Shown here: positions 1 to 64,000 of the stretch, piece after piece | Position numbering within the stretch: the first letter of the stretch is position 1 | Layout: each line of letters begins with the position of its first letter | Assembly: GCA_025993875.1 (NCBI GenBank) | Contig: JAMQHH010000013.1 | Location: 95,744 to 159,743, forward strand | Reading direction: 5' to 3' | Source: Candidatus Dojkabacteria bacterium | GTDB taxonomy: Bacteria > Patescibacteriota > Dojkabacteria > J137 | DNA: 64,000 bases | Translations under genes and position numbers: made by a program | Notes under the pieces: model-generated | The model's input: the letters and a program-made list of their open reading frames with translations, nothing else | What the model was told of the DNA's origin: nothing | The model's database searches: none

Positions 1-1757
1 TTCCAAATTGACTTACCGAATATTGGTTTTCCACATAAATTCTGGGATTAAAAAGATGAACTATGGGTAATTGATATTTGTTTGAAATATTAATCATTTC
101 GTTGAGATTATATTCGGCAACATCCCAACCCTCCCAGTCTTGCGTCCAAGTAACATAAAGCGGATAAGATAATTCAAATGATACTGAAGAACTCTGATAT
201 AATTGTACATCGTCTACAGAAAGCGATAAAACATTTGTAAAATATTTTCCAGGTTCCATGTTTAAAAGAATTTCACTTATATCAAAGCTGTTATTTTGGT
301 CTAATGTTATCTCTTTATTAATCTTTATCCGATTATCTAAATCTTTAATTATCATCAGATAATTATCTATTGATTGAATTAGAGCATCATCTCCCGAAAC
401 TGTGAAAATTGCATTGTCAAGTAATTTTGTGTTTTCGGGATTTTTTAAAACCCATTTGCGATTAATTGAAAGTTCTGTAGAAGCGGAACTTGATTTTAAA
501 TCGACAAGTCTATTAAATTGAGCATTGCCGGCAGGTATAGTTTTAAGAGAATTAATATTAAGATAAATAAAAGCACTTAAGCAGATTATTATTAAAATTA
601 CCACCAAAGAGTTTAAGGTTATGGTAGTTGTAATTTTAGTTTTAAATAATGTAATTCTTAGAAAGAAAGAAAGAAAAACCGGAATAATAAAAGTTAATAA
701 GATAACTGCGACAAATAATAACCCGAAATTGATTAAAGTGCCGGAAAAAAGATCGAAATTATATTGATTTTTAAGAAAAGTTAAAATATATAACAATAAA
801 AGGTGCCAGAATACATAATAAAGTGTGTTATTCCCAAGGTGATTAATTATTTTGGAAGTTTTTTTTGTAAACATGCCGGAAATGTTGTTGAAAAAAGCTC
901 TTTCAATAAGTAAGGAAGATAATACAATTAGGTTTGAAAAAATAAAACTTAGCACTAAAAATAAAACTGATGGCGGAAATCTAATAATGCTTAAGTTGTT
1001 TACTTCCTGTTTACCTGCAATGCTAACTACTGCAAAAATGGTTATTGTGATTGCTAGCACAAAAAAGTTTAAAAGAATTTTTTTTCTAGATAAAATTATT
1101 TTTTTTCCTAAATAAAGTCCAAGCAGTAAAAAAATTAAGTATTGAAATAATGGGAATGAGTGGCTTGTTTCATTAGAACTACCAAAAAGTAATACCTTTA
1201 TTGTGTTTAAAACAGGAGAGCTAACCGGCATAGCCGAAAAATAGCTCCCGATAAAGTAGAATAAAATTCCTACAAAAAGTGTTGCTAATAAGTTGTTAGA
1301 TAATAACTTAAAAAATTTTCTAAAAATAATAAAGATAGTGATTATTAAGACAAACGCTATTAAATATTCAGAAAATTCTGTGATTTTTTGAAGAGTGAGT
1401 ACTTCAGTTATCTGAGAAAAGATACCGGTTAATGGGTTGTTTTTTTGATTAACAAATAAAAAAAGATATAATATGGATATTAAAAAGTATTGGATTAAAA
1501 TTTCCAATACTTTTAAAAACTTCTTAATATACTGCTTATAGCTTAAATTTTTTGACAAGCTGAAGGCCGACCCAAGACCAAAAAGATATAAAAATGTGGT
1601 AAAGCAAGCTATACCACCTAAATCGCCTAAAATCCTACCTATTGATTTTTCGTTATCGGGTAGATTAAAAAAGATAATAAAATGAGTGGTTACCATCAGC
1701 AAAACTGTTATTATTTTGGCGATATCCAAAAACATTGATCTTTTTTTTAGCGGGTTT
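1..1757 (-). CDS. Membrane protein, partial (3' end runs off the window start). N-terminal multi-pass region resembles the acyltransferase-3 (OatA/OpgC-like) family. C-terminal extracytoplasmic domain is of unknown function
   Basis: Manual reverse-strand translation from the ATG at 1757 gives MDKINPLKKRSMFLDIAKIITVLLMVTTHFIIFF..., about 10 hydrophobic segments, then a soluble region (..LYVTWTQDWEGWDVAEYNLNEM..) with no stop before position 1. Absent from the ORF track, presumably because it is open at the window edge. The LDIAKIITVLLMVTTHF opening resembles AT3-family N-termini. Confidence 0.45.
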
Positions 1758-2241
1758 ATTTTATCCATTTATTATTTATTTACTTCACTCTAAAATTTTA
1801 TCATTAATTATTATTGGATGTTTGCTATAAATATAAAATTTTAGATGGGAATGGTGGGGCAAGGTTGATTAATAGAATATCTCGGTGTTGTATTTTTGCT
1901 TTTTGGTATACATCGAATCTTTTAAAATCAAACATAATAATAAAAATAAGTAATTGGAGAGGTATATGATTTATTATTCAATTAAACCAATACATTGCAA
2001 TACAAAATTTGCAAGAAATTTATAAAATCAAATATTTTTTAAACTTAATACTTTTTCTGCGGTAGGCAGGCAAACTTTTCACTTAAAATTTTACGGTGAG
2101 TGGTGTTCTTTTACCACGAACTACTCTACTGCGGAATTTATTTGAGTTTCTTGCTAGTTGATGTTGATAAAGATATAAGAAGACTAGGCACCAATAAATG
2201 AATCCTTATTGCTATAATCTATATTAGTTAATACTCTAATT

Positions 2242-3153
2242 ATGTCAAAAATTCTAGTGATAGCAGATATTTATGCAGAAACTCAATATTTTGTAGATAG
2301 CATTCCCTTGGAGAATCAAGTCGCCATTGCACTTCAAGTTACAAATACTATTGGAAGTAAAACACTAAATGCCTCAAGAGTATTAGCAAAATTAGGGAAT
2401 GATGTTTTTTTATTCGGAAAGATAGGTTCAGATCAAAATGGCTCAATCGCATTAGAAACGATTAAGGATAAGTATAATTTAAACCCAGACTTTATATATA
2501 ACGTAAAGAATTCATCTACAGGACAACTAGTTGTAATTACAAATAATAATGGTAAGAGTTCAATTACTATTCAATTCGGTGCCAATAAGTTAGTTAATGA
2601 AGAAGATATAGATCATATATCTAAGTACTTAAGTGGCTTTGATATGGTTTACAGTGCTACAAATCTAACTTTACCTCTTTTATATAAACTTGTTGATAAA
2701 TGTAATAATTTTAAAGTTCCTATTTTTATTGATGTTCCCAACCAACAAAAGGAAATTGATCTCAAAAAGCTAAATAATACTACGTTTATCGCGCCTAATA
2801 GGCAGGAGGCAGAATTATTATTAGGTATAGAAATTCAATCTGTTGAAGATGCTAAATCTGCTTGTATTCAAATAAGAGAAAATTTTATTGGTAATATTAT
2901 AATTACTTTAGATGAAGACGGATGTGTTGTTTTAGAGAAAGAGAAATTAGAAGTAGATTATTATGCTGCAAGTAAACAAACGACTGTTGATTCAACTGGC
3001 GCTGGAGATATCTTTAGAGCAGTATTTGTTTCTGAATACTTAAATACCTCCAATATATCCAGATCTATACAAAAGGCACAGTTAATTGCTTCTAAGTCTG
3101 TAAAAATCAAAGGTGTAGAAAATACAATAAATAATTTAGATGTAAAGCTTTAA
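2242..3153 (+). CDS. PfkB-family carbohydrate kinase (ribokinase-like)
   Basis: 303 aa. The C-terminal DSTGAGDIFRAVFV matches the PfkB signature 2 (DTxGAGD). Ribokinase-like fold organisation. Confidence 0.75.
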   Translation: MSKILVIADIYAETQYFVDSIPLENQVAIALQVTNTIGSKTLNASRVLAKLGNDVFLFGKIGSDQNGSIALETIKDKYNLNPDFIYNVKNSSTGQLVVITNNNGKSSITIQFGANKLVNEEDIDHISKYLSGFDMVYSATNLTLPLLYKLVDKCNNFKVPIFIDVPNQQKEIDLKKLNNTTFIAPNRQEAELLLGIEIQSVEDAKSACIQIRENFIGNIIITLDEDGCVVLEKEKLEVDYYAASKQTTVDSTGAGDIFRAVFVSEYLNTSNISRSIQKAQLIASKSVKIKGVENTINNLDVKL

Positions 3154-3167
3154 GGTAAGAAATTAAT

Positions 3168-3243
3168 TGGTGCCAGGGGCCGGACTTGAACCGGCGACAC
3201 CACGATTTTCAGTCGTGTGCTCTACCAGCTGAGCTACCCTAGC
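3168..3243 (-). tRNA. tRNA-Phe (anticodon GAA), CCA encoded
   Basis: Reverse complement reads GCTAGGGTAGCTCAGCTGGTAGAGCACACGACTGAAAATCGTGGTGTCGCCGGTTCAAGTCCGGCCCCTGGCACCA. Cloverleaf is consistent, with anticodon loop CTGAAAA. Confidence 0.9.
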
Positions 3244-3391
3244 AAAAATCATTTCAGTATAAATTGTTAAAAAACCAAAAGTCAGCTGCCTGTTTTTGAT
3301 TCATCTAAAGCTGTAACGGAAAAAGGTTGGCTTTAACGTGATAATTATAATCGAAGTAGGATATAATGTAAAAGATTTTTAAACAATAGTT

Positions 3392-4048
3392 TTGAGCAAA
3401 AAAGATTATCAAAATCAAGTTCTTAAAATTCTAAAAAGTGAATTTCCCGAGGTTAAAACACCCCTTAAACATAACTCGGCTTTTCAACTTTTGGTTGCGA
3501 CAGTTCTTTCGCCTCAAACTTTAGACAGTACAACCAATAAGGTTACTCCGGCAATTTTTAAAAAGTATCCTAATCCCAAATTACTGGCAAATGCAAACCT
3601 GGACCAACTGGAAAATGAGATAAAAATTGTCAATTACTATAAAACAAAGGCTAAAAATCTTAAAAAAATGGCTCAAATTCTTTTGCAAAAATTTAACGGA
3701 GTTGTGCCTTCAAACTTAAATAATTTAATTGAACTGCCCGGTGTAGGTAGAAAAGTTGCTAATGTAATTATCTCAGAGTGGTTTTTTAAAACCCAAAATA
3801 TCGAACCCGAGGGCATTGTAGTGGATACACACGTAAAGCGGGTATCTTTTAGACTCGGTTTAACAAAAGAAACCGATCCGTATAAAGTAGAAAAAGACTT
3901 AAACAAACAGTTTCCTAAAAACGAATGGGCGGACCTTTCTTTAAGATTTATTTTTCATGGTCGTAAAACATGCAAAGCAAAAAATCCTTTGTGTAGCAGT
4001 TGTCCGCTAAAAAATATTTGTCCCCAAAAAGGTTTAAAGCGCCAATAA
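3392..4048 (+). CDS. nth: Endonuclease III (DNA glycosylase/AP lyase), TTG start
   Basis: HhH-GPD motif LPGVGRKVANVI. C-terminal 4Fe-4S cluster loop CKAKNPLCSSCPLKNIC. 218 aa. Confidence 0.85.
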   Translation: MSKKDYQNQVLKILKSEFPEVKTPLKHNSAFQLLVATVLSPQTLDSTTNKVTPAIFKKYPNPKLLANANLDQLENEIKIVNYYKTKAKNLKKMAQILLQKFNGVVPSNLNNLIELPGVGRKVANVIISEWFFKTQNIEPEGIVVDTHVKRVSFRLGLTKETDPYKVEKDLNKQFPKNEWADLSLRFIFHGRKTCKAKNPLCSSCPLKNICPQKGLKRQ

Positions 4049-4089
4049 TTATAGAACAACCAATACTTTTTTCCTGATATAATTAGTTT

Positions 4090-5316
4090 ATGAATTTTCA
4101 GCTAAACTCAAAATTTGCTCCAGGCGGAGATCAGCCTCAGGCAATTGACTTGTTAACCCTTGGGTTGCAAAACGGTTTAAAGCATCAAACACTTATTGGT
4201 GCAACCGGCACCGGAAAGACATTTACAATGGCCAATGTGATTGTTAACTATAATCGACCTACCCTTGTACTGGCTCACAATAAAACATTGGCGGCACAAC
4301 TTTTTGCCGAGTTTAAAGAGTTTTTTCCAACAAATTCGGTGGAATATTTTGTAAGTTATTACGATTATTATCAGCCCGAAGCATATGTACCGCAACGCGA
4401 TTTGTATATAGAAAAAGATTCGGATATAAACGAAGTTATTGAAAGATATAGAAATTCGGCAACAATGGCTTTACTTTCCAGAAGAGATGTAATTATTGTA
4501 TCTACTGTAAGCTGTATTTATGGACTGGGAAACCCTGATTCGTATACCGAACTAAGCATTAAATTAAAAACGGGAATTGAATTTAAAAGAGATAAGCTTT
4601 TGGCACGGTTAAGAGATATGCAGTACGAAAGAACATCAAACGATTTTTTAATTGGTACGTTTAGGGTTAGAGGAGAACTTGTGGATGTCAATTTACCCAC
4701 ATCCGAAGATATTGGCGTAAGGATAGAATTTTTTGGCGATAACATCGAAACCATAAAATTAATAAATCCGATAAGTGGTGAACTTATCGGCAAAGTAGAT
4801 GAATATACAATTTTTCCCGCAAAACAATATGTTAGTACAACCGAAAATATTACAGGCACAATTGGGGTAATTAGAGACGATCTTGAAATAGAAAAAAAAG
4901 AGTTTGAGTCCAGAGGTAAAATGTTCGAAGCAGCGAGGTTAAATCAGAGAGTTAATTACGATTTGGAGATGCTTACAGAAACAGGTTACTGTAAGGGAAT
5001 TGAAAACTATTCCCGTTATTTGGACCATCGCAATCCGGGAACCCCGCCCTCTACTCTTTTAGATTATTTTTCGGACGATTATTTAATGTTTATAGACGAA
5101 TCTCATATCTCTGTTCCTCAGGTTAGAGGAATGTATAATGGTGATTTTGCCCGAAAACAAAATTTAGTAGATTACGGCTTTAGAATGAAATCGGCAATGG
5201 ATAACAGACCATTAAAATTTGAGGAATTTGAGCAAAGATTAAACCAGGTAATTTATACATCTGCAACCCCTGCGGAGTGGGAGATTGAAAAAAGCAAAGA
5301 GTCTGCAAGGCATTAA
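4090..5316 (+). CDS. uvrB: UvrB excinuclease subunit, N-terminal about 410 aa only. Helicase domain 3 and the UvrC-interacting C-terminal domain are absent
   Basis: Typical UvrB N-terminus (FQLNSKFAPGGDQPQAI, Walker A GATGTGKTF). The ORF ends right after the conserved YTSATP segment (..IYTSATPAEWEIEKSKESARH*), where full-length UvrB continues for about 250 aa. Confidence 0.8.
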   Translation: MNFQLNSKFAPGGDQPQAIDLLTLGLQNGLKHQTLIGATGTGKTFTMANVIVNYNRPTLVLAHNKTLAAQLFAEFKEFFPTNSVEYFVSYYDYYQPEAYVPQRDLYIEKDSDINEVIERYRNSATMALLSRRDVIIVSTVSCIYGLGNPDSYTELSIKLKTGIEFKRDKLLARLRDMQYERTSNDFLIGTFRVRGELVDVNLPTSEDIGVRIEFFGDNIETIKLINPISGELIGKVDEYTIFPAKQYVSTTENITGTIGVIRDDLEIEKKEFESRGKMFEAARLNQRVNYDLEMLTETGYCKGIENYSRYLDHRNPGTPPSTLLDYFSDDYLMFIDESHISVPQVRGMYNGDFARKQNLVDYGFRMKSAMDNRPLKFEEFEQRLNQVIYTSATPAEWEIEKSKESARH

Positions 5317-5338
5317 CTTAATTGATTACTTTTTTATG

Positions 5339-5800
5339 TCGAATAATACTTTCGACCATCTAAAGAAAAAAGCTGAGATGGCTCCGAAATTTCCTAAATA
5401 TTTAACAGATTCAAGCTGGCAGGAGTCTGAATCTCCAATAAAAAGATACCAAAATATTTTGGATAAACAGGAAAAAGTACTAATTGATTGGGTTCACGAG
5501 CCACTTGAATATATTGATGGTTTGCCAGAAATAAATAAAGATGGCCAAGGAAGCAAGATAGCTCTAAACGAAAGGGAAAAAGTAATTATTAACAGGTTAA
5601 GAGTTTTAAGAAGTGATCCGAGAGTTAGTGTTGAAGAAATTATAGATGATTTACATACAGGTAGTAAAGAATTTTATAGAGGGAAGATTGTAATAATTGG
5701 CGGTGGGATTGAAGATGTATGTTGTGAACAAAGATATTTATATCTTAGAGAGATTGGAGCTATACCTGTAATTGATTTAGCGTTAACAACGAGGTATTAA
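5339..5800 (+). CDS. Hypothetical protein (not a UvrB continuation)
   Basis: ORF 5285-5800. The internal Met at 5339 is the likelier start. No recognisable UvrB C-terminal motifs in any frame. Confidence 0.3.
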   Translation, partial: SNNTFDHLKKKAEMAPKFPKYLTDSSWQESESPIKRYQNILDKQEKVLIDWVHEPLEYIDGLPEINKDGQGSKIALNEREKVIINRLRVLRSDPRVSVEEIIDDLHTGSKEFYRGKIVIIGGGIEDVCCEQRYLYLREIGAIPVIDLALTTRY

Positions 5801-5801
5801 A

Positions 5802-6782
5802 TTAAGCAGATCGAAGTAAGTTCTCCAACTCTCCTAATAAACTATCGTAAACCGCTTTATCTTCGTTATCGTAATTTTGCAACATGTCCTCTAGACGTAC
5901 AAATGTGTGATACTTTGCTGAAATACTCTCTATAAATCCAGGCAAACTGTAACCAAGATCAGTAAACCCTTCTAAATTAAGAGCTTTGTTTTTGCTATTT
6001 AAACAAAACGGATAAAATCCAAAATAGATCCAAAATTTTAGCAGTGCCAGACACCATCTCATGGAAATAGATTCTTGCTTAAAAGGATCTGTTAACTTTT
6101 TACCTTCAAAATTCGGCGGGAAAGCAGTAATGTAAGATCCAACATCTCTATCTGTACTTGTTCCTACGCTTTCCTCTTGGCCTGCTTTATTTTTAAATTT
6201 TATCTGACAAAGTCCTGGATCAATAAATACTACCTCAAATTGTGAACCACTTCTTTTGATCTGAAAATTGCTTCCTTTTAAGTCGCGTGTGGCAACGCCT
6301 TTTTTTATCATCTCAAGCACATATTTCTCTATTGCCATTAGCACTAAGTTTTTTTCTTCTTTGCTGTTAAACTGGAATCTATCGAGAGCGGTGTATTCTT
6401 TTAGATATTCTAGGGCTATACCAATCTCTTCCGGAATATCTGTCCCGGTTTCTGCTCTAACATCTGGAATAAATGTTGCTTTATCTTTAAGAGTAGGATC
6501 AAAGGTTACTATACCAATAACATTAATTGTTCTAACACTAACTTTCTCGCCTTCGACTACAGAAATATTTTGTAACAGTTTTAATGCTAACATTTCGACC
6601 TGCGCTTTTACAGAGTATTCACTTTCTGTTTGGAATTTGAATTTTCGAGGCACTTTTAAAACCAACTCCACGCCACCGGCGCTTTCTTTTAAAATATAAA
6701 ACCATGCTGAAGATCCAGCATCCGTAAACTCAACCTTAGAAATAATAAATTTCGGTGTATTCGGGAGCTCTCTAGGATTCAT
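5802..6782 (-). CDS. Atypical protein-kinase-fold protein (ePK-like catalytic loop xRDLKxxN and DFG-like IDPG). Paralog of 7227-8228
   Basis: 326 aa. ..KKGVATRDLKGSNFQIKRSGSQFEVVFIDPGL.. aligns with ePK HRDLKPxN...DFG spacing. The shared C-terminal motif MRWCLALLKFWIYFGFYPF is also in the paralog. Confidence 0.45.
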   Translation of the reverse strand: MNPRELPNTPKFIISKVEFTDAGSSAWFYILKESAGGVELVLKVPRKFKFQTESEYSVKAQVEMLALKLLQNISVVEGEKVSVRTINVIGIVTFDPTLKDKATFIPDVRAETGTDIPEEIGIALEYLKEYTALDRFQFNSKEEKNLVLMAIEKYVLEMIKKGVATRDLKGSNFQIKRSGSQFEVVFIDPGLCQIKFKNKAGQEESVGTSTDRDVGSYITAFPPNFEGKKLTDPFKQESISMRWCLALLKFWIYFGFYPFCLNSKNKALNLEGFTDLGYSLPGFIESISAKYHTFVRLEDMLQNYDNEDKAVYDSLLGELENLLRSA

Positions 6783-7065
6783 GGGATATTATTGTATTAT
6801 CAAATTCTAAAAGAATAACTTGTTTGTTTGCCATATTAAAGGCAAACTTTAGTTCAACTTTTGTTGATGGTGAAGTCTCTTTTATTTTAGGCCATTCATT
6901 TGTTACAAAAGAGATAAGCTCAAAACTTTGTTCGGGATTTTTTTCTATCAAACTTAGTAATTGTTTAAATCTGGATAGCGCCTCATCTTTATTGTGACTT
7001 TGGTTAAGCATTTCTAAGCATTCTTTTATTACAGCATATCTCTTTAGTTCAGGTCTTTGAGGCAT
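6772..7065 (-). CDS. Hypothetical small protein (97 aa), overlaps the start of the downstream kinase-fold gene by 11 nt
   Basis: ORF geometry only. Confidence 0.3.
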   Translation of the reverse strand: MPQRPELKRYAVIKECLEMLNQSHNKDEALSRFKQLLSLIEKNPEQSFELISFVTNEWPKIKETSPSTKVELKFAFNMANKQVILLEFDNTIISHES

Positions 7066-7226
7066 AGATTTTAATTTAAGATTTTCATTTACAGTCTATC
7101 ATTTATATTTAAATACTGCATTAGGGTTAATTTTATTGCATATTGGTTTGCAAGGAAAGTTTGCTCTGTTTAATTAAACTCTCCACTAAGCCAGCAGAAT
7201 ATTTATTATCAGAGAGTTATGTCATG

Positions 7227-8228
7227 TTATTCTATACTTATATTATATTTCTTTAACAAATCTAAAAGTTTTTCACAAATTGCTTTATAGAGTTCGTTGA
7301 ATTCATTTCCGTGAGGTAGCGGTACTTCTGCAAAAGTTGCATTGCCACTTAATATAGCATCACTTATTTTCTCAAATTTATCTTCTAGTTCTCGAGGTGA
7401 TATTCTTCTGCTAAAAAATTCTTCCATTGTAATTTCATTATTTCCTATATTAAATGGATATTTTTTAAAAATAATTAAAAATGCTAAGATAAGTGCTCCC
7501 CATCTCATGGAGTCCGCTTCCAGTTCAAAAGATATGCGAAGCCTTTTTAACAAATTATCCATCATAATCGGAAATCTTGTTGGAAAAGTACCTGCAACAT
7601 TTTCTGCTCCAAAACATGTGTATAAATTATTATTAAATTGAATTGTTCCAATATTGGCATCTAAAATTACACACTCCAAAAAACCATTTTTTAATCTTAA
7701 TCTAACATTATCAAACTTGAAATCTCTTGTTGCAAATCCTTTTTGAATGATTTCTTCGGTAAATTGAACTAAGCAAGAAAGAAAATTTAAAGCCATTGAA
7801 GGATCGGTTAAAGGTGAATTTTCTCGCATATGTGTGTGGATTGCCCAAAATCCATCTGGTAATTTTTCTGTTAATATTGCATGGTAAGTAGCATTTTGAA
7901 AAACTACATCTCCATGCCATAAAAGGTTTATTGGGACAATCTCAACATTTAATTCAGTTTTTCTTACTGATGAAATTAACTGAAGGGCTAAGGCTTCAAA
8001 TTCTTGCATAGTTAAAATTGAAGTATTTATTACCTCAGATCTTATAGGATATTTATCAATTTTTAAGAAGAAAGTTTTTTTTGGTTCAGTAGTACTTTCT
8101 AACTCAAAGATTTGGGATAATCCTCCCTGTGTGCCGGACAGACCCGTCACATTATACTGAACATTCCCTAAAGTTAAACTTCGATTAACAACAATTTCAA
8201 CCGTTTGGAGCTTTTCACTTTCACTCAT
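7227..8228 (-). CDS. Atypical protein-kinase-fold protein, paralog of 5802-6782
   Basis: 333 aa. ..QKGFATRDFKFDNVRLRLKNGFLECVILDANIG.. and C-terminal MRWGALILAFLIIFKKYPF. Same architecture as the 326-aa paralog. Confidence 0.45.
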   Translation of the reverse strand: MSESEKLQTVEIVVNRSLTLGNVQYNVTGLSGTQGGLSQIFELESTTEPKKTFFLKIDKYPIRSEVINTSILTMQEFEALALQLISSVRKTELNVEIVPINLLWHGDVVFQNATYHAILTEKLPDGFWAIHTHMRENSPLTDPSMALNFLSCLVQFTEEIIQKGFATRDFKFDNVRLRLKNGFLECVILDANIGTIQFNNNLYTCFGAENVAGTFPTRFPIMMDNLLKRLRISFELEADSMRWGALILAFLIIFKKYPFNIGNNEITMEEFFSRRISPRELEDKFEKISDAILSGNATFAEVPLPHGNEFNELYKAICEKLLDLLKKYNISIE

Positions 8229-8231
8229 AAA

Positions 8232-8474
8232 TTATTGTTCAAAATTTATGGATAAAGTGTATTTTATTTCAGTTACAGTATCTCTGATTGTTAAAAACCA
8301 ATCATTTGGATTAATACCTCTTGTTAAAACTATTGCAAACCGATCTGTAGAATTTTTAGATATACATTTATTTATTTCCTCTAAATTTCTGAAAGTTATC
8401 ACTTGATTTGAAATCGTAGAACTATCAGTTATTTGTCGAAGCACATTTTCTAATGCTGAACAGTTAGTTGACAT
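8232..8474 (-). CDS. Hypothetical small protein (80 aa), 3 nt upstream of the kinase-fold gene
   Basis: ORF geometry only. Confidence 0.3.
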   Translation of the reverse strand: MSTNCSALENVLRQITDSSTISNQVITFRNLEEINKCISKNSTDRFAIVLTRGINPNDWFLTIRDTVTEIKYTLSINFEQ

Positions 8475-8492
8475 ATTAATTTAATAATGTTT

Positions 8493-10493
8493 TTAAATTA
8501 ACCCGGCTTTAATTCTTCTAATCCCTCCTCCGCTACTCTCCTCCTTAAATATTTTAAACCTTTTTCCTCCGTTTGCAAGTTCACTAGTGTTCCCAACATG
8601 CGGACCACCGCAAAATTCCATCGAAAATGGATCCTTTTCGTCGCCAATGCGATATATTGTTACAATCTCTCCATATTTTTGCCCAAATTCCATTTGCGCT
8701 CCCAATTTTTCGGCTTCTGCTTTTGGCATTTCCAGCCTTTCTACATTTAGCCCCTCAACTATTTTTTGATTAACAAGCTCTTCTACTTTTTTTATTTCGT
8801 CCTCCGTTAATTTTCTATCTAAATTAAAATCAATTCTTAACCGCTCGGCGGTAATATTGCTTCCTCTTTGTTTAATATTGGAATCGACAATTTTTTGGAG
8901 AGCTGCTAAAAGCAAATGATGTGCGGTGTGCAACTTTGTTGTTTCGATAGAATTATCTGCCAAACCACCTTTAAATTTTTGTTCACTCCCCGCGCGGGAT
9001 GCCTCGCGATGTTTTTGTTCCTCAGCTTTAAATTCTGCTTCGATTTTTTTTATTTGATTTTCGTCGGTTATTTTTAATTCCTCAATTATCATTTCGAGGG
9101 GGAAACCGTATGTTTCGTAGATATTGTATGCTGTTGCTCCGGAAATTGCCGATTCTATCTGTTGTAGAGAGGGAATTTGTTGAGGAGACGCAATCTGTTG
9201 ATGTGGAGACGCAAAATTTTGCGTCTCTACATTTTGCGGTATTTGTTTTTTGTCATTTTGTGTCTCTACAACAGCCCTTAGAAATTTTAGACCTTTTACA
9301 AGGGTTAATCTAAACGCGTTTTCTTCTTTATCTATGGCTTCTAAAACTGTTGCTTTTTGTTCCAAAAGGTGGGGATAGGCATTTTGCATTCTTTCTATTA
9401 CAGTTTCGGCAATAATCTTAGAAAAATTGTTATTAATCTCGAGCTTTATTCCGAATCTTATTAACCTTCTAATAAACCTGCGCAAAATATATCCCTGATC
9501 TTTATTGGATGGCATAACACCATCGGCCAAAATAAAGGTGGAGGCCCTTGCATGGTCGGCAATAATTCTGAATGCACTTGTAAATTCGTTTTCCTCCCCC
9601 TTTGTTTTATATGTTTTTCCAGATAACTGCCCTACTTTTTGGATTATCGGCATGTAAAGATCGGTTTCGAAGATATCATCTTTGCCTTGAACAATCATTA
9701 CTACCCTTTCGAATCCACCTCCAAAATCGATATTTTTTTGAGGGAGCATCTGCCATTTTAAATTAGTATCTAAAACATTTTGCATAAAAACATTGTTTCC
9801 AATCTCAATAAATCTCCCCGAATCATCATTTATATTGTATTTACCCTGCTCTACTCTAACCGAACCCAAATCGTAAAACATTTCCGAGGTAGGCCCGCCG
9901 AGTTCGCTTGGTGCGTGTGCTCTTTCCCACCAGTTCTTTTTTTTGGGAAAAGGAAAAATTCTATACTCCCAGTTTTTTCCCTCTTCCAGATTTTTAGGTA
10001 AATTAGAAATATCCTCGCAAAATTTGGCTGTTATTCCATATTTTAGAAAAGCCTCCTGCCAAATTTGTATTGCTTCAATATCCCTTGGCGCATCTGCGTC
10101 GCCTTCAAAAACACTTACATAAAGCCTGGACGGATCCAGATTACATTTTTCTATCCAAAACTCCATTATCCAGTTTATCTGCTCTTTTTTGAAAAAATCT
10201 CCCAGTGACCAGTTCCCAATCATCTCGAACATCGAGGTGTGCCTGTTATCACCTATTTCCATCAGATCATCGTAATTTGTTCGTAAACATCTTTGAATAT
10301 TCACTAATCGTTTTCCCATTGGATGAGGTAATCCTCCAAGATAAGGAGCCAATGGAAACATTCCTGAATTAACAAACAGAAGTGTTGAATCTACATTAGG
10401 AACAAGAGACATATTCGGAACAATTTTAGCGTTTCTGGGACTTTCGCTCCAAAAAGCTAAAAAGTCATTTCTAATTTCTTCGGAGGTTTTCAT
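8493..10493 (-). CDS. alaS: Alanyl-tRNA synthetase, short form (no C-Ala domain), with a Q/P-rich low-complexity insert
   Basis: N-terminus EIRNDFLAFW...STLLFVNSGMFPLAPYLGG. Editing-domain HxxxH (HTAHHLLLAALQ). 666 aa. Confidence 0.9.
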   Translation of the reverse strand: MKTSEEIRNDFLAFWSESPRNAKIVPNMSLVPNVDSTLLFVNSGMFPLAPYLGGLPHPMGKRLVNIQRCLRTNYDDLMEIGDNRHTSMFEMIGNWSLGDFFKKEQINWIMEFWIEKCNLDPSRLYVSVFEGDADAPRDIEAIQIWQEAFLKYGITAKFCEDISNLPKNLEEGKNWEYRIFPFPKKKNWWERAHAPSELGGPTSEMFYDLGSVRVEQGKYNINDDSGRFIEIGNNVFMQNVLDTNLKWQMLPQKNIDFGGGFERVVMIVQGKDDIFETDLYMPIIQKVGQLSGKTYKTKGEENEFTSAFRIIADHARASTFILADGVMPSNKDQGYILRRFIRRLIRFGIKLEINNNFSKIIAETVIERMQNAYPHLLEQKATVLEAIDKEENAFRLTLVKGLKFLRAVVETQNDKKQIPQNVETQNFASPHQQIASPQQIPSLQQIESAISGATAYNIYETYGFPLEMIIEELKITDENQIKKIEAEFKAEEQKHREASRAGSEQKFKGGLADNSIETTKLHTAHHLLLAALQKIVDSNIKQRGSNITAERLRIDFNLDRKLTEDEIKKVEELVNQKIVEGLNVERLEMPKAEAEKLGAQMEFGQKYGEIVTIYRIGDEKDPFSMEFCGGPHVGNTSELANGGKRFKIFKEESSGGGIRRIKAGLI

Positions 10494-10544
10494 ACAAAAA
10501 ATTAATTAGCTGATTATATCAATAGAAAAATATAAAATACAGCG

Positions 10545-11186
10545 CTATTTTGCCCTTCTAAATTCCTTAACAAATTCTATCGCTATTGCACAAAAATACA
10601 ATAAAATAACAAGCGCAATTGAAATGAGTACAGCATTTTCGAATGGTTTTAGAATTTTAAAAAATGTATCTCTCTTTTCGTATGCCAAAAACCCTGTTCC
10701 CGAAATTATAATGTTCCAAATAAAGCTTCCCGCAAGGGTAAATACAGTGTATTTAACGAAATTCATCTTTGCCAAACCTGCAGGAAAAGCTACAAGGCTT
10801 CTAATCCCGGGAATTAATCTACTTGTAAAAACAATTATGTTTCCTCTTTTTGCAAAAAGTTTTTCGACCTTGTTTATTTGATGCATAGAGATCAATAAAA
10901 ATTTACCGTAGCGGTTTACAATTGCTGGTAATAATTTTTTAGATCCCAAACGGGAAACCAGATAAAATGGGAGTGTTCCTGCAAAGTTGCCGAACGATGC
11001 AAAAATACATAATACAAGTAAAACCCCTAGTCCTCCATTAGCCTGAGCATAAAATCCTGCAGAAATTAATACTATTTCGGATGGAATTGGAGGAAAAAAA
11101 CTTTCTATTGCTGTTGCAAAAAATATGCCCAACAAACCTATCTTTTCGATAAGTGCTACCAGAAAATCAGCTATTTGTTCTAACAT
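10545..11186 (-). CDS. DedA/TVP38-family membrane protein
   Basis: 213 aa. Multi-TM. ..FFPPIPSEIVLISAGF.. is the characteristic DedA motif. Confidence 0.75.
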   Translation of the reverse strand: MLEQIADFLVALIEKIGLLGIFFATAIESFFPPIPSEIVLISAGFYAQANGGLGVLLVLCIFASFGNFAGTLPFYLVSRLGSKKLLPAIVNRYGKFLLISMHQINKVEKLFAKRGNIIVFTSRLIPGIRSLVAFPAGLAKMNFVKYTVFTLAGSFIWNIIISGTGFLAYEKRDTFFKILKPFENAVLISIALVILLYFCAIAIEFVKEFRRAK

Positions 11187-13731
11187 TTTTATAAAATAAA
11201 TTTAATACAAAATGGCCAACAATTATTAAAAATAATCCAATAATGCCGATACCCAGTATTAAAAGGAAATAGTTTATTGATAATTGTGTAACCTGATAAT
11301 AAGTTTGCGATGGAAAAATGGATAAACCCAGCATAAATATAATCGATAATGGAAAAATAGCAATTTTAATTAATTTATTTTTTGGAGAAAGAACTTTTAA
11401 CAAAAAAATGTAAACTAAAAACCCGGCAACAATCATTACAGATAGAAGCAGTATTTGATGAAACAGCAAATATTTATCTTGATAAACCGGTAAGATTGTT
11501 TGGTAAATTCCAATGGTTATTAGCGCTATAAACGAAAAAACTGCAATAAGTATGTTTTTTAATTTCCCTGCCTCCCATATTAAAAATAAAGAGTAGAAAA
11601 TGCTAAACACAAGTGCAAATAACACCAGAGCAGTATTTATCTCTATATGATTTTTCCCTAGGCTGTAAAGATAAAAATAGAGTGTAGCTATAAGAGCGGT
11701 AAATATAATGGATGTTGGAATTGAAGAAAACAGTACTTCTGTAAAAAACGGTCTTTGTTTCTTAACATTTTGCCGTGTAAAGATTATTAAATAACTGGGC
11801 GCACTGGAACCCAGAAAACTAAAAATTAATGTCGAAGTTGGGTGCAGTGGTAATGCTCTGCCTAAAATGGAAATTATTATTCCAAGTAAAATTGCCATAA
11901 ACGATTTAACTAAAAACATTTTAGTAGAAAGTTTAAGGTTGAATATTATGTTTTCACCCTCAAAAAATATTCCCGGGATTTTTTTATAATCGTTATTTAG
12001 CAAAACAATATCCGATATTTCTCTGGTAATTTTTGAACCCGATTCCATAGCAATAGAAACGTCAGAGGCTTTTAAACCTAAAACATCGTTTATTCCATCA
12101 CCAACCATGGCTACTTTATGTCCCCTACTTTTTAATGCTTTAATTAATTTCAACTTGTCTTCCGGTACGGCCCTTGTAAAAATTTTTATAGAGCCCGCAA
12201 GTTCCTCAATTTTCTCACTCTGTGTTTCGGATAAGTCAATTATTTCGGAGCTTTTAAATCCTATCTTCGTTGCTATACGGGAAACTGAAACTTTGCTATC
12301 GCCCGATATAATTTTTACATCAATACCCTGTGTTTTTAACCCGTTTAAAAGTTCTCCTATCCCGGGATTTAATTCTTCTTCTATTGTAAAAACTATAACC
12401 TTATCGGTTTTTTGCGGTAGAATTTTTGATTCCTTAAAACTATCTACTATTTCATCTTTGCTATTAAAAAGTATTCCAACCAGTAACCTGTTTCCTTCCT
12501 CCTCTTCTTTTTCTATATATTTCCCAAGCTCTAATAAAACCTCGTCGGAGATATTTTGTTTAAGAACGCTTATTGCCCCAAATATTATATTGACATACTC
12601 ATTGTTGAATTTTGCCGATACAAGACTGTATTTATTTTTAGAGGTAAATGGAATCTGGTTAAAATTCATTACCTGCTGTTTTGGATATTCACTAAAAAAT
12701 TCATTAATAAGTTTTTGAGTTTCGTTTACACTAATTATTTTTTTGGAGACACTGTTATAAAATTCACCAAATTCTTTTAAATTAAGATTAAACACTCTTG
12801 TTTTAATAATCTTCATTTTGTTTGTTGTTAAAGTGCCTGTTTTATCGAAGCAAATTGTATCGATATTGGCAAGCTCCTCTATACTTCCGCCCTTTTGGAT
12901 TAAGATTCCTTTATTAAAAAGTTTTGTTATAGAGATAGTAAATGTTAGGGTAAAAAGAAAAATCAACGTTTGAGGAATAATTAAAGCAATAATTGCCGTC
13001 AGGCTTAGAATTCTTTTAGTAACTTCCACACCGGTTGCTCCAGTAACTATAAAATTTAGGGCTGCTACTAAAAATCCTGATATTACAAGAAATGTTATGA
13101 GCTTGTTTCCATCTTCTTGTAATGAGCTTTGTTTCTTTTTATATAAAAAAGCTTCTGATCCAAGTTTATTTAGATAGTTAGATTTACCGACTTTCTCTAT
13201 CTTATATATGCAATTACCTGTAACTATAAAGCTTCCCGAAAGCACTTTGTCTCCAGGATCTTTTTCGATATAGTTAGATTCTCCGGTAAGCATTGATTCG
13301 TCCATTTGCAGGTAGTTTTCTTCCAAAACCTCGCCATCGGCAATTATGCCTTCGCCCTCTTTGCCTAAAACATAGTCACCCTCTACAATTTCGGATACAG
13401 GGATAATTTCCTCTCGATCTTCTCTAATAACTCTTGCTGTTTGTTGAAATTGCGATTTTAGCTTATCAAGTTTGCTTTTTGCTCTAACTTCGTCAAGGAT
13501 TGATACAATAGTGTTAATTGTTAAAAAAGTTGTAAATGCGAGAATTTCAACATAAAGTTGAAAAGTAGCGAGCACAATTAACATTGGAAAAAGAACAATA
13601 TTTACGAGGTTAAAAATGTTTCTGAAAATAATTTTGGTGTACGATGCGCTGTAAGAATCTATTGAGGTGTTAGTTAAGCCTATTGACTTTTTTTCCCGTA
13701 TTTCGGAATAGGTTAGCCCTTTGTATTTCAT
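11167..13731 (-). CDS. Cation-transporting P-type ATPase (type II-like)
   Basis: Phosphorylation motif CFDKTGTLTTN. Hinge motif MVGDGINDVLGLKASDVSIAM. 854 aa with N- and C-terminal TM bundles. Confidence 0.9.
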   Translation of the reverse strand: MKYKGLTYSEIREKKSIGLTNTSIDSYSASYTKIIFRNIFNLVNIVLFPMLIVLATFQLYVEILAFTTFLTINTIVSILDEVRAKSKLDKLKSQFQQTARVIREDREEIIPVSEIVEGDYVLGKEGEGIIADGEVLEENYLQMDESMLTGESNYIEKDPGDKVLSGSFIVTGNCIYKIEKVGKSNYLNKLGSEAFLYKKKQSSLQEDGNKLITFLVISGFLVAALNFIVTGATGVEVTKRILSLTAIIALIIPQTLIFLFTLTFTISITKLFNKGILIQKGGSIEELANIDTICFDKTGTLTTNKMKIIKTRVFNLNLKEFGEFYNSVSKKIISVNETQKLINEFFSEYPKQQVMNFNQIPFTSKNKYSLVSAKFNNEYVNIIFGAISVLKQNISDEVLLELGKYIEKEEEEGNRLLVGILFNSKDEIVDSFKESKILPQKTDKVIVFTIEEELNPGIGELLNGLKTQGIDVKIISGDSKVSVSRIATKIGFKSSEIIDLSETQSEKIEELAGSIKIFTRAVPEDKLKLIKALKSRGHKVAMVGDGINDVLGLKASDVSIAMESGSKITREISDIVLLNNDYKKIPGIFFEGENIIFNLKLSTKMFLVKSFMAILLGIIISILGRALPLHPTSTLIFSFLGSSAPSYLIIFTRQNVKKQRPFFTEVLFSSIPTSIIFTALIATLYFYLYSLGKNHIEINTALVLFALVFSIFYSLFLIWEAGKLKNILIAVFSFIALITIGIYQTILPVYQDKYLLFHQILLLSVMIVAGFLVYIFLLKVLSPKNKLIKIAIFPLSIIFMLGLSIFPSQTYYQVTQLSINYFLLILGIGIIGLFLIIVGHFVLNLFYKNVRTNS

Positions 13732-14906
13732 ATTTTGTTTAGTAATTTCTCTATCTCGTCTACTACTGCCGAAGGAGCATCTAAACTTATCATAGATTTG
13801 GCGGTTTCAACACACTCGGATAGGGCTTTATTATTAAATCCCTTACCTATTTTAAATTGATTTAACCCCATAAGCACGGTTTGGTAAAGTTTTTCGGCAT
13901 TAATCTCCTCTTTTTGCGGAAGATAGTATCCAAGCCCGGTACTTTCAATAAGTAATGCATTTTTTACCTGCTCATTATAAGAACTTTTGGGTAAAGGAAT
14001 AATTATTGACAACTTGCCTATGGCAAGCAGTTCTGTAACAGTATTTGCCCCTGCTCTGCATATTATTATAGTAGACGAGTTTAAAGCTTCTCCAATTTCT
14101 TCCGAACTAATATAGTCTTTAACGTTATATCGTAAACTAACAAACGAATTTAATGACTCCTTAATACGTAATGCTTTAGTATAATCTCCGGTTGCTTCCG
14201 AATTTCCTGTTTGGTGAATTACGTTAAAGTCTTCTAAAAGTTTTGGCAGTATTTCAAAAATTTTATCATTAATATGATGAGACCCCTGATTTCCACCCAT
14301 TACAAAAAGTATAGGACGAGTTTTATCAAAATCTCTTGTTAGTGTTAAACTTTTCGAGTACAAAATCTCCCTTCTAATTGGATTGCCAGTAAAAACTGTT
14401 TTAGCTTTGGGAAAAAATTTTTCAGAACTTTTCCAGCTTATTAGAACTTTGTTGGCGAGTTTAGCAATTATTTTATTAGCCAATCCTAAAATCTGTGTTT
14501 GCTCGTGTGTTATTATTTTCACTCTAAAAAGTTTTGCCCAGAAAACAACCGGTAAAGCCAGGAAACCGCCAAAAGATACAACAATATTTGGTTTTATTCT
14601 TATTATTAAAATAAGAGCATTGATAAACCCTGCTGGTATTAATAAAAGCTGTTTTATGCCATAAAATATTGTAGATACTTCCCAGTTTCTAATTAGTTTT
14701 CCTGTTTTTAGTGGGTAAAACTTAATACCCTCTTTTGTAACAGTTATATATTCGGCAGATTCTTTATTATTCCCTGCCTGATTTCTTTTTACACCTATCC
14801 AGTATATTTTATTATATCCTCTTTTCTTTAACTCATTTAGTGTTGCAAGTGCTGGGGTTAAATGCCCTCCCGTTATTAGAATTTTAGAACTATAATTTTT
14901 TTTCAT
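13728..14906 (-). CDS. murG: MurG-like undecaprenyl-PP-MurNAc-pentapeptide GlcNAc transferase (GT28)
   Basis: ILITGGHLTPALATL N-terminal G-loop and ..GGFLALPVV..HEQ.. motif. 392 aa. 4-nt overlap with the downstream ATPase gene. Confidence 0.75.
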   Translation of the reverse strand: MKKNYSSKILITGGHLTPALATLNELKKRGYNKIYWIGVKRNQAGNNKESAEYITVTKEGIKFYPLKTGKLIRNWEVSTIFYGIKQLLLIPAGFINALILIIRIKPNIVVSFGGFLALPVVFWAKLFRVKIITHEQTQILGLANKIIAKLANKVLISWKSSEKFFPKAKTVFTGNPIRREILYSKSLTLTRDFDKTRPILFVMGGNQGSHHINDKIFEILPKLLEDFNVIHQTGNSEATGDYTKALRIKESLNSFVSLRYNVKDYISSEEIGEALNSSTIIICRAGANTVTELLAIGKLSIIIPLPKSSYNEQVKNALLIESTGLGYYLPQKEEINAEKLYQTVLMGLNQFKIGKGFNNKALSECVETAKSMISLDAPSAVVDEIEKLLNKI

Positions 14907-14934
14907 AATAAAATTATATTATTACGGTTAAAAG

Positions 14935-15753
14935 TTATAAAGAGCTAATAAAATTTATATCGGAATAATTAATAAGCTTAACATTCAGCCTGGTCAGTTC
15001 ATTTTTTAATTCTTTGTTGGTAAGAATTAAGTACTCTTTCTTGCGCCAATCTTCTTCTAGCCCTGGATGAAAACTTATCTCTATAATCTCATTATTTTCT
15101 ATTTTGTCCAGCTCGGCTTTTATTATCTCTAAATAATTACTATACCTGTTCGGATAAAGTAATGAAAAATAATTGGTTGTTCCAATTTTTTGTTCTGTAA
15201 TTTTTTTGTTTAAGTTAATACAATGGTCAATATTGCCCATTCGATGTTGATTCCCTGCCCAATCAAACATTACCTGATTTCGTACTGGCAGTTTATATTC
15301 TTGAGCAATCGTAATAAAAGCTTCGAAAGAATTTGGCAATGAAGATGTGTAGTGGTGAGAATCCAGATGGGTAGGTAATTTGTTAAATAGGGCTATAAAC
15401 TTCTCAATCTGGCATTTATATTCTGAGTAAATATCATCCGGGTGATAGTTTTTAAAATAGTCCAGCCACTGCTCTCTATTGAACTGTTCAGGCAGATTTC
15501 TTTTGGGTCTGGAAAATTCACCATATTTTTTTAACCAGTTTTCTGTAAGAGGTGAACCAGATGTGATGTTTAAATGCAGGCCAAATCCCAGGGAACTACT
15601 AACATTCTGGGCTAATAAAAGATCTTCTTTGGAAATAAAATTAATCAGTATAGTTGTACTGGTTAAAACTCCGCTACGAAAACTATCGATTATTGCTTTG
15701 CTAATATCACTCCTATAACCAAAATCATCTGCGTTTGTAATAAGATATTTCAT
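14935..15753 (-). CDS. YdjC/ChbG-family carbohydrate deacetylase
   Basis: N-terminus MKYLITNADDFGYRSDISKAIIDSFRSGVLTSTTILIN matches the YdjC family signature (NADDFG...GxxTSTS). Confidence 0.7.
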   Translation of the reverse strand: MKYLITNADDFGYRSDISKAIIDSFRSGVLTSTTILINFISKEDLLLAQNVSSSLGFGLHLNITSGSPLTENWLKKYGEFSRPKRNLPEQFNREQWLDYFKNYHPDDIYSEYKCQIEKFIALFNKLPTHLDSHHYTSSLPNSFEAFITIAQEYKLPVRNQVMFDWAGNQHRMGNIDHCINLNKKITEQKIGTTNYFSLLYPNRYSNYLEIIKAELDKIENNEIIEISFHPGLEEDWRKKEYLILTNKELKNELTRLNVKLINYSDINFISSL

Positions 15754-15758
15754 TTATT

Positions 15759-17528
15759 TTAAAAAATTTCAAATCTATTTAACAGCTTTCTATTCCCGTC
15801 TATTTGATATTTTAACAAATCGGAATATATCCCTGGTTTTTTAGCAAGTTCTTGCGGGGTACCAATGCTTTCTATTTTATTGTTGTTAACCACTATAACT
15901 TTTGTTGCATTCTGAATTGTTGAGAATCTGTGAGCAATTATTATTACAAGCTTGTCTTTAATTAGATTTTCTATTGCTTGCGATACCTCAATTTCGGATT
16001 TAGAATCCAGGCTTGAAGTTGCTTCATCTAAAATTAAGATTGGAGCATCCTTATAAATTGCACGTGCTATTTGTATTCTTTGCCTTTGACCCCCCGATAG
16101 CTTTACTCCTCTTTCACCTATTTCGGAATAAATCTGTTTTGGCAGATTTTCAACAAAAGCCCAAGCATTAGCTTTTTTTAATGCCTTAATGCAACGGGAC
16201 TCGTCTGGGATAGCCCCATAACAAACATTTTCAAAAACAGTAGTCGAAAAAAGTTCATTTTCCTGAAAAACTAATGAAATATTACTTCTAATATATTGTT
16301 CGGACAACTGGCTATAAGGTTTATTATTTAAAAAAATCTCTCCGGTTGCCGGATCGTAAAGCTTTAAAATTAAATTTGCTATAGTTGTTTTACCCGCTCC
16401 ACTTGGGCCAACAAGAGCAACCATCTGATTTTTTTCAATGCTAAAATTTAAATCTGATAATAGCTCCTTCCCTTCATTATACTTAAAAGAAACATCTTTA
16501 AATTCGATAACTGGATTGTCTACTAACCTAACATTAGCATCTTTTTTTCTAAAGTCTTCTGTTGCCTCAACAGATAATATTTCAAAAAATTCTTTCGATC
16601 CCGATTCTGCCATCTGGATCTGTCCTAAAATATAAGACATTCCAAATAAGGGTTCCCGGGCTTTATTGACAAGTTGGATTAAAACGATAACTGTTCCTGC
16701 TGTAATAAGCCCGGAAAAAGCGTTGTAGAAAATTATCACAGTGATAATAAACATAATCAAGTACAAACTTCCCTCTCTTAAAAAATCAAAAATATGGAAT
16801 TCGTTACTTTGTTTATTATAAATTTTATTTATTTCATCTAGATTATTTTCTACCAATTCAAATTCTTTTTGCTCATTTGTAAAACCTTTCACAAGCTTTA
16901 TATTTGAGATCACCTCTTGTATTCTGCCACGAGTCTTATCTTCTATTATATTTTTTTGCTCTTCCTTTTTACCCCATCTTTTTGTAGAAATTGTGCTTAG
17001 AACAAGATAGATAGGGAATATTATAAGCATTAAAATACCAATCCAAAAGTTATAAAACAATAAAATAGCAATTACTATCATCCCTTGTAAAAAAGTTGGG
17101 ATAATAAAATTAGTAAAAACATTAGAAAATCCTTGGATAGATACAATTCCTCTATTTAGTTGATTAACAATTTTTCCCGAAATCTCCGAATCGTAAAATG
17201 ATTGGGATAAATTTAAAGATTGATTATAAAATATAACAGTTAAATGTTTTCTAATTCTTGCTGCAAGAAGGTCGCCAAGCCTTTGAGTAATAGAACGTGA
17301 AAACAAAAATACTATTGTTGTAATAAAAGACACTGCCAATAGTTGCACCAAAGGCTGGTAATTTTTTTGAGTAAGCGATGTTTGTAGTATTACCTCGTCC
17401 AGAATATAGCCGGATAATATCGGAGTTACAATCTCAAAAACCGCCCCCAAAATAGAAAATATAATAATTACAGCCATCAGTGGATGCATTGGTCTGGCAA
17501 GTTTAAGAATTTTAAAAATGTTTTTCAT
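15759..17528 (-). CDS. ABC exporter, fused permease/ATPase (MsbA-like)
   Basis: Six N-terminal TM segments. Walker A LVGPSGAGKTT. ABC signature LSGGQRQRIQIARAIY. Walker B ILILDEATS. Confidence 0.9.
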   Translation of the reverse strand: MKNIFKILKLARPMHPLMAVIIIFSILGAVFEIVTPILSGYILDEVILQTSLTQKNYQPLVQLLAVSFITTIVFLFSRSITQRLGDLLAARIRKHLTVIFYNQSLNLSQSFYDSEISGKIVNQLNRGIVSIQGFSNVFTNFIIPTFLQGMIVIAILLFYNFWIGILMLIIFPIYLVLSTISTKRWGKKEEQKNIIEDKTRGRIQEVISNIKLVKGFTNEQKEFELVENNLDEINKIYNKQSNEFHIFDFLREGSLYLIMFIITVIIFYNAFSGLITAGTVIVLIQLVNKAREPLFGMSYILGQIQMAESGSKEFFEILSVEATEDFRKKDANVRLVDNPVIEFKDVSFKYNEGKELLSDLNFSIEKNQMVALVGPSGAGKTTIANLILKLYDPATGEIFLNNKPYSQLSEQYIRSNISLVFQENELFSTTVFENVCYGAIPDESRCIKALKKANAWAFVENLPKQIYSEIGERGVKLSGGQRQRIQIARAIYKDAPILILDEATSSLDSKSEIEVSQAIENLIKDKLVIIIAHRFSTIQNATKVIVVNNNKIESIGTPQELAKKPGIYSDLLKYQIDGNRKLLNRFEIF

Positions 17529-17782
17529 ATATGGGCATAATTACTTATAGAAAATAATTTAAATACTAAAATATTGGTTTAAGAATATCTGCTAATTATA
17601 ATAACATAGTGGCGTTGTAAATTCTGATGCAGCAATATGTTAAAGGTTATTTAGTGTTTCCTGCCTGCGGCAGTTGGGAAAGGTAGATCTTTATCTTTAC
17701 TCAAAGTGTAGCCGGAGGTATTCTTAGCTTGTCGAATGAATAAAGAACACCCTTTGATTAGTAATCGATGTGCTTTACTACT

Positions 17783-18139
17783 TTAGTAACTTTCTATAAG
17801 TTCAAAGAGGTTTTCGTTTAATTCGGCGGTGATTTCGTCCAGAGATGAAATTGTATTGTCGATATCTTTAAGTATATTTTCTACAGTTAAAAATTTTTGA
17901 TTGTTCTCGTAATTTCTTTTTACAACTGGTGATAAAACTCCAATCACCAAAATTACTACTGTAACCAGTGTCAAATTCTTTACTTTAAATAAAACTCGAA
18001 AAAAAGAATTTACACTTGGTTTAGTTATTTTTTTATAAAGTCTTTCTAGATACAAATCGGAATTTGCATCAAAAGAAGCCGAATTTATTGAATCGATAAT
18101 AAAGTTTTCAAATTGTTTTAAATCTTTTGTATTTCCCAT
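17783..18139 (-). CDS. Putative anti-sigma factor (single-pass membrane protein), translationally coupled to the upstream ECF sigma gene
   Basis: 118 aa. One central TM (LTLVTVVILVIGVLSPVV). 22-nt overlap with the sigma gene. Assignment is from context only. Confidence 0.35.
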   Translation of the reverse strand: MGNTKDLKQFENFIIDSINSASFDANSDLYLERLYKKITKPSVNSFFRVLFKVKNLTLVTVVILVIGVLSPVVKRNYENNQKFLTVENILKDIDNTISSLDEITAELNENLFELIESY

Positions 18140-18648
18140 AATTTTTTTAATTTTTTTAAAAGTCTATTGTTAATCACCTTTACATTGGTAACAGTTATTC
18201 CCATTGCGCTGGCAATTTGTGCTATAGACAAATTTTTCTCATATTTCAATTGCATTACTTTTTGTTCTTTGGGACCTAGTTGTTGTGATAATGTTTTTAA
18301 TCTTTCAATGATTTTGTTATTTTTACTGGTATTCTTTACATCTGAATCTAAATTATCTTGGATAACTAAACTTTCCTCCAAAACTTTGTCCAGTAATACT
18401 ATTTCACCATTTATTTTGTACTTTTTTCTTAAAAAATCATTTAACTTGTTTTTACAAATTTCAAAAAGATATGGCTTTACGTTTTCCTGGCTCACCAGAT
18501 TGCCCCAGGAAATCCAAAGGCTGTTAAATGTATCCAAAGTTATCTCTTCTACATCTTCTATTAACGGGACTCTTTGTTTAAGGTAATTAAAAATATGTCC
18601 AAAGTATTTATTGTAATATTCCCTAAACTCTTTTTCCTTGGATACCAT
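18118..18648 (-). CDS. ECF-type sigma-70 family RNA polymerase sigma factor
   Basis: Region 2-like LIEDVEEITLDTFNSLW. Region 4 HTH LSIAQIASAMGITVTNVKVINNRLLKKLK. 176 aa. Confidence 0.7.
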   Translation of the reverse strand: MVSKEKEFREYYNKYFGHIFNYLKQRVPLIEDVEEITLDTFNSLWISWGNLVSQENVKPYLFEICKNKLNDFLRKKYKINGEIVLLDKVLEESLVIQDNLDSDVKNTSKNNKIIERLKTLSQQLGPKEQKVMQLKYEKNLSIAQIASAMGITVTNVKVINNRLLKKLKKLWEIQKI

Positions 18649-18659
18649 AAATTAAATTA

Positions 18660-18992
18660 TTAAAATTCCAAATCTCCTAAATCGTCAAAATCAGTTGCCG
18701 GTTCGAGGCTTTTTAAAAGAACATCAATCTCGTTTAAGGAAGAATTTATATCGCTAACTTCTTCTTTATTACTGTATTGAAAATCGTCGGGGCTAAGATC
18801 GTTAAAATCGTCTTCAGGCTTTAAATTAAAATTGTTTATGTCGGTTTCTATAGCAGAAATCTCCGATTGCTTTATAGGTTCTTTCTTAGTTATAAAAACA
18901 ATAGCTATTGCAAAAAAAATAATAGCAGCAACCAGTAAAATCAAAATAACCAAAAATTTAATTTTCATATTTTTCTTAATCTTAAATAACAA
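18660..18992 (-). CDS. Hypothetical N-terminally membrane-anchored acidic protein
   Basis: 110 aa. N-terminal TM, D/E-rich tail. Confidence 0.3.
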   Translation of the reverse strand: MLFKIKKNMKIKFLVILILLVAAIIFFAIAIVFITKKEPIKQSEISAIETDINNFNLKPEDDFNDLSPDDFQYSNKEEVSDINSSLNEIDVLLKSLEPATDFDDLGDLEF

Positions 18993-19028
18993 TCGTAGAA
19001 GATCACTCTCCTTTGAAATTTTAACATT

Positions 19029-19559
19029 CTAATTTAGGGAATCTCTCAGATTTTGCAAATCGGTTTTAATGGTCGTTCTAATAAAAGTAATTATATCGGC
19101 AGCTTTGTTTCTTGCCGAAATTAGGTTTTGCTGAGCTGCCTGAACCGCTTCTCTAAATTGTCCTTCGCTGTCACCGCATGCGTAGGTTTTTGCAAATTCT
19201 AGTTGTTCTATAACTTTGGTGTATGTTTGGGCAAATTCGATTATCATACTATCTAGCATTTTTAAATCTTCACGAAGTCCGGTAACGTCAATCCCTTGGG
19301 TTTCCAGTTTAGTTAATGTTTCGGCTATTTTATTTTTTATCTCTGTATATCTTTCTACATGCCTTTGCTTATTTGTATTGTAGCGATTAATTCTGTTATC
19401 GATATTAAGCGAAACTATTTCGCATCTGTTTTCGATAAACTGATTAAGCCTGTTTTGCGCATTTTCTTTTACGCTTTCGGCATTTACTTTTAATACAAAG
19501 GGAGATAAAGAGATAAAAGTAAGTAACACTAATGCCATGATATTGATTTTTCTTTGCAT
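19029..19559 (-). CDS. Hypothetical secreted coiled-coil protein
   Basis: Signal peptide MQRKINIMALVLLTFISLSPFVLKVNA, then a helical region. Confidence 0.3.
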   Translation of the reverse strand: MQRKINIMALVLLTFISLSPFVLKVNAESVKENAQNRLNQFIENRCEIVSLNIDNRINRYNTNKQRHVERYTEIKNKIAETLTKLETQGIDVTGLREDLKMLDSMIIEFAQTYTKVIEQLEFAKTYACGDSEGQFREAVQAAQQNLISARNKAADIITFIRTTIKTDLQNLRDSLN

Positions 19560-19633
19560 AGTTAAAATGAATAAAATATAAAATTGTTCTATAACTATGT
19601 ATTCGAAAGGGGGTTACAGGAGCTTCAGCTTTT

Positions 19634-19662
19634 TTGAATGATACACTGTTCTGGGTTATAAT
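19634..19662 (+). promoter_or_regulatory. Sigma70-like promoter upstream of tRNA-Ser(CGA)
   Basis: TTGAAT, 17-nt spacer, TATAAT. About 43 nt upstream of the tRNA 5' end. Confidence 0.4.
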
Positions 19663-19704
19663 GAGACGTAAATTTAAGTGGCTTTTGCTTTTTAAAAAGT
19701 TTAC

Positions 19705-19792
19705 GGAGAGTTGCCAGAGTGGTCGAATGGGCTCGTCTCGAAAACGAGTTTTCCGTAAGGAACCGTAAGTTCGAATCCTATCCTCTCCGCCA
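19705..19792 (+). tRNA. tRNA-Ser (anticodon CGA), class II with long variable arm
   Basis: GGAGAGTTGCCAGAGTGGTCGAATGGGCTCGTCTCGAAAACGAG...GTTCGAATCCTATCCTCTCCGCCA. Anticodon loop CTCGAAA. Confidence 0.85.
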
Positions 19793-19857
19793 GTTAGGAA
19801 ATGTCTTTATTGGATTAAAGTTTATTTTGGGCCAAAAGCGGGCTTTCCTCATTATTA

Positions 19858-20670
19858 TTATAATGGGCTTTTAATATTTTTTAATTTCGGATTGGTTACT
19901 TGTGTGTAGAGTTGCGTTGTACGGATATTACTGTGTCCGAGCAACTCCTGCACATAGCGAACATCAGTTCCGTTTTCCAGCAAATGCGTGGCAAAAGAAT
20001 GTCTAAGTGAATGAAAAGTTGCATCTTTTTTTACGCCCGAATCTCTCAACGCATTTTCAAAAACTTTCTGTGCTGTTCGTGTTGTCAACTTTCCGCCCCT
20101 TTCACTTGCAAAAACAAAATCGTTTCCTGCCTTCCCAGCAACTAAATTCTTCAAACTATCGGCCAAACTTTCGGGCACTACGCTTATTCGGTCTTTTTGG
20201 TCTTTTGCCTGTTTAATATGCACGGTTAATTCTTCAAAATCTAAATCTTGTACTTTTAGAGATACAACTTCACTTACCCGTAGTCCTGCTCCATAAGCGA
20301 GCGATATCAGCAGTTTATGCTTTGCATTTTTGAGCGATCCTAAAATTTTCCCGACTTCGCTTCGTGATAAAACAGTAGGTAAGCTCTTTGGTTTTTTAGC
20401 TGATTGAATTTCAATTTTTTGGTAATCTTTTCGCACATTACGGTAGTAAAACTTGATAGCACTCAAAAACAGATTTCTGCTCCCCGGAGAAATGTGTTTT
20501 TTTTCACAATTCAGCAAAAAATTACGAATATCTTCCTGATCAAGTTTTGTAAAATCATCATCTTTAAAAGAAAAATATTCTCGCAAGCCATAAAGGTAGC
20601 TTTTTATAGTTTGGGAGCTGAAATTTTTGATTTTTAGTTCGCGCTTAGTTTTATTAAGCTCTGTTTGCAT
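19858..20670 (-). CDS. Tyrosine recombinase (phage-integrase/Xer family), small form
   Basis: C-terminal catalytic region HSLRHSFATHLLENGTDVRYVQELLGHSNIRTTQLYTQV (R-H-R-Y constellation, nucleophilic Tyr in LYTQV). N-terminal SAM-like core-binding domain. 270 aa. Lies 66 nt from the tRNA-Ser 3' end. Confidence 0.85.
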   Translation of the reverse strand: MQTELNKTKRELKIKNFSSQTIKSYLYGLREYFSFKDDDFTKLDQEDIRNFLLNCEKKHISPGSRNLFLSAIKFYYRNVRKDYQKIEIQSAKKPKSLPTVLSRSEVGKILGSLKNAKHKLLISLAYGAGLRVSEVVSLKVQDLDFEELTVHIKQAKDQKDRISVVPESLADSLKNLVAGKAGNDFVFASERGGKLTTRTAQKVFENALRDSGVKKDATFHSLRHSFATHLLENGTDVRYVQELLGHSNIRTTQLYTQVTNPKLKNIKSPL

Positions 20671-20844
20671 AAATGTTTAAAATTTTTTATTATTAGTATA
20701 GTTTTTATACGATTTAAACTTATCATAATCTCGTATAATATACAAGTTTAGATTTAAATTATGAAAACATATCGCATAAAAACGAGTTATACGACATTTG
20801 AAAAAACAAACAATTTTAAATACTTAGCAATTTAAACTACTAAT

Positions 20845-21222
20845 ATGGGCAGTTTCATAGAAATAAACGACACATTACAAATATCTAAAGAACAAGGTTT
20901 TCCAGAAGTCTTGAATTATGAACAGCATAAAGCAAAGCCATTTACCGCTGATGATTTCAAAGATAAAATTTTTGAGTTCAAAGATAAACCAAAAGTTAGA
21001 ATCTATAAATTACCGCCTGTTCGTAATTTCCTTGTTCAAAATATTGATGGTAAATGGCTTTACTGGGGACTTGTCCATGTCATTGAAGTTGTTCACGACA
21101 ACATTAAGCAGACGACTTCTGGAAAATTCAAAATAATTTACATTTATACTCCCGAAGAAATGAAACATGCCCATAAGATGATAGATAGAAACAAAGATAC
21201 TGATTTTCTAAAAGTAATGTAG
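20845..21222 (+). CDS. Hypothetical protein
   Basis: 125 aa, no recognised motif. Confidence 0.3.
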   Translation: MGSFIEINDTLQISKEQGFPEVLNYEQHKAKPFTADDFKDKIFEFKDKPKVRIYKLPPVRNFLVQNIDGKWLYWGLVHVIEVVHDNIKQTTSGKFKIIYIYTPEEMKHAHKMIDRNKDTDFLKVM

Positions 21223-21491
21223 TTTAAATTGCTAAAATAATAATGAAGTTTGTTTTTTCAAACGCTAAAGGGGACGCTGCGCTTTCGCTTCACTGCGTTA
21301 CGCTCACCCTCGTATAACACAGTATATCTGGTTCGCCCCTCGGCTCGGGGCTCACCCATATTTTGCTCCAACTATTAAAATGATAAAATAAGGATGGAGC
21401 AAAACATCAGATATACTGAAACGTTATGTGTAATCCATTTTTGCCCTTATCTTTAAGAAAGTCTTTTATACTTAACTAATCTTTAATTAGT

Positions 21492-22043
21492 ATGAAAAAG
21501 AAATGTATAATAATTCACGGATGTCCTTCAAATTCCGATGATCCAACTTACAATAAACATTGGATTCCTTGGGCTAAAAAACAACTTATTGCAAATGGAA
21601 TTGAAACGGAAACTCCAATAATGCCTTCTCCTTGGCAACCTGACTATGACAAATTCAAATCAGAATTTGAAAAAATGAATGTTAATGAAAATACTATTTT
21701 GGTAGGTCATAGTTGCGGTTGTGCATTTTTAGTTCGTTGGCTTGGTGAAACTAAAACCAAAATTTTCAAACTTATTCTTGTTGCTCCTTGGAAAGTAAAT
21801 GATGAGGGAGATAGTTTTAGAGAAAAATTTTACACTTATGATATTGATAAAACTATCTCGGATAGAGCAACAAAAATTATTATGTTTACTGCTGATGACG
21901 AAGACCCTGAAGGGAAAGAAAGTTTGAAAATTTTTCACAATGCACTTGGCGGAGAAATTATCGAACTAAAAAGTCGAGGGCATTATACCCAAGGCGATAT
22001 GGGAACTGAGGAGTTTCCTGAATTAGTAAAACAAATTCTGTAA
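21492..22043 (+). CDS. Putative serine hydrolase of the YdeN/RBBP9-like alpha/beta-hydrolase family
   Basis: 183 aa. Nucleophile elbow ILVGHSCGC (GHSxG). Size and layout fit the small YdeN-type esterases. Confidence 0.55.
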   Translation: MKKKCIIIHGCPSNSDDPTYNKHWIPWAKKQLIANGIETETPIMPSPWQPDYDKFKSEFEKMNVNENTILVGHSCGCAFLVRWLGETKTKIFKLILVAPWKVNDEGDSFREKFYTYDIDKTISDRATKIIMFTADDEDPEGKESLKIFHNALGGEIIELKSRGHYTQGDMGTEEFPELVKQIL

Positions 22044-22747
22044 TAAGTTTGGCATCCGTGAATGACGAACTGGGCAAAAATGGACTTCTTCGCTTCGCTC
22101 CGAAAACGATTTATTATAAATTGAATAAATAAGAGAAATACTTATATAATAGAAATAACTGACATCATTATGAAAAATATAATAAAAGCGATAGAAAATT
22201 CATTACAGAACAAGAACTGGTATTCCGCCCTTGTTTTGTCTGTTAGAAGCTGAAAGATAAGCCGGTAAAGTATCCAATCCACAAGGGTCGCCTCTCTCGC
22301 AAGATAACAAATGAGTGCCGCGTAAAAGGCTGTATGGCTTACTTATTCGAAGTTTTTCTCAAAGAACGTTCAAGATTATCCTCAAAATATCAATTACCGG
22401 AAAGTAGCCAAGTGGAAGAAGGAGAGCAATATTTGATAACCGAGTGTCCAAGATAACGTCTACGTTTTATAGCTTTTAATAGCTCAATGCTTTATAATTA
22501 TGATAGTACTACACTTTTAAATAGAAGGTCACAAGTTTTGCAAAATATGATACCAGTATATAGGATGCTGTAACAATCTAAAAAGGAGATTAAAGCAACA
22601 TAACGGAGGGGAAAATGAATCAACAAAAAGATTTATACCATGGGAACTGGTATGTTACAAAGAGGTAGAAGAAAGAGAGGAAGCATACAAAGAGGAAAAG
22701 TTGGTAAAATCGTATAAGGGAGGAAACGCATTAAAAAAGATAATTAA

Positions 22748-22836
22748 AGGAGAGGTACCCAAGTGGTTGAAGGGGCGGGTTTGCTAAACCCGTAGTACAC
22801 GCAAGTGTAGCCGGGGTTCGAATCCCCGTCTCTCCG
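22748..22836 (+). tRNA. tRNA-Ser (anticodon GCU), class II
   Basis: GGAGAGGTACCCAAGTGGTTGAAGGGGCGGGTTTGCTAAACCCG...GGGGTTCGAATCCCCGTCTCTCCG. Anticodon loop TTGCTAA. Long variable arm. Confidence 0.85.
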
Positions 22837-22860
22837 AGCTTTTTGTGCAGAAAACTTAAA

Positions 22861-22932
22861 GCAGATGTAGTTCAATTGGTAGAACGCTTCCTTGCCAAGG
22901 AAGAGGTTGCGAGTTCGAGCCTCGTCATCTGC
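22861..22932 (+). tRNA. tRNA-Gly (anticodon GCC)
   Basis: GCAGATGTAGTTCAATTGGTAGAACGCTTCCTTGCCAAGGAAGAGGTTGCGAGTTCGAGCCTCGTCATCTGCT. Clean cloverleaf. Confidence 0.9.
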
Positions 22933-22954
22933 TAATAATCGTAGATAATATTCT

Positions 22955-23045
22955 GAGTTCATTCAATTGGTAGAACGTCTCGAAGCCATAACATGGCTTC
23001 TCGTGCCGCGGAAGAGGTTGCGAGTTCGAGGCTCGCCTGCCTGCC
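22955..23045 (+). pseudogene. tRNA-Gly-like degenerate copy. D-arm and T-arm are conserved, the anticodon region is replaced by about 30 nt, and the acceptor stem does not pair
   Basis: Shares TTCAATTGGTAGAACG and GGAAGAGGTTGCGAGTTCGAG with the adjacent tRNA-Gly. Between them lies TCTCGAAGCCATAACATGGCTTCTCGTGCCGC. I could not form a 7-bp acceptor stem. Confidence 0.35.
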
Positions 23046-23096
23046 GGAATGAAATGATCGTTGACAACCAAATTCCATTCCCTACTTTTTTTTTCG
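23044..23096 (+). terminator. Rho-independent terminator closing the tRNA cluster
   Basis: Hairpin CCGGAATGAAATG...AATTCCATTCC followed by CTAC and a T9 run. The T-run overlaps the KKK C-terminal codons of the convergent ligase gene. Confidence 0.5.
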
Positions 23097-24863
23097 TAAT
23101 TCGTACATTCTAATTATCTCTTTTACGGTGGTTGGTAGAAGTTTATCTCTCTTCCATTTCTTTAATCGCGGAAATCTTATAGATAGCCCTTTTACAGAAT
23201 TTTCGTCGTCAAATCCCGTTTTTATCCCAATAGCTGCTGTATGGGCAGGACTACGTGTAATTTCGTCGGCAATAATTTCGGCAATAATTTTGGGTTCTAT
23301 CCAGGTATCGGGGTATAACTGCTTATTCACAACAAAAATTTCTGGAATCTCTTTGACTTTAATTTCAAGTTTTCTCATATCGGTCAGCATGGTTTTCATC
23401 TCTTCTTCTTTAAATCCACTTCCTACTTTTCCAATACTGTAATACTTACCGTCATCTTCATTGAAGACGCCAACAAGTAAAGCTCCAAAACCAAACTGTG
23501 CTCTATCTCCTTTACCTCCATAAAACCCCATAACGGCAACATCAATTGTATCTACCATCTCAGCTTTTGCGTTGGCTTTTAATTTTATCCATTTAAAATT
23601 GCGGGTTCCTGGCTCGTAAATACTTTCACTGTCTTTTATAATTATTCCCTCTAACCCAGACTTGATATTTTTTAGGTAATACTCTTCCAGTTCTTCCGCT
23701 GTGGTTATCTCTTTCGTTTCGAGTATCTTTATGTTTTTTAGGTCTCCCTTTAAAATCTCATGTAATTTTTTTAATCGCTCTTTTAATTTAACAGATGTTA
23801 AATCTTCGCCGTTTAAATATAAAATATCGAAACACATTGCACATACTGGAATTGATTCCGCATGACCGGTAATTTCGTGCTTTCTTTTTCTTTTCATTGT
23901 TTCCTGGTATGTTCTATATTTATCCTGTTCAAAATTGAATCCGATAATTTCAGAATCTAAAATAATTGATTCTATATTAAGACTTTTAAGTTCTAAACAG
24001 ATCTCGGGAAATTGCATAGTCATCTCTTCCATATTTCTGGAAAAAATTTTAGCAATCCCGTTTTTAAAATGTAACTGCCCTCTAAGCCCATCCAATTTGG
24101 GTTGGACAATAGGGTTTGGCAGTCTTTCCCAAGACTTTTGTGAATCCAGCTCTCTTTCGACAAGTTTGGACGCAACGGGTGCAAATGGAGTTATTTCCAT
24201 CTTTTGAAATGATGTCAATAATTCCTCTTTGGAAAGAGTTTTTACCTGTTTGGCAATAAAACCAATGTCCGGCCTTTTACCATATGCCTTATCAAAAATC
24301 TCTCGAATAGATTTGTCTCCTGTTACATACCACGAAAACGCATCTAACAATGTTTTATCACTTAAGCCCAACCTTATGTTACCCTCAATAATTCTTGTAA
24401 CAAACTTAGCACTAAGGGAATCCAGCTTTTGTAAAAGTGCAATATATAGATTAATTTTTTGTTCTACCGATCCTTTGCCAGTACAATTTGCGATCTCTTC
24501 TAATTTTGAAAACACATCCCTTATGGTTAAATCCGCAGAGATGTTTTCCTTTATCAATTCCTCTGCAACAAGCCCGCAATCGCCCTTCTCCAGATAAAGC
24601 TTTTCAACTATGTTTTTTTCACCCGACAAAGGGTTTAAAAAGTCCAGGCGTAAGCTTAATGATCTTAGAATAAGCTTTTTAGAAAAATTAAACTCCAGTG
24701 GAACAAAAAGTGGAGCCAGTCTTCCTGTTAAAAGATATACGGCTTTCTCTATCTCATCTGAGTCGAGCTTTTTAATAAGCTCGGTCATTAGATAAGTCAT
24801 TTCTAACCTTTTAGGTGTGTTTTCTATTTTTTGCAAAAATTGGGCGAATTCGAAAAATTTCAT
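23082..24863 (-). CDS. ATP-dependent DNA ligase (Lig1/LigB-like)
   Basis: Adenylation motif I KLDGLRGQ (KxDGxR). OB and adenylation domain layout. 593 aa. Confidence 0.85.
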   Translation of the reverse strand: MKFFEFAQFLQKIENTPKRLEMTYLMTELIKKLDSDEIEKAVYLLTGRLAPLFVPLEFNFSKKLILRSLSLRLDFLNPLSGEKNIVEKLYLEKGDCGLVAEELIKENISADLTIRDVFSKLEEIANCTGKGSVEQKINLYIALLQKLDSLSAKFVTRIIEGNIRLGLSDKTLLDAFSWYVTGDKSIREIFDKAYGKRPDIGFIAKQVKTLSKEELLTSFQKMEITPFAPVASKLVERELDSQKSWERLPNPIVQPKLDGLRGQLHFKNGIAKIFSRNMEEMTMQFPEICLELKSLNIESIILDSEIIGFNFEQDKYRTYQETMKRKRKHEITGHAESIPVCAMCFDILYLNGEDLTSVKLKERLKKLHEILKGDLKNIKILETKEITTAEELEEYYLKNIKSGLEGIIIKDSESIYEPGTRNFKWIKLKANAKAEMVDTIDVAVMGFYGGKGDRAQFGFGALLVGVFNEDDGKYYSIGKVGSGFKEEEMKTMLTDMRKLEIKVKEIPEIFVVNKQLYPDTWIEPKIIAEIIADEITRSPAHTAAIGIKTGFDDENSVKGLSIRFPRLKKWKRDKLLPTTVKEIIRMYELRKKK

Positions 24864-25025
24864 ACATCGAGTATAGCATTATTGAGAATGTAGTGGATCG
24901 AGTGTTCACTACGTTCGCTCTTACCACTACATAGCCTTACGACAACATGATAAGAGCGAGCCCGCTATATCAGAATAACATCTTCAAACCTTATCCTTGA
25001 TTTTTAACCATGATACAATGTAAGC

Positions 25026-26585
25026 ATGACAAATTTTTACAAACGACCAAAACCTGTTATACTAATTATTATGGATGGAGTTGGAGTAGCACCTCCGGGC
25101 CCAGGTAATCCAATAACTCTGGCTGCTACATACAATCTCGACAAGTATTGGCCAATGTATCCGCATACTTATCTCGAAGCCTCCGGCTTGAATGTGGGTT
25201 TGCCCGAAGGAACGGATGGCAATAGTGAGGTTGGACATATGGCAATTGGCGCCGGTAGAGTTATTTTTCAGAATTTACCACGAATTGATAATGCAATTCA
25301 AAACGGCTCTTTTTTTCAAAATCCTCATTTACTGGCAGCATTCGAACATGCAAAAAAGAATAAATCGGCGGTTCATATTATGGGGCTTATTGGCACTGGG
25401 TTTGTTCATGCTTCTAACAATCACCTGGAAGCATTAATAAAACTGGCGTCTCTAAGCGGATATAACCCCGATAAGATTTTTTTACATCTTTTTACCGATG
25501 GCAGGGATTCTTCGCCCGAGGCATCTCTTGAAATTATTGAAAAGTTACAAACAATCTGTGCACAAAAAAAAATTGGCCATATTGCATCGGTTGTTGGAAG
25601 AGCCTATGCAATGGATAGAAACCGCAACTGGAAAAGAACAAAACTAGCATACGATATGCTAACCGGTGAATGTAAGAATACCACAACAAATATTTACAAA
25701 TACATTAAAGATTCGTATAGTAAAAATATTAAGGATGAATATCTCGAGCCCGTTTTGATTAATACCCCCGAGGTAGAAGAAGCATATGTTAAAGACAACG
25801 ACTCTGTAATCTTTTTTAATTTTCGCCCCGATAGAGCTGTACAACTAACTATGGCTTTTACCGATGAAAATTTTTCTTTTTTCGAAAAATCTAAACTTAA
25901 TAATCTCTATTTTGTAGGTATGACAGATTATGAAAATGGCTACCCAAAGATTAAAGCATTTCCTCCCGAGGAAATTTCCGAAACGATCGGGAAGGCTCTT
26001 TCCGATTCCGGGCTTAAGCAATTAAGAATTGCGGAATCCGAAAAATATCCGCATGTAACATATTTTTTTAACGGTGCTAAAAAAGATTTAAATCCGGGAG
26101 AAACATGGCTCGAGGTTCCTTCTCCCAAGGATGTGGCTACCTACGATCTGGCTCCCGCTATGAGCCAGGAATGGGTAACCAATATATTAATCGAAAAATT
26201 AAAAACAGATGAATTTGATTTTATTCTTGTTAATTTTGCTGCACCCGATATGGTAGCTCATACAGGTGTAATCGATGCCACAGTTAGAGCTATGGAGGTA
26301 TGTGATCAATGTGTGGGAAAAATTGTAGATGCAACACTGGAAAAAGGAGGGGCTGTTTTTATAACAGCCGACCACGGAAATGCCGAAGAGCTAATAGATT
26401 TAAGAACAGGTAAACCTGATACAAAACACTCTACAAACCCGGTGCCGTTTGTGGCAATTAAAGAGGGATTTGTATCCAGAGAATTGAGTGTTGGTGGTCT
26501 CACTGATGTTGCTCCAACCATTTTAAATACAATGGGCATACCAATACCTCCACAAATGACGGGCAGAGATTTATTGGCAAGTTAA
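25026..26585 (+). CDS. gpmI: 2,3-bisphosphoglycerate-independent phosphoglycerate mutase
   Basis: N-terminus VILIIMDGVGVAPPGPGNPI. 519 aa. Alkaline-phosphatase-like core with C-terminal ..ITADHGN.. motif. Confidence 0.9.
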   Translation: MTNFYKRPKPVILIIMDGVGVAPPGPGNPITLAATYNLDKYWPMYPHTYLEASGLNVGLPEGTDGNSEVGHMAIGAGRVIFQNLPRIDNAIQNGSFFQNPHLLAAFEHAKKNKSAVHIMGLIGTGFVHASNNHLEALIKLASLSGYNPDKIFLHLFTDGRDSSPEASLEIIEKLQTICAQKKIGHIASVVGRAYAMDRNRNWKRTKLAYDMLTGECKNTTTNIYKYIKDSYSKNIKDEYLEPVLINTPEVEEAYVKDNDSVIFFNFRPDRAVQLTMAFTDENFSFFEKSKLNNLYFVGMTDYENGYPKIKAFPPEEISETIGKALSDSGLKQLRIAESEKYPHVTYFFNGAKKDLNPGETWLEVPSPKDVATYDLAPAMSQEWVTNILIEKLKTDEFDFILVNFAAPDMVAHTGVIDATVRAMEVCDQCVGKIVDATLEKGGAVFITADHGNAEELIDLRTGKPDTKHSTNPVPFVAIKEGFVSRELSVGGLTDVAPTILNTMGIPIPPQMTGRDLLAS

Positions 26586-26592
26586 CCAACCC

Positions 26593-28278
26593 TCACCTCT
26601 GCTTAATTTTATTTTCCCAACAAGCTTTAATGAATTCTATAAAAACAGGATGGGCTTTTAAAGGTTTTGATTTGTATTCCGGATGCGCCTGCGTTGCAAA
26701 AAAGAACGGATGAACATTTTGAGAAAGCTCAATCATCTCTACAAAAAAATTATCGGGGGATGCACCACTAAAAACAATTCCTTTTTCTTCCAGAGTTTTT
26801 CTATATACGTTATTAAATTCAAATCTATGCCTGTGGCGTTCAGATACAATAATGCTGCCGTCTTTATTTTTTTTCAAAACAAAATTCGGATATTTAGAAT
26901 AAATTTTATATGCCAGTGTATCTTTTTTAATTACGCAATCGAAGGCGCCTAACCTCATGGAAACATCTTTACCTTTTATTTTTTGGTATTTAGAATCGAA
27001 CGGAATACTATGAACAATTAAGTGACTGCTTTTGGGGTCGATCTCTTCGGATGAAGCATCTTGCCATTTCAGTAAGTTCCGGCTGTATTCGACTGCAGCA
27101 AGTTGCATTCCGTAACAAAGACCTAAATATGGAACTTTCTTTGTTCTTGAAAAATTAATCGCAGAAATTTTTCCCTCCACACCCCGTTTGCCCCACCCTA
27201 TCGGCACTATTATTCCATCAGAATCTTTTAAGAATTTGTTTGCTCCAGATTTTTCAATCTCCTCTGTATTTACAAAATTAATATCAACACCGATGCCTGT
27301 ATGCCAGCTTGCATGTTTTACTGCATGAATAAGCGAATTATATGCATCGGGCAGTTCGTATTTTCCTGTAGCAATATATTTTCCGGCAATTGTAATTTTT
27401 ACTCTGTTTTTTCTTTGTTTTGTAACTATTTTTACAAGATTGTCCCAGGCTTTAAAATTAATTTTCTTTACTGGCAGATTAAGATTTTTTAGAACTTTTA
27501 CATCAAAATTCTGCTCTTTAAAACTGTTTGGCAACTGATAAACGCTTTTTAAATTTAAATTTTTGATTATAGAGTCTTTATGTAAATTACATTGAACAGC
27601 TACCTTTTCCATCCTCTTATCGTCTATATCGTTACTGCTTCTTAAAACTAAAAATTCAGGTTGAATTCCCGCCATGTTTAAAAACCGTATTGATAGCTGA
27701 GTTGGCTTTGTTTTGGGCTCTCCCAGGTGAGGTGGAACAGGAACATAGCTCAGATGAATATGAACAACATCCTGTGGAGATTCTAGTTTCATTAATCGTG
27801 CAGCTTCGTAATTATAAATGTTTTGATATTCTCCAGCAGTGCCTCCAAGTTCAACCATACAAATTTCGTAGCTGCTTCCAGCTTCTTTTATTCTTCGAAT
27901 AATTTCGGTTGGGATAATAGGAATTGCGTCTACGGTCTTTCCACCATAAACCATATTTCTTTCGTTATCAATAATAGTCTTATAGATCTGCCCCATTGTT
28001 ATAAAATTTTTGTACCCCACATCAATTTCTAAAAATCTTTCGTATGTACCTAAATCCATATCGGCCTCGAGACCGTCATTACATAAAAAAGGATCACCAT
28101 GCTCTATAGGATTTATTGTGCCGGAATCTATGTTTAAATATGTTTCGCTTTTTACTGCCCCAACATTGTATCCTCGATCTTTTAAAAGCCTTCCCAGCGA
28201 AGCCGATGTGATTCCTTTACCAATGCCCGAAATAACTCCACCCGAAATAAAAATATATTTAGTTTTGTTTTCTTTCAT
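26593..28278 (-). CDS. pyrG: CTP synthase
   Basis: N-terminal KYIFISGGVISGIGKGITSASLGRLL...DLGTYERFL. C-terminal GATase LGLCYGMQLAAVEY. 561 aa. Confidence 0.9.
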   Translation of the reverse strand: MKENKTKYIFISGGVISGIGKGITSASLGRLLKDRGYNVGAVKSETYLNIDSGTINPIEHGDPFLCNDGLEADMDLGTYERFLEIDVGYKNFITMGQIYKTIIDNERNMVYGGKTVDAIPIIPTEIIRRIKEAGSSYEICMVELGGTAGEYQNIYNYEAARLMKLESPQDVVHIHLSYVPVPPHLGEPKTKPTQLSIRFLNMAGIQPEFLVLRSSNDIDDKRMEKVAVQCNLHKDSIIKNLNLKSVYQLPNSFKEQNFDVKVLKNLNLPVKKINFKAWDNLVKIVTKQRKNRVKITIAGKYIATGKYELPDAYNSLIHAVKHASWHTGIGVDINFVNTEEIEKSGANKFLKDSDGIIVPIGWGKRGVEGKISAINFSRTKKVPYLGLCYGMQLAAVEYSRNLLKWQDASSEEIDPKSSHLIVHSIPFDSKYQKIKGKDVSMRLGAFDCVIKKDTLAYKIYSKYPNFVLKKNKDGSIIVSERHRHRFEFNNVYRKTLEEKGIVFSGASPDNFFVEMIELSQNVHPFFFATQAHPEYKSKPLKAHPVFIEFIKACWENKIKQR

Positions 28279-28421
28279 GAAACAATTATAAGAAGTATCT
28301 AAAATGTTAATAGTTTTTAGTGAGTAAGTAAATATCCTGTAAAATTCTTTTCTAAATATATTGACATTTACCTAAATTTACTTAACAATGTATTTAGCAC
28401 TTATTTTTTATATTTTTCTAA

Positions 28422-28514
28422 ATGGCAGCAAAAAAGAAAACAGTCAAGAAAGCTGTAAAGAAAGTAGCAAAGAAAGCTACAAAGAAAGTTGCAAAAAAGA
28501 AATCCAAAAGATAG
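28422..28514 (+). CDS. Unannotated 30-aa Lys/Ala-rich small basic protein (MAAKKKTVKKAVKKVAKKATKKVAKKKSKR)
   Basis: ATG at 28422, stop TAG at 28512-28514, below the ORF-track size cut-off. Followed immediately by a strong terminator hairpin. Histone-H1-tail-like AKKA repeats. Confidence 0.4.
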   Translation: MAAKKKTVKKAVKKVAKKATKKVAKKKSKR

Positions 28515-28534
28515 TTTTTCTTTTTTTGTAAACG

Positions 28535-28568
28535 AAAAACTACTGAATAAAATCAGTAGTTTTTTTTT
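28535..28568. terminator. Rho-independent terminator (hairpin AAAAACTACTGA-ATAAAA-TCAGTAGTTTTT plus T-run)
   Basis: Perfect 12-bp inverted repeat followed by T8 on the + strand. The 3' half overlaps the last codons of the convergent prmC gene. Confidence 0.5.
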
Positions 28569-29307
28569 GCGTTGCAGTGTAAATCCAAAATCTTAATTTT
28601 TTGTTTACATCATTTTTTATTTTTACTTTGAAGCCCTTTACAGCAATAGGTTTAATATGCGTATCATCTACTTCTAAAATCATTATTCCGTTACTTGCCA
28701 AGTAAAGCTGAGCTTTCTTTAAAAATTTTTTTATAAGCGCTAACCCATCTTCGCCTCCGTTTAACGCTAAATAAGGTTCATAATTTTTTACGCTTTTTGG
28801 CAGTTTTGAGATTCTATCTTTTGGAATATATGGCAAATTTGCCACAATAAGATCTAATCTATTTTTTAGGCTTTCCGGAAAATTATTGAAAAGATCAGAT
28901 TTTAAAACATGCAGATTATGGTCTTTTCTTTTTTCGGTTTTTAATAAACCGTTTACATTTTCCTGAGCGACCTTAAGAGCTTTGTCGGATATATCGCTAA
29001 GATATCCTGTAACTTTTTTTGTTTTACTTAACTCCAAAAACAGTGTTATTCCAATAGCTCCCGAACCCGTACCTACATCCGCGAATTTAATGTTTTTTTT
29101 CTTTTTTATATTTTTTATAACAATAGAAACTATTTCTTCAGTTTCGATTCGGGGGATTAAAACGTTTTTATTTACTTTAAAATATCTGTTATAAAATAAT
29201 GCCTTTTCTGTTATATATTCTACAGGTATATTTTTGGGGTTTACAGAAAAAGGGTCTATACCAAATTTAATTAGCTCAGTTAACTCGTAGGAGGAAAATT
29301 TTCGCAT
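28540..29307 (-). CDS. prmC: Release-factor glutamine N5-methyltransferase (HemK/PrmC-like)
   Basis: N-terminal PVEYITEKALFYNRYFKVNKNVLIPRIETEEIV matches the HemK substrate-binding region. SAM motif DVGTGSGAIG. (N)PPY-type motif appears as IVANLPYIP. Confidence 0.7.
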   Translation of the reverse strand: MRKFSSYELTELIKFGIDPFSVNPKNIPVEYITEKALFYNRYFKVNKNVLIPRIETEEIVSIVIKNIKKKKNIKFADVGTGSGAIGITLFLELSKTKKVTGYLSDISDKALKVAQENVNGLLKTEKRKDHNLHVLKSDLFNNFPESLKNRLDLIVANLPYIPKDRISKLPKSVKNYEPYLALNGGEDGLALIKKFLKKAQLYLASNGIMILEVDDTHIKPIAVKGFKVKIKNDVNKKLRFWIYTATQKKTTDFIQ

Positions 29308-29309
29308 TT

Positions 29310-29720
29310 CTAGTTTCTAAATATACTTCCACCTTTTTGGCTTTTTCCTTTAACGTCTTGAGACTCATCTTTCATCTCCTTTAAGATGTTTACAAGTTTT
29401 AACTTACGACCGTTATGTTTTACCTCTTCTCTTGAAGTCTCGAGAAGTTCTATTCTAATCATCTCTCTAATTAAATCAAGCCTTTCTTTAGAAGTAGAAA
29501 TTTTTTCTGAAAGCTCGTGGATTGTTTCATCTTCTTTAATTTTCTCTCTAAGTTCTTTCGATTTTTTTGTTAATTTTTCCAGCTCTCTAACTTCTTCTTT
29601 TTGAGCTCTATAGTCTTTTAAATCGTTTCTTAAAGTTCTTATAACACCTTTTAACTTAAAGTACTCCTCTACTTTGTTAAGATTTGGATTTGACAAAAGT
29701 TCATCCTGTGGATTACCCAT
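29310..29720 (-). CDS. Hypothetical coiled-coil protein
   Basis: 136 aa, highly charged heptad-like sequence. Ends 3 nt after the prmC start. Confidence 0.3.
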   Translation of the reverse strand: MGNPQDELLSNPNLNKVEEYFKLKGVIRTLRNDLKDYRAQKEEVRELEKLTKKSKELREKIKEDETIHELSEKISTSKERLDLIREMIRIELLETSREEVKHNGRKLKLVNILKEMKDESQDVKGKSQKGGSIFRN

Positions 29721-29763
29721 AATAAAAAAAGATTAATTAAACTTGATTGTAACCTTAGCAAAA

Positions 29764-32700
29764 TTACTGTATTACAATATAATCCCCAATTATATCAGAA
29801 GCTAGGGGTTCTACAAAGTTGACTGTAAATTTTCCTTCTGTTTTTTCTATCCAGTACTGTGGTACTAGAGAATTGAATGTAACAAAAACTTTGCTTGTAG
29901 TATCAAATTCCTCAATTATCACTTCGATTTTATCTAAGCCAGCAGCACCTGCTATCTCTCCACTACTTTTTTCGGTTAAGGCTAACTTTTCGATATAAGC
30001 GCTTGTTGCTTTTAACTCCGCCACATTTAACGATCCATTTATTATCAAAACAGATTCTGATATATTAATTAAATCCGAAATACCAAGGATCTTTGCCTTT
30101 TGCTCCTCTGTAAATTCGTTTCCGGGAATTACAATAGCAGCAAGTTGTGATTTTAATAAATTAATCTCTTCTTGTAAGAGATTAATTTTAGCCTCTATAG
30201 GGTTTAAATCTGTTTTTTCGGTTGGAAGATTATTTCTACTTACCAATACATTTATTATATCCGTACTTTCGGTTTGATCTTCCATTGCAACTCCAAGTGT
30301 TAGATCGCCGGCAAATGCTTTCATACCATGTCCCGGCATATCCGAAACAGTTACAAAATCCCCTCTTTTAATTAAGCCGTTTTGATCGTTTACTTTGGTC
30401 GGTAAAACACCGGATAATCCCACAGGATAAGAACGGGAATTCTTAAAAGGAGTATTTCCCATTACAATTGTCGGATTAGTAGAGATAATTCCTATTGCTT
30501 TATCGTTTTTTGAAGCTGTTTTTGAAATTTGTTTCCAGTCTCCATTAATATTTTCTCCCGAAAGCTTTACAATTTCTCCTCTATATAAACTTTCGGCAGA
30601 AGAAAATGTTTCTGCAATGTCGCAGCCATCTACTCCACCGTCACCGCCATCACTGTCACCACAGGCACCGGTCATTGTAACCGCCCCTGCAATGTTTAAT
30701 GTGCCATCCTCGGTTACTATATCATTAGCGCCTTCTGCCCCACCGTTAGAAAAATATATTCCATTTGTTCCTGTTCTAACAATTTGTAATTCTGTTGTCC
30801 CCGCACCTGCAAGATAAAGACCTACACTGCTACTGGTGGCTCCGGTTACCGAACCTATGTACATTCCATAAGAATTTGTTGCTGCTCCGGAAAGACCTCC
30901 TACGTACACACCGTAATTTGTGTTGGTTCCACCACTAAATGGATCTACATAAACACCTGCCATCATATCTCCCGCTGTTAATCCACCTGCAAAGCTTACG
31001 TAATTTCCTATAACAAATCCGGAAGCTGCACCAGCTCCCATTAACAGCTGCTGCCCAACAAAGTTCCCTGTTAATGTACCTGGGGATAATGAATTATAAA
31101 TTCCAAATCCGTGGGTTCCGCTACCGTTATTCGTAAACTGGTTGTAAATGCCATACATTGTGCTGACTCCATCATTATTAGTAACGTAATTTGTTATTCC
31201 TGCAAAGGTAGATACGCTTCCGTTATTTGTAGAAGAGTTCGAAAGTGTTTCTACAAATCCAAGCGAAGCTGCTACCGGAACGGTAAGCGAATTTCTAACA
31301 GGAAAATAATTTCCTGCAAGGGGAGTGTTAGTGCTACTGTTTATTTCTAAAATAGAATCTGCATATACTCCTGCATCGAAAATTGCTACCCGACTGTTAC
31401 TTGCAGCGATACTTCCATTTAAAACATTTAAAGCCGAGTCGCCTGTGTCCCAGTAAAAATTGGCTGAAGCACCAAAAGAACCGGAGCTATTAAATTGTAT
31501 TTCACTATCATTTCCTGCAGGAGTTCCTCCACCCCCTGCGGCAAGTAAATCAACATTAGTAGACCCGTCATAAAAGTAAAGTTCAGAGCCGTTCCACCAT
31601 AAATCACCCGATACGGGAGCGGATGGATCAAATCCGCTTGGAATTCTTAAGCTGGAAAGTGCAGTTGTGGAAGCACCAAGCCTTGTAAGACCGGCATCGA
31701 CCCATATAGATGCATTAGTGCCGCTTCCTCCGCTGGCTCCTTCAATATATAATCCGTAAGAACTGGATGAACCTGTTCCCACGATCTCACCAAGATAAAC
31801 ACCAAAGTTAGAAACTGTTCCTCCTGAAAGTTCATCAATTTTTACGCCATAAACACCATTGGCAACTGAAAGGGTTGCACCTGCAAAATTAATCTGTGAA
31901 CCAATAAGATCTCCGCTTATTGTTGAGTCCCCTACAGCAAGATAATTACCTACAAAGTTTCCGGAAGCTGTACCAGGAGTTACAGTTGTATAAATTCCGT
32001 ACCCGTTTCCTATTGTCCAGTTATTCAAAACTTCGTTGTAAACACCAAACATAGATGTTACACCACTAATGTTATTCATGTAATTACGAATACCATAATA
32101 ATCCGTAATAATACCCCAATTTGCAGATAAATTATAAATAGAAGCAGCTGTGCCAAGAGTTGCTGATGAATCAATTGTATTATCATTATAAATCGGATAG
32201 AAATTACCAGATGTTGGAACATTAGCTAAACCGTAAATGTTTAAAATTCTTTCGGCATTAGTTGTGCCATCTAAAAGAGATAATCTTCCTGTTTCTGCAA
32301 TAATATTGCCGGTAACATGTAAAGCCTCGGACGGTGTGTTAGTCCCTATCCCTAGCATTGCGTTTCCTAAGCCACTACGTGCAAATGCAAAAAGCTCATC
32401 ACCTGTTCCAGGATCTCTTAAAATAAGCTTTCCGGGCCCAGCAGCGCTACTATCATCTGTTGACTGAAAATACCATTGATTTGCTCCGGAATACGAATTT
32501 TCAAAAAACAATCCTAGTCCATCACCCAGACTTCCTCTTATACTTAACCCTCTGTCACAACATGGACTTCCATCGGTATCTACCACAAGTGTTTTATTCC
32601 CTCCGTTGGTTCCTACCCCCAGCCAGTTATTTGTATTATCCCAAAACAAATCAGAAGAGGCTCCAAAAGATCCGGAATTATTGAATTGAATCTCGCCATT

Positions 32701-34596
32701 GGCTCCCGCAGGGGTTCCTCCGCCTCCGGCCAATAAGTTTACATTACTCGAACCATTGTAGAAATAAAGTTGAGTTCCGTTCCACCACAAATCTCCGGAA
32801 ACCGGTGAGGACGGATCAGTACCTGCTGCAACTCTAACTGACGAATTGGAAGCCGTAGACGGGGCAAGCCTTGTAAGGCCACTATTAACCCACACAGTTG
32901 CATTTTGAGTAGTAGCTCCGCTTGCACCTGCCAGGTATAACCCATAGCTTTCATCTCCTCCCGTTACTGTTGAAACATGTATTCCATAATTTTTAGCTGT
33001 CGCAGGTGTAGTACCTCCTGCTAAATCAAGTTTTAATCCATAGTTAAAGGTGGTTGCATCAAATCCTATGCTGTAACTTGCGCCATACAGGTTAGTCGGT
33101 CTTATTCCCAAACCATAAACATCACTCATTGCAATTTTAGTTCCGTATGCTTCACCGGTAATATCTCCCCCTAAATTGATTGACCCAAGAAGTCCCACAA
33201 CCATACCATCGCTATTTGCAGATGCATACTGATCAACTCGGTAATTAATTCCGCCAAGAGCCGATCCCAGTCCTCCCGAAGTAGCGGTACCTTCCAAATG
33301 TCTTGTCCATAAATAAAGACCTCTTACCCCTTCTTCAGTATTGCCGGTGTTATCTGATCTTCCGTATATTGCTGCTACCTGCCCCTTTTGAGTTAAAGAT
33401 CTGTTATCCGAAACAAAAGAGCCACCAAAGGATCCATATGCAGTACCACCTGTTGTGGCTAAAACAGATCCGCTATAAAAAGTTGAAAATCCATGAATTC
33501 CTGCGGCAGAAGATGTGCTTTCGCCGGTTGATGTATATTCTATTCTTCCTGCTACTCCCCTTAGTTCTCCTGGTGTGTTGGAACTTCCTGTATTAACAAC
33601 CGACCTAATCCCCTGTGTTAAACCTGTACTGTTATTTGTTGCATTTACAAAAACAGGGTATAAATCCCCCGATGTCTGATTATTTGTTGAGTTATCAATT
33701 TTTAAGATTGAGTTTTGCGAAGGGGTGGCGTCCCAAAGTGCTAGCCTTCCGCCTGTACCTGAATTTGTAGAAACAACTACATTGCCACCTGCAACAGAAA
33801 GTAACTCCAATGGTGTTTGCGTTCCAATTCCAATGTTGCCGTTTTCATTAACATTTAATCTAGATACTCCTGCTGTAAAAAAGTCTATTCCGTTAGAGCT
33901 GCTTTGTACGGATTTGGTATTTGAAAAAAATATATCAGTATCGGCAGTTAAATCAATTCTCTGATTTAATGGGCTTAAAGCAAAAGTGTTAGCACCATTT
34001 AAAACAGAGAGGTTTCCGTTTGTCGATACATTAAGCCGCGAAGCTCCATTAAAATTTAATCCTAATATATTTCCATCTCCTCCATATGAATTAACGGAAT
34101 ATGCTGTCTCACCAGTACTGATTGTTGCCGGACCCAAATTTCTTGCTCGTAAAGCAAATGCTTCTGCCGTAATTTTACGCCTTGGTTTAAACTCCTCTTC
34201 AAAACCTCCGCCACAAGTTGCAGTTCCGTCTCCTGCTGTTGTATTAGCATCAAAACAAACCTGTAAATATAGTTCGGAATTTGTCTCGAAAATAGATGAA
34301 GGCATGCTTACATTCTCTCCTAAATTAACACTAATTCCGCCAAGCCTCGAGCCAACTCCCAAAACTGTTTCCGCCCATAAAGGTGTTCCGCCTGTTTTAG
34401 AACTGAAAATTATAAATCTAAAATTATAGCTCCCATCTGTGAGTGCTTCCTGCTTATTATTAATTATAGATGTTTTAAAGTTAATTACCTCATTAGAAGG
34501 AGAAGCCAAAACTCTCGGCGAAAAAAAGAATGTTATCCCTAAAAAGGTTGCTAGAGTTATTATTTTTTTCATATTTTTATACATTAACCTGTGCAA
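29764..34596 (-). CDS. Giant secreted Gly/Ser/Thr/Asn-rich surface protein (1610 aa) with internal repeats and a C-terminal coiled coil
   Basis: Signal peptide (..MKKIITLATFLGITFFFSPRVLA). Two about 70-aa repeat units (..PVSGDLWWNG[T/S][Q/E]LYFY[N/D]GS[S/T]NV[N/D]LLAGGGGTPAG..EIQFN[N/S]SGSFGAS..). Composition typical of beta-helix or fibre-like adhesins. Confidence 0.6.
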   Translation of the reverse strand: MHRLMYKNMKKIITLATFLGITFFFSPRVLASPSNEVINFKTSIINNKQEALTDGSYNFRFIIFSSKTGGTPLWAETVLGVGSRLGGISVNLGENVSMPSSIFETNSELYLQVCFDANTTAGDGTATCGGGFEEEFKPRRKITAEAFALRARNLGPATISTGETAYSVNSYGGDGNILGLNFNGASRLNVSTNGNLSVLNGANTFALSPLNQRIDLTADTDIFFSNTKSVQSSSNGIDFFTAGVSRLNVNENGNIGIGTQTPLELLSVAGGNVVVSTNSGTGGRLALWDATPSQNSILKIDNSTNNQTSGDLYPVFVNATNNSTGLTQGIRSVVNTGSSNTPGELRGVAGRIEYTSTGESTSSAAGIHGFSTFYSGSVLATTGGTAYGSFGGSFVSDNRSLTQKGQVAAIYGRSDNTGNTEEGVRGLYLWTRHLEGTATSGGLGSALGGINYRVDQYASANSDGMVVGLLGSINLGGDITGEAYGTKIAMSDVYGLGIRPTNLYGASYSIGFDATTFNYGLKLDLAGGTTPATAKNYGIHVSTVTGGDESYGLYLAGASGATTQNATVWVNSGLTRLAPSTASNSSVRVAAGTDPSSPVSGDLWWNGTQLYFYNGSSNVNLLAGGGGTPAGANGEIQFNNSGSFGASSDLFWDNTNNWLGVGTNGGNKTLVVDTDGSPCCDRGLSIRGSLGDGLGLFFENSYSGANQWYFQSTDDSSAAGPGKLILRDPGTGDELFAFARSGLGNAMLGIGTNTPSEALHVTGNIIAETGRLSLLDGTTNAERILNIYGLANVPTSGNFYPIYNDNTIDSSATLGTAASIYNLSANWGIITDYYGIRNYMNNISGVTSMFGVYNEVLNNWTIGNGYGIYTTVTPGTASGNFVGNYLAVGDSTISGDLIGSQINFAGATLSVANGVYGVKIDELSGGTVSNFGVYLGEIVGTGSSSSYGLYIEGASGGSGTNASIWVDAGLTRLGASTTALSSLRIPSGFDPSAPVSGDLWWNGSELYFYDGSTNVDLLAAGGGGTPAGNDSEIQFNSSGSFGASANFYWDTGDSALNVLNGSIAASNSRVAIFDAGVYADSILEINSSTNTPLAGNYFPVRNSLTVPVAASLGFVETLSNSSTNNGSVSTFAGITNYVTNNDGVSTMYGIYNQFTNNGSGTHGFGIYNSLSPGTLTGNFVGQQLLMGAGAASGFVIGNYVSFAGGLTAGDMMAGVYVDPFSGGTNTNYGVYVGGLSGAATNSYGMYIGSVTGATSSSVGLYLAGAGTTELQIVRTGTNGIYFSNGGAEGANDIVTEDGTLNIAGAVTMTGACGDSDGGDGGVDGCDIAETFSSAESLYRGEIVKLSGENINGDWKQISKTASKNDKAIGIISTNPTIVMGNTPFKNSRSYPVGLSGVLPTKVNDQNGLIKRGDFVTVSDMPGHGMKAFAGDLTLGVAMEDQTESTDIINVLVSRNNLPTEKTDLNPIEAKINLLQEEINLLKSQLAAIVIPGNEFTEEQKAKILGISDLINISESVLIINGSLNVAELKATSAYIEKLALTEKSSGEIAGAAGLDKIEVIIEEFDTTSKVFVTFNSLVPQYWIEKTEGKFTVNFVEPLASDIIGDYIVIQ

Positions 34597-35785
34597 ATTT
34601 ATTTTCTAAGTTGTTAAATTTTCCTAAAACAGGATCCATTAATATTTTAAAATCAACCCATCCTTCGCTAACTACATTTGTTTCTACCATTTTTAGTTCC
34701 GAATTTACTTTTGGCCTGTTTTGCAAAACAGAGGGAAAACTGTATCCGTTTATATAACAGGATAGATAATATTTACCGGGTTTTAATAAAAACCCAAACC
34801 TTCCGCTTCCGTCTGCAATCTGAGTGTCCTGTAAAATATTTTTATCACTATAAAGCCTAACTATTGCACCTGCGATTCTTAAATTTGTTGAACTATCAAT
34901 AATTAATCCCCAGTTATTTTTACGGCTTAGAATGTATTTGGCAAACAAATAAGTGCCAATCATAACAATATAAAAAATTAGAAGAAGAGATTCCAGTGTT
35001 CCTTTATTAAAATAGTAGGCTATTAGGGATAAAATTAAGCCAATAATTGAAACTACAAGGCTATTTTTGTACGCCCATATTCTAAAATCTTTAAAAACTC
35101 TTGCAATAAAATTCTGAGCGTAATTATATGGAAGTGTGCTTAGTCCAATATCTTCGGCAAAAGATTCTTCTCTTCCGATAATTTCGATATCTTTAATAAA
35201 TGTCTCGTAGTTGGGGTGCATTACTTGTATTCTGTATCTTCCTCCTGATAGTGGAAGAGAATACCTTCCATCCAGGTCGGAAATTTTTTGTCCGACAAAT
35301 TTAGTTGTTTGATGTTGGTACGCTTTTACAATGGCCATCGAAACAGGTTTTTTTGTTCTAAAATCGTAAATTATTCCGGAGTATCTTTTCTTTTTACTTA
35401 AAACAGCACTTAAAAATAATATTAGAAGATTTGGTGATAATAATAACGGTAAAAGTGTAAGCAATAATGGTAAAGCCGGTAAAGCCGAAACAAGTGAAAA
35501 ATTATCCGAAATAGCCGATAAAATTGCAGTTGTTTGCTCTGCTTTTTCTAAATTTTCGGGGGTAAGTTCTCCAATAGAATTTTGGAGCTGGTTAATTTGA
35601 TTTAGCACGCTCTCATCTACATTTGTTGTTTGATTGTTAACTGTTACAGCGGTATCCGAAAATTCGTAGTATAAAGTGTCTTCAGTAGAACTTTTACTTG
35701 TTTCTTCTGATTGAGCAACAACACTATAATTAAAAAAAAGTACAAAAAGAAACATAATAGCAGGTAATAATGCTCTTTTTTTCAT
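34577..35785 (-). CDS. Membrane protein with two carboxypeptidase-regulatory-like (Ig-like) modules, translationally coupled to the giant protein gene
   Basis: 402 aa. Signal peptide and internal TM segments. DLDGRYSLPL...RYRIQV and ADGSGRFGF..KPGKYYL resemble CarboxypepD_reg-type beta-sandwich motifs. Its stop overlaps the downstream giant ORF start. Confidence 0.4.
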   Translation of the reverse strand: MKKRALLPAIMFLFVLFFNYSVVAQSEETSKSSTEDTLYYEFSDTAVTVNNQTTNVDESVLNQINQLQNSIGELTPENLEKAEQTTAILSAISDNFSLVSALPALPLLLTLLPLLLSPNLLILFLSAVLSKKKRYSGIIYDFRTKKPVSMAIVKAYQHQTTKFVGQKISDLDGRYSLPLSGGRYRIQVMHPNYETFIKDIEIIGREESFAEDIGLSTLPYNYAQNFIARVFKDFRIWAYKNSLVVSIIGLILSLIAYYFNKGTLESLLLIFYIVMIGTYLFAKYILSRKNNWGLIIDSSTNLRIAGAIVRLYSDKNILQDTQIADGSGRFGFLLKPGKYYLSCYINGYSFPSVLQNRPKVNSELKMVETNVVSEGWVDFKILMDPVLGKFNNLENKFAQVNV

Positions 35786-35979
35786 TGGCCTAGATACACT
35801 GATTTATTATAAACTTCTTAATCCTAATATACAGAAATTAAAAAATTTTGCAAGCTGGTGTAAATTTTTTTTTCTTTAATATCTTTAAAATTTTTTGAGA
35901 AAATCTGATTAAAAAATGTATAGGAAAAACTATATATAAAAGAGTATAATTTATTAATATATCTTATTACAAAATTTTA

Positions 35980-36231
35980 ATGAAATTTTCACAAAAGTTA
36001 AAACAGTTGAGAAAGCAAAAGGGCCTTTCCCAAACTGATCTTGCGAAGGGTTGTAAAGTCCCTTTTTATACTATTGTGGCACTCGAAAATGATAGAAGCA
36101 ATGTACCTTTAATTACTACAGTGCTTAAGTTTTCCAAATATTTTAAAATCTCTGTAGAGGAATTAATAAAAGGGGTAAAGTTTGTTTCCTCAACCGGTGT
36201 TGTTTCAAAAAAGAGTTCTAAGAGAAAATAG
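35980..36231 (+). CDS. XRE-family HTH transcriptional regulator
   Basis: LKQLRKQKGLSQTDLAKGCKVPFYTIVALENDRSNVPLITTVLKFSKYFKISVEELI. Cro/C1-type HTH. Confidence 0.7.
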   Translation: MKFSQKLKQLRKQKGLSQTDLAKGCKVPFYTIVALENDRSNVPLITTVLKFSKYFKISVEELIKGVKFVSSTGVVSKKSSKRK

Positions 36232-36268
36232 GTAAAGATAACTGGGAAATTTTGTCTATCTTAAAAAT

Positions 36269-36342
36269 GCTTCATGCAGGAGTCGAACCTGCAACCACTC
36301 GTTCCGAAGACGAGTGCTCTATCCAATTGAGCTAATGAAGCT
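36269..36342 (-). tRNA. tRNA-Arg (anticodon UCG)
   Basis: Reverse complement GCTTCATTAGCTCAATTGGATAGAGCACTCGTCTTCGGAACGAGTGGTTGCAGGTTCGACTCCTGCATGAAGCA. Anticodon loop CTTCGGA. Confidence 0.85.
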
Positions 36343-36438
36343 GTATGGGACAACCCACCACAGATGGACTAATTATACCATTTGTTTACATCTTTTTTTA
36401 AAAATGATACAGTTTGTTTACTGTGATTAAATAATTTT

Positions 36439-36840
36439 ATGATGCCAACAATTTTAATAGTTGAAGATGATTCTGCTTTGCTTAAAGCTCTTGCTTTTAT
36501 TTTTAAAACATCGGGATATAATGTTTTAACAGCCGAAACAGGTGAAAAGGCCCTTAAAATTGCTCTGGCACAAAAACCTCAATTGATAATTTTAGATATT
36601 ATTCTGCCCGGAATAAGGGGAACTGAGGTGTTTAATCGATTAAGAAAAGACCCCTGGGGAAAAGATGTTCCTGTAATAATGCTAACCAACCTCGAACCTG
36701 ATGACGATGTTTTAAGTTCGTGCATTGGACAGGAACCAAAATACTATCTTATAAAATCACAATCCAGCCTTCAAGAAATAAAAGAAAAAACAGAAGAAGT
36801 TTTAAAAATTGGTAAGTACGAATACCTTAAAACCCTATAA
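36439..36840 (+). CDS. Stand-alone response-regulator receiver (CheY-like) domain protein
   Basis: ILIVEDDSALLKALAFIFKTSGYNVLTAETGEKALKIALAQKPQLIILDIILPG. Phospho-acceptor Asp in ILDI. 133 aa, no output domain. Confidence 0.8.
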   Translation: MMPTILIVEDDSALLKALAFIFKTSGYNVLTAETGEKALKIALAQKPQLIILDIILPGIRGTEVFNRLRKDPWGKDVPVIMLTNLEPDDDVLSSCIGQEPKYYLIKSQSSLQEIKEKTEEVLKIGKYEYLKTL

Positions 36841-36842
36841 TA

Positions 36843-38879
36843 TTAGCTTCTTAAAACAGCCCCAAATTCTTCGGATAGCTTTTGTGTAATCTCTGAAACA
36901 ATTAAATCAACTTCTGAATCGGTAAGTGTTTTAACAGGTGAATAAAGTGAAAGGTGAAAAGCTATACCTTTTTTCCCTTGGGGCACGCCCCTGCCTGTAT
37001 AAATATCAAACAATTCAATACTGTTAAACAACTCTCCTGAAATCTGTGTTACTGCCGTTTTGACTTCGTCCCATACTGTTGCATTATTTATGAAAAATGC
37101 CAGATCTCTTACTGCAAGAGGAAATTCGGGGATAGGCTTAAACCTTTTCTGACTTGAATTTTTTAAATCGAATAAACTCAAAATGTCAATTTGGGCAACA
37201 GCAACTGCAACCTTTGCGCCGGCGATATTTAGGGATTCGCTAGAAACTAGACCAATTTCACCTACCTCTTCGATTTTCGCACTGCTTCCATTTTTGTAAA
37301 ATGGTGATAACTTTGCTGGAAGAAACTTTAACAAGCTTTCTTCTATTCCTAGTTTTTTTGCAAGAAATTCCACGGCTCCCTTAACTTTTAAAAAAGCTTT
37401 CTCCGGTGTTTTATTATTAGAGGCTATAACCAAAGTGGATTTCTCTTTTGGTAGATCGGTAGAATTTAATGGAATATAAATATTGGATACTTCAAAAAAA
37501 TCTAACTCCTCTGCCCTTGCTTCATTTTCTGCAAAAGCTTTTAAGGTAGTCGAACCAAGTTCTCTTCTTAAAAATGCAAAATCGGCTGAGATTGGATTAT
37601 CTATTTTAATAACATCATCTTCAGTACAAAAAGACAATTTAAGCTCACGTTCACCTATCATTGAATATGTAAATAATTCCGTAAAGCCTGCGCCAGATAA
37701 AATTTCTCTTATGCTATCTTCGAACTTAAGATCGCTTCCTACGTTGTAAATTGGAATAGTAGTTGCAGGAAGGATGCTTGGAATTTTTTCGTAACCGTAA
37801 ATTCTGGCTATTTCTTCTACAATGTCGTAATCAAATTCAATATCTTTTTCCCGATAGTATGGAACGGTAATATTAAGAAACTCGTCGGTTACATTAACCT
37901 CAAATCCAAGGGCTAACAAAATTGTTTTAATTTCGGGGATAGGGATATCAACTCCCAGCGTTTCTTTTACTAAAGAGTGCTTCATGGTTACACTTTTTTG
38001 GGTTTCTTCAAAATTTTTTATATCTATAACCTCCGATGCCACAACACCACCTGCTTCCTTTAGAATAAGTTCCACTACTCTTTTTAATGTGATCATTGCA
38101 AGTACAGGACTTAGACCTTTTTCAAAAAAGTTTGACGCATCTGTTCTTAAGTCGAGTACCTTTGTAGAAATTTTTCTAATTAGTTCGGCATTAAAGTTTC
38201 CAACCTCAATAAATACATTTTTAGTATTATTGGTAATTTCACATTTAGCTCCACCTTTTATTCCTGCAATGCCTATGGCAGAATTGTTATCTGCAATAAC
38301 TAAAACTTCGTTGGACATTTTAAACTCCTTCCCTCCTAAAACATTTATGCTTTCGTTATTAGATTTCCTCACAATTATTTTGTGATCCGATATTAAATCA
38401 TAGTCGTAAGCATGCACAGGTTGACCATACTCTACCATTACATAATTGGTTATATCTACAATATTGTTTATGGAGTTTAATCCAATTGCCAGTAATCTGT
38501 TTTTTAGCCAAAGAGGCGATTCTTTAACCTCAATTCCTTTTATAACTATGCCAGTAAACCTGCTACATAGCTTTGGCTCTAAAACCTTTACTTCGATTGG
38601 AAGCATATCTTCAGTTTTTAAAGCAGGGATTGAAAATTCTGGTATATCCGCTTTGTTGCCAAAAACTGCGCTGGCTTCGCGTGCAAGCCCAATTACCGAT
38701 GCCATATCGACTCTGTTAGATGTTACTTCGATTTCTAAAACCTCGTCATCTATAAGCTCGTTGTACTTGTATTTTTCAATTGATGGCCCTGTTAAAGAAA
38801 GCTTTTCGGCAAATTCCTTTGCTGTGCAGTTAAGTTCTATATATTCTTTTATCCATTTAAAGGGTATTTTTATATCCAT
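36843..38879 (-). CDS. pheT: Phenylalanyl-tRNA synthetase beta subunit (short form)
   Basis: 678 aa. B3/B4 and B5 domain-like regions. Immediately downstream of pheS with a 1-nt gap. Confidence 0.8.
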   Translation of the reverse strand: MDIKIPFKWIKEYIELNCTAKEFAEKLSLTGPSIEKYKYNELIDDEVLEIEVTSNRVDMASVIGLAREASAVFGNKADIPEFSIPALKTEDMLPIEVKVLEPKLCSRFTGIVIKGIEVKESPLWLKNRLLAIGLNSINNIVDITNYVMVEYGQPVHAYDYDLISDHKIIVRKSNNESINVLGGKEFKMSNEVLVIADNNSAIGIAGIKGGAKCEITNNTKNVFIEVGNFNAELIRKISTKVLDLRTDASNFFEKGLSPVLAMITLKRVVELILKEAGGVVASEVIDIKNFEETQKSVTMKHSLVKETLGVDIPIPEIKTILLALGFEVNVTDEFLNITVPYYREKDIEFDYDIVEEIARIYGYEKIPSILPATTIPIYNVGSDLKFEDSIREILSGAGFTELFTYSMIGERELKLSFCTEDDVIKIDNPISADFAFLRRELGSTTLKAFAENEARAEELDFFEVSNIYIPLNSTDLPKEKSTLVIASNNKTPEKAFLKVKGAVEFLAKKLGIEESLLKFLPAKLSPFYKNGSSAKIEEVGEIGLVSSESLNIAGAKVAVAVAQIDILSLFDLKNSSQKRFKPIPEFPLAVRDLAFFINNATVWDEVKTAVTQISGELFNSIELFDIYTGRGVPQGKKGIAFHLSLYSPVKTLTDSEVDLIVSEITQKLSEEFGAVLRS

Positions 38880-38880
38880 C

Positions 38881-39906
38881 TTAAAATTGCTTTAAAAATC
38901 TAATGTCGTTTTGATATAAAATTCTTATATCGTCTATCTGAATTCCTTTTTGAACGATTTTGTTTCTCTCTACTCCCCATCCAAACGCAAATCCCGAATA
39001 TACTTTAGGATCAATTCCACCTGCCTCTAGTACTTTGGGATGCACCATTCCTGCCCCTCCAATTTCTAGCCAACCGTTTTTACCTATTTTGCTTCCATCG
39101 GGTAAAGAAACGTCAACTTCAAAGCTTGGCTCGGTAAATCGAAAATTGTAAGGTCTTATTCTTACTTTTCTATCGGGACCAAAAAATTCTTTAACAAAAT
39201 AATCCAGCACTCCTTTTAAATGAGCAATTGTTATCCCTTTATCGATTAGTAAACCTTCAAACTGGTGAAACATAGGAGTATGAGAAATATCGATCTGCCT
39301 TCGATATGTTTTGGAGATGTTAATCATCCTAATAGGCATTCTTCCTGTTTGCATCTCCCTTACCTGCCCCGATGAGGTATGTGGCGTTAAAACTCTTTTA
39401 CCTAATTTGGGATCTTGCTCAGTTTTATCTATAAAAAAGGTTTCCCAGTCATCTCTTGCCGGGTGGTTAAGTGGAAAATTTAACGAGGTAAATGCGTACC
39501 AGTCCCAATCTACTTCGGGATATCGAACTTTATAAAATCCGATTTTTTCGAATATTTTTGTTATCTCTTTTATTGCCTGTGTTGTAAGGTGCAAATGCCC
39601 CTCTGAAAACTTGTCGCCGGGTAAGCTAACGTCTAAAACTTCGGCATTTTCGGGAGTAGCATTTAATTTTTGATTAACTAAACTTTCAATTTTTGTTCTG
39701 GTTTCGTTTGCTGCTTTACCCGCTTCCCCCCTTTCTTCCGGTCTAAGCTCTACAATAGATCTTAAGAGGGCTGTAAGTTCGGACTTTCTGCCTAAAAACT
39801 TATTTTTAATATCAGAAACTTCGGTTTTTTCGTTTGCAGCTGTTAAAAAATTTGTACACTCCTGTTCAATTGCTAAAAGTTTGTTTAAGTATTCAGCTAG
39901 ATTCAT
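38881..39906 (-). CDS. pheS: Phenylalanyl-tRNA synthetase alpha subunit
   Basis: Class II motifs HPARDDWETFFI, FRFTEPSFEVDV, GWLEIGGAGMVHPKVL, AFGWGVERN. Confidence 0.9.
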   Translation of the reverse strand: MNLAEYLNKLLAIEQECTNFLTAANEKTEVSDIKNKFLGRKSELTALLRSIVELRPEERGEAGKAANETRTKIESLVNQKLNATPENAEVLDVSLPGDKFSEGHLHLTTQAIKEITKIFEKIGFYKVRYPEVDWDWYAFTSLNFPLNHPARDDWETFFIDKTEQDPKLGKRVLTPHTSSGQVREMQTGRMPIRMINISKTYRRQIDISHTPMFHQFEGLLIDKGITIAHLKGVLDYFVKEFFGPDRKVRIRPYNFRFTEPSFEVDVSLPDGSKIGKNGWLEIGGAGMVHPKVLEAGGIDPKVYSGFAFGWGVERNKIVQKGIQIDDIRILYQNDIRFLKQF

Positions 39907-39909
39907 AAT

Positions 39910-40950
39910 TTATTCAACAAAAACAATAAAAGGTTTTATTAATTTAAAAAATCTCTCTGTTATTTTAACACTCTTACTTAATTTTTTCTTTTCTTCTTGC
40001 GACCCATATATTATAACCAAATTTGTGTTTCCCGGGCTGTTTTTTATCTCTCTAGCAAGATTTTCCAAAAATTCTCTATTGGTGTTACCTGTTATATCTA
40101 TTAAAATTTCCATCTCTTCTATTTCGGCAAGAGACAAAGCTTCAATTTCGGTTATATTCAGCTTCTTTTTTATCTTTTCGATATCTTCCTCGGCGGCCAA
40201 AGTTTCGGGGTAAATTTCATTTTCAACTAAAAGTTTTCTAATCTCAATATTATTATGAATATGTTCGGCTTTAATTTTATCTTTTCCCATAAAAGATTTC
40301 TCCTTCGTTTTGTAGGTTGTCATCTCGGTTGCAAGCTGTTTGGCGGTAAGCGCAATTGTTGGTAATACATCTGCCAGGGGTTTACTTGGGTCAAGTTTAT
40401 ACTTTTCTTTTAGTTCGCGTGTTCTGGTTTTAAAAAGTGCCTCATCTCCACTGGAACGAATTTCTGCGATTCCTTTATTATCTACTTTATGTTCACTTAG
40501 AACGCCCGAAAAAACTTTTTCAGCTTCTCTTAACCTTTCGCGCGCTTTTATTCTTTCCATATTTTTTTCGTACTCCTCTTTAAGCTCCTGTTTTCGAGTT
40601 TGTGTCGCAAAATAGGATTGTGCCAGGGCAATTTCTTGTTTTGCAGGATCACCGTTTTGAGCTATAAGGTAGCACGCGTAGCGGGATAAAACGTAATCTT
40701 TTAGTTTAAGTTCTATTTCACCATGACGGTTTTTGCTTTTCTTGATTTTGTGAGAATGCGCAAAAGCTAGGGAAGATTCAAAGGCACTATTATCCGATGC
40801 CTTTTTTGCTTTGTGGATAAGTTTATCAAACTCACGCCACCCTTTGTAGCCAAGGACATTCATAAGTTCCCTTGCACTCCAGAACTCGTTTCCTTCTTTA
40901 TCAATATGCTTAATTTCTTCCAAACGGTTTGAGGTAGTTTTTATGGTCAT
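39910..40950 (-). CDS. Bro-N/DinD-like (DNA-damage-inducible protein D family) N-terminal domain fused to a long charged coiled-coil region
   Basis: N-terminus ..EEIKHIDKEGNEFWSARELMNVLGYKGWREFDKLIHKAKKA.. closely resembles DinD/Bro-N family openers. 346 aa. Ends 3 nt before pheS. Confidence 0.45.
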   Translation of the reverse strand: MTIKTTSNRLEEIKHIDKEGNEFWSARELMNVLGYKGWREFDKLIHKAKKASDNSAFESSLAFAHSHKIKKSKNRHGEIELKLKDYVLSRYACYLIAQNGDPAKQEIALAQSYFATQTRKQELKEEYEKNMERIKARERLREAEKVFSGVLSEHKVDNKGIAEIRSSGDEALFKTRTRELKEKYKLDPSKPLADVLPTIALTAKQLATEMTTYKTKEKSFMGKDKIKAEHIHNNIEIRKLLVENEIYPETLAAEEDIEKIKKKLNITEIEALSLAEIEEMEILIDITGNTNREFLENLAREIKNSPGNTNLVIIYGSQEEKKKLSKSVKITERFFKLIKPFIVFVE

Positions 40951-41001
40951 AAGGTATTATACTTTAGTTTTTAGTATTGTGGAGATTAAAAAGTAGTGCT
41001 T

Positions 41002-41562
41002 TTACAGGCTGAAAGAAATAATGGTAATCCATATACCTGTTAGAAAAATATATGTGAGTTGTGCTAAGGCAAATGGAGTAATAAAAGCTGCTCCAAGAAT
41101 TACAATAATAATCTGACAGACCCCAAGAAATAAAAGAAATAGCCCGATAGGTTTTCTTTTCTCGATAATCAGAGACCATCCAACAATTGCAATTCCTATT
41201 GCTCCAAATAAAAAATATATAGCAGCTCCAATCCAGTGAATCTCTCTCGATATATTGGATGGCACCAGCGTTAAAGTTATTAATCCTAGAGCACTTAAAA
41301 AAAAGGTTACTAACATTAAAAATTCCAGACTTATCTTTACTTTTTTTAAGAAGAAGAAGAGAAAGATAAAATATAATATGGCAGATAAAACCAAAAATGT
41401 TGAGAAGATTCCTGTTGTTTCGGGGTTTGCTCCAAAATCGCTTAAAACAAATTTAGCATTTTTTGTAATTTCGGGAGCTACAATAAAGCATAGAAATATA
41501 CCGGTAATTCCTATAAAGTATGCCAATAAGCCGGTAATGTTAAGTAGTTTTAGATTCCTCAT
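41002..41562 (-). CDS. Hypothetical polytopic membrane protein
   Basis: 186 aa, 5-6 hydrophobic helices. Confidence 0.3.
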   Translation of the reverse strand: MRNLKLLNITGLLAYFIGITGIFLCFIVAPEITKNAKFVLSDFGANPETTGIFSTFLVLSAILYFIFLFFFLKKVKISLEFLMLVTFFLSALGLITLTLVPSNISREIHWIGAAIYFLFGAIGIAIVGWSLIIEKRKPIGLFLLFLGVCQIIIVILGAAFITPFALAQLTYIFLTGIWITIISFSL

Positions 41563-41576
41563 ATTTCCTGATCTGT

Positions 41577-41750
41577 TTAACTAAATTTTCCTGGACTCAT
41601 TATTGCCATTTTGGCCTTGGTAAAAAATTTCTTAAAAGTTACACTATAATGGTAACCATTCTCAAATTCGAATGTAATTGTTCTTTTTATGTAGTTAATT
41701 TCGTAATCCGGAAGTAATGCTTCAAATTTGGTTACTTCCAAATATAGCAT
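41577..41750 (-). CDS. Possible 57-aa small ORF (MLYLEVTKFEALLPDYEINYIKRTITFEFENGYHYSVTFKKFFTKAKMAIMSPGKFS), not in ORF track
   Basis: Manual translation. Sits between two minus-strand genes. Confidence 0.2.
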   Translation of the reverse strand: MLYLEVTKFEALLPDYEINYIKRTITFEFENGYHYSVTFKKFFTKAKMAIMSPGKFS

Positions 41751-41798
41751 AATTTTTGCTACAAACTTTTACAATTTTATCAAAGTTTTAAAGCAAGT

Positions 41799-42341
41799 TT
41801 AATTTTCGAGGGCAAATTCCTGGAGCTTTTGCATTGCCTCTTCGTAGGTACTTATGGCTAAAAGGTGCCTATCTTTTGCTAAAAATCTTACAATCTCGTT
41901 TATAACTCTTTTAAGCCTTCTAGAATTTTCGGGCAAAATTATTACCATTCCGCCAGAAGTTATAAAACTGGCAGATTCTTTTTGTAAGGCTGCTTTTCTT
42001 ATTATTTGAATATCGGGCACAAAGCGAACACCTTTTCTGAGGTCTAGTATGGTTAAAGTCATTGCGGTTTCTTTTGATATTTTTGGGTTGTTTGCTTTTA
42101 TATCGTCCAATATTATATTCATAACTGTAAAAATATCTTTATGAGAGAGAATTTTGATTGAATCGAGGGAGATGATTGTTACCAAAAATATCTGTTTCGA
42201 AGGATGCGAGATTTCCTGGGTAATGTTGTACTTATAGAATAATTTTCCTTTATTTCTAAAAAGCTTAAATCCATCCTTTATAAGAACACTCTCTTGGTTC
42301 ATATTGCTGGCAATGTAAAAATTTACGTTAACTTGGGACAA
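41799..42341 (-). CDS. Hypothetical cytoplasmic protein, immediately downstream of the sensor kinase
   Basis: 180 aa, no motif recognised. Confidence 0.3.
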   Translation of the reverse strand: MSQVNVNFYIASNMNQESVLIKDGFKLFRNKGKLFYKYNITQEISHPSKQIFLVTIISLDSIKILSHKDIFTVMNIILDDIKANNPKISKETAMTLTILDLRKGVRFVPDIQIIRKAALQKESASFITSGGMVIILPENSRRLKRVINEIVRFLAKDRHLLAISTYEEAMQKLQEFALEN

Positions 42342-42496
42342 TGAATTTTAGATGATTAATGTAAAAATGACAAGGATTTTTGGCAGGTAATAAAACTACC
42401 TTTAACTAGGTATATAGTAATGGAAAATTCTCATCAGCAATTGTCAAAAATAAATGACTTAATTTATAGGATTTGGTTGCAAGACAATACTTTAGT

Positions 42497-44728
42497 CTAG
42501 CTAATTGGGAGTTTAAGTTTAAAGGTAGAGCCTTTATTAACTTCACTGGAGATTTCTATTTTCCCATTCATTAATTTGGCAAGGCCAAAAACAACAAAAA
42601 GACCAATTCCAGTTCCTCCTGGCCGTACAACATTAACTCCGGTTCCAGAACTTCCTAAATACATTCGTGAGCGGAAAAATTTTTTTCCAAGGTTTGGAAT
42701 ATCTTCGGGAGGAATACCCTCTCCTGTATCTATAACACTAAAGATAACATCGTCTCCATCTTGTTCCAGTTTTACTGTAACACTTCCTTCCTTTGTATAC
42801 TTAATGGCGTTATCTATTAAATTAAATAAAATTTCCTGTAGTCTTTCTTTATCGGTATTACAAATAATCGGTTTATCGGGAGTCTCTGCTTTTAGTACTA
42901 AACCCTTTGCAATAGCTATTTCTTCCATGCCTTCGACGCTACTTTTAACAAGTTCATTGCAATCAATCTCGCTTTGTGTAAGTTGTAATCTGTTATTTTC
43001 GATTTTAGTGGAAGATAAAATTGTTTCTAGTATTTTAACCTCTCGCCGTATATTCTCAAGTGATTTTTGAATATATGGTTCTACTGTACCTCTTTCGATT
43101 GATGTTAAGGTTGGGTTATTTTTTAAAAAGAGTTCCAGATAACCAATTTGATTACGGGCAATGCTAAGTGGAGTTCTAAGCTCGTGGCCTAAAATATCCA
43201 TCATATCGCGCTCTTTGCGAAGAGATTCTTCGAGTGTTTTGTTTTTCACTTGAAGTTCGTAGGTTTGCTCCGCAACGGTAGATTGTAGTCTAGTATTGAA
43301 ATCTTTTTCTTCTTTATAAATCTGTATCTGACTTATTACAAGACCTATTATGGAAGCTAAATTTTCTATAAGCGAAAGTTCCTCAGAGGAGTAAGCCATT
43401 CGATCAATTTTTCTATAAAGCAATAAATATCCTAGGTTCTTTTTTCCTACCTTTAGAACCTGAATAATTTCTAAAGATGAATCATATAGCATTTTTATAT
43501 TGTTTGCCGTAGTGGTTTTAAACTTTGGGTTTATTAGCAATTCGGAAAGTGAGATTTGAGAAGACTCTTCAAAAAATAGTTCATTGTTTTTATCCAAAAA
43601 TTCAGAAAGGACACTAAAATCGATAGATGACTCGTCTTGATCCTGAATTAGCTTATTCTGCCCTAAAATATACAAATTAAAGTTGCTTTTATTATTGAAA
43701 TTAATTTGAATAAAATTATCGATAATAGTGCATAAATCTTCGTAGTTCTCCACTTTGCTTATACTTTGAAGAAAATTATCTCTAATGGATTGTGAACTAT
43801 TCCCATAAAGTTTTAATGTTTTTTGCAAATATCGCGTAACACTCTCCCCTATTATATTATTTAGCATTATCACAAAGAAAAGAGCCAGTATTAATCCACT
43901 GATAAGTGCATCGATAGCATAGATACTTCCCCACAGCTTTGTTTGAACAATATAAACTAAATGGAAAGTAAGATAAGAAATTATCGTAACAACAAAGTAG
44001 TAAAAGAATTTACCAAGATATATTTTAAGGCTGGAATACCTATTTCTAGTAAAAATATATCTAGAAGAAATACTAAAAAGCAGTGTTGAGATAAAACCCA
44101 GTAAAGGGGAACTTTTTGGCGATAGTGGAAGAGTATTGGGGATTATAAAATTAAAAATAAGTGCCATAAACGCTGTAGCTATTAAACTCCATGAAAGTAA
44201 AATTAACATTGTTCTTAATGAAACATTTGACGAATTTTTAACCGCACTTCGTATCTTATTAACTAATCTGATCGTTATAAAAATAACCACAATCATGTAC
44301 AGTGATGCAAAAACCAAGTTCGTATTTGCAAAAATCTGGTTGTTTTTGATACTAATCGAAGGCACAAACAAACCTGATAATGTAAGTATAATGATAATGG
44401 CTGCAGTTAGTAGAATTTGTGAATTTTTATTGCCATTACTTTCCTTGTATATTGAGGTTGAAGAAATAAAGAAATAAATCATACTTATGGCAATGGCTAC
44501 AAAAGTGTAGCCAAGTCTTACAGTCCAAAGATTAAGGCTCTCATTAGTTGGAAAATAGTTAATTATTTGAGTAATGCCCCATAAACTTAAAGCTAAATAT
44601 GCTGCAGAGAGAAGAATGTTATCTTTAAAATTTCTTAACCTGCTTGTAAAAGCTTCAGCTCCATAAAACAAATTTAAAATGACCGAAAAAGCAGCCACTA
44701 TTATTATAAGCGAAATGTTTTCTTGCAT
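42497..44728 (-). CDS. Sensor histidine kinase with a large N-terminal polytopic membrane domain
   Basis: About 8 TM in the first 300 aa. H-box ILGHELRTPLSIARNQIGYLE. HATPase_c G-boxes SVIDTGEGIPPEDIPNLGKKFFR...GTGIGLFVVFGLAKLMNGKI. Confidence 0.85.
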   Translation of the reverse strand: MQENISLIIIVAAFSVILNLFYGAEAFTSRLRNFKDNILLSAAYLALSLWGITQIINYFPTNESLNLWTVRLGYTFVAIAISMIYFFISSTSIYKESNGNKNSQILLTAAIIIILTLSGLFVPSISIKNNQIFANTNLVFASLYMIVVIFITIRLVNKIRSAVKNSSNVSLRTMLILLSWSLIATAFMALIFNFIIPNTLPLSPKSSPLLGFISTLLFSISSRYIFTRNRYSSLKIYLGKFFYYFVVTIISYLTFHLVYIVQTKLWGSIYAIDALISGLILALFFVIMLNNIIGESVTRYLQKTLKLYGNSSQSIRDNFLQSISKVENYEDLCTIIDNFIQINFNNKSNFNLYILGQNKLIQDQDESSIDFSVLSEFLDKNNELFFEESSQISLSELLINPKFKTTTANNIKMLYDSSLEIIQVLKVGKKNLGYLLLYRKIDRMAYSSEELSLIENLASIIGLVISQIQIYKEEKDFNTRLQSTVAEQTYELQVKNKTLEESLRKERDMMDILGHELRTPLSIARNQIGYLELFLKNNPTLTSIERGTVEPYIQKSLENIRREVKILETILSSTKIENNRLQLTQSEIDCNELVKSSVEGMEEIAIAKGLVLKAETPDKPIICNTDKERLQEILFNLIDNAIKYTKEGSVTVKLEQDGDDVIFSVIDTGEGIPPEDIPNLGKKFFRSRMYLGSSGTGVNVVRPGGTGIGLFVVFGLAKLMNGKIEISSEVNKGSTFKLKLPIS

Positions 44729-44747
44729 ATCAATTAAGAAGTTTTAA

Positions 44748-45584
44748 CTATTTATTAATGATTGGAATAACCTCTTCTAAAGCTTCTAGTTCTAAAACAT
44801 GGTTTCCTTCTACATTATACACACTATATCTGCCGGGAATAGAATATTTTTCAATAAAATTTATGGTTTTAACTGGATCTAACAGATTGTCTTTCTTGCC
44901 TATAACGTATATCAATCTATTTTGCTTGCAGAGCATTGGTAATTTATTTTTAATGTGAGCTTTACTATTAAAAAAGCTATAAAAGTGTTTAGTTGTCCAA
45001 TATTTTTGGCTCATTACCATTCCTTTAACTACATAAGGAATAGTAATATTTTCGCGAGAATTTTTCCCAACAATGTTAGCCCATTTGGTTTTTACAAAAC
45101 TGCTGGACACTATTTTGGTATAAACTGATTTGTTCGAAAAACGTTCTAGCAAATCAATGAATTTGAATACAACATAAAGAATAAAATCGATAGGCGTTTT
45201 AAGTAGTTGTGGAGAAAACAAATAAATTGTTCGTTCTTGTTGTGCAAACAAATCCGGATTCGATGCAATGAATACAGTGCTAGCTGATGTTCCAATAACT
45301 TTGGTAACTTTATGCTTTTCTAATATTGCTTTAACAAATTCAATTTGTAATTTTTTAAACTGTTGTAAGGTTTCTTTTGCTGGTTTGACTTTATTATCTC
45401 CAGTACCCAGGTAGTCAAAAATTAAATAATTTTGTCCAGACTTTTCTATTAATGGATAAAAAATTTCCTTAAAAGACTGCCACCCTACAATAACTAAAAT
45501 ATATTCTGCAGAGTTATTGTTTGTTAATTCTACATATTTGTGGACAATGCCACAAACATTTAATTCCCTATTATATATTGCCAT
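44748..45584 (-). CDS. Hypothetical protein, possibly an alpha/beta-hydrolase-fold protein
   Basis: 278 aa. A GxSxS-like elbow VIGTSASTVF and C-terminal EGNHVLELE. Weak. Confidence 0.3.
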   Translation of the reverse strand: MAIYNRELNVCGIVHKYVELTNNNSAEYILVIVGWQSFKEIFYPLIEKSGQNYLIFDYLGTGDNKVKPAKETLQQFKKLQIEFVKAILEKHKVTKVIGTSASTVFIASNPDLFAQQERTIYLFSPQLLKTPIDFILYVVFKFIDLLERFSNKSVYTKIVSSSFVKTKWANIVGKNSRENITIPYVVKGMVMSQKYWTTKHFYSFFNSKAHIKNKLPMLCKQNRLIYVIGKKDNLLDPVKTINFIEKYSIPGRYSVYNVEGNHVLELEALEEVIPIINK

Positions 45585-45585
45585 G

Positions 45586-46860
45586 TTAAGAGATTAGTTT
45601 GTTTATCGCAGACATTATACTCTCTTTATGATCAATTATGTCTCTTTTTTCTAAACTGTTTTCCACAAACTTGTTAAGGTTATTAATAAAGTCTTTGTCT
45701 GACAAAATTTTTTCGATAGTTTTTACAAGTATTTCCGGTGATCTTTGGAGATCTTCTTGAAATATTATTTTTCCACCTCCTAGATGCTCTATATATTTTA
45801 AGTTCCAAAGCTGCTCACCTTGTTCAGGAATACCTATTACTGGTTTTTTATGCAATATACATTCATTTAAAGTGTTTTTTCCTCCGTGTGTAATAACTAA
45901 ATCAGCATATGGAAGCATTTCGCTCGGATTTATGTATTGCTCAATAAAAATAGTGGGCGTTGTTTTGAAGTCCTTTTCTATACCACAGTGATTGGATACC
46001 AAGACATACTTGTCTTTTTTTTGTTGAAAAAAATTTATTATACTGTCTATTACCAGTGGATATGCGTTAAAGGAGGAGGAACCCATACTTACAAATATAA
46101 TTTTTTTCCCCTGAAGTTTGAGTTCTTTTATTTTATTTATCCACGAATGGCTTTCCCCGAAGCCAGAATTGACATCCTGCTCAAGAAAAAAATAATTATC
46201 TGGTAAGTCTTTTACTGCTACAAGCCCGTAGGTTTCGCACAGTAATACAATATCGGCATTATTCAATTCCAAAAAGTCTTTAACTTCCGGAATTTTGAAA
46301 TACTTTAATGTTTGATTAAAGCCTTTTACCCAGCTTTTCATGGTTAATTTAAAGATGAATTTTCTTAATCTAGCTGGTAACAATCTGTTAATATCACCTA
46401 TTGGAAAATATTTATTTAGCGGGTGGTTATTTGGAGCAAAGTATTCAAAATCGTAAAAATTTGTTAAGCTGGCTACCGTAATGTTTATGTATTTTTTTCT
46501 TGCGAGCTTACTCGAAATATATAAAGTTGGCCTATTATGACCAATTATTAAATCAGGATTTTCTTTTTGTATAAGTTGAACTTCAGCATCAACCATAAAT
46601 CGGACTAATTCCTTTGAGTAAAACTGCATACTATTGTGATCGACGTTTTCACGATAGTATGTGTATGAAACCTCATCAATACTAACAACCTCAAATCCTT
46701 TTTCCAGAAGTATCTGGGTATATTTACCATTACATGCAAAAACAACGTGATAATTATTCTTTTTTAGTAAATTTCCTATAGTAATGCTTGGTATTATTGT
46801 TCCAAGCTGATTTGAAAATGGGAAGATGAGAATTTTTTTCATATGTTTTATTAAAAACAT
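45586..46860 (-). CDS. GT1-family (UDP-glycosyltransferase/MGT-like) glycosyltransferase
   Basis: C-terminal donor-binding region VITHGGKNTLNECILHKKPVIGIPEQGEQLWN (GT-B H-G-G...E-Q signature). 424 aa. Confidence 0.7.
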   Translation of the reverse strand: MFLIKHMKKILIFPFSNQLGTIIPSITIGNLLKKNNYHVVFACNGKYTQILLEKGFEVVSIDEVSYTYYRENVDHNSMQFYSKELVRFMVDAEVQLIQKENPDLIIGHNRPTLYISSKLARKKYINITVASLTNFYDFEYFAPNNHPLNKYFPIGDINRLLPARLRKFIFKLTMKSWVKGFNQTLKYFKIPEVKDFLELNNADIVLLCETYGLVAVKDLPDNYFFLEQDVNSGFGESHSWINKIKELKLQGKKIIFVSMGSSSFNAYPLVIDSIINFFQQKKDKYVLVSNHCGIEKDFKTTPTIFIEQYINPSEMLPYADLVITHGGKNTLNECILHKKPVIGIPEQGEQLWNLKYIEHLGGGKIIFQEDLQRSPEILVKTIEKILSDKDFINNLNKFVENSLEKRDIIDHKESIMSAINKLIS

Positions 46861-47129
46861 TAAATAAAATTATGTCTGTTAATAATTCTGAGGATATTAC
46901 TTTTTTCAGATAATTTGAAAAAAGTAATAAATTTTAATAAGCGATTGTTTGTTTGAATAACTTCCTTATTTTTTAGTCGGTTGAGTGAGTTCAAAAAAAT
47001 ATTTATAGATATTAGCAAATCGTGTTGGCTTACTATTTCCCTTTGCCCGATGCCTCTCATTCTTGTCGCAAAAGTTGATTGTAGATTCTCAATCATATTA
47101 TAACTAGTATTTTGATTGTACTTCTCCAT
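46860..47129 (-). CDS. Hypothetical small protein
   Basis: 89 aa. Its stop overlaps the GT1 start. Confidence 0.25.
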   Translation of the reverse strand: MEKYNQNTSYNMIENLQSTFATRMRGIGQREIVSQHDLLISINIFLNSLNRLKNKEVIQTNNRLLKFITFFKLSEKSNILRIINRHNFI

Positions 47130-47265
47130 GCATAACTAATGCGTAATTATACAATGCATTTACCAAAATAGTAACAAATAAGCATTTGACACCCATAGAA
47201 TACATAAATAAATCTTAGGCGAAAAAAATAGGTTGGAAATATATTAAACTTCCTAAATCTTTAAC

Positions 47266-49389
47266 TTATTCGATAGTATTTACTATCCAGTCAAACGACG
47301 TATTGTAGTTAACTACTTCAAATTCCCCGTTTCTAAAGATAATTATTTTATCTCTATCTAAACTGGTTGAGGTTGAAAACAATTCTCCGTTTAAAATTAT
47401 ATTTATAAAATGCTTTTCGCCTCCGGGAGAAGCATAATCGTCCTCTTCCCAAGATTTACCCGGGTGTTTTTGCAGCAGTAAGACGTATTCTTTATTCGAT
47501 TCAAAGTTTATTGTTTTTGGAAGTGTGTATTCAACAGTTAATGTTAATGATGGTATCGGGTCTTCTTCTTTTAACCTTCTATGATCAAAGGCGATTATAT
47601 TATCGCTTATTTCTTTGTTAATTGTCGGGTCGAAGTAGTTTTGAGGGTAGTATAGCAGATAATCTGATTTGCTATATCCATCAGAATTAAAGTCCATAGA
47701 ATCTTTTGGAACTAAATATCTTATCCATGCTCTATAAATTTTTTGGGTGGTTGTATCGTATTGAAAAGGAGGAATTTTTTTGGAATAAACTTGCGGCTGT
47801 ATCCAGGTTGTCGCCACTTTTTTACTAATTGTGCCATCGCTGTTAATATAAACTGTGTGCTCTACACTATCTCTAACCCAGTTATTAAGTTTTAAAGCAC
47901 AGTTTTGTGCCTCGGACAGTTGAAAATAATCTCCATTAAATTCTTTGGGAATTCTTCCGCTTAAATTAAATCTGTCAAAAAATTCTTGCATGGTTTGGTT
48001 GTTTGGGGAAATTAAAGCCAGATCTTTTGCGTAAAAACTTTTTATAAATACATCCAAAATTTTAGGCAGATCGGAAGGCTTTAAATTAAAAAATTTTTCT
48101 TTTGCAAGATTGGCAAGGTTTTTTATAATATCTTTTCTGCCTTCTCCTACTATTGTGTCCGTTTGCGATTTTATTATATTGTAAAAATTTTCTGGCGTTA
48201 CTGTACCTATCCCTTCTACTTCAATTGGCTCAATAAGAGTCATTATGTTTTTAAAAAAAGTATCATTCGCAACTAAAACATAATCGTAACTCGGATAAGT
48301 AACCGGATCGTAACTTGTTGCAAGCTCGTAATAATCTTTTAAAATATCTACGCTTTCGTAAATATCCGGATAAACTCCCGCATCCTGAAATCTTAGTTCC
48401 AAACTTCCGCACTCCCAGCTTGTAATTTCGTTGTACCCCGACATTAAATATCTTTGACCGCCAAAGTTCTGGTAAAACCCGTAGTATTGGTTAACAAAAG
48501 GTCTTTTGTCATTACCGTATTCATATGTTTTGGGACCGGCGTGAACTCCAACGGTGTAGCGCAAAAAATTTTCCAGAGTCCATGTATCTTCCAAAATAAT
48601 ATCGCTGTTTAGTTCACCGTTAAGAAAAGAAAGATTTCCAACAGCGGTTATTAACCCTCCCGAAGCTCTTTGCTCCGATATGCTTTGGAGCAAAACCATG
48701 TAAGTTGTTTTCTCATTTAATCCAAGAAGTTCCGGTGCATTGGAAAGTATATCTAAAGCGTTTTTTGAAATCTCATCAAAATTATTTCCTATACTTTTGA
48801 GCCTGCCAACACCATCGGACAAGTTAAACGATGCTACGGACGGAAGATAATTAATGTCAAGTTTTAAAATTTCGTTAAAAAGAAGTTTTACTTTCGGTTC
48901 AATTTTTTTATAGAGATCGAGGTACATTGGTAAATCTTTTAGAATAAAGGTGATGTTATCAGAACTATCCTGTGAAGCATCTGTTTTGACCATAATTGCT
49001 TTTAGATCGATGTTCACATTATCCAGTATAGTATTTCCAAGCTCTAAAATATTATTTATTGCAGCTAGGTTTTGATAATATCCGTAGAACGGGCCGATAA
49101 ATCTTAAAAATTCAAATTTTCCAAGTTCACCCCTCAAACCGTTAATTTCCGATTTTATCTCAGTAAATGCTGCATCGATTTTCTGTCCATCTTTTGTTTC
49201 GATTACATTTAAAATTTGGGAGATTGAACTACTTATATTATCCTTAAAATTTAGAATTCGAAGTACTGGCAATACTGCCAGATAAACAAACAGAAAAAGA
49301 GCAATTAGAATTATAATAATAACCCATACTCTTTTTTTTCTTTTTGGGTATTGGGTTTTAATCTCTGTAGGTTCTATCTTTAAAATCAT
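47266..49389 (-). CDS. Large N-terminally membrane-anchored extracytoplasmic protein of unknown function (possibly DUF4012-like)
   Basis: 707 aa. Single N-terminal TM (VWVIIIILIALFLFVYLAVLPVL), remainder soluble. The family call is a guess. Confidence 0.3.
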   Translation of the reverse strand: MILKIEPTEIKTQYPKRKKRVWVIIIILIALFLFVYLAVLPVLRILNFKDNISSSISQILNVIETKDGQKIDAAFTEIKSEINGLRGELGKFEFLRFIGPFYGYYQNLAAINNILELGNTILDNVNIDLKAIMVKTDASQDSSDNITFILKDLPMYLDLYKKIEPKVKLLFNEILKLDINYLPSVASFNLSDGVGRLKSIGNNFDEISKNALDILSNAPELLGLNEKTTYMVLLQSISEQRASGGLITAVGNLSFLNGELNSDIILEDTWTLENFLRYTVGVHAGPKTYEYGNDKRPFVNQYYGFYQNFGGQRYLMSGYNEITSWECGSLELRFQDAGVYPDIYESVDILKDYYELATSYDPVTYPSYDYVLVANDTFFKNIMTLIEPIEVEGIGTVTPENFYNIIKSQTDTIVGEGRKDIIKNLANLAKEKFFNLKPSDLPKILDVFIKSFYAKDLALISPNNQTMQEFFDRFNLSGRIPKEFNGDYFQLSEAQNCALKLNNWVRDSVEHTVYINSDGTISKKVATTWIQPQVYSKKIPPFQYDTTTQKIYRAWIRYLVPKDSMDFNSDGYSKSDYLLYYPQNYFDPTINKEISDNIIAFDHRRLKEEDPIPSLTLTVEYTLPKTINFESNKEYVLLLQKHPGKSWEEDDYASPGGEKHFINIILNGELFSTSTSLDRDKIIIFRNGEFEVVNYNTSFDWIVNTIE

Positions 49390-49607
49390 AAATCTGGCTT
49401 TAAAAGTCTATTACAAAGTGATATTTTCGCATCTTTTAGGATAAAAAAAAATCTAAGTTAATACCTTTTATTGTATCATTTTATTCTTTGTGAATTTAAT
49501 AGTAGATTAGGTTGCCATAAAGTAATTAATCAGACAAAACACTATACTTGAATTACATGAGCAATAGGAGATATTATTGTATTAATATTATATCTTTTAC
49601 CTATTAA

Positions 49608-50060
49608 ATGAAAAAGTTACAAAAATATCTTGAACTTTTCGATTTAGCCGTAAAAGAATTTATTATTACTGCAAGCAAGATCGATCCAGATTTTGTTGTT
49701 TACAAAGAAGGACTAACAAAAAAAGATATTGTTGCCCATGTAACGGTTTGGCACGAATATTATGCAGAAGTTTTAACTGCACTTGTTAACAAATTACCTC
49801 CAAGGCTTTATAACAAAAGCACACCCCTTGTTAACAAAATATGGCTTGATAAATATAAAGGTGTTTCTCTAAATACGATAATTAAGAATTTGGAGGAAGC
49901 AAATAACATAATTTTAAAAAATATTGTTAAGATAAAAGGGGTAATACCATATAGCGAAAAAGGCAGGAGATATATTCCTTGGAAATATGTTTCCGCCATT
50001 GCAGGCCATATTAAGGGCCATACCAAAGATTTAAAGAGAATTAAAATCAGAAAACCGTAA
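49608..50060 (+). CDS. Hypothetical protein (possibly a DinB/YfiT-like four-helix-bundle protein)
   Basis: 150 aa. His-containing helices AHVTVWHEYYAEVL and AGHIKGHTKDL. Weak. Confidence 0.25.
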   Translation: MKKLQKYLELFDLAVKEFIITASKIDPDFVVYKEGLTKKDIVAHVTVWHEYYAEVLTALVNKLPPRLYNKSTPLVNKIWLDKYKGVSLNTIIKNLEEANNIILKNIVKIKGVIPYSEKGRRYIPWKYVSAIAGHIKGHTKDLKRIKIRKP

Positions 50061-50107
50061 ATTGAAAGCGTTGTTATTGCTGTTTATAATTTTACAAAAT
50101 TTTTTAT

Positions 50108-50606
50108 ATGATAAAAAACTATGGGTATGTTGAATTTTTTTTGGATAAGGAGGAAATTGAATTTTTTAAAAATATTGTTAAAAGTATTGTCCCAAAAGAC
50201 CAGTTGTATTTTTCGGACAGAGTCGCAAGAATTTCGGGAGATGTTTCGTTAAAAGCGCACTTTACTCTCTTTTACGGCATCGAAGAAAATGAATTAAATA
50301 ACCCATTACTTAAAGATTATGTTTTAACTGTTCAAATTAGTGAGGTTAAAATTAAAAATCTTGCGCTCTGGAAGGGTTATCAAAATTTCTACAGTATCTT
50401 ATGCATAGAAATTGACGATAGTGATAAAACCTTGTTTAATTTTTTTTCAAAACATGTTAAAGTTTGGCCATTCTTTTGAACTTGCTCTAAGAGAATTTAA
50501 GCCACATATCACTCTAGCTTATGTTCAAAACACTTTTCAACTTCCAAAAAGTTATATTCTACCAAAGCAAACTGTTAGATTAGGAGAAGCCAGGATTGCT
50601 ATCTAA
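50108..50606 (+). pseudogene. 2H-phosphoesterase (LigT/2'-5' RNA ligase-like) gene split by a frameshift
   Basis: ORF 50108-50479 carries the first H-x-T-x motif (HFTLFYG). The overlapping ORF 50412-50606 in another frame carries the second (KPHITLAYV). Together about 165 aa, typical for LigT. Confidence 0.5.
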
Positions 50607-50629
50607 CTGCTTTAACTTTCTATAACAAA

Positions 50630-51466
50630 TTAAACAAGCTTTAACATAAGCTCTTGGCTTTCATCCCACAATTTTTTTTGCATTCGAGTTTCGGATGCAA
50701 ATGTTGCCTTTATAGGCTTGCCTTTATTAATTAGCTGCCCGGAAAAATTTTTAAATTTTTCCAGAGTTGCGAGCTCTGCCAAATGTTTTCCTGCTATCTC
50801 GGGAGATTTTGCAATAAAAGTATTAATAAATTTTCCCATTATTTTAATAAAAAATGGCGCTTTAGAAAGAAGTCCGGTTTTAACCAGCCCGGGATGAAAT
50901 GCGTTTACTGTTATCCCTTCGCTTAGTAGTCTTCTGGCAAGCTCGTAGGTAAATAGTAAAATCTCTGCTTTAGTTATTCCAAATGCAATTGCAGCATTAA
51001 ACTTCTTTTTCCCCTGCAAATCCTCAAACCTAGGTTTTGTAAATGCCGGGGCAGAAACGTTTATTATCCTTGCGCCTTTCGCAGCTTTAAGTTCTTTCAG
51101 CAATAGATGGGTAAGAATAAACTGTGAAAAATAATTGGTAGCAAACATCTCTTCCAGCCCATCAGCTGTTTCTAAACGCTTGTTGTTAAATATTGCTGCG
51201 TTATTTATAAGAACATCCAGTTTTTTATATCTCGCTTTAAAGCTGTTAACAGCATTTTTAATGGAAGAAACTAAGCTAAGATCAGCAGCAATGGATTCAA
51301 TCTTTTTGTTGCCGGTAATTTTTTTTATCTCATTTACAACTATATTCCCTTTTTCGTTATTTCGGGATGTGATAACTATTTTTGCGCCGGATTTAGCGAG
51401 TTCTAAAGCGGTTGCCTTCCCTATTCCTGATGTTGCACCTGTAATTAAAATTATTTTATCTTCCAT
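50630..51466 (-). CDS. Short-chain dehydrogenase/reductase (SDR)
   Basis: ILITGATSGIGKATALELAKSGAKIV (TGxxxGIG). 278 aa. Confidence 0.85.
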   Translation of the reverse strand: MEDKIILITGATSGIGKATALELAKSGAKIVITSRNNEKGNIVVNEIKKITGNKKIESIAADLSLVSSIKNAVNSFKARYKKLDVLINNAAIFNNKRLETADGLEEMFATNYFSQFILTHLLLKELKAAKGARIINVSAPAFTKPRFEDLQGKKKFNAAIAFGITKAEILLFTYELARRLLSEGITVNAFHPGLVKTGLLSKAPFFIKIMGKFINTFIAKSPEIAGKHLAELATLEKFKNFSGQLINKGKPIKATFASETRMQKKLWDESQELMLKLV

Positions 51467-51480
51467 ATTATTTTCTAAAT

Positions 51481-52173
51481 TTAATTAATTTTTTCGTCAA
51501 TAACTACCTTTATGTTAAAATTTGAAACCTGCAATTTTCCCCATAGCCTTAACCATAAAGGTAAATACATTTCTGTTCCTCGTGCCGTTGTTATATCTCC
51601 AAGATCAACAATTTTACTCCAGCCATAGCTTTGAGCAATCTCTTTTATTGTCAATTTGGCTGTTTCATCGTTGCCACTTATAAAAAGGGTGTGGTCTCCT
51701 TCTGCAAGTTGTTTTGGATTAACCTGAAGCAAAGCATTTAATGTGTTAAATGCTTTTACAACTTTAACTTTTGGAAGCGCTTTTTGAATTTCTTCTCCTA
51801 AAGAATCTGTATTCGAAATAAAAAGAGTTGGAGGCATTCCATTAGAAAAATCCAATGGGTTAGAAATATCTACAAGAATTTTTTCATTTATTTCGGTTTC
51901 AATTGATTTTAAAACACTAACCGCAACATCTCCTTTTAGAGCATTAAATATAATCTCAGCACTTTTTGCCGCTTCAGCAAATGTTGCCAGGTTAATTAAA
52001 TTGTTACCGTTGTGCCACTTGGAAAATGCTAAATTCCCCATGCTATCTTTTTCCTTTTGTAAAAGAGTTCCCGTTACATCTCTTGTCCCAATTGTTACAT
52101 TATGGCCTAATTCTAAAAGCCTTGCCGCATGGGCTCTGCCAACCATTCCTGTCCCTAATACCGCTATTCTCAT
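51481..52173 (-). CDS. NAD(P)-binding oxidoreductase of the F420_oxidored/ProC-like Rossmann family
   Basis: MRIAVLGTGMVGRAHAARLLELGHNVTIGTRD N-terminal dinucleotide-binding fold. 230 aa. Confidence 0.65.
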   Translation of the reverse strand: MRIAVLGTGMVGRAHAARLLELGHNVTIGTRDVTGTLLQKEKDSMGNLAFSKWHNGNNLINLATFAEAAKSAEIIFNALKGDVAVSVLKSIETEINEKILVDISNPLDFSNGMPPTLFISNTDSLGEEIQKALPKVKVVKAFNTLNALLQVNPKQLAEGDHTLFISGNDETAKLTIKEIAQSYGWSKIVDLGDITTARGTEMYLPLWLRLWGKLQVSNFNIKVVIDEKIN

Positions 52174-52303
52174 AAATAACTTGTATAAAAATTAAAAGTG
52201 AAGTTATAATAAATTATTACTATAATATTTACAATAACTGTTAAAAAGTATAGTAAAAAATATGTTTACCAGGTAAGAAATTAATTATAAAAATTTTAAT
52301 GAA

Positions 52304-52681
52304 ATGGTAATTGAAAACAAAGAAATCAGAGTAAAAATTAATGGAAAGTTTTATCACTGCGCCTTGGATATTACAATGGACTATATTGGCGGAAAATGGA
52401 AAAGCGTAATTTTGTGGTATTTAATAGAAAAACCTTTAAGATTTGGTGAACTAAAAAAACTGATACCCGATATTACAGAAAAGATGTTGTCATTACAATT
52501 AAAAACGCTTGAAAAATATAAAATCATAAAACGAAAGGCATACTCTACTGTGCCGCCTAAGGTAGTTTACAGCTACACAAAAGAGGGACAAGGCTTAATT
52601 CCAGTTGTAAAGGCGTTGGCTAAGTGGGGACGGCAACAGGGGGAAAAATACGGCAAGGTAGAGATAAAAAAGATAAAGTAG
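52304..52681 (+). CDS. HxlR-family (MarR-like) transcriptional regulator
   Basis: CALDITMDYIGGKWKSVILWYLIEKPLRFGELKKLIPDITEKMLSLQLKTLE... Divergent from the oxidoreductase genes. Confidence 0.8.
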   Translation: MVIENKEIRVKINGKFYHCALDITMDYIGGKWKSVILWYLIEKPLRFGELKKLIPDITEKMLSLQLKTLEKYKIIKRKAYSTVPPKVVYSYTKEGQGLIPVVKALAKWGRQQGEKYGKVEIKKIK

Positions 52682-52745
52682 GTTTACTTAAAAATTAATC
52701 TCATTTTTTGTATACTGGTAGTATAACTTTTACCTGCTTTCGAGT

Positions 52746-54089
52746 ATGGAAAACAGCGATTCCCATGCCGCGCGTTTAAATGTTAAGGGCTTCTTGATAA
52801 AAAAATATAGAGGCCTGCTGGTTTTCTTGGTACCGCTTCTTTTACTTTCTGTAGGAATTTTTGTCTTAGTAAATTTGATATCAGATTCTGAAACTGCAAG
52901 CAACAATTTATCCAACACAGTCGAAAATTTTAGTGACCCAATAGCTCGTGGAAGAGCTTTATCCGGTGGAAATTGTGCAGGATCGGGAAGCAAGATACTT
53001 GGAACAGCGCCCATGAATGTATCTGACTTAAGTGTAATAATCCCTTACGGACTTGTAATTGGAGGACATGTAACACCAATTGATCACCAATATTATTGGG
53101 GTAAAGAACAATTTGGAAGTCCCGATATGTATAATGTTCTAATGCCTTCCGATGGCAAACTTGTAAATATCGGATTCCGCGATAGAAGCCACGAAAAAGC
53201 CAAAGTTAAAGGCGATTATCGACTTGTTTTTATGTATTCCTGTACTTTTTTTAGTTATTACGATTTAGTTACCTCGCTTTCAGATAAGATCAAGGCACAG
53301 TTGCCCGATGGCTGGGAAAGTATCGGATATATTAATACCAATATTGATTTAAAAGAGGGTGATATAGTTGGGAAGGTAGGAGCACAGTCTTTGGATTTTG
53401 CAGTTTGGGATACTACAAAAACTTTAGAAAATCTCCTTGTACCTGTTGCATACGATAACGGTGAACCATGGAAACTGTCAACAGTTCCCCCTCTGGATTA
53501 CTTTTCGGAAAAAGTTAGAAAGGAAATACTACCGTTTTATGCAAGGGATCACGAACCTTTAGATGGACAAATTGATTACGATAAAGATGGGTATGTATCG
53601 GGAAACTGGTTTTTAGAAGGAACAAATGGTTATGTTGGAGTGTTTGAATTTGGTACTCAGGGCGGTGGCGGTACATATTGGACCGGGCATTTATCTATTG
53701 CGCCAAACCATATGGACCCATCGGTATGGATTTTTTCGATTGGAGAGTTAAATGGTGAAGCACGGCAGTTTGCAATTAAAAATCCTTCGGTTTTACCTGA
53801 TATGTTGGATAAAAATTCCGGCATTGTTATCTACGAGTTAACTGATATATCGTATATTGATAAAAATGGGAATAGTTGGAACGGGGAAAGTGTAGCCAGT
53901 GGAATAACCTTAACTCCTGCAGCAACCAAAGGAACTGTTTTATTACAAATGCTGGATACGAGACTTTTAAAATTAGAGGTTTTTTTGGATAAACATCCTT
54001 TAGAGGTTAGTGAATTTACCGAGAATTATAGACTTTACGATAGAGGTGATAATGCCAAAATGGTGGTAACTAATAAAGAAAGAAGATAG
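52746..54089 (+). CDS. Hypothetical N-terminally anchored secreted protein
   Basis: 447 aa. TM LLVFLVPLLLLSVGIFVLVNLI, then a soluble domain with no recognised motif. Confidence 0.3.
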   Translation: MENSDSHAARLNVKGFLIKKYRGLLVFLVPLLLLSVGIFVLVNLISDSETASNNLSNTVENFSDPIARGRALSGGNCAGSGSKILGTAPMNVSDLSVIIPYGLVIGGHVTPIDHQYYWGKEQFGSPDMYNVLMPSDGKLVNIGFRDRSHEKAKVKGDYRLVFMYSCTFFSYYDLVTSLSDKIKAQLPDGWESIGYINTNIDLKEGDIVGKVGAQSLDFAVWDTTKTLENLLVPVAYDNGEPWKLSTVPPLDYFSEKVRKEILPFYARDHEPLDGQIDYDKDGYVSGNWFLEGTNGYVGVFEFGTQGGGGTYWTGHLSIAPNHMDPSVWIFSIGELNGEARQFAIKNPSVLPDMLDKNSGIVIYELTDISYIDKNGNSWNGESVASGITLTPAATKGTVLLQMLDTRLLKLEVFLDKHPLEVSEFTENYRLYDRGDNAKMVVTNKERR

Positions 54090-54137
54090 ATTAAGATAGC
54101 AATTATAGAGGTTAAGATAAATTTTGCATTATAACTT

Positions 54138-54989
54138 CTACTTACCCAAAATTTTAGAACCGAAATATTTGGCGATAAATTTAACAGAGATTCCGGGAAA
54201 AAATTTGTATAAAGTAGTTAATAATTTTGCATCACCTCCTACAGTTATCAACCTTTTTTCTCTTTCAATCCCGCCTACTATTAATTCTGCAGCTCTTCGA
54301 GGTGAAAGCGCTTTTACACTGCCCTGCATTTTTTTCATCTCTTCGCTTATCTCTACTTGAGAATTTTTTGCTATCTCGGTGGCCATTGCTCCTAAAATTA
54401 CAACTGTGGCTCTAACAGAGGTGCCCATTAATTCGGAATACAAACCTTCGGTTAACAATTTTATTGCAGCTTTAGAAGCCCCATAAATAGTCTGGCCGGG
54501 AAAAGGAAAAACTCCGCCCATACTACTTACATTTGTAATAAATCCTTCTTTGTTTTTTAGAAGTTGAGGTAAGAAAGTTTTTGTAAAATATAGAGTTCCA
54601 AAAAAATTAACCCGCATTACTTTGTTGATTTTTTCAAAGTCCAAATCGGCAACACTTAAAAACGGCTGGATGATTCCGGCGTTATTTATTACTCCTTCAA
54701 CCCTTCCATAGGTCGATGCAAGTTTTTCTCCAAGCTTTTCAACCTCTTCTTTTTGGGTAATATCTAAAACATGTATTGATAAATTATTTTTTAAACTTCC
54801 TGCAAGTTTTTCAGTTTCTAAAAGTTTTTCTTTGTTAATATCTATTGCGGCGACGATGGCACCTTTGTTTAGTAAATTTAATGTTAATTCCCTTCCAAGG
54901 CCATTAGCTGCTCCGGTTACAACAACTACTTTAGAATTTATTTGCATAATTTTATTATAACATTTATTATTACTTCTCTTAAAACCCAA
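54138..54989 (-). CDS. Short-chain dehydrogenase/reductase (SDR)
   Basis: VVVVTGAANGLGRELTLNLL and catalytic YGASKAAIK (YxxxK). 283 aa. Confidence 0.85.
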   Translation of the reverse strand: MGFKRSNNKCYNKIMQINSKVVVVTGAANGLGRELTLNLLNKGAIVAAIDINKEKLLETEKLAGSLKNNLSIHVLDITQKEEVEKLGEKLASTYGRVEGVINNAGIIQPFLSVADLDFEKINKVMRVNFFGTLYFTKTFLPQLLKNKEGFITNVSSMGGVFPFPGQTIYGASKAAIKLLTEGLYSELMGTSVRATVVILGAMATEIAKNSQVEISEEMKKMQGSVKALSPRRAAELIVGGIEREKRLITVGGDAKLLTTLYKFFPGISVKFIAKYFGSKILGK

Positions 54990-55344
54990 TGAATTTAGTC
55001 ATTGGATAGATATATGTTGCTAAAAAGTATTTTATTTTAGCTTTAACAAATTGTTAAAAAAGCTTAACAATTTTTCCCTTCCAGTTTCAGTGAATTTTTA
55101 GGAATTATTAAACCGTTAATGTTTTTAACAATTTACTGCAGAGTAAAAAGTAAATTAAAACATAATATCAGTTTTCGCAAATCAATGTATGCAATCCATT
55201 AGGTAATAGTATTGTACCAAAATTTCCGGCATCTAATATATTAACTGATATTACTAGATGTTTTAAAATACAAATACGGCTTATTTTCAATTTAGACTGA
55301 AATACAATACTTTAAATTTAGTTTTTCTTTGTTAAAATATTTTT

Positions 55345-56850
55345 ATGAGACTTAAGTTTTCACTTTTGATAATAATTTCTTTGCTTTTTATTATACTTTC
55401 AATAAATTTTGGAATTAATATTATTGTTTTTAAAAGTGAATCTGAAATTTTAGAAATAAATGCCCTTTTAACAGAGCTGGGCTATAATCCGTTAACTTTG
55501 GATCTATATAAAAGTTCGGAATTAAATACACTATTGCCAAGAATTGAATATTTTTTTTGGTTAAACAATACTTTGCAAAGTAAAACCAGATATCAGAAAG
55601 AAATAAATGACATTGTAACAAAGTTTGACAATACATATAACGATTATGTAACTAAGGTAAAAGTTTTTAACGAATTAGACTTAAAATTTTTGGAAATTGA
55701 TTTAGAAAAAATTGATGTAAAAACCAAAAGAAATGCTAATACTTTTTGGAAAGAACTGAAAGAGTCGTTACGGGAGCAAATTGTGAATTACAATATGAAG
55801 AACGAGATACCCTTGAGGTTTGAATTAGATACACAACAGGAAGTTAACAAAATCTCTTTGGAAAAAAAACTTGGAATGCTTATAGGAATTAGCCTAGAAT
55901 CTACAAAATTAAACTCGGAGGAAACCGCTTTAATAAAAGATTTACACGTAGGAAGCGTAGTACTCTTTGGTTCTAACATTGAAAGTGAGGCTCAGCTAAA
56001 AGAGCTAACCGTTTCGATTCAAAAATTAGATCCCGAGTATCCTGTTTTGATTTCTGTAGACCAAGAGGGCGGATTGGTAAAAAGAATTTGGTGGGATTCT
56101 GCTCTCGGTCAAAAAGAGATGGCAAATCTAAGCACTGACCAAAGATGTGCACAATGGAACCAAAGGTCCGAGTTACTAAGTGAATTGGGGATAAACTGGA
56201 ATCTTGGGATTGTAGCAGATGTAAGTCCTAACATGTATTCCTTTATATACCCCAGAACTTTTAGTACAGACTACAATATTGCGGCAAATTTAACCGCCGA
56301 AGCTGTAAAATGTTCCCCTTTAACTCTTACTACACTTAAGCATTATCCCGGGCATGGCTCCACTTTTGTTGATACTCACACTCAGTTAGGGATAATGGCC
56401 GTACAGGAAGAGGCGGAATGGTTGGAAAAAGATGCTAAACCGTTTTTATCGGCAAAAGATTCCGATACAATAATGATTGGACATTTAATAATGGAATGGC
56501 TCGATTCTGATAATCCTGCTTCTCTTTCTCAATCTCAAATTGATTATTTGCGAAACAATATAGGTTACGAAGGGCTTATTGTAACAGACGACATTAGGAT
56601 GTTGGAAGCCGGAGGGTTCGATTTGATAGACGCATTCGGAAGAGCATTAGTAGCAGGTAACGATATAGTACTCTCTTCAATTATTGACGCCAGACGTAAT
56701 CTTTTTGTCAGTAAAGTAAGAGAACTTTTAGATTCGGGTGTTTTAAGCGAAGAAATGCTTAATTTAAAAGTAGAAAGAATACTTAAAGCAAAAAGTAAAA
56801 TAGTAAAAGCCTCAGGCAGATTTGTGGAGAAAAATTTATTGTACCAATAA
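55345..56850 (+). CDS. Glycoside hydrolase family 3 (NagZ-like beta-N-acetylhexosaminidase) with N-terminal membrane anchor and extra domain
   Basis: GH3 signature LKHYPGHGSTFVDTHTQ (KH[FY]PGHG...D[ST]H). DQEGG region LISVDQEGGLV. 501 aa. Confidence 0.7.
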   Translation: MRLKFSLLIIISLLFIILSINFGINIIVFKSESEILEINALLTELGYNPLTLDLYKSSELNTLLPRIEYFFWLNNTLQSKTRYQKEINDIVTKFDNTYNDYVTKVKVFNELDLKFLEIDLEKIDVKTKRNANTFWKELKESLREQIVNYNMKNEIPLRFELDTQQEVNKISLEKKLGMLIGISLESTKLNSEETALIKDLHVGSVVLFGSNIESEAQLKELTVSIQKLDPEYPVLISVDQEGGLVKRIWWDSALGQKEMANLSTDQRCAQWNQRSELLSELGINWNLGIVADVSPNMYSFIYPRTFSTDYNIAANLTAEAVKCSPLTLTTLKHYPGHGSTFVDTHTQLGIMAVQEEAEWLEKDAKPFLSAKDSDTIMIGHLIMEWLDSDNPASLSQSQIDYLRNNIGYEGLIVTDDIRMLEAGGFDLIDAFGRALVAGNDIVLSSIIDARRNLFVSKVRELLDSGVLSEEMLNLKVERILKAKSKIVKASGRFVEKNLLYQ

Positions 56851-56861
56851 ACTATCGGTGT

Positions 56862-58208
56862 CTACAACCAGTCGCAGCGTAACCAGTCAATAATTCCAAT
56901 ACACGGTTGCAAAAATATTTTTTTATATTCATCCCAGGTAACTCCATCTCGAGTTATAAGACCACGCCAGTATTGCTGCATTTGAAAAAGATTTAAAAAT
57001 AACAGAAAAAGAATAAAAATGAAAATAAATAGTTTAAATCTCTTTTGCTTTATCTTTAAAAATAAATCAACAGTAAAACCTAATGGAATAGAAAAGAAAA
57101 TTAAAAATTCTGTAAAAGCTCTATGACCAAACGAATGGCCGTACGACCAAGCCCACCATGAAGAAACAAGATAAAGTTGTAGAATGATAATTGATAAAAA
57201 CACTATGCTTACAACTTTTCGTTTTCTAATCATTATTATAAAACCCGGAAAAATAAACAATAAAATTGGTGTCCAAAAAAACAAACCTTTCCTTGGGCTA
57301 AAAAGAACTTTAAAAAACTCTGGCTGTAAAAAATTAAAAGTTTCCCCGATGTAAGAAAAATAAAGAAACTGATCTGTTACAAGTTTCCAATAGATTATTT
57401 GAGGCATCAAAATAGCTAGAGAAGTAATAAATAACAAAAAAATTTTAAAGTAGTTTGTTTTCGCAAAATTAATTATTCCTTCTCCTTTGTATATCTGCAT
57501 TACAGGTATTAAAAAAAGCAATCCTACAATAAAATTTGTTGGGCGGATTGCTATCGCAAACCCATACAGTAAACCTAAAAAAATCCAAAACAATAACCGA
57601 TGTTTGTTTTTTTTAAATTCCAGAATCATATACAAAAAAATTGAGATTATCGAGAAGGAAAAAACATGGCTAAAGCCCGATTCGTAGGTTGAATAATGTA
57701 GCAAATTTGTTCCGAAAGCAATTAATATTAAAGTAATCGATATTACAGTCTCATCAAAAAATTTTTTTAAAGTTTTACTTAAAAAATGTAATCCGATAAT
57801 ACAATAAAATATTGCGGCAGCAGTTACCGATATAGAATAAATACCTTTAAAGAAATCTTTTTGACCGATAAAGTTGTTAATTGAATCGGCAAAAAAATAA
57901 AACGGTAAAATTAAAAGAGAAGTTCCGATGGGATATTTATTTAAAAAATTTCCATTTTCTAATTTTATTAATCTTCCTGTTGCTTCGCCATATTCGGCTT
58001 TTGTTAAAAAATCCCATGTTTGGGTTCCCGATATATCTTTAAATTTTAATATTTGGGGCAAGTATAGGTAATACCCAAATCCATCTGATGTAATTGGGTT
58101 CCAGCTTCTAGCAAAAATTTGCATACTAAACGGTATAAATAAAAGCAGTAAACTGATAAGTATAAATATCAGTCTTGAGTTTGCTAATAAAGACTTTAAT
58201 ATTTTCAT
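56862..58208 (-). CDS. Polytopic membrane protein, possibly a GT-C-fold (ArnT/PMT-like) glycosyltransferase
   Basis: 448 aa, 10 or more TM helices. An early loop with ..DGFGYYLYLPQ.. is reminiscent of GT39/GT83 first-loop motifs. Weak. Confidence 0.35.
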   Translation of the reverse strand: MKILKSLLANSRLIFILISLLLLFIPFSMQIFARSWNPITSDGFGYYLYLPQILKFKDISGTQTWDFLTKAEYGEATGRLIKLENGNFLNKYPIGTSLLILPFYFFADSINNFIGQKDFFKGIYSISVTAAAIFYCIIGLHFLSKTLKKFFDETVISITLILIAFGTNLLHYSTYESGFSHVFSFSIISIFLYMILEFKKNKHRLLFWIFLGLLYGFAIAIRPTNFIVGLLFLIPVMQIYKGEGIINFAKTNYFKIFLLFITSLAILMPQIIYWKLVTDQFLYFSYIGETFNFLQPEFFKVLFSPRKGLFFWTPILLFIFPGFIIMIRKRKVVSIVFLSIIILQLYLVSSWWAWSYGHSFGHRAFTEFLIFFSIPLGFTVDLFLKIKQKRFKLFIFIFILFLLFLNLFQMQQYWRGLITRDGVTWDEYKKIFLQPCIGIIDWLRCDWL

Positions 58209-58698
58209 ATAACAAGATTGTAAGGCTTTTTCGTAAAGTTATCTAATAAATTTTTTGTAAAAGTAACGGCTATTAACAGAATTATTAAGTAACAAGCAAT
58301 ATCTAAGGCTTTGTTTATTTCGAATTGGACATTTATCATTAATTATCCATAAAATTATATTCATGATTTTTAAATCTTTTAAAATACATTTTGAGCATTT
58401 TCTGCCCTTAACTTAAGATTCTCTTGTAAATTATTCATAGATAATCATTAATATTAAGTTTCGGCCTAAGAAATGAGGTAGAGAAACTCAAATGTTTTGA
58501 ACCCAGATTTTAACTTCAAAATTATATCTCTTCAAACAATCTAGAATTCATGGAATAAGTTTTTTGCCATATTGGCGACCACCGTGCAGGTGTAAATTTG
58601 CAGCGAGTGCAAAACTATTTTATACGTTAATAAATCTAAATTTAAAAAAACTGCTTTTATGCTTTGAATATAGTGTTAATCCGTAGAAATGTATTACA

Positions 58699-59184
58699 TT
58701 AGTATTTTACAACAGCATTGGGCATTTGGGATTGAATCTCTTTTATTTGTTCTAAAGAAAATTCATTACCGGTTAGATTTATAAATATCTCCTGTTGTAA
58801 TAAAAATAATTCATTGGGATAGGTAGAGATATTATTATTAGAGAAATCAATTTGTTTCAGTTTTTTAAGCTGCCCTATCTCGGCTGGGATAGCGGTTAGT
58901 TTATTATTTTTAGCCGACAGAACTTCTAGCTTATTCATCTTTCTTATCTCGGCCGGTAGCGCCCCCGTTAAACTGTTGTTATCTAAAATAAGCTCGGTAG
59001 CATTTGTGTATTCACCTATCTCGGCCGGAAGAAAAGTTAGCCCATTATTACTTAAGTTTATGGTGGAAGCGTTTTTTGATAAGCCGTAAAGGGGTTGGGG
59101 TTTCGTAACCAGCAAAATATAGCTCCCGGTAGCCGAAACCAATATAAATAGTACTATTGCGATTATTAGAAGTGTTTTTTTCAT
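58699..59184 (-). CDS. Leucine-rich-repeat (LRR) protein with N-terminal anchor or signal
   Basis: 161 aa. Repeating LxxLxLxxNxLTxLPAEIGxL units. Confidence 0.7.
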   Translation of the reverse strand: MKKTLLIIAIVLFILVSATGSYILLVTKPQPLYGLSKNASTINLSNNGLTFLPAEIGEYTNATELILDNNSLTGALPAEIRKMNKLEVLSAKNNKLTAIPAEIGQLKKLKQIDFSNNNISTYPNELFLLQQEIFINLTGNEFSLEQIKEIQSQMPNAVVKY

Positions 59185-59359
59185 ATCTAATTTTAAATGG
59201 CTTGGCTGTTAATTAATTATATTGTTTAAAGTAATAATAGCAGAATTATTTTCTGTTGCGTAATTGGTTTTTGCAAAACTAAACCGGCTGGCAATATTTT
59301 TGTTTCTGAGTTAGATAAAATCGAAATATGTATCAAATCGTTTTTCATCAATTAGAGTG

Positions 59360-59890
59360 TCAAGTACCCGAAATGTTAAGAACACTTTCGCCGAGTTTCA
59401 GTTTAATTTGGATAGGGCTTATTTTTAAACTGGTATGTATTCGATACCTATTGTAATAACTAATATAACTGTATATTTCTTCAACTAATTCACCTAAGGT
59501 TTCAAATCTATTTAAATCTCCATTTTCATCCTTAAATCTGGAAAAGAATGATTCCTTGTATCCATTTTGCCATGGAGATCCTTTATCACTTAATGAGAAT
59601 TTAATATTATTTGATTTATTTATTATTTCTACCTTTTTTTTCCTCTCTAATTCAAATGTAACTAGCCCTGATATTCTTTTAAGCTCCTCGTTCTCCCTTT
59701 TAAGTCTGTTATGCCCAAGTATTGAAATCTCAGGTTTTGCTTGATTTGATAGCCATCTGTATATTGTTTTGTCATTTAATCCATAGAGTTTTGCTAGATC
59801 AATAACTTTTTCTCCTGCTTTTGCTTTTGAGATTATTTCGTCTTTAATCTCCTTTGGTACTGTTTTGAACATATCTACAAAATTTAACAA
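59360..59890 (-). mobile_element. IS3-family transposase remnant. OrfA HTH N-terminus fused to the extreme C-terminus of OrfB. The DDE catalytic core is deleted
   Basis: N-terminal ..KVIDLAKLYGLNDKTIYRWL.. (IS3 OrfA HTH). C-terminal ..DKGSPWQNGYKESFFSRFKDE...IYSYISYYNRYRIHTSLKISP.. matches the end of IS3 OrfB (..CWDNAxxESFFxxLK...YxxWYNxxRxHSSLxYxSP). Only 176 aa. Confidence 0.6.
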
Positions 59891-60050
59891 GTAAATTATT
59901 TTAACTTACTTGTCGAAACATGTCTTAATTTATCAGGTACCTGTCTCTTCTTCCTTTTATCAATTTTTGAAACTGTAGCTTGCTCTTGAACTTATTGAAA
60001 TAACGTTTATACTATATAAAGTAGAAACTGTTTGCGTTTTATGTATCTTT

Positions 60051-62726
60051 ATGGGTAATACTCAACAACCAAAAAAATTTAACCGTAAAATTCTCATCTT
60101 TATATTTTCGATTCTTGTTTTAAATGCAGTTTTGGTTTCGAGGGTTGTTGCGCAGCCTGCACGTTCGCCATCGAGCATAAATTTATTTACAATAATTTCG
60201 CCCCAGGAAAATGCATTTTTAAAAAACGACACATCTTATAGCCATTCCGAAATGGGCGGGATAATAGGAGATACAATTTCGGCCGCAGAAACTGTTTTGG
60301 GAGGAGATTCTTTTTCCAACCAGTATGCCCAAAGCAAAAGCACATCAGACTCTATTAGTTCAATCTTAAAGCAATATCCCGATATAGACTATAACACTGC
60401 AATCTATCTAATTAATAACAGCACTGCAGGTGGTGGAGTTATGGGTATGATTTCGTCGGGAACAAATTTACTTGTAACACAAAGACCAGCATCGGGAACC
60501 TGGTTTTTAGAACAAAAAGTTTACGCTCTTACTAATCCCGGCAAAGTTTATGCGCAGTCCTCTACCCCATCGCCTTATTACCCGGGGCTTGGATTTGATT
60601 TATTAAAGCCGATTTACGGGTTTTGGGGATGGTCGGTAAATATTGTTTTTGGATTTCTTATTTTGCTTATAATCGTTATTGCTTTTGCAATAATGTTTCA
60701 GCAACGTCTTGGAGCAAAAACCGCAATAACATTGCAAACTGCTATTCCAAGTATTGCGCTTGCACTTATCTTAGTTCCCTTTAGTTATGCTATCTCGGGT
60801 GCATTTATAGACTTAATAACTCTTGGCACAAATGTTGTTCACGGATTTGTTTTAGGACCGGGTTCTCCCGGAAAAGGAGTTTACGATGATATTGTAAGTG
60901 AATCTATATCCCAAACTGACTGTGCAAAAAACGGCGTTTTTGGAGACGATTGTAATAGAGGTCTTTATGCCGACGATTGGCGTGTTGGAGTTTTACGCTT
61001 TAGGGAACAAATAGATTTACGGCCGACTTTCTCGGAAGTGGGCGATACTTTGCAGCTAAAGGTTTTTGATTTTATTGTCCCAATCTTAAACGCAATATTC
61101 TGGGAAGAGGCAGCCACGGGGCAAACAGTTCCATCTACTGCTGCGTGGTTTGGTGCAATTGTTAACATGGGTTTATCGATTTTAATGATCTGGTACGGCA
61201 TTAAAGCATTTATTATTTTATTCGGAAAATATTTAACATTAATAATTTTACCTATTGCATCTCCGTTTATTTTTGCCACTGTTGCCGTTCCGGGAACGGG
61301 AATAAAAAATGTTACCATGTATGCAAAACGACTTGGCGCAGCAGCACTTTCGTATATTGTAACTTATGGAATACTGCTTTTAACTATAGTTCTAACACAT
61401 CAGGCGTTTTTATCTACCCTTCCCGAACTTAGATCGGGGGCTTTTGTTCCGCCACTTTTAGGAATAACAGCAGCAATTGGTGGAGGAAGTACAACTTTGG
61501 CAAAGCTTCTATTTACCCTTATTGGACTCGGAATGTATTTTTCGTTACCAAAAATTTTGGCAAGTGTAGATAAGGCCTTGGGAGTAAGTGGACCGCTAAT
61601 TCCTGATTTTATAAAGACACCTTGGGAAGGGCTAAAGGAGAGCTGGAATGTTACGAGAGGGGTAGCAGGAAGAGCTGTAAGGGCTCCTTTTGCTGTGCCT
61701 GGTTTAGCGCAAAAGGGACTTGAAGTTTTAGAATCAACTAGAGATGGATTAAATCTTAATGCAATGAGGAACAGATGGATTGCAAGAAGACAGGACAGAG
61801 CGGGTATTGGACAGGAAAATGAAACAAGTGCGAGATACCAGCATAAGAAGGACTTAGAAGGTAAATGGGCAGAGGCAAAGCGACAGTTTGATGCTGCTGT
61901 TGCATCCGGAGACAGGCGTGGTGCATTGAGATATAAAGGGGATATGGACGATTTAGATAAAGAGGCAACTAGAAATAGCATAACATTATCCCATTCAACT
62001 AAACCCGAGGATAAAGTTTCTATATCGGCAGTATTTAAGAGTAAAAGCAATGACCCAGATAATATGATTATATTCAAAACAGATAGGCTAGATGATATCT
62101 TCCTAAAAGTAACAGGAAGGAAAAATATGACGGATGCAGCAGGAAGCTATCCGGTTGCAACTGCTTTAATTGCAGCTGACTTGGTTCTGGAAGCAAAGAA
62201 ACTTGCATTCCCTCCAGAACCAGTAATCCAGATTGGGTATGCATCTTTAGTGCCTGGGTCTTCTCAAGATCTTGAGTGGGGAGGTCCAGCTCCTGCCAAC
62301 GAACAATTTAGTGCTGCTATTGCATCTCCCCCTGCTGTTGCGTTGACTTTTGGGGCAGCGAAAACCGGGTTCGAAAATTTTATTCGAATAAGAGCAAACA
62401 ATGGATTCCCGGCAATGACTCCCGCTGATGTCGCGAAATTGAAAAAAGCTTTATCTCCGGATTATTATGAAGGCAAAAAGATAACTATTCCTATGGCGGT
62501 TGAGATTGGATTTGGAACGCCACTTGCGTCCCTCAACGAAGTAAGTTTTGGAGAGTTGTTTGGAACAAGGGACACTAGCACAGGAAGATACGTAGGGGGA
62601 TTTTTGGCAAGCTATGGTGCCAGTTTTAAATTTGGTGATGTAGGAACTGACTCAAACAAAAGGATATTTAGGATTAACGGAAAAGATTCTAATGCAATAA
62701 CCGTTAATATAATTAAGCAGGACTAA
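60051..62726 (+). CDS. Large polytopic membrane protein with N-terminal signal peptide, central 6-8 TM block and about 390-aa hydrophilic C-terminal region. TrbL/VirB6-like topology (speculative)
   Basis: 891 aa. Signal peptide ILIFIFSILVLNAVLVSRVVAQP. TM cluster between about aa 200 and 500. Charged C-terminus. Confidence 0.3.
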   Translation: MGNTQQPKKFNRKILIFIFSILVLNAVLVSRVVAQPARSPSSINLFTIISPQENAFLKNDTSYSHSEMGGIIGDTISAAETVLGGDSFSNQYAQSKSTSDSISSILKQYPDIDYNTAIYLINNSTAGGGVMGMISSGTNLLVTQRPASGTWFLEQKVYALTNPGKVYAQSSTPSPYYPGLGFDLLKPIYGFWGWSVNIVFGFLILLIIVIAFAIMFQQRLGAKTAITLQTAIPSIALALILVPFSYAISGAFIDLITLGTNVVHGFVLGPGSPGKGVYDDIVSESISQTDCAKNGVFGDDCNRGLYADDWRVGVLRFREQIDLRPTFSEVGDTLQLKVFDFIVPILNAIFWEEAATGQTVPSTAAWFGAIVNMGLSILMIWYGIKAFIILFGKYLTLIILPIASPFIFATVAVPGTGIKNVTMYAKRLGAAALSYIVTYGILLLTIVLTHQAFLSTLPELRSGAFVPPLLGITAAIGGGSTTLAKLLFTLIGLGMYFSLPKILASVDKALGVSGPLIPDFIKTPWEGLKESWNVTRGVAGRAVRAPFAVPGLAQKGLEVLESTRDGLNLNAMRNRWIARRQDRAGIGQENETSARYQHKKDLEGKWAEAKRQFDAAVASGDRRGALRYKGDMDDLDKEATRNSITLSHSTKPEDKVSISAVFKSKSNDPDNMIIFKTDRLDDIFLKVTGRKNMTDAAGSYPVATALIAADLVLEAKKLAFPPEPVIQIGYASLVPGSSQDLEWGGPAPANEQFSAAIASPPAVALTFGAAKTGFENFIRIRANNGFPAMTPADVAKLKKALSPDYYEGKKITIPMAVEIGFGTPLASLNEVSFGELFGTRDTSTGRYVGGFLASYGASFKFGDVGTDSNKRIFRINGKDSNAITVNIIKQD

Positions 62727-63967
62727 TTTTTTACTTCAAATTTTATAATCTGATTCTCAGTATTCATAGAAAAATCTATTCCTGCAGCAAAGCAGATTTT
62801 TAATAGGTTATAAAAAACTCCCTCCATTATCTCGAAGTCTTCTTTTTCATCTTCTTCAATTTTTAGATTAGAACTTTCGAGGTAGGAGATATGGTTTAAT
62901 AGTATTCGTGTAAGTAATTTTAAATACTCTAAAACGCTGTCAGATTGCATTTCTCCAAGAGCTTTAATACTGTTTTCTGGTAAAACTTGAGATTTCTCGA
63001 TGAGTTCAGAGCATTTATATAGCAATACATCCATTTCCTCTTCTGCGTTTTGATTAAGGTGAGTTGCTTTTTGCCAAAGCATTCCAAAGTGCTCAGTTAT
63101 AGTTTTTAGATATTCGGACTCTCCCTTCTTAACTAGTTCACTAACAATTGAATATTTTGTATTAACATAACGATTTACTCTTTTTAGAATAACTATATAT
63201 GGATTTTTTACTTTTTCAGACAGACAGATTTTTATTATCTCGCTTAAACCTCCCGGAAAGGCACCATCCATTAAATCGATAATTTCTTCCATGGACGAAA
63301 CAAAGTCGAAGATAGACACATTATTCACCTTAAAAAAAAGATCTGTTCCTCTTGCAATACTTACCGAAATTGTGTCGAGAATATGTTGAAAAAGCGGTAA
63401 AATATTTTCATTATATTCCTGAACTGTGTTCGTAATACTGTCAATAACATTTATAAAAATCTCCAAAAGCTTTTCATTCCTTTCAAATGTTTCTAGGTTA
63501 TTATTGGTAATAAGGTTACTAAGATTTTTAAGCTGTTCAAACTCAGAAATATGCTCATACTCTACAACAAACTTAGAGTACACAAAACTTTCTTGTTTAT
63601 CTATTAAATCCAACAGGGATTTTAAATGCATCATCCCTTCAGTTTCTTTCCCGGATAACAGTTTAAGACTCTCATAAAAGTGAGAATAAACTATCTCGTT
63701 ATTTGGAATTGTTTTAACAAGCTCTACAATATCTCGAATTTTTGTTTCGGTCTCTTGTGTTAATTTAATTTTATTTTGTGAAAAATTAAACCTGTAATCC
63801 TGGTTTAGATCCCCATTGAGTACTGTAAGTTCATCAAAACTAAAAATAAATGGCCCCAAATATCCAATTGGCTTCTCGGGTAATAAAACCTTTTCGTAAT
63901 TTGCTTCGACAGCTTTGCTGATTAAAAAAATATTAAGCCACTTGTATCGGGATCCATCGCTATCCAA
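62723..63967 (-). CDS. Hypothetical cytoplasmic protein, convergent with and overlapping the stop of the large membrane protein gene
   Basis: 414 aa, no motif recognised. Confidence 0.3.
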   Translation of the reverse strand: MDSDGSRYKWLNIFLISKAVEANYEKVLLPEKPIGYLGPFIFSFDELTVLNGDLNQDYRFNFSQNKIKLTQETETKIRDIVELVKTIPNNEIVYSHFYESLKLLSGKETEGMMHLKSLLDLIDKQESFVYSKFVVEYEHISEFEQLKNLSNLITNNNLETFERNEKLLEIFINVIDSITNTVQEYNENILPLFQHILDTISVSIARGTDLFFKVNNVSIFDFVSSMEEIIDLMDGAFPGGLSEIIKICLSEKVKNPYIVILKRVNRYVNTKYSIVSELVKKGESEYLKTITEHFGMLWQKATHLNQNAEEEMDVLLYKCSELIEKSQVLPENSIKALGEMQSDSVLEYLKLLTRILLNHISYLESSNLKIEEDEKEDFEIMEGVFYNLLKICFAAGIDFSMNTENQIIKFEVKN

Positions 63968-64000
63968 AAAAGATGATTCAATAACATTTATAACCTGTTG

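Follow-up and report, generated by a model that had tools for sequence, protein, structure and literature searches.

The locus and its gene pair

The window, by which we mean the whole stretch of 64,000 nucleotides that was analysed, carries two linked genes on its minus strand, one for a giant protein (here called the giant fibre) and one for a membrane protein (here called the partner). Both open reading frames were found where the first-pass annotation had placed them:

29764-34596, minus strand: giant fibre gene, 1610 aa from TTG
34577-35785, minus strand: partner gene, 402 aa, upstream of the giant fibre gene
34570-34596, minus strand: gene junction with the partner stop codon TAA and three candidate fibre starts

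The extent of overlap between the two genes depends on the start of the fibre. From the TTG the overlap with the partner gene is 20 nt, from the first ATG (at 34584, yielding 1606 aa) it is 8 nt (ATGTATAA), and the second ATG (MKKIITL...) is situated 4 nt past the partner stop. A database protein that is 100% identical to the giant fibre (P0001) is 1606 aa long, matching the first-ATG start, and another one (P0002) is 85% identical. The stop/start overlap described previously is therefore present with the TTG or the first ATG and absent with the second ATG. The junction varies among relatives, with extremes of a 4-nt overlap and a 214-nt gap, and translational coupling, which the first-pass annotation had proposed, is not supported as a conserved property: the partner and fibre genes are tightly linked, but the overlap as such is not conserved.

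The locus is flanked by housekeeping genes (pyrG, prmC, pheST and, 0.5 kb from the fibre locus, a tRNA-Arg gene), and the same housekeeping synteny surrounds the pair in a related locus, L001. The giant is the sole ORF in the window matching the HMMs of the N-terminal domain (N-domain), the repeat and the C-terminal intramolecular chaperone (IMC) domain that are described below. An exhaustive HMMER search returned 3430 representative proteins that share pieces of the fibre, and the nearest named relatives are Candidatus Dojkabacteria and other Patescibacteria.

Signal peptide, N-terminal domain and shaft of the fibre

34501-34596, minus strand: Sec-type signal peptide region, residues 1-32 (sequence inspection)
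34072-34500, minus strand: conserved N-terminal domain, residues 33-175, with Cys114/Cys128; proposed docking domain
30697-34071, minus strand: Gly/Ser/Thr/Asn-rich shaft, residues 176-1300, ~three putative modules of roughly 400 aa
32530-33042, minus strand: repeat copy 1, residues 519-689 (PVSGDLWWNG..LYFY..EIQFN..), from self-alignment
31333-31851, minus strand: repeat copy 2, residues 916-1088, from self-alignment
31597-32196, minus strand: locally hypervariable segment, residues 801-1000, from comparison with P0002

Judged by inspection, the fibre starts with a Sec-type signal peptide (MKK / IITLATFLGITFFF / SPRVLA|SP), as had been proposed, and this layout is repeated in fibre homologues. 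The protein is acidic (pI 4.3-4.4), and its richness in Gly, Ser, Thr and Asn, also noted before, amounts to 43% of all residues (G 14.2%, S 10.7%, T 9.1%, N 8.6%). Because it combines a signal peptide with three Cys pairs, the giant fibre fits an extracytoplasmic protein.

Within the fibre, the N-domain is conserved best in six of seven orthologue pairs (35-69% versus 22-45% for the shaft), and in most orthologue pairs both the N-domain and the partner outdo the shaft in conservation. In ~30 of the 158 proteins searched, the HMM built for this domain (A5) places it directly behind the signal peptide, and the profile found no relative in Pfam or the PDB.

In the shaft, residues 519-689 align with residues 916-1088 at 49% identity over 177 aa (E=5e-40), and the motif PVSGDLWWNG occurs at residues 598 and 994. 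The two repeats of about 70 aa reported earlier are thus real, but their length was underestimated. A weaker similarity (residues 272-411 versus 1057-1216) indicates a putative fibre module of ~400 aa in approximately three copies. The segment of repeat copy 1 is common to many other proteins, and phrog_3304 (L-shaped tail fiber) matches fibre residues 544-613 (E=2e-4). A rung-like motif, [YF]G[IV]Y, recurs with a spacing of 14-18 aa at residues 519-551, 916-947 and 1213-1243, and LG[IV]GT motifs are found at 255, 659 and 748. Together with the phrog_3304 match, the rung-like motifs are signs at sequence level of a putative trimeric, beta-helical or fibrous shaft. Sequence searches of Pfam and the PDB, including a search of the PDB with the repeat profile, matched the repeats to no family, whereas the earlier proposal had named a match to a well-described adhesin family as evidence against it; in Pfam the fibre matched no beta-helix family and its shaft no pectate-lyase or beta-helix family. 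Residues 801-1000 share 32-74% identity with P0002, compared to mostly 84-100% elsewhere in the fibre.

A gp12-type chaperone domain near the C-terminus

30217-30621, minus strand: gp12/Peptidase_G2-like IMC domain, residues ~1326-1460 (profile matches)
30610-30621, minus strand: D1326-I-A-E1329, predicted autocleavage C1325|D1326 (alignment with 3gqh)
30133-30201, minus strand: short coiled coil, residues 1466-1488, three heptads (pattern read from sequence)
29767-29964, minus strand: C-terminal beta-sandwich, residues ~1545-1610 (AF2)

The decisive feature of the fibre, overlooked in the first reading, is its gp12/Peptidase_G2-type C-terminal domain. A profile of this domain (A3, 36 sequences) was searched against the PDB and matched the phi29 gp12 D4 autochaperone chain 3gqh (E=1.2e-6), full-length gp12 (6qz9, 2e-6), the DFAQ variant 3suc (3.1e-5) and 28nb, the 'chaperon domain D4' of tailspike Dpo31 (4.9e-5). 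Judged from these matches, the domain and the phi29 gp12 autochaperone (Peptidase_G2) are remotely homologous. D1326-IAE of the fibre aligned to DFAE of gp12 (D692-E695), which opens the cleaved D4 chain 3gqh as residue 1, and mature gp12* ends at residue 691 (PMC6542822). In the giant, a Cys1312...Cys1325 loop precedes D1326-I-A-E1329. The D of the D-x-A-E motif is invariant, its A and E are each at least 90% conserved, and D-x-x-E was present at the expected position in 125 of 141 domain matches.

With PF11962 (Peptidase_G2) the whole fibre scored 15.1 bits and the isolated domain 17.1 bits, below the gathering threshold of 25 bits; 17 of the 36 relatives matched this family at E<0.01 (best 4.3e-7). 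Among the PHROGs, phrog_6427 matched the chaperone domain (8.7e-7) and phrog_4775 (pre-neck appendage protein) matched at profile positions 694-759 (0.0028). In IMG/VR, the domain was carried in long ORFs by 76 of 80 viral contig loci examined (E values of 1e-25 to 1e-29 among the 40 matches listed), and in the listed matches it stops 1-15 residues short of the end of ORFs of up to 3577 aa. In the giant fibre the domain is not the extreme C-terminus, as ~145 residues lie beyond it, and in many related proteins it is internal or tandemly duplicated, an arrangement hard to square with a simple 'cut off the chaperone' model. AF2 modelled the C-terminal region poorly (pLDDT 43), and the link to gp12 therefore depends on the profile-to-sequence matches.

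Past the chaperone domain, hydrophobic residues in IEAKINLLQEEINLLKSQLAAI follow a 4-3-4-3-4-3 spacing and therefore define three heptads, and AF2 gives a helix at residues 1466-1488 with low confidence. The C-terminal coiled coil named in the first-pass annotation is in keeping with this, but it lies beyond the chaperone domain, within the fragment predicted to be cut off. Residues ~1545-1610 are the sole confident part of the C-terminal model (pLDDT 72-85) and form a beta-sandwich that in Foldseek weakly matches the C-terminal beta-sandwiches of phage tailspikes and depolymerases. The segment comprising residues 1466-1610 matches 18 proteins.

The partner membrane protein

35501-35713, minus strand: ectodomain, residues 25-95, acidic; proposed fibre-binding part
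35393-35500, minus strand: long proline-containing hydrophobic segment, residues 96-131, followed by KKKR (sequence topology)
35141-35380, minus strand: beta-sandwich 1, residues 136-215, CarboxypepD_reg (Pfam, AF2, Foldseek)
34925-35080, minus strand: transmembrane helical hairpin, residues 236-287 (AF2, topology)
34631-34909, minus strand: beta-sandwich 2, residues 293-385 (Pfam, AF2, Foldseek)

Two stretches of the partner match CarboxypepD_reg (PF13620; 47.5 bits, cutoff 32.3, E=2.4e-12). The AF2 model contains beta-sandwiches at residues 137-215 and 293-385 around a helical hairpin (pLDDT ~75-85 for the domain block), and Foldseek matched them to carboxypeptidase D transthyretin-like domains with an rmsd of about 2 Å, in agreement with the two carboxypeptidase-regulatory-like modules assigned previously. 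Searches of Pfam, NCBIfam and Foldseek found no enzymatic or known chaperone domain in the partner. Residues 25-95 are predicted to be outside because they contain two K+R and 13 D+E; they carry a conserved YYE[FL]xD motif, and AF2 confidence is low across them. The predicted chain thus runs from an acidic ectodomain of ~70 residues through a long transmembrane segment into a first beta-sandwich, and then through a transmembrane hairpin into a second one. By the positive-inside rule both beta-sandwiches would be cytoplasmic, which is unusual for CarboxypepD_reg domains and would leave ~70 poorly modelled residues for binding the fibre.

Conservation of the pair in relatives

Partner homologues adjoin fibre genes in 10 other loci. 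The layout is the same in L001/L002, L008, L004, L013, L015, L016, L017 and L018, and in L009 the partner homologue is downstream of the fibre. All nine distinct loci with an N-domain fibre have an adjoining partner homologue (27-75% identity), and the pair is kept in at least 10 other loci amid differing neighbour genes, a count that is not an unbiased sample, each locus having been picked up through its homology to one member of the pair. As partner and giant fibre genes are conserved together across relatives, they do not fall into the pattern of never co-occurring, which the first-pass annotation had named as evidence against its proposal.

Two proteins without the N-domain, P0013 and P0016, have an N-terminal signal-anchor helix instead. 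P0013 has no adjacent partner and P0016 has an adjacent partner-like gene in addition to its own TM anchor. Overall, the presence of the partner goes with the N-domain of the fibre, not with the IMC domain or the shaft.

In more distant partner-like proteins the ectodomain is long, and the start codon overlaps the stop codon of a small gene upstream that encodes a dockerin protein. The Dockerin_1 score was 24.2 bits for the neighbour in L005 (cutoff 22.9) and 19.7 bits for that in L012; Pfam gave no cohesin match in the membrane protein of either locus. This arrangement, in which a long-ectodomain membrane protein overlaps a secreted dockerin-protein gene, offers an analogy with cohesin-dockerin scaffolds and suggests that the membrane module may display secreted proteins encoded beside it, in line with a role as general scaffold or anchor. 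The partner in the window differs in having an ectodomain of only 70 residues, and the giant fibre has no dockerin.

A model for the fibre and its display

Because its C-terminal domain is of the gp12/Peptidase_G2 type and contains the D-x-A-E motif, we read the giant as phage-tail-fibre- or tailspike-like. Together with the signal peptide, this domain favours the secreted, fibre-like protein of the first-pass annotation, and the giant is best described, from its sequence features, as a putative cell-encoded, tail-fibre-like surface fibre. We think it rather probable that the two genes constitute a Patescibacteria-type module, in which a tail-fibre-like, Sec-exported fibre is held on the cell by a membrane partner. 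The signal peptide would be cleaved and the fibre exported via Sec; by analogy with gp12, the C-terminal domain would nucleate the folding of three chains into a trimer, the fibre being probably trimeric. This domain is predicted to cut the chain between C1325 and D1326 by means of its conserved D-x-A-E, yielding a mature fibre of ~132 kDa per chain and a 31-kDa fragment that contains the IMC domain, the coiled coil and the beta-sandwich. The partner, the best candidate for the fibre's anchor, would bind the N-domain and so hold the fibre on the cell as an anchor or assembly platform, while the variable shaft would project outward and bind a host cell or surface. A role in host attachment is what we infer from this arrangement.

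The giant resembles phi29 gp12 in that a long fibre or spike body is placed ahead of a C-terminal domain that opens with D-x-A-E, and the expected logic, trimer folding followed by removal of the chaperone, is the same. It differs from gp12 in being cell-encoded and Sec-exported, in the extra ~145 residues after the chaperone domain, in an N-terminus that is a distinct domain with a membrane-protein partner and not a virion-binding arm, in a shaft that matched no pectate-lyase or beta-helix family in the searches made here, and in its sub-threshold PF11962 score. A self-cleaving C-terminal trimerisation chaperone is also the strategy of endosialidase and T5 pb1-type S74 fibres (PF13884), and LG[IV]GT..P shaft motifs occur in S74 fibres as well. 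However, a Pfam search found no Peptidase_S74 domain in the giant (a fibre in L012, used as a positive control, matched at 6.4e-16), and the D/E motif of G2 contrasts with the Ser-Lys catalytic chemistry of S74. By eye, the C-terminal region of the L012 S74 fibre (16127-17905) is similar to that of the giant.

The mosaic adhesive trimer (MAT) fibres on the cell surface of Bdellovibrio bacteriovorus, as far as the available passages describe them (PMC10769870), may serve as a precedent for a cell-surface fibre with N-domain docking. Both kinds of fibre are chromosomal, exported, phage-tail-fibre-like and roughly 1000 aa or more in length, and belong to bacteria living on cells. Both have variable distal parts and an invariant N-domain presumed to bind the surface, in MAT through a surface element that the passages give as not yet identified, and the MAT N-domain is said there to have no PDB homologue, as is the case for A5 in the PDB and Pfam. 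According to the same passages, an autoproteolytic intramolecular chaperone is present in some MAT fibres and is of the S74 type, for which the giant gave no match. Furthermore, the passages on MAT mention no dedicated adjacent membrane partner, and the giant comes from monoderm-type Patescibacteria.

Alternative readings

The tight or overlapping joins of the two genes in three loci are of a kind common for a chaperone and its substrate, and the predicted topology, with both beta-sandwiches inside and the short ectodomain outside, together with the partner-like gene that P0016 keeps despite its own TM anchor, would suit a partner that acts in assembly, export or quality control or as a transmembrane signalling device, with the fibre released or otherwise attached to the wall or S-layer. 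We regard this as unlikely: the partner lacks the enzymatic or chaperone domains searched for, and it tracks the N-domain, the end at which phage fibres are attached proximally, and not the IMC domain or shaft. A more far-reaching version of the display model, that the partner family is a dedicated membrane receptor for the N-domain of cell-encoded tail-fibre-like adhesins and that its cytoplasmic beta-sandwiches couple loading or binding to the cell interior, is in our view decidedly speculative. As to maturation, the D-x-A-E domain may not cleave itself here, the coiled coil and beta-sandwich then being the functional distal tip of an intact fibre. In favour of this are the 145 conserved residues beyond the domain and their recurrence in other proteins, the weak likeness of the beta-sandwich to the C-terminal capping domains kept in mature tailspikes such as Sf6 and Pam1, and the internal and tandem copies in relatives. 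Moreover, Xiang et al. in 2009 are said to have found that release of the gp12 chaperone needs ATP, which is absent outside the cell, and this would count against cleavage of an extracellular fibre. Nevertheless, the gp12 catalytic positions are kept in cellular and viral copies alike, and chaperones of the S74 type act on exported fibres in the passages on Bdellovibrio (PMC10769870); we consider an uncleaved fibre somewhat unlikely.

That the fibre gene is a leftover of a prophage or defective phage, adjoined by chance to an unrelated membrane-protein gene, might be argued from a C-terminal domain typical of viral tail fibres, from PHROG matches to tail and connector families and from the nearby tRNA-Arg gene. 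Against this, neither flank holds phage genes, the housekeeping flanks are syntenic in relatives, the fibre has a Sec signal peptide, the pair persists among different neighbours, and tblastn of the N-domain and IMC domain against 50,697 phage genomes gave no match. A prophage origin of the fibre is thus not supported, and we give it hardly any credence. The giant might also be an S-layer or other lattice-forming wall protein instead of a discrete fibre, being large, acidic, Sec-exported, rich in Thr, Ser and Asn and from a monoderm-type lineage. This seems very improbable, as both the chaperone domain and the motifs of tail-fibre type speak for a trimeric fibre, and the S-layer-like character suggested at first was not borne out, with no match to SLH or another S-layer family in Pfam or NCBIfam.

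Implications

How ultrasmall Patescibacteria recognise and hold their hosts is largely unexplained, and the locus described here provides a concrete candidate that is also widespread. In the one Saccharibacteria species that was screened, the essential genes include some for surface proteins predicted to be adhesins (PMC11665869). The fibre proposed here would be made from parts of phage tail fibres, its maturation site is predicted to the residue, and the conserved partner is a testable answer to the question of how such a fibre is attached, which the passages on the Bdellovibrio fibres leave open (PMC10769870). Three domains are newly defined that have no Pfam model above threshold, namely the N-domain, the shaft repeat of ~130 aa and the partner membrane module. 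All named related proteins are annotated as 'hypothetical', and models of these domains could therefore improve annotation. If the receptor reading were true, the partner would represent the surface element left unnamed in the passages of the MAT study (PMC10769870), and Patescibacteria would carry a modular system for fibre display and sensing that is built from phage parts.

A giant secreted protein and its membrane-protein neighbour

The first-pass annotation had described a giant protein translationally coupled to a membrane partner, and both reading frames were found at the coordinates and on the strand claimed:

34577–35785, minus strand: partner ORF, 402 aa
29764–34596, minus strand: giant ORF, 1610 aa counted from a TTG

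The giant carries a Sec-type signal peptide and three Cys pairs and is rich in Gly (14.2%), Ser (10.7%), Thr (9.1%) and Asn (8.6%). At the junction (...gtt aAT Gta TAA aaat ATG...), the TTG start gives a 20-nt overlap with the partner gene; the first ATG, which matches the start of the identical 1606-aa database protein P0001, gives an 8-nt overlap, and the second ATG lies 4 nt past the partner stop. Across relatives the two genes overlap by up to 4 nt or stand up to 214 nt apart. Their tight linkage is conserved; the stop/start overlap, as originally described, is not. A promoter and terminator scan returned counts no different from shuffle level.

Word-indexed protein searches were nearly blind to the giant: the whole protein retrieved 2 close relatives and its C-terminal 356 aa 2 matches. 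The breadth of the family was visible only by exhaustive HMMER searching, in which residues 411–1610 matched 3430 representative proteins at E<=1e-3 (324 at E<=1e-10). Two pieces are widely shared, a shaft repeat (residues ~565–680) and a ~135-aa domain at 1326–1460. Relatives from named organisms belonged to Candidatus Dojkabacteria, Uhrbacteria or 'Patescibacteria group' and were annotated 'hypothetical'; a literature search found no paper on the fibre or the partner in Patescibacteria. The sole Pfam match of the giant was to Peptidase_G2 (residues 1280–1385, 15.1 bits, below the cutoff of 25), and an NCBIfam scan gave no match.

A phage-type chaperone domain with a predicted cleavage site

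We then asked what the shared C-terminal domain is. A single-sequence PDB search with the last 360 aa of the giant gave chance matches only, and the link to the phage phi29 appendage protein gp12 was seen only with a profile built on a 36-sequence alignment of the domain. This profile matched the isolated, cleaved 'autochaperone' chain of gp12 domain D4, which starts DFAEYF (3gqh, E=1.2e-6), full-length gp12 at residues 686–745 (6qz9, 2e-6), the chain 3suc, with DFAQ at the motif position (3.1e-5), and the 'chaperon domain D4' of tailspike Dpo31 (28nb, 4.9e-5). Pfam Peptidase_G2 was matched by 17 of the 36 related domains (best 4.3e-7), and the PHROGs match was to phrog_4775, pre-neck appendage, at profile positions 694–759. 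When IMG/VR was scanned with the pattern ALAGRVPVKV, 83 DNA stretches were returned and 80 loci were examined, 76 of which encode the domain. Among the 40 matches listed, E-values ran from 1e-25 to 1e-29, the ORFs reached 3577 aa and contained the motif YADLAEYYEGD, and the domain stopped 1–15 residues short of the ORF end. On the strength of these gp12-profile, Peptidase_G2, PHROGs and IMG/VR matches, the domain is by sequence an intramolecular chaperone of the viral tail-fibre or tailspike type.

The domain opens with D-[LIVFY]-A-E. D-x-x-E stood at the expected place in 125 of 141 matches, and in the 36-sequence alignment the D is invariant and the A and E are at least 90% conserved. D1326 of the giant aligned to gp12 D692, the residue that directly follows the natural cut; residues 1–691 make up mature gp12* (PMC6542822), and the C-terminal domain is taken off after folding (PMC3357383). 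The predicted self-cleavage site of the giant is C1325|D1326, and cutting there would yield a 132-kDa mature chain (33–1325) and a 31-kDa fragment. A Cys1312...Cys1325 loop lies immediately before the predicted site and is kept in the closest homologues.

Unlike in gp12 and the viral ORFs, the domain is not terminal in the giant, where ~145 residues follow it, and in relatives the chaperone-like domain is tandem or internal. Many Patescibacteria proteins (P0037, P0045, P0052 and P0073 among them) have two tandem D-x-A-E domains, often mid-protein. This is a surprising arrangement, since the domain is known as a C-terminal piece that is cut off.

The tail beyond the domain comprises:

giant residues 1466–1488: three-heptad coiled coil, followed by a second helix
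giant residues ~1545–1610: beta-sandwich; nothing else in the C-terminal region was modelled with confidence (AF2)

From a 4-sequence alignment, AF2 gave a poor model of the last 356 aa (pLDDT 43); fold searches with it were weak and were used for the last ~70 residues only. In these, the sandwich was weakly similar to C-terminal capping sandwiches of phage tailspikes and depolymerases. Separately, the related locus L012 encodes a Peptidase_S74-type fibre (16127–17905, minus strand; PF13884, E=6.4e-16) 5 kb from a partner-like gene, and by eye its C-terminal region resembles the C-terminal sandwich of the giant. If this resemblance is real, G2-type and S74-type fibres of these bacteria would have a common C-terminal end piece.

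A modular shaft

Between the N-domain (residues 33–175) and the chaperone domain lies the shaft (176–1300). The motif PVSGDLWWNG occurs at residues 598 and 994, and self-alignment paired 519–689 with 916–1088 (177 aa, 49% identity, E=5e-40). The repeat noticed at first is therefore real, and far longer than the ~70 aa assigned to it. Together with the weaker self-similarity of 272–411 to 1057–1216, this match resolves the shaft into about three related modules of roughly 400 aa, each closed by rung-like [YF]G[IV]Y motifs 14–18 residues apart. Profiles of the N-domain and the shaft repeat had no match in PDB or Pfam.

The closest relative, P0002 (85% identical overall), is 84–100% identical to the giant over most of the protein, outside residues 801–1000 (window 31597–32196), where identity falls to 32–74% with a 15-residue gap. 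By eye, the P0002 counterpart of this segment resembles the third module, a hint that modules have exchanged sequence by recombination or gene conversion. DNA repeats of the diversity-generating-retroelement type were sought as an explanation for the hypervariable segment, and none of at least 40 nt was found inside the giant gene.

Co-occurrence of the partner with fibres

The partner consists of a signal peptide, an acidic ectodomain of ~70 residues (K+R=2, D+E=13), a proline-containing hydrophobic segment of 36 residues followed by KKKR, a CarboxypepD_reg beta-sandwich, a transmembrane hairpin and a second beta-sandwich. A Foldseek search with the modelled partner yielded no more than generic folds of the transthyretin-like or Ig-like kind. 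If the long hydrophobic segment crosses the membrane once, both sandwiches would by the positive-inside rule be cytoplasmic, an unusual location for CarboxypepD_reg domains; if it forms a hairpin, the partner would lie wholly outside the cell.

Is the partner tied to the fibre in relatives? With the close partner alignment as query, a locus search of GTDB genomes returned nothing beyond the Dojkabacteria MAG already known, and metagenomes added a single contig. Directly after each of the partner homologues P0004 (70% identity), P0005 (41%) and P0006 (36%, Dojkabacteria MAG) lies a giant homologue, truncated in each case where the contig stops. Immediately before P0007 (27%), 1 nt away, comes a 504-aa protein with the N-terminal domain of the giant; P0008 and P0009 (26%) have no adjoining fibre. 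Starting independently from fibre homologues of the exhaustive search, we found a partner homologue immediately upstream of P0014 (on a 1.14-Mb contig), P0106, P0070 and P0073, with 30–39% identity over residues 124–388, the same hydrophobic layout and, in 2 of these loci, a stop/start overlap. Fibre P0016 has an adjacent partner-like gene and P0013 has none; according to the N-domain HMM, both lack the N-domain and have an N-terminal signal-anchor helix in its place. Thus, an adjacent partner is present in 9/9 distinct loci whose fibre carries the N-domain and absent for 1/2 self-anchored fibres, which bears out the expected co-conservation of partner and giant genes.

In orthologue pairs the partner membrane module (30–75% identity) and the fibre N-domain (35–69%) diverge in parallel, and the shaft (22–45%) is less conserved than either of them in most pairs. 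Phage receptor-binding proteins have a conserved N-terminus that fixes them to the particle and a distal part that varies; the conserved N-domain and divergent shaft follow the same pattern.

Distant partner-like proteins with a long ectodomain are encoded in two related loci (L005 9465–11593, 530 aa; L012 8400–10876, 630 aa), and the start of each gene overlaps by 1–4 nt the stop of a small upstream gene for a dockerin-containing secreted protein. This arrangement points to display of neighbouring gene products as a general role of the membrane module. By eye the long ectodomain is cohesin-like, with no cohesin match in Pfam. In locus L014 (4592–13891), the self-anchored fibre P0013 lies between a Peptidase_M23 gene and Aminotran_5 plus a large CarboxypepD_reg/PEGA gene; in L005 (8120–14637), the dockerin protein and partner-like gene hold that position, as if one surface-display cassette had been exchanged for another within conserved synteny.

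Three related loci encode, directly beside their fibre genes, a small single-TM protein whose C-terminal domain (..L...N..FYKNA..GD..) is conserved. No copy is present in the window, and the protein may be a further, third part of certain fibre loci:

L017, 8779–9171: small single-TM protein
L013, 11058–11786: small single-TM protein
L012, 14613–16124: small single-TM protein, three copies

Genomic setting

The gene pair is flanked by pyrG and prmC on one side and by an HTH gene, tRNA-Arg, a response regulator and pheT/pheS on the other, with the same synteny in the related locus L001. A tblastn search with the N-domain and chaperone domain against 50,697 INPHARED phage genomes gave no match. 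A prophage origin was rejected because of the syntenic housekeeping flanks, the Sec-type signal peptide and the lack of a match among these INPHARED genomes; the giant, for all its viral type of chaperone, is cellular. An S-layer-like structure had also been proposed, and this was not borne out, as the giant has only the sub-threshold Peptidase_G2 match in Pfam and none in NCBIfam. Its reading as a fibre holds up.

Other features of the window were:

35980–36231, plus strand: XRE-type HTH gene (HTH_19, E=5.6e-11), divergent, ~190 nt upstream of the partner
29310–29720, minus strand: 136-aa Lys/Glu-rich ORF, co-oriented with the giant gene and 43 nt beyond its 3' end
39910–40950, minus strand: 346-aa ORF adjoining pheS
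20797–21262: pair of 44-nt inverted repeats, 80% complementary and 378 nt apart, AT-rich, with no ORF of at least 150 aa listed

The HTH gene, which may be a local regulator, keeps its position in the 70%-identity relative (L001 9584–9820; L002 580–816), and none was seen at more distant loci. The 136-aa product is probably coiled-coil, without a signal peptide, and had no Pfam family match. At the position of the 346-aa ORF, L001 has an ORF of equal length (2651–3691) with a Bro-N domain, which is often phage-associated.

A model for fibre display

We propose that the fibre would be exported by Sec and that three chains would fold outside the membrane, with the C-terminal chaperone nucleating. 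The chain would then be cut at C1325|D1326, the N-domain would dock onto the partner ectodomain and the variable shaft would point outward, binding a host cell or surface. Anchoring by the partner and host attachment are inferred. Weak points of this mechanism are P0016, whose fibre is self-anchored yet has a partner-like gene beside it, the sub-threshold Pfam score and the non-terminal position of the chaperone domain in the giant, tandem or internal in relatives. A further weak point is that Xiang et al. (2009) reportedly found release of the gp12 chaperone to be ATP-dependent.

The chaperone logic is the same as in phi29 gp12 (Peptidase_G2). The closest cellular analogue is the family of mosaic adhesive trimer (MAT) fibres, exported phage-tail-fibre-like proteins of Bdellovibrio bacteriovorus (PMC10769870), whose chaperone is described there as S74-type, in contrast to the G2 type of the giant. 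In further contrast to the MAT fibres, the shaft and N-domain here are Patescibacteria-specific and covered by no Pfam model, and there is a conserved adjacent membrane partner. The gene pair offers a concrete and testable candidate mechanism for mounting phage-like fibres on a cell.
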